Source of the DNA: Catajapyx aquilonaris | Lineage: Eukaryota | DNA length: 20,000 nt | NCBI GenBank assembly: GCA_000934665.2 | Contig: JYFJ02001557.1 | Location: 56,606-76,605, forward strand | Direction: 5' to 3' | Part shown: one piece after another, positions 1 to 20,000 of the stretch | Layout of the letters: every line of letters starts with the position of its first letter | How positions within the stretch are numbered: the stretch's first letter is position 1 | Translations under genes and position numbers: made by a program | The notes under the pieces: generated by a model | The model's database searches: none | What the model was told of the DNA's origin: nothing | Seen by the model: the letters and a program-made list of their open reading frames with translations, nothing else

Positions 1-97
1 CTAGAACAGTCGGTGTTGTAACACCACAATGAACGATGATTTCACAACTGGGTAGTTGTAGGTTAGCATGTCTTTTCCTGCCTCATGACCATATTTC

Positions 98-302
98 CTA
101 TTCGGTGGACTCATCCTGCACCTCCCCAATCTCCGCCTGCCAGTCAATTATTTCTATTTCCTGTCTGTAATTTCCGCCAATTTCTGTACGTTTGCGCAAG
201 GTCTTCCAAAACTCACTTTCCGACCACCAGATGTGATTAATGGACGGGCCTGTCCATCAAAGGACGTTGTTTCCATGGAACGTTTGGTCAGGCGAAACAA
301 AC
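98..302 (-). pseudogene. Candidate terminal exon (one internal TGA)
   Basis: Tandem acceptor CAGCAGTAG|G (phase 2). Reads FVSPDQTFHGNNVL*WTGPSINHIWWSESEFWKTLRKRTEIGGNYRQEIEIIDWQAEIGEVQDESTE*(TAG 98-100). Confidence 0.4.
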
Positions 303-701
303 CTACTGCTGGTGTTGGGAAAGATCCGAATGAAAATATCTGCTAGTTTCGCAATTTATAGACTGTCCTAGCAAGTTGAATTATACATCATAAATATAAA
401 GTTGCACTCTAACCATAAAGTATGAACATGGTTGAAATATGAGTCTAAAGCAGGGCCAATAAACGCTTAGTTGGCAATGTTTACTTAGAAGCACTTTGGC
501 AGAGTTAACCCTCTTCCTAATCGATAGCTATAAGGATGAATTTAATACATATTGATAACGGGAAGTCAAATATTTGCGCAGGAAGAGCCGACTTGAATGT
601 TCAATTATCGATTTTAATCCTACTCTTTGGCAACAATTGGTGAAGCGCTTGCTCCTTCACACGTGAATTCGACTCTCTTTTAACGCGGTTTCGAGCCGTA
701 C

Positions 702-933
702 TGTACGATGGAAATAGAGTTGTTATCACAACCTGATCGTAGCGATGGTAGGAAATTGCTTTCAGGGACACCCTCCTTCCCCCAAATTCCCTTCACGCTG
801 GCCAATATGGTAGTCGAGAATGTCAGCCATTTTTGGTCGCGCAGTTTCAAATTGAACACGTTTTTGTTAATTTCAAGTGTTAGCTCATCCGTATTCATCA
901 TGCGGGGGAAATGACAACACCTTTCACCATCAC
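702..933 (-). pseudogene. Candidate exon, fully open
   Basis: Acceptor CTACGTAG|GT (phase 1) and donor CA|GTACGG (phase 2). Reads GDGERCCHFPRMMNTDELTLEINKNVFNLKLRDQKWLTFSTTILASVKGIWGKEGVPESNFLPSLRSGCDNNSISIVQ. The open frame begins and ends within a few codons of the splice sites. Confidence 0.5.
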
Positions 934-1413
934 CTACGTAGTCGATTTAAACGTGAGGGCCACGTAACACTTGCACACTAACACGCAAGAAGACGTAATC
1001 AATTTTCAGAGGCTGGCTGTCCTTGCTCACAATGTTATTGACTGCTGTACAGTATTGTATTTTACAGCTGCTACGCAAAAGCCATTGTTATCGACTTTTT
1101 TTTGCTTAATAAGCGCGATTATGCTCATTCTTTACGATATACGCCCTAACAGTGAATAGCGAGCTTTATATTCTATATGCTGAATGACCCTTTTCACTTC
1201 ATCCTGATAAAGGTGTACTTTGTATGTACTGAACATGCACAATACTGTACTGTCGATGGATTTGAAAAAGGCAAATTATTTAATAGAATACCTCACTCTA
1301 GACTGCTTTAGGAACACTTGCAATAATATTATTTTGGTCAGACGAAAGCCAAGAGTACATAAGTAGTGTAAATATAACTTATAGGTCGTTGAAAAATTAT
1401 TGGGACTCCAATT

Positions 1414-1549
1414 CAAGGGGGTAATCACTCGACTAGAAGTGTACACTGGAGTACCAAATTCAAGGAGTACCAAGGAATAATAAAGAGTCAAGTACCAGGG
1501 AGTACCACTCCCAGGAGTACACCGGAGTACAGAAGTGATTACCCCCTTG
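1414..1549. mobile_element. 136-bp MITE with 8-bp TSD (P- or hAT-type), copy 1
   Basis: TIR CAAGGGGGTAATCACT ... AGTGATTACCCCCTTG; flanks ctccaatt / atccaatt (7/8 TSD); internal GGAGTAC repeats; homologous to 14340-14487. Confidence 0.88.
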
Positions 1550-1657
1550 ATCCAATTCTTATAGTTATAACCATTTAATGGGACCGCAAAATGAATGCAT
1601 GGTAGATGGTACACATTAGGGTATTCCCTGCCAATGTCAATGCAGTCTATACAGTAC

Positions 1658-2022
1658 CTGCAGTCTGTGCCATGGATGTTTGTAGTTCTTCATCCGTAGT
1701 TTGTGTGTGGTCGTGTTCCCAATGACGCATGGGGATATTATCGTCAATTAAAATTATTATACTGCAACTATACTTGTGACGTGGAAAATATCTTACAAAC
1801 CACGTGCCATATTTTCTGCTACACGCAGGATGGTCGTCAATACTTGCGTAATAGGCTGCTAGGGCAACACCTTGATTGGTATTTTCAGGGTCAAATCGCT
1901 GTGGATATTGTAATAATTTTTTTAATACAGGAGGGGATATATGATCTTCCGTGGTAAATAAACGTCACCCACGTGTGTGGATGGCAAGGGTTGTCCTACT
2001 GATCAGACAACTCCGGTAGGCC
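1658..2022 (-). pseudogene. Candidate exon (one internal TGA, then about 100 open codons)
   Basis: Acceptor AAATAG|G and donor CAG|GTACTG. Reads AYRSCLISRTTLAIHTRG*RLFTTEDHISPPVLKKLLQYPQRFDPENTNQGVALAAYYASIDDHPACSRKYGTWFVRYFPRHKYSCSIIILIDDNIPMRHWEHDHTQTTDEELQTSMAQTAG. The frame closes three codons after the donor. Not listed in the ORF track. Confidence 0.5.
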
Positions 2023-2694
2023 CTATTTCATAGTTGAGCATTCTAGCCGTCAGGATTTTCGCTACAATTATGCCCATGTCATTGTCGCTATAACTTAATT
2101 GCCACCGCATGCGTAATGCCCCTAAACCAGCCTTAAATATTTTAGAGGAGAGCATTTTTGTCTAGGAACATGTCAAAGAGAGTAGCCCTATACCTGCCCA
2201 ATATGTAGAATTTATTAATCACCACGTGAAATGTGTATTACTATCACACAATACCGCGAATAATGTATACGTGCAAATATGTTGTACTTTGTACACATTG
2301 ATTCATACTTTCAAACCTGCATGGTTTGAGCCATTTTTCAGGAAAATTAATTACGAGTTTTTCCCTTTGTTTTTGTTTCCACATTATTGATGGAAAAACG
2401 GCTTACATTTTCTCCTTATTTCATCTCGTACACATATTAACGATGGTGTTTTTCAGACATTAAACTGGATATTATTTACTGTATATCAGTTGTTATCGGC
2501 TTCTAACATCGCTAGACACTCGTGCGATTATATCCTGTACCTTCAGTAGTGTGACAACCCGACCTAAAAGAGACTTCAACGTCATTCACACGTCTAAGCC
2601 CACTTGGAGCGGTCAATAACCAAAGTGTTACTTGTACGCTTCCCTTCTGTTGATTTTCAGAGTGGTGATCCAAAGTATCCTTCAATCTTAGTCA

Positions 2695-2905
2695 GGAAAC
2701 CTCTAAGGCTGGGAGATGGGATTGCATGATCGATCGTAAATACAAAAAAAAAGAGGTTGATCCTTGTTATTCATATAGCTTGGAACAATATTCCAAACAA
2801 TGAATAACAAGAATCAACTGCTTACACGGGATTTATTATCGAGAAAGCGACCTAACCGAAATATTATAGTGAAGGTGTTTTTAAACCTGAATTTTAGAGG
2901 TTTCC
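2695..2905. repeat. Degenerate foldback / MITE-like element with central 63-nt hairpin
   Basis: Outer perfect 12-bp IR GGAAACCTCTAA (2695-2706) / TTAGAGGTTTCC (2894-2905); inner 19-bp IR 2756-2774 / 2800-2818 (1 mismatch); innermost TTGGAA/TTCCAA. Confidence 0.7.
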
Positions 2906-3297
2906 GGTTCAGAGTGTTCGCCTCCGGTTTTTTTTTTTTCAAGTGTGTTTACAGTTGATGGGAACTATTCAGCTGATCCCTAAATGAAGACAGAGATTTT
3001 TTAAAAAAATACGGCCTCTGTACGCTAGTGTCCATAATTTGAAATGTTAAACAGCAAATTAAATTATGAGTCACACTTTGAACATTTATAACAATGGTAC
3101 CATCAGTTAATTGCCGTAATTCTCTTTATACAGTAGTCGAATTCAATATTTTTTCATTTTGTCTGATGGATAATGCAATATTACATTTTTGCTCCGTAGA
3201 AGTTATTAATCAAGATTACGCCTCGTGTGGCAAGCATATAGAAGTTGGAACATTTTATTAAAGTCAGGCTCATTTTTATGGTATGTTGGCATCTTAC

Positions 3298-3448
3298 CGC
3301 AAAGCTTTAGGGATGGAAGAAGTTATATTGGCTAAGTTGGATCATGCTTGAGAGGTTGCTGCAGCGCGACACAAAACAGTCGCTGATGCACCATTGTTGA
3401 GATATAGTGATGTTTCAAACGCATGTCAAAGGCTTTTGAAATTGTCCC
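3298..3448 (-). pseudogene. Candidate exon (two internal TGA)
   Basis: Acceptor CATCCACAG|GG and strong donor GCG|GTAAGA. The phase 1->2 frame reads GDNFKSL*HAFETSLYLNNGASATVLCRAAATSQA*SNLANITSSIPKALR. Confidence 0.4.
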
Positions 3449-3469
3449 CTGTGGATGTACAGTACTTAC

Positions 3470-3670
3470 CATATAAAACGTCATATGGTTGTATGAAAGT
3501 CAATACTTGGCTTATGCATTCTGTTAGTTGATTCAACGTTATATTACATTTTGGTTGTCGACAGTGTTATTTCCCATGAACATAATCAGTGATAGCTTTA
3601 ATCAAGTGAATTGAGATGATCCTAAGTGAACATCTGACTCGTCTATAACACTGCTGCGAAACGAATATAC
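3470..3670 (-). pseudogene. Candidate exon (one internal TAA)
   Basis: Acceptor ATGTACAG|GT and consensus donor ATG|GTAAGT. Reads GIFVSQQCYRRVRCSLRIISIHLIKAITDYVHGK*HCRQPKCNITLNQLTECISQVLTFIQPYDVLYG. An alternative acceptor CTAACAG| at 3520 avoids the TAA. Confidence 0.4.
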
Positions 3671-5564
3671 CTGTACATATCGGAATATACTGTACTGTAC
3701 AGTGCAGTACTGGGGCCTTCTGAGCCTGTAATATCGAACGATTCTGTAAAATGAATATTGAGGTATGAGCAAAAGTCGGCTCAAAAGGTAGAAGAAAAAT
3801 ATACGCACAAAGTTTGTTTGAAAGTATACGATAATAATCTGATTTCATTCACCTCACTGTAATAGCATGGAACTCAATGATATACTCAGGTACGTATAAA
3901 AAAACCCCTGTCAAATGGCTGCGTGATATCCGGGAATATTATGTTGCATCACTGACCTTACTTTATAGGCTTTATATACGTAACACGACTATCGTTTAAA
4001 ATGTTTCGTGAGATGTGTCATTCACAAAGACCAGGCTATCTGGCATAATTTTTCACACTTAAAGCAAAAAATTGTACTATATTTTCTCATGAGCATTGGG
4101 TCACTCTTTTTGTCATTGGTCATATTCTTATACCGTACTGAAAACGTATAACATCGGTAATGCCAGATCAGGTTACTAGTAGGCTATATTGATCACTTTG
4201 TAGTATGCTTACCTTAATATTTATACGTATTTTGTGTTAGAGCTTTGCAGTATTCTGAGAATGATTGGATCATTTGAAGAGTCGCCGAACTTTTGGGAAA
4301 AAATATAATATTTTAAAATCATGCAGAGTACAGTTTGTATTTCTCTGCCCAGGTGGGCGATCAGAAAGGATTGGAGGAGGAAGAGTTGGTGGATTTTAGG
4401 CACTCCTGGTCGAAATCGAACTCCAGTCCAGACTCGGCCTAAGGTTCGGGTCTTTCTATATATTCTTGCATGCCACCGACTTTGTTTACATCGACAGTGG
4501 TAACTAATTCATCAACCATGTCCTGTCTCCCCTCTTCGGATCGTCAACTTGGACAGAGAAACACCCTGTAGAATATGCGCTGTACATGGCGATATGACTA
4601 TTAATTTTGGGATCATTTAAACTGCATTAGCTGAGGGAATGTTAACCTTACTGAAAACTTTTATGGACAGGGAAGGATTTGAAAAATTATATAAAACATG
4701 TGGCGAATAATCCACCTATTAAATGTGCGGGTTTTCTCATTAGTACAATACTATGCGTGAGCACTCTTGAATATATACGAACATCGTATATCAAATGTGT
4801 CTGGAATGTGCAAGTCACAATAAATCATGTTTAAATATTTTGTGATTCACTGTCCGGAATATGGATTTAACGTAAGACCAAAAGAGAAGCACGCGTTTTG
4901 AAACAGTGTATTAAAATACAGTTTATCTGATTGTGTACACTCATGAGCACATATTAATCGTATGTTACCCTTACGATGACATCTTACAAACTTTTATGAA
5001 ACATCGGGTATACAACATATATTTGCTACAGGATGACCAGTACGTCAGGGCACGCATTTCTAAAACATGTTTCAGACCATGGGAGTAAACTTCAAACAAA
5101 ACTTACAGTACAGTACACCGCTCGTAATGTATCAATGCTGCTGCAATGTACGTTGCATAAAATCGTATAAAACGCTTTTGCAAACTGCTTTATTCCAAGT
5201 GAACATATATTATCATCTCGTCTCTACGTCCCATGAGAAACTAGAAATTACTTAAGCCAACTGCTTTTTTGGCCAGTACAGCAAACACAAACACCTTCGA
5301 GGCATTTCACAAACGTCGCGTCGCCTCTTGGCTTTTCGTGCAGGATCTCGTAATTTTCCAGCTCAGAAATACTTTACGAAGGGAGCTACAACTCCACAAT
5401 ACCCTCTTTATGCCTGTTACAACATGGCTCATAGTATTAGCAACTCAAAAGTATTTCCTGAAATTTTATTCCTCCTGTGTGGAGTGGGGAGAAAGACAAA
5501 CACCACGTTGAAAGACATGCTGGGAACAACTGTCGTCTCACCATCGTGCAATGGATATACCGAC

Positions 5565-5921
5565 TCATGAAGCGTCCCTAGATGTATTGTTGTGCACTCT
5601 GCCCTCCGTTTTGTGACATGGCGGCTGCAGGCAGGGCGTTTGACCCGCCCGCCATCGCAGCTGATGCCCCATTGTCTCCATCACTTTCTGGGCCAAGTCT
5701 CTCAAATGGCGCAAGTCTTGATCCAGTTCTAAACTTTCCTTCTCCATTGCCATAGCCAACCGACTAATGTTTTCAAGCTCTGTCACTAACTGAAACCGTC
5801 GCAGATGACCCTCATGGCCTGTTCTAGACAGTAGATGGAAGGTGAAGTAACCGGTGGACCCAAGCACCACCAGTACCATCATAAGGAACAGCGCCTTCAG
5901 GGATGCTCCGGTGACTTGCAT
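5565..5921 (-). CDS. Type II single-pass membrane protein N-terminus (signal-anchor plus coiled-coil stem); probable first coding exon of a Golgi enzyme-like gene, possibly truncated
   Basis: 118-aa ORF with a short N-tail, hydrophobic ALFLMMVLVVLGSTGYFTFHLL, then heptad-like LVTELENISRLAMAMEKESLELDQDLRHLRDLAQKV. GC is elevated over flanks, and there is an in-frame TAA shortly upstream of the ATG. Confidence 0.65.
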   Translation of the reverse strand: MQVTGASLKALFLMMVLVVLGSTGYFTFHLLSRTGHEGHLRRFQLVTELENISRLAMAMEKESLELDQDLRHLRDLAQKVMETMGHQLRWRAGQTPCLQPPCHKTEGRVHNNTSRDAS

Positions 5922-7989
5922 TGTCGTCCAGAGGACATTGCTTCTTCCTTAAAACCAATATTCGTTCACCCTTTCACGTCACTATGTTTTCTTGCCGACG
6001 ACCTTGTCGACACAAGAGTCCCCCAGCGATTAGAGACGTCATCGATCCAGCTCGCTCATCTACAGTGTTGGAGAATAATCGCTAGGGGTTTCAGACGTTG
6101 AATATGAATTTGAGCAGTGCTTGGTAGGCTTACAGATAATCGTGGCGTTCGATAGGTCGTGACGTCTGCACAGTGGCGACAATGTTGTACGATGTGCTTA
6201 GCAGAGGATCAAGCGTTGGGGAAACGAGGATGAAAAAGGAAGTAACTTTCTGTTTGCTCCTTTTCGGCACCAAAAACTAACGCTTCTACCACTCAAAGCC
6301 CTTTCTTTGTATATTGTATCCCAGAGATAAATGCGCTGTCGCAGTTGGTAGCCAACTTCCTTCTCAGGTACTGGAGACACTGCGTTGCCCCTAAAAAGAA
6401 AGTGAATGTGAGTTTGGCCCCACCAGGCCATTGTCCTCTGATGTTCTCATTTGTTGGAAAATTGAAACGTAATGGAGCGTTCAGTTTTCATTCACAATGT
6501 CGAAAACTAGTTTGAGTTGATCGATAGTTTTCATATGACACTTAATCTCATTTGGTATAATGTAGCGTTACATCGGAATATTTTAAATAGTTAATTTGCC
6601 GAGTATGCACACAACAAATTACTCGTAAGTATTATTCATGTACAACTGAGCGACCAGGAAATTTTGCATTCAAGTTTCACCAAGACACTTCTATTATTAT
6701 GAAAGCACAATGAGAACACCTTCCTGGGGCCGTTTTAGGTGGGAGTGAAGGAGCAAGTTGGGGAGGTAGAAGAAAAAAAATGGATTGGAAGATTTCTCTT
6801 GGGGAAGAGGTGGGAGTGACGAGTGATGATGAGCTACGATCCCCTTGAATGAGGTGCTTTCACAGAAAATGGGGCACTTGGCGCCCAGGTTCTTTTCACC
6901 TAGTCCACAACCTGGCAATATAGGATCTGAACTAGTACCTTCTGCCCGAGAGGGATAGTGTTGTTGTTAATCGCCTCTGATAGGAGGTTTAATGTGGGGG
7001 ATTCTTGGTCCGATGAGAGTTGTTAAGGCTCACTTTGGCCTAAAAAATGAGGCTGATTGGGGAACTTTGCCACCTCACAAAGCTATCATTATTACAGGAA
7101 TGGGTAGTGTTGAACATCATAATGGCTCAGAAAAAAAGGCGGTTTATCGGAATATTATTTTATTTACGTTACCCCGTTAGGGGGGTGGAATACCACCATC
7201 CTTCACTTTTCTGTATTTTTTTTCTCCTGACTCCGGTCCAAGAATGAAAGGATATGGGGTAAGGATGTGGATGTCTGGTTTATCCGAATATTACTAACAG
7301 ATTTTAAAAATTCAAGTAGGTCTATACTGCTAACTTCGTTCTACCGGGCTGACATCCAGGCTAATTTCGAACGCAATTGACCGGTTATATTGTCTGTCTC
7401 CTGACCGCATTATTTAAACCTGATTTTGTTGGCAGTTTTTGCAAACAACCACCACTATAGCAATTTACACAAAGGGCTCTTTGACACTTTCTGTTGTGCA
7501 AACACCATTAATAAACAGTTGACATACAACTGTTGATCCTTTTGCCCTACAATGAAACACTATAAAATCCGGCATACCCATACAGTGCTATTTTGTCGAA
7601 ATGGTACTCATTCTATGCAGGAACAAAGACTGCGGTGTTTCTGAGCAAAAGCTCGTGGTCTGTGAAGTTTCGCTCCGTTCACGAAAATCGCTCATAGTCA
7701 GCTCATGCAAGACCGTCCCATTACACAGGCCTATGACCCCCTAAAGTCTAGCTGAATTTTCTCGCTACACTGCCTCATGACACGACCACCGACCCCTACT
7801 AAATCCACACGACATTCAAAATCGTCAGGTTATGACGGCTATAGTCTCCTGCAGCCTAATGTTATGAGGTATTTGATAGCCGTGGGACATGTGTCTCGAT
7901 ATTGGGCATACCAGCATGACATTGTGCAGTCAACAAGGTATAATCACACCAAATACCCCCCCCCTCCCAAACGAGGTTTGTAAAATAAA

Positions 7990-8009
7990 AAATCAAATCA
8001 AATCAAATC
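7990..8009 (+). repeat. (AAATC)4 microsatellite, possibly a retroposon tail
   Basis: aaatcaaatcaaatcaaatc following an A-rich stretch. Confidence 0.85.
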
Positions 8010-9805
8010 ACAGTTTCCTAATATAGCTGTGACTTTCACATGCTGCGACCCAGCTTTTTTTACAGCCGCTTTTTAGGGCACCTTAGCTAGTTTCTGATTC
8101 CTCCCGGAAATTCCATGGAATAAATCACATTTTAGTAGGGCGTTTCATGCCAAAATAACTCGGCCCTAAACGTCCGTCATTTTGAAGCTAGGAGAACGGT
8201 CAATAGAGGTTAAGTGGCGTGCATTTGGTTTGCATAGTTGCAGGTCACGTGCGTTGACCTGTAACTCTCAGACCAGCAAGGCAGATTAAAATAGGAAGTA
8301 AGTTTTTTTGTTTTTTTTGGCGTGTGTAGTGGCTGCACGAGTTGTTTATGCATGCGGGGTGGGTAGTTTGCATAGAGATTGGCGCTTCCAGTGCAGTAGC
8401 AAAAGGGGGGCTGGGAAGTACTTTGGGACTCGGAGGGTTGTTGTCGAGTTGAGATTAATATGTGATGGTGGTGTGTGCGAGCGTGAAGGGGACCAGGTGT
8501 GATAATACTATATAAAACATGCACATCAAAAGCTATACCCACACGCTTGGAAACAGCAATTATTCTTCTCCCGTGATGAACTCAGGTGCCAACACTGTTG
8601 TTAATACATAAAATGTGCTCGTCACATTCGACCTATATGCTGCATTGACAAGAGCAGGCAGAATCCAACCGTGCGTGTCCTCGTCGCATAAAAGAACCCA
8701 GCTTTTGCCGTTGCAAATAGCAAGAGGTATCCAATAATAATGACAAGGCCCTATAGAGTTCCAGTAGAATATTCATAACTGAATGGCCGAGTTGTATGAT
8801 GTTGGTTGACGTCCGTCATTCAAAGCCTGTCAGGTTTTATTTGATAATGGCAGGGTTGTGTTTTCCCCTCTTATGATAGGAAACATTAAATGGCACTATT
8901 ATCTAGTTTCCCGGAAGAGGCGTTTGCCTTGGCAATAGTGGTGTTTACGCAATCGGCAATTTAAATGCTGATGCCTGTTGCGCTGATGACGGAATGAATT
9001 TTCGGAAGTCCTAATATTGCAAAGAGATAACAGCCGAGAGCATTTTTTGCTGTAAATATATGAGGAGGTGTAAATATATGACGTTGCATCCCGTCATCGA
9101 TAAGTATAGTGGTACAAAAATCTCGTGTATACCACTTATGATTAGGTTATCTATTTTATCCGACTATTTGCGAGACTTAAAAACAAACCCATTGGCTCGT
9201 ACCTCTCAATTTTTTTATTCATGCTAATCGTTAGCTTGTGCCGTATATCGTAGATTTTCCTGCTCATTATTTGCACCACTGAACAGCTAAGGACCGAGAT
9301 TAGATAGACAATCTGAAAAATGTCCATGTAGGACCCTTCATTAAAAAATCAGATGATTCTAAGTTCCAACCAACCCGACTCCTGATCCAGCCAGAAAGTC
9401 GATTGGAAACTCGCCCTACCCCCAACGGACCTGCACCCACCTGTAATTGCCTATTCCGAATACAAAATCAGACCTTTCCTATATAAAAAAATCAACGTGC
9501 CTGACGGGCTATGCAGCAACAGGTCAAAGATTGAGAGAAAAAAAAATAACAATCAAGATAATCCGGGGATTCCCCGCACCTGTAGGGAGCTGTGATTTCA
9601 AAGTTGCAGCCCCCGTATCCGGAACCTCCTCTTTCCATAGGGACATCCAGCTTCTTGGAGGTCCGGTGATGTGGTGATGAAGAGCCGGAGCCGGAGGCGC
9701 CATTGCCCCGTCGGGATCCCCACACCCAACACCGGCTGAAGTCCGTGTCTCTCTGGCTGTGTCTGCCTGCCTGCATCCCTTCCCGGCTCTGAAGCTTTGA
9801 TCGGA

Positions 9806-9823
9806 GGGGGGGGGGGNGGGGGG
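9806..9823 (+). repeat. Poly-G run containing an ambiguous base (N at 9817)
   Basis: Read directly; a second G13 run lies at 10198-10210. Confidence 0.9.
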
Positions 9824-10461
9824 AGGGCGTCTGAATCGGCGCCTGCGTCCTGGGCTATACCCAGTAGCCAGCAAAAGCAGGCTAGGGAGTACCCCCTCTT
9901 TTTGCCTGGAACCCTTCCTTTTCCACCATCTCGCTTCCATTACCCACCAATCGATCCGCTGATAAGATCTCATTTTCTTTTCCGGAACCAACTTTTCAGA
10001 CTGATTTCATTAGTTTCCCTATCCGTTTGCCAAAGTGGAGTCCGCCTCGTTTACAACTGCCTGCCTGCCAGACCAGGAACAAGTTCGCATTTGTACTTTT
10101 AGTGTGCATTGGGCTGTCATCAGCAGCCAGACCTTGGTTTCCGCGTGTGGTGTACAATGTATGACAGTTTATTCCTCCAGAAATTGCTCGTTTGGGTGGG
10201 GGGGGGGGGGATTTCATGATAGAATAGAAGTAGGTTGGTCGTAATGAAGTGTTGCATTATTCAGGATGTTTATAAACCATAGGTCTCTCTTGATCTCATC
10301 TCAAGGTGAGATGAAGGTTAAGGGCATTCAACAGCTGAAGTGGTAAAAGGATGTGCCAATCGATATTTGAATTGACTGTGGGATGCAGCACAGCCTAACA
10401 TATTGTGCTAAAGCTCCCTTATATTGTATAAGGACTCAGCTTGTCAGCTACATTTGCAAGT

Positions 10462-10991
10462 GAGGGGTCTCAGATCAAAGGCGGCTAAGTCCATTTTTGG
10501 GGGGGTGTGACACAAATACGTCCAGCAATAGGACCGAAGCAGTGGTGGCGGAGGGGATATGATATCCGACTGCTAATCAGGAGGTACTGGGTTCGAATCC
10601 CGGTGCCGGCAACTCTAACCGTGGTTTCCCACGGTTCCTCCAGGAGAATTCCGGAGTTGTTTCCTAAACTAATAGGCCACAGCCGTCTCCTTTCTTTCCT
10701 ATCCTATCCGAAAAAGCGCAGTAAAAACGAAACGAAGAGTTCCAGTCAAAAAAAATCCCCCCCTAAAGAGCCGCCGGCTGATAACGGGTATGAATTATTA
10801 TTACTTCCAGCAATAATGTATTTTAATGTCATTTGGTATTAATTAATTGCACATTTTCGTATGTAGCTGAGCCGTGGCTACATATGGACGCAAGAATATT
10901 CAAGATGGTACCAGTGAAATAATCAGCAGTTTTTGCTGATTTTACGACCATAGTTTTTTTGAACTTAGCCGCCTTTGATCTGAGACCCCTC
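10462..10991. mobile_element. 530-bp non-autonomous TIR element, Sola2-like (GAG...CTC ends, 4-bp TSD)
   Basis: Perfect 29-bp TIR GAGGGGTCTCAGATCAAAGGCGGCTAAGT (10462-10490 / 10963-10991); direct repeat AAGT at 10458-10461 and 10992-10995. The superfamily call is inferred from the GRG termini plus 4-bp TSD. Confidence 0.85.
10532..10709 (+). mobile_element. tRNA-derived SINE, copy 1 (nested in the TIR element)
   Basis: Degenerate A-box, B-box GGTTCGAATCC (10590-10600) and anticodon-like loop CTGCTAA, followed by a non-tRNA body (CCGTGGTTT..CACGG..AATTCCGG..AATAGGCCACAGCCG..CCTATCC) shared with 19465-19643. Confidence 0.88.
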
Positions 10992-12140
10992 AAGTTCTTA
11001 CTTCAACCTGACCATGATCCAGAAAGTTTTCTCTAACACACTGTTGATTATATTGACTGTAGGGCATGCATGAGTTCAGTGATTGAATTGGACGGAATGA
11101 ATCGAAACCGGGACAAAATAGATGGCTTAAAAATTAATACCGAATAATAGTGGTCGGGGTCTATCGGAATAATACGTTCTGCCTAATCTGGTTCATATCT
11201 GAACTATTTATGATGTTTGTAGGATTTGCTACGTTTTTCTAGGTTTTATGATAATTACATGGAGGATTTTCGCACCACAAAATCCTCCCAAACTATGCAA
11301 AATATCAACGACAGAGTGAATAACACTCACAATGTGCAACATTCTTAGCAGTGATAAAGTGCCATTCAGCGACATTTTTGTACTATAACAATGGGATCCC
11401 GGGTTTTTTTTAGGCCTACACATAGTTTTACATATAGAATAAATAAGAGAACTATTTCAGTGGAGATATTGAAGATTCGGGTATTATTAACAGTTTATTT
11501 GCCAATCTGTACTGGTAAATTTACAGTAATATATACTGTATGGTGACATGAGTAACACTTGCAGTGTAAGTTCGGAAAAGTTATCAGTAAGAAGTTGCTT
11601 AATATAGGAATGTACACATTTTATTACGTGCCAAATATCCTGCATGCGGTTTATTTGGGGCGGGAAGAGATTAAATTGTGCAGAACCAAGGTCGTCAAAA
11701 TCATATAGAGAAATCATATTACTTACATGTACTGTGTATAGCTTCTAGTAAAAGGCCCTACATCGGTGCTTTATGGTTAAGCAAGTTCAATCGACAGCTA
11801 TCTATACATAATCATAAGGAAAAGTAGTACGACTTTCGAGAACATATCACGTTGCCTTATCTTATAGTTCCGATAATATCTGCGTGCACATAGATGAGAC
11901 ATCACTGTCAAGCTAATTCTGGTGATATAACCTAGAAGTGACTATGTAATGCAAGGAATGCAAGTACTTTGAAAACTCGAGAACAAAGTAGGAGGAATAT
12001 CTCAGAAACCTTTATTATAAATGCTCCTTACGGACTAATAAGAAACCAAGAACAAAGGAGGACGTATTATTTTGATCATATAAAAAAATAAAGTACGACT
12101 GTGTCAACCTGCTACCTCATTACCTCCCACTTTGGATATA

Positions 12141-12535
12141 TTACCGGCTAATTATCTCCCATGCATATGCTGATCGATCCACATCGTTTCGATGGCAATC
12201 GCAAAATTTTGTGTCCGAATCCTCCGGACTCAGGTTGACAAATCGATCACCAACTGTAGCATTTCCCTCCCCAATTCCCCACCCCTTCCTCCTATCCGTA
12301 CCAGCCACCACATTAGTCGCTTGAAACGATTCGGTAACGTATCTCGGACAGGACATTAACATATGAATAGCGCCATCTGCCACCGAATATGAATAATTCA
12401 CACCATTCTCGCAAGCAACAAAAGCAAGGTTCCACACACACACTAACTCCAACCCTTCTTCTAGTATTAATAAGTTGACATCAACTCCATCTATCCAGAG
12501 GATTCCATGCCCGACTTTAAAAGCGCATCATTTCT
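12141..12535 (-). mobile_element. 5'-truncated LINE ORF2 C-terminal remnant
   Basis: MMRF(frameshift)KVGHGILWIDG ... VADGAIHMLMSCPRYVTE matches the RFRxG ... H-hydrophobic-xxCPxY zinc-knuckle tail typical of non-LTR retrotransposon ORF2. Confidence 0.6.
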
Positions 12536-12679
12536 TTACTTATTCACCAGATTTCCTGGCCTGATTTGTGTTTGGCTCGCCAAAGAATCGAGGCACCAGT
12601 GTTGTAATAGTACGCTTTTCACCAAGTCTCATGGCTGCAGTTGCTGAAATATTCACGAGACTCGGCCGCGCTCGGGAGT

Positions 12680-12860
12680 TGACTTAGTGAAATGCGCACG
12701 TGGAAATGCCGCAGGGCGTGGAGTGGCATGGCCGTAATTGGAAAGCACTCCAGGTTCGGCTCTGGATAGATCAGAGCATTACTCGTATAGGTGGTATGAA
12801 AGGGGTGAAAAATGAGGCGCACCATGCTTTTGGTTGTCCGGGTTGGCGAGACATGTCACG
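12680..12860 (+). mobile_element. Second LINE ORF2 C-terminal remnant, opposite orientation
   Basis: LSEMRT(frameshift)...GVEWHGRNW ... GVKNEAHHAFGCPGWRDM resembles RxRTG..VExGR ... VEDExHxxFxCPxYxDL. Confidence 0.5.
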
Positions 12861-13496
12861 CGCCAACAAAAAAGGAGCAGAAATAACGTGGTATATTTGC
12901 AATTCAACGCCCCCGCCTTTTTATCCAATGATGAACGTCCAGGGTTGACCCCTAGGCTCCTAGGTTATCGCTCTTCGGTACGGGGAGGTCTTTTTTTTTA
13001 CTAGGGGGGGTTGTATGGGGGGCAAGGGCGGCCCTTTTATGTCTGTATATTCACACGCGTGCGGTTTGGTGCTTCTGGAACGTCTCTCTCAGCGACTCGC
13101 CTTTTTTACTCTGGCTTTTCCCCTCTGGGGATGGCCGCTTGCATCAGAGGCATGCTGTTCAAATAAACCTGGACTATTGTTGGCTGAGAGGCTGGCGGTC
13201 TGGTGAGGGATTCTGGGATGTACAGTCTCGAGCAAAATGATGGGGATGGACTAGGGTCAGGGGCTGAAAAAGAGAGTCTGCTACATCAATATCGTATGGA
13301 AGCCAAGATTTTGGTGTGTGCTACTGCATATTCGCTTTGTGAATCCTGGTCCATTCCCATCTTCTTTCGTGCGACTGTAGTGTTTAGGTATAGGCCTACA
13401 TGAAAATTGAAATAATGGGCGTTCTTAGAATCATATAAAGTATACGAAAAATACTGTCTGATGGATTGATATTACACGCCTTAGTAGGCTGGTATA

Positions 13497-13573
13497 CACT
13501 GTAAACCGCAAGTGAGCTCCATGGATGCTCCACATGGGAGACTCACTATAGTGATGTTTTGCGGTTTACAGTG
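13497..13573. mobile_element. 77-bp mini TIR element with CACTG ends (CACTA/EnSpm-like), TA-flanked
   Basis: Perfect 15-bp TIR CACTGTAAACCGCAA (13497-13511 / 13559-13573) with TA on both flanks; inner imperfect IR AGTGAG-CTCCATG / CATGGGAG-A-CTCACT. Confidence 0.8.
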
Positions 13574-14339
13574 TAGTTGTCCTTATATTTGATAGGGATT
13601 TGGGATGCTGAGCCTTTGTGGTAAACTTACTGTATGAACGAGTCTCCAGTGGAGGATTCTTACGCGTAACGCTCAAGGCTATAGTTAAATTGCCTATGGC
13701 GGACTGGCTCCGATTCGTGGATTTTACGTGATGAATAGGTCTCAGTTATGCAAGTATAACGTCATACATTAAAAATTACCGAGCTAAACTAGTTTCTGCT
13801 TACAGGTAGGTTTTAGGATACTGCACACACACATTATGCATTTCTACTATTATACGGTAGGCCTACTGTATATTTTCGGTCTAAACATTGCAAGTGTTTG
13901 TGACGTGCAGTTTCAGTCGGAAAACACCCAGTAATATCTTCCCGCTGCACAACTGAGGGGATAACAGCTTAATATTTTAGTGTACACCGGATTTATGATT
14001 TATGGGATTGTCACCCGGATAATGCATAGATGTAATATGAAGGGATTTAACCGATTTAAGTAGTATAAAGTAGTTGTTGTCCCCTCGTGCGCAATAACTG
14101 AAAGTGATATATTTCTTGTTTCAAGAAGTGAACGGGTAACATTCTAAATCTACCCTACATCTTTTAACACTTTTAAAACCTGAAACCTTTATGTACAGCT
14201 CTGTGCCTGACCTATTCATATAGTCCTATCGGGACTTCTTAAAGTCATGAAAATGATCAAGTACAAAAAGTGTTGTAAATATTGGACGTTTATATTGGCA
14301 ACGGGAGGCAATCGCGTTACAGTCTAGTACATTTGAGAC

Positions 14340-14487
14340 CAAGGGGGTAATCACTCGGCTGAAAAGTGTACACTGAAGTACCAAATTCAAGGAGTATCAC
14401 GGAGTAATAAAGAGTGAGGTACCTGAGGAGTACCAGGGAGTACCACTCCCAGGTGTACACCGGAGTACCGAAGTGATTACCCGCTTG
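14340..14487. mobile_element. 148-bp MITE with 8-bp TSD (P- or hAT-type), copy 2
   Basis: TIR CAAGGGGGTAATCACT ... AGTGATTACCCGCTTG; perfect TSD TTTGAGAC at 14332-14339 and 14488-14495; same orientation and internal sequence as copy 1 plus one extra GGAGTAC-containing unit. Confidence 0.92.
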
Positions 14488-14568
14488 TTTGAGACTTTTC
14501 ATGTCATGCCGTCACGGTAACAGCGAAAATTATTAAGTTTAGCTAATGCATGTGAAAGATATTAAATA

Positions 14569-14830
14569 CAGGGTGTTCCAAGTTCGTTGGACCCTTTATA
14601 ATAGCAGCTCTTGATAATAGTTATAGCTCTAGGAAATTTCGCTCAACGCTGCTATTTTTTGTAGCTTGTTGTGCCCCGATCCAGGTGCCCTTTATTCTAT
14701 AGCCACTGATGCATTAGACCACCTGATAGTACTGAGGCACCTGGATCGGGGTACAACAAGCTACACAAAAAAACTACTTCGGACGATATCAGTGATAAAG
14801 AAAAACATACAACAAACTTGGAACACCCTG
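14569..14830. mobile_element. 262-bp Tc1/mariner-type MITE with TA TSD and internal foldback
   Basis: 21-bp TIR CAGGGTGTTCCAAGTTYGTTG (14569-14589 / 14810-14830) with TA on both sides; internal 30-bp IR 14660-14689 / 14736-14765 (1 mismatch). Confidence 0.9.
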
Positions 14831-15059
14831 TATATCGGATGATCATACAATATATGATATACACGTAATAAGTGAACGGTTGATTGACTTATTAACCTTT
14901 TTGGGAGAAACAGCATCTGAGAATATAGTGCGTCACACGTAAGTAAATAACAGCATTATCAATATACAAACATTAGTAGAATTGTTGCCGCAATGTGGAA
15001 TAGTGTACGAACTTTCAAATCAATTTTTTATCAAAAGCTATCTATACTGTCGGTTTGCA

Positions 15060-15209
15060 TAATGTACGGAAAACGAGAGAACGATCTGACATCATCGTTT
15101 CTTCCATTGTTGCTTTTAGTTGACACTGTTTATACCCATATTGTTCTGTGAAGGTATTTACATGGAAACCTTGATGACGTCAGATCGTTCTCTCATTTTC
15201 CGTACATTA
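15060..15209. mobile_element. 150-bp foldback MITE-like element
   Basis: 31-bp IR TAATGTACGGAAAAYGAGAGAACGATCTGAC (15060-15090 / 15179-15209, 1 mismatch), extending imperfectly inward. The terminal TA may be the TSD. Confidence 0.8.
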
Positions 15210-15343
15210 GCTGACACTCGATCTCCTCATATTTGATTAGAAACAGATTTGCTGTAATGTCACAAACACCACCAGTTATTCAAACAGCCCTGTATCATCC
15301 ACAAAAGACAAAATCACATCAGTTGAGGCACCTGAGATGTAAC

Positions 15344-15349
15344 TTTATT
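15344..15349 (-). promoter_or_regulatory. Candidate polyadenylation signal (AATAAA) of the kinase gene
   Basis: tttatt on the plus strand, about 90 nt downstream of the stop codon at 15441. Confidence 0.5.
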
Positions 15350-15440
15350 GTTTAAAAGCAGGCCTTAAATAGCACAATTACGTCTTCTAATTGGAATAGG
15401 AAGGAAGCATGGCTTGATACATAGGAAGAAAGAGTAGAGT

Positions 15441-16163
15441 TCAAGAATCAGTCCGCCAGCTCCTAGCCGAATCCACATCCGACTCTTGGTTGGCCATAAT
15501 CGAATATCTCCTCTGAACGATAGCCTCTTGAAGTGAGAGCATCAAGCTGTTCTCGATCCGGTTTGGTCCCGGAACAGATTTCTGTCTTGGAGCATGTGGT
15601 CGAAGCAAAGCCCTCTGGCGGATCAGCTGCGCAGAAGAAGGCCTGGGGAAGAGATAATGCGCAGGTGCACGGCTGCCAACGGCGCCATTTTGCTGCCCCA
15701 TGCGCCTCGGCTCTTCCTCAACCTCTTCTAACAAAGAGTGGGAATTTAGCTGCGATTCTTGATGGCAGACATCCTGTGACTCGGCTTGAATCCCGGCAGA
15801 CTCTTCCTCTTCCTCCTCTTCCTCCTCCTCCTCCTCCTCTTCTTCCAGGCTCTCTGGGGTGGAGGAAGAGGTTTCGGTCCTTCTCTGGGGCGCCCTCAGC
15901 ATCAGATCGTGATAAAGCTGCACGGAGCACGGCTCATTTCCTTCGCTTTCAAGCTCTTCGTCTCTCTCATTATCGAGGTTAGGCTCAGCTTGTCTCTCCT
16001 CTGGCAACATGGAGGGGATCTGTTGAAGCCGCTGGAGAATTAGGGTGAATCGGGGCCTGCACAGGCGTCGATGATGCCAGCACTGAGTGATGACTTCCTT
16101 CAGCAGAGGCGGCAGTTTGGTTGGCATCATGGGTGTGATGCCTTTCTTCATCATGGCCATAAC
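15441..16163 (-). CDS. Terminal coding exon of the same kinase (subdomains X-XI plus long acidic/low-complexity tail)
   Basis: Acceptor ACTCCACAG|GTT (phase 0) matches the phase-0 donor at 17865, giving a 1701-nt intron (16164-17864). The joined text REK|VMAMMKKGITPMMPTKLPPLLKEVITQCWHHRRLCRPRFTLILQRL contains the subdomain XI CW...RPxF motif. 241 codons including the TGA stop; GC-rich relative to flanks. Confidence 0.92.
   Translation of the reverse strand, partial: VMAMMKKGITPMMPTKLPPLLKEVITQCWHHRRLCRPRFTLILQRLQQIPSMLPEERQAEPNLDNERDEELESEGNEPCSVQLYHDLMLRAPQRRTETSSSTPESLEEEEEEEEEEEEEEESAGIQAESQDVCHQESQLNSHSLLEEVEEEPRRMGQQNGAVGSRAPAHYLFPRPSSAQLIRQRALLRPHAPRQKSVPGPNRIENSLMLSLQEAIVQRRYSIMANQESDVDSARSWRTDS
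15801..15845 (-). repeat. Coding GAG/GAA trinucleotide repeat encoding 15 consecutive Glu
   Basis: Plus strand reads ctc/ttc x15 inside the kinase terminal exon. Confidence 0.95.
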
Positions 16164-16570
16164 CTGTGGAGTCATCAAGTAGAACTTAGAACCATCACTG
16201 CAGAATAATACAAACTAGAAAGAGTTTTGTAATCTAGATGTGATCTACCGTTTAGGCCTATTAGTTGGTCGGATATTTACTTCGCGTTTTAAGTATGTTC
16301 GTGCATCATTGTTATGCCAAAGGTCACGGTAAAAAGTCTGGCATACATAAAGTATACGAAGCCTTTTGGGAACCTCCTTTCCGTAGCCTACATGCCATAC
16401 AGCCTTCAACTTTATATTTGGTTCGTCCTGCATTGCGGAGGAAAAGTAGAGTAATGCATGCATTATGATACGTCCTTTTCCTCTAAAATTTTAAAATACT
16501 CAGGGTTCGTTAGAAGATATGGCAAGGCGATGCCCAGTTATGTATAGCATCTGCTATATTCGCCACACCT

Positions 16571-16625
16571 GGGACCTCAATCAGGGCACAAAAACTTGCA
16601 CAAAAATAACTACTTCGGACGAAAT
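16571..16625 (+). mobile_element. Diverged internal fragment related to the 14569-14830 MITE
   Basis: gggacctcaatcagggcacaaaaacttgcacaaaaataactacttcggacgaaat aligns by eye with 14736-14789 (shared exact core AACTACTTCGGACGA). Confidence 0.65.
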
Positions 16626-17511
16626 ACGATAACTAAAATGACTGAGACACTTGGAATGCACTGTATTTTGTTGGAAAATGAGAATTTTATTGGGGAAGCT
16701 TTTCTTTCCGTTGAACCAATTTTTAAGAAATGCAAGAGAAATAGATTTTCCTTTAATGATAAACCGACTCAGAGTATGAATGCGTACGTCTCTCAATCTC
16801 GCAAATTACATACTCGAGACTTAGATGCGACTGGATAAGCCCACAATTTCTGGATTTCACATTTCAAAGGACTCTGATTAATATCATTACAAAATTGAGT
16901 TGTATGTTGATGCCATTATCTCAACTAGTCCCATAAACCTATTCTTCCATTTTGATCAGAGTAAAGATGTATTTACACTAGATTAGCTAGTATGGGACTA
17001 CGGTCCCGTTTCATCAATCAGCACTGCCCGACTGACCAATCAATTTGTCTGAGTGCCTGATATTACTGCGCAACCCTGGAAATTCACCCCATGTCTTGAG
17101 AAAAGCAAGTTGGTTGGAGGTCTGGAGATGGGCAGGGGGCGGTAGTAAAATTAATGTAAATCTGCTATACTGTACTTCCCTTCCGTTCCCTTCTCTCATG
17201 CTGACTTGCCCAAAGTACATCTTCAGTGCTATAGCCTACAGTACCATGATATTTCATTAGGTCCTAGTTGTATGAACAGTCAGGCAGCAATGATTAACCA
17301 TGGCCAGAAGACCCCCTTTATAAAAGCAGAAAATTCTAACAGCAGTAACACAATTACTGTTCTAATTACTATATTTTATGGCAAGCTCGCACAAAAGTGT
17401 ATTGTTCAGCATTATTGCAATTACCATTAGTAACTGACAGGTCTCCAGCTCATTACAGATTACGGGAGATCGCTATTTTGCGGAGAATTTATAACACCTT
17501 ATTATGATGGA

Positions 17512-17682
17512 TTTTTGGCTGTGGCAGGGAACTGAACAATCCCGAGAAAACCCCACGTAAGTACGTCAGAGAATCCATCGAAACTCTTCCCACGTGGAAA
17601 ATCCTCTTCCCGCTTTGGGGCTCAGACTCAGGATCTTAGAGATGGAACACCGGGGCTTTAACCCCAGGCCACCACACTGGCC
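17512..17682 (-). mobile_element. Degraded tRNA-derived SINE with V-domain-like central region, in the kinase intron
   Basis: Minus strand: decayed A-box (GTGGCCTGGGGTTAA) and B-box (GAGTCTGAGCCCC), then GAGTTTCGATGGATTCTCTGACGTACTTACGTGGGGTTTTCTCGGGATTGTTCAGTTCCCTGCCACAGCCAAAAA, which resembles the V-SINE conserved domain as I recall it. Confidence 0.7.
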
Positions 17683-17864
17683 GTTTCATATTTATACAAA
17701 TCTCTGCATTGCAATTTTTAAAAAAATGCAGACTATACAGTATCATCCACAGGCTTCATTCTGGACTGAAGTTACTTATGATCCTTTTCCGAAGCGTGTA
17801 TACAGGTACTTTACACGAGCTATGTTGAATTTTACATCATGTCAGTTCTGGAAAGTCCCATTAC

Positions 17865-18048
17865 CTTTTCCCTTCCAACACCAAAAAATGGAGGCTGTCC
17901 TGACACCATCTCAGACATAAGGACTCCAAAGCTGTACACGTCACTTGCAGGCGAAAATTCCGCCCGGAGGAGCTGCTCTGGAGCCAGCCATGCGGTGTTC
18001 ATTGATTCAATACAACGAAAGCCGTTCCTAGGTCCTTCTTCGTATAAC
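17865..18048 (-). CDS. Internal exon of a TKL-group (MLK/ILK/TEX14-like) protein kinase, subdomains VIII-X
   Basis: Translation LYEEGPRNGFRCIESMNTAWLAPEQLLRAEFSPASDVYSFGVLMSEMVSGQPPFFGVGREK contains W-x-APE, SDVYSFG and G-x-x-PF motifs. Acceptor TTCCAACTTGCAG|G (phase 2) and donor AAG|GTAATG (phase 0) on the minus strand; 184 nt. No upstream exons recognised in 18049-20000. Confidence 0.93.
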
Positions 18049-19167
18049 CTGCAAGTTGGAAAGCGCAAGTTTTAATCACAGGTTGATTTTAATATGCGAG
18101 GCGAGATTTTGTTCTGGGAAGTTCTGAGAAAGAAAGAAAAAAACGGCGGTAATATTGTTTTGTTTGGGGATTAGATTTACTGTGTACTGCATCAGGGCTT
18201 GTAGCCAAAATAACCTTCAGCAATATAAACAAGCTTTTATGGCGTTATTGTAATAACAGATATTTATTATATCGAAATAACTCATTATTGTAATGCCCAG
18301 CAGAAGGAACAAAGTCCATTGTGGCAGCAAAATTATGGAAGTGCATAATAAAATTTTAGTAACAACTAAACGTTATTGACACGCTGGATATAAGTCTGAA
18401 AGGGCCATCCCAACAACAACAACTATTATGATGGACCATGAACAGTGTTTCTTCTCATTGACTTATACCGAATTAAAAATTGTCTTGTTCTAGATAGGGT
18501 CATTCAATAATGCTCATAAGTCTATCTGTAGAGTGAGACGAGGCTCATTGTTATTGACAAACATGCTTAATTAAAGAACACCCATACATTGTCATTCTGA
18601 CCCGATTTGGAGGCGGAAAAATGTCCACTTTCTTCTGTCTCGGCTACACAAAACGGTAATCATTATTTATATCCTGGCTTGGGAAAAGGGCATTATGTGT
18701 TTCCGGCCTTGTCTCGACATGAGGGCCCTTATCTCAGCGGCAGCATTGCAAGAAAAAGAATCGAACTGTGGTATCACACGACCACTCTTATCTCCATCAA
18801 TGCAATGTCTGTATAAGACAGGGAATATTCACGTACTGTATACCGGTAATACCTTTCTTCCAAGTTGGAACATCTGAGCACTGTTTTGTTTCCCCGAGTC
18901 GGGTAAAAATACCATCAGTCACTTTTTCTCGCCTCCAAATCCGGACACAATCAGGTCATATTACAGTGGACACTAATTGTTTTTTATCGGCATATTTCTC
19001 ATCAAGTATTCACTGATAATAACATTACAGATAACATTAATAGAATGAGGCTGGCTGCTTGTGTTACAGTATTGGTCTCAAATAATTGGGCACGTTTCGT
19101 GGGTGCTTATAATATTAAGTGTATTTTATTAATAGCAAGTGTGTCTGCTATTTTTTCTCGCCATATA

Positions 19168-19250
19168 CAGGTAGCCCCCGTTTTACGACAGGGCTAGGTT
19201 CCAGAAAAGCAAGGTCGTAAAGTGAAAACAAGCCGTAAAACAATCAAATT
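19168..19250 (+). mobile_element. One end of a pogo/Tigger-like DNA transposon
   Basis: TA|CAGGTAGCCCCCGTTTTACGAC resembles Tigger-family TIRs and is followed by GTCGTAAA and CCGTAAAAC internal inverted copies. The partner TIR is not seen in the window; the right boundary is approximate. Confidence 0.65.
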
Positions 19251-19464
19251 ATAATGTGATTAAATTGGATAGGTTCCAAAATTTCCCCTTTCCCGTGTAC
19301 GGTCCTAATATAGCTATTTTGTAAATACTATTTGAAGCATTTACCCATTTAATGAGAGGTTTCGGGTTGAATGTATAGTTTGGTTCTGAGGGTTCCTTTC
19401 CTTTCTTTGTCAATAAACTACAACGTAGGGGCCGCGGCTCTGTCGTATGAACCCTACTAGCCCC

Positions 19465-19643
19465 GACCGGCATAGGTTGGCATAGTGGATAAGGCGTCCG
19501 ACTGCTAATTGGGAGGTCCTGGGTTCGAATCCCGGTGCCGGCAACCTGACCGTGGTTTTCTGTGGTTTTCCACGGTCTTTCTATGATAATTCCGGGGTCG
19601 CTTCCGTATAATAGGTCACAGCCGCTTCCTTCCTTCCCTATCC
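19465..19643 (+). mobile_element. tRNA-derived SINE, copy 2
   Basis: A-box TGGCATAGTGG (19478-19488), B-box GGTTCGAATCC (19522-19532), tRNA-Arg-like GGATAAGGCGTCCGACT, CCGGCA/TGCCGG acceptor-like stem; about 100-nt body homologous to copy 1. Confidence 0.9.
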
Positions 19644-19683
19644 TTGGAGGTTGAAAGGCAATGCTGGGCCAACCTCCCTAATA

Positions 19684-20000
19684 TCTATATAAATAAAGCC
19701 GTTTGTGAGTCTGTCTGTCTGTCTGTCTGTCTGCCAACCGTCATTTGCCTGCCATTTTAGAACTTGTTCGATTGGTAAGTTCGACGTGCCTATCTGAATA
19801 TTATGGGTAAGTCCTGCTATTACCCATCAATTGCGATTTGCGAACCTCACAAGCTCAGACATTGTTGGCAAAGCGGTCGGCACTATAGCAAAATCACTTG
19901 AATTCCCCAAAATATTAGAGGTTGCCAAATATATTAAACATCCCTTATTCATTCAGCTTTAGAATAGCTGTGGCGTCACAATGAGCAACGATATTTTTAT
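19684..20000 (+). mobile_element. Putative 5' part of a non-autonomous Helitron-like element
   Basis: A|TCTATATAAATAAAG followed within about 25 nt by (GTCT)6, the usual 5' layout of microsatellite-carrying animal Helitrons. The 3' CTAG end is not seen, so the extent is uncertain. Confidence 0.55.
19709..19733 (+). repeat. (GTCT)6 microsatellite
   Basis: gtctgtctgtctgtctgtctgtctg read directly. Confidence 0.95.

Follow-up and report, generated by a model that had tools for sequence, protein, structure and literature searches.

Introduction

Nucleation-promoting factors (NPFs) of the WASP, WAVE, JMY and WHAMM type end in a WH2 helix with an LK or LR motif (W), an amphipathic helix (C), and an acidic stretch with a Trp (A). 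In the WH2 mode of actin binding, the helix lies in the cleft between actin subdomains 1 and 3, and the Leu-Arg rests on actin residues 23–26. The known WASP-family activators are defined by a few N-terminal domains. The portion of PMC3298513 available to us describes the WH2 pattern as two large hydrophobics, two spacers and I/L, with I-[KRQ], a linker and L-[KR]-[KR]-[VTA], and the C pattern as three hydrophobics spaced by three, an R/K doublet and a closing hydrophobic. WHIMP (mouse Gm732) is a lineage-restricted, weak Arp2/3 activator with a single WH2 and a terminal Trp, according to the accessible sections of PMC7112243. The pseudokinase ILK acts on actin through its partners' WH2 motifs within the ILK-PINCH-Parvin complex, as set out in the accessible part of PMC6203859.

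The first-pass annotation of a 20,000-nucleotide stretch of Catajapyx aquilonaris DNA (the window) proposed that a kinase or pseudokinase encoded there ends in a WCA-like module of its own. We found no such kinase or pseudokinase in the literature covered, most subscription papers lying outside that scope, and in the main text of PMC3298513, so far as it was accessible, the word "kinase" occurs twice, in one place within the name of IRSp53. Here, we examine the gene model, the tail and its relation to these systems.

Results

Gene model and upstream exons

The window forms the end of contig C685 in a genome of 286 Mb. Its minus strand at 15441–15650 translates exactly into the tail of about 70 residues reported in the first pass, with all the named motifs present, and the stop codon, a TGA at 15441–15443, terminates a 257-codon open frame. 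The tail belongs to a single last coding exon (15441–16163, minus strand) that is open across 240 codons and holds the end of a TKL-type kinase fold, an acidic linker, the WCA-like tail and the stop. The kinase portion comprises helices G–I (16020–16163, minus strand) and aligns to PF07714 profile positions 212–258 (E 7.6e-13 with a kinase HMM built in this work). The linker (15672–16016, minus strand) spans 115 residues with a net charge of −30, low AlphaFold2 confidence and no polyproline, and contains a run of 15 Glu (15801–15845, minus strand). A penultimate exon (17865–18048, minus strand) covers PF07714 profile positions 164–215 (E 4.7e-11), which correspond to the activation segment, APE and helix F (kinase subdomains VIII–IX). 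It starts in phase 2 and joins the last exon across a canonical GT-AG junction with matching phases. An AATAAA hexamer, a candidate polyadenylation signal, lies about 90 bases past the stop (15344–15349, minus strand), and third-position GC declines from 0.68 in the kinase end through 0.61 (linker) and 0.53 (tail) to 0.39 after the stop. Because of the splice sites and their phases, the AATAAA and the fall in third-position GC past the stop, the protein very likely does end with this tail, encoded by a spliced last exon. Our kinase HMM finds no other kinase exons within the window.

Beyond the left end of the window, downstream of the gene, lie a selenium-binding protein gene (SBP56; L003, 4425–6877, plus strand) and an intronless Arf-family GTPase gene (L004, 7721–8362, minus strand). 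Copies of a tRNA-derived, SINE-like element occur at window positions 10540–10720 and 19476–19650 (Rfam tRNA match at 19476–19543, 38.9 bits) and, judged by eye, on contig C4726 as well. Inspection by eye also reveals, downstream of the gene, a dispersed repeat in two near-copies on the same strand (1410–1550 and 14340–14490) and two short elements with inverted arms (14570–14830 and 15060–15200).

The upstream half of the kinase was sought by inspecting 38 hand-picked loci from two kinase searches of the same genome (190 and 150 matches). Contig C4726 carries TKL-type exons for subdomains I–VII and runs off its start without VIII–XI. Its last exon ends in phase 2, the phase in which the 17865–18048 exon begins, and the five C4726 exons joined to the two window exons read through 552 residues with no stop and encode a complete kinase fold (subdomains I–XI, 173.9 bits with our HMM). 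PF07714 is the best Pfam family in all kinase exons of C4726 and the window, and both gene halves are TKL-type and single-copy in the genome. Repeat comparison shows that the contig end, which falls within the upstream intron, is repetitive (19757–20000); this segment and the start of C4726 correspond to consecutive stretches, in the same orientation, of a single inverted-repeat family. We infer with high confidence that the C4726 exons belong to the same gene as the window exons. The start codon and the GC-AG first intron of the 552-residue model are guesses, and by eye we recognized no further coding exons in the remainder of C4726.

The other 37 loci inspected are other kinases and were rejected; C9294, an intact HRD/DFG tyrosine kinase that also stops at a contig end, was put aside on kinase type alone. 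The foldback-like inverted-repeat family has a copy on contig C5727 (L182, 625–2798) with arms at 1021–1257 and 1863–2099. Many kinase copies that resemble one another are also present in the genome (L019, L030–L032, L163–L165, L170 and L173); most are intronless, they carry a long insert and some are frameshifted. We take them to be an expanded eIF2-alpha-kinase-like family.

Kinase catalysis depends on the β3 Lys, the helix C Glu, the HRD Asp, the catalytic-loop Asn and the DFG Asp. The seven-exon model retains the β3 Lys (VAVK) and lacks the helix C Glu; HRD is replaced by HGN, the catalytic-loop Asn by His and DFG by MLS. Since the HRD Asp, DFG Asp, helix C Glu and loop Asn are lost, the product is most likely a TKL-type pseudokinase that would be devoid of catalysis, if the contig link holds. 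On that proviso, the pseudokinase half of the original "kinase or pseudokinase" proposal stands and the active-kinase half falls.

The best PDB matches of single exons are RIPK4 (1.2e-7) and CTR1 (3.9e-7), and one exon matches MLK1/MAP3K9 at 2e-7, level with bacterial PknA. Because the matches to RIPK4, CTR1, RIPK3 and MLK1 reach only 1e-7 to 1e-5, the pseudokinase cannot be assigned to a kinase family. These TKL kinases, with TNNI3K, provide the closest single-exon matches, but the tail protein, unlike them, has lost the catalytic Asp and DFG. The HGN exon matches ILK weakly (E 0.001) among many TKL kinases, which does not make the protein an ILK relative, and no ankyrin repeats were found in it. 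The N-terminal 85 residues, encoded by two exons, contain a short heptad-like stretch and match no Pfam family. Searches of the 552-residue model, to which more 5′ exons may belong, revealed no PPP/polyproline or CRIB motif, nor any WASP-family N-terminal domain (WH1/CRIB, WHD, WAHD or WMD) or proline-rich region.

Elements of the tail

For comparison, we used 33 WASP and 8 WASH ends, with the tail itself excluded and WAVE and WHAMM unrepresented. These 41 relatives were themselves retrieved with a mixed WASP/WASH/tail profile that gave 48 matches among 8000 scored sequences, none with a kinase Pfam domain. The seven matches dropped are four WASPs with WCA insertions, one WASP without its last WH2, a truncated WASH and an unrelated bacterial protein.

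The W segment (15594–15650, minus strand) emerges from the model and pattern tests as a degenerate WH2-like element consisting of a helix, I-R, a four-residue linker and L-R-P. The first-pass annotation had called QLIRQRALLRP WH2-like; the I-R, the linker and the L-R are present, and the Leu-Leu pair and the terminal Val of a WH2 are not. Ser-Ala occupies the first two helix positions, where all 41 relatives, whose ends were cut out by that same WH2 motif, have large hydrophobics, and the final Val is replaced by His. W misses two of the three defining WH2 hydrophobics. The Pro in third place of L-R-P is found also in both WASPs of this genome. The full published WH2 pattern, as we coded it, is too strict, matching only 1 of the 41 true members. 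Depending on the matrix, 6–11% of shuffles reach the score of W alone, and an HMM of W alone gives no signal (1893 of 3000 shuffles score as high).

The C segment (15495–15551, minus strand) follows the published pattern in the part of PMC3298513 available to us, reading L-x3-L-x3-I, then Arg-Arg (15507–15512), then Tyr/Ile. AlphaFold2, run without an alignment, gives the tail a mean pLDDT of 53.5 and a pTM of 0.19, with helices at W and from C onward; the latter is the most confident stretch (pLDDT 76). The C helix is thus upheld by both pattern and prediction. The pattern alone is present in 40 of 1720 background frame ends, the tail counted, and in 337 of 20,000 shuffles, and a three-part test built on it passes just 2 of the 33 WASP ends and none of the 8 WASH ends. 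Scored alone, C is reached by 0.15–7% of shuffles depending on the matrix, WASH being best (154 of 100,000). An HMM of C alone shows no signal, 2077 of 3000 shuffles scoring as high, and awards the genome's second WASP only 3.6 bits as well. The hydrophobic moment of C is 0.31 over 11 residues, against 0.48 and 0.19, and 0.02 over 13 residues. Overall, C combines WASH-like residues with WASP-like spacing.

By residue counts, the A segment (15444–15494, minus strand) is a weakly acidic end, net −2, with its Trp (15456–15458) five residues from the C-terminus. Of ESDVDSARSW, proposed earlier as the A region, the terminal Trp holds up and the acidic stretch does not: the six residues before the Trp include 1 acid versus 3–6 in all 41 relatives, outside the family range, and 2 basic residues lie near the Trp versus 0 in all 41. 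The first pass had already judged the acidic region weaker than in canonical NPFs, correctly on these counts. The Trp sits at −5 in the tail versus −2 or −3 in all 41 relatives, and at −7, −8, −2 and −7 in this genome's two WASPs, WASH and WAVE. The acidity of the linker, with its 15 Glu codons, lies upstream of W and not in A. In principle, it might contribute charge or pack back against the basic W and C segments. RRYS within C we take to be a PKA-type site, and the serines in A presumably form an S-x-x-D phosphorylation site, both by consensus; speculatively, phosphorylation at these positions might tune activity.

The tail as a whole

The three elements occur in the order W-C-A with gaps of 3, 16 and 22 residues, all inside the WASP ranges of 3–5, 14–19 and 21–29. 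An HMM built from the 33 WASP WCA ends scores the tail at 9.8 bits, a value reached by 0 of 2000 shuffles (best 8.7). The same HMM gives 9.7 bits to this genome's true WASH VCA, 5.7–15.0 to the eight WASH ends and 20.7 to the last exon of its WAVE. Among 3853 background frames, the whole last exon ranks sixth with composition correction off, behind only WASP, WASH and WH2 loci, and falls outside the top ten with the correction on. A W-linker-C matrix ranks the tail fourth of 1720 frame ends from the same genome, directly after three true NPF ends, with a score of 16.1 versus 6.5 for the next frame end.

WASP-range spacing combined with a mixed WASP+WASH matrix, both picked after the tail was seen, leaves 1 of 500,000 shuffles and 0 of 500,000 random sequences at the tail score; the one matching shuffle is without a Trp in its last eight residues. 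Under the same tight spacing, which on the last 85 residues gives the genome's intron-bearing WASP only 15.4, single-family matrices are matched by 37 of 100,000 shuffles (WASP-only) and 0 of 100,000 (WASH-only), and with loose spacing the WASP-only matrix is matched by 19 of 3000. A Trp falls within the last eight residues by chance in 10.7% of cases, a factor of about 0.11.

Direct searches return little. The tail matches no Pfam family, has no usable match in the ESM Atlas and retrieves only three chance exopolyphosphatase matches from the PDB; BLASTP produces no alignment with the end of the genome's own WASP. Such searches are blunt across families, though not blind, because the control ends do get matches: the WASP end matches N-WASP at 4e-10 and WAVE1 at 0.003, and the WASH end matches no WASP or WAVE, only the Cordon-bleu WH2 at 0.002. 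Pairwise alignment with the genome's WASP lies above shuffles (12 of 1000 reach the score locally, 3 of 1000 globally); with its WAVE the counts are 5 of 2000 locally and 132 of 2000 globally, and with its second WASP or its WASH the tail is not clearly above shuffles. Among pre-screened candidates from the whole genome, the tail is absent from the 9 matches to PF02205 and from the 2 matches to the genome's own WASP W+C. A profile comparison, proposed in the first pass, is thus positive for our WASP-WCA HMM and negative for Pfam, the PDB, the Atlas and the W-only and C-only HMMs. By sequence, the likeness to a WCA as an ordered whole exceeds chance; the parts are weak, and the signal resides in order, spacing and position. 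As for the WCA claim itself, the W-C-A order, WASP-range spacing, C pattern and Trp survive these tests, and the WH2 core and acidic A do not.

No orthologue was recovered among 97 longer proteins found with the tail, 23 candidates found with the penultimate exon or 596 metagenome candidates for the tail. Against 1.84 billion representatives, the last exon gives 21 matches and no orthologue; 20 are generic kinases, aligned over the kinase end only, and we rejected as spurious the remaining one, a repeat protein covering 20 tail residues. A search of the ESM Atlas with the kinase exon retrieves only generic kinase clusters. All five orthologue searches used the tail or last exons without the N-lobe, with tools that need shared words or short queries. 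This absence is weak evidence, reflecting divergence or sampling more than the tail itself, because searches with the kinase part likewise retrieved no close relative. Named WASP relatives of the genome's own WASP end come mostly from insects and crustaceans, and on that basis we regard the gene as arthropod.

Structural models of the tail with actin

Modelling with G-actin, a check put forward in the first pass, placed the W segment in the WH2 site of actin. ESMFold2 was given the 75-residue tail and a full-length metagenome actin, a match 99% identical to the genome's own actin exon. Tail-actin scores were 0.87, 0.87 and 0.86, against 0.00–0.01 for three controls; the runs have at least 47% of their contacts in common, with a partner pLDDT of at least 48 (about 50). 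The score, calibrated on solved complexes without peptides or disordered chains, reaches the mark in 51 of 78 solved complexes and 2 of 108 mismatches (71 of 105 and 2 of 126 for eukaryotes).

The confident interface covers tail residues 7–25 only, on actin 24–29, 144–149, 168–170 and 342–356, numbered one higher than in mature actin. The modelled W helix sits in the subdomain 1/3 cleft with the Leu-Arg on the 23–26 segment, so that the predicted pose matches the WH2 mode, partly as described in the accessible portion of PMC3298513. In the model, the Leu preceding the Ile is the main residue in the cleft, a shift of one position from the sequence register; the modelled interface includes neither C nor A. 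The 19 residues placed on actin coincide with those assigned to W in the collinear alignment, although by sequence W is the weakest of the elements. Because WH2-actin structures have already been solved, the ESMFold2 pass may reflect likeness to those complexes, and it speaks for likeness rather than for binding. Overall, the tail probably contains an actin-binding W(C) module.

W also overlaps an RPEL-like RPxxxQL, and RPxxxQL-[I]-R-Q aligns with the second half of the RPEL motifs in this genome. RPEL (PF02755) shares with the tail the R-P-x3-[E/Q]-L core and the residues that follow, and it binds the same actin cleft; the tail differs in lacking the first helix, the helix before RP being broken by prolines, and in scoring at chance on an RPEL profile (1.8 bits, 170 of 3000 shuffles, versus 10.9–26.1 for left-out members). 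It is not among the 10 PF02755 matches in the genome (12 candidates). RPEL binds actin by a cleft-and-ledge mode, according to the available sections of PMC2583105, and the model contacts actin 23–26 instead. We therefore rejected RPEL membership on the missing first helix, the core that matches only in half, the chance-level score and the different contacts. Either motif, WH2 or RPEL, would mean G-actin binding.

Discussion

The closest sequence comparison is with WASP/N-WASP. The tail shares the W-C-Trp order at the C-terminus, spacings within the range of the 33 WASPs, and I-R, L-R-P and L-x3-L-x2-A-x3-R in register; unlike WASP, it is without the WH2 Leu-Leu and final Val, has nearly no acidic run and places basic residues beside the Trp. 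Its protein has no WH1, CRIB or polyproline and carries a pseudokinase upstream instead. The C helix, L-M-x2-L-x3-hydrophobic-x2-R-R-x2-I, fits the WASH VCA best, and WASH ends are the least acidic of the relatives, with 5–9 acids in the last 20 residues versus 4 in the tail. WASH nevertheless differs in its longer WH2 linker, in having 39–51 residues after the C Arg (22 in the tail), in its acids right before the Trp, and in an N-terminal domain not seen in the tail protein. The protein may work like a WASP-family activator, yet is not to be filed as one, because the WH2 helix, acidic stretch, proline-rich region and N-terminal domains fail their tests.

WHIMP offers a model for how such a tail could work; it is unlike the tail in being WAVE-related and in having a recognizable WH2 and acidic peptide, and no kinase fold is among the domains named in the accessible sections of PMC7112243. 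ILK resembles the tail protein as a dead-kinase scaffold for WH2-type actin-binding motifs, although these motifs are located on its partners and bundle F-actin, by the account in the accessible part of PMC6203859, whereas the tail protein has the motif in its own chain.

Our preferred single reading, to which we give somewhat less than an even chance, is a pseudokinase scaffold that delivers a weak WCA and so acts as a weak Arp2/3 activator. At about 550 residues, the protein would be a scaffold that begins with a short helical stretch, continues through an inactive TKL-type kinase fold and an extended acidic linker, and closes with a degenerate WCA. The pseudokinase and N-terminal helix might localize or gate it; the W segment, as modelled, would hold a G-actin monomer in the subdomain 1/3 cleft with its Leu-Arg on 23–26; and the C helix, free in the actin model, could engage Arp2/3 together with the terminal Trp, as their pattern suggests. 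Because the acidic region is poor, the outcome would be a weak or phosphorylation-dependent NPF, WHIMP-like rather than WASP-like. W and A lie within the kinase's last exon, and canonical NPFs are encoded elsewhere, so the WCA-type module either was inserted long ago or arose in place. More tentatively, the protein could represent a new type of Arp2/3 activator, with a TKL pseudokinase in place of the WH1, WHD, WAHD or WMD targeting domains, a WCA that arose in the kinase's last exon and an A region completed by phosphorylation.

A somewhat unlikely alternative is that the resemblance arose by chance in a fast-evolving, mostly disordered extension, whose amphipathic helix and PKA-type site serve another partner, and that ESMFold2 merely puts a helix into actin's promiscuous cleft. 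Each element is indeed weak alone, the defining residues of W and A are missing, no relatives with the tail were found, BLASTP does not align it to the genome's WASP, and the finding was drawn from a very large scan, in which a 1-in-100,000 resemblance can occur by chance. Against this, the ordered, spaced and C-terminal match recurs in only 0–37 of 100,000 shuffles before the Trp is counted, the model picked the same 19 residues as W with all three controls near zero, and pairwise scores beat shuffles against the genome's WASP and, locally, its WAVE, if not clearly against the second WASP or WASH.

We regard as unlikely a second alternative, that the tail binds G-actin without activating Arp2/3, as a monomer sensor or sequestering motif of WH2-like or half-RPEL type, with C as a second actin-binding or self-folding helix; such a protein would at most compete with true NPFs. 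The sole structural support concerns W, the A region fails the family range, and the RPEL-like core of W could be read this way; C and the Trp, however, fit WASP spacing and would be unneeded by a plain actin sensor, and the RPEL form suffers from its 1.8-bit score, broken helix and contacts unlike the cleft-and-ledge mode. An error in the gene model or decay of the gene, with C4726 exons from another gene or a tail of read-through sequence, is very improbable: the halves lie on different contigs with no joining read or transcript, the first intron and start codon are guessed and only 38 hand-picked loci were inspected, but the seven exons are stop-free and form a complete fold from complementary subdomains with phase 2 on both sides, the single-copy TKL-type halves end collinearly in one repeat, and the last exon combines its long open frame with raised GC3 and a polyadenylation signal.

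If the tail works as in the preferred reading, it would provide a new means of bringing in Arp2/3 and would parallel the ILK arrangement within one chain, possibly connecting signalling scaffolds with the cytoskeleton in a new way. It would also be a natural test of the extent to which W and A can decay while C and spacing stay, and would suggest that degenerate WCA modules go unnoticed by Pfam and by sequence searches. Should actin binding alone be real, it would still be unusual for a pseudokinase to carry an actin-monomer motif of its own; if the likeness is due to chance, what remains is a single-copy arthropod pseudokinase of no assigned family.

The genome contains Arp2 and Arp3 genes, two WASP-like genes (L009 on C569 and L011 on C2834), and WASH and WAVE elsewhere; with these NPFs present, the tail is unlikely to be a stray fragment of a canonical NPF that the genome otherwise lacks. 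The second WASP-like gene is largely one 463-codon frame, and because its C helix is degenerate (Pro and Arg at the start) and its Trp lies at −8, divergent WCA ends do exist in this lineage. A last exon that we label WAVE/SCAR-like by motif (L194 on C566, 1321–1611, plus strand) has a serine-rich acidic end with its Trp at −7 and is missed by PF02205. Seventeen giant-virus contigs (L063–L079) carry actin-like genes 67–72% identical to the genome's actin.
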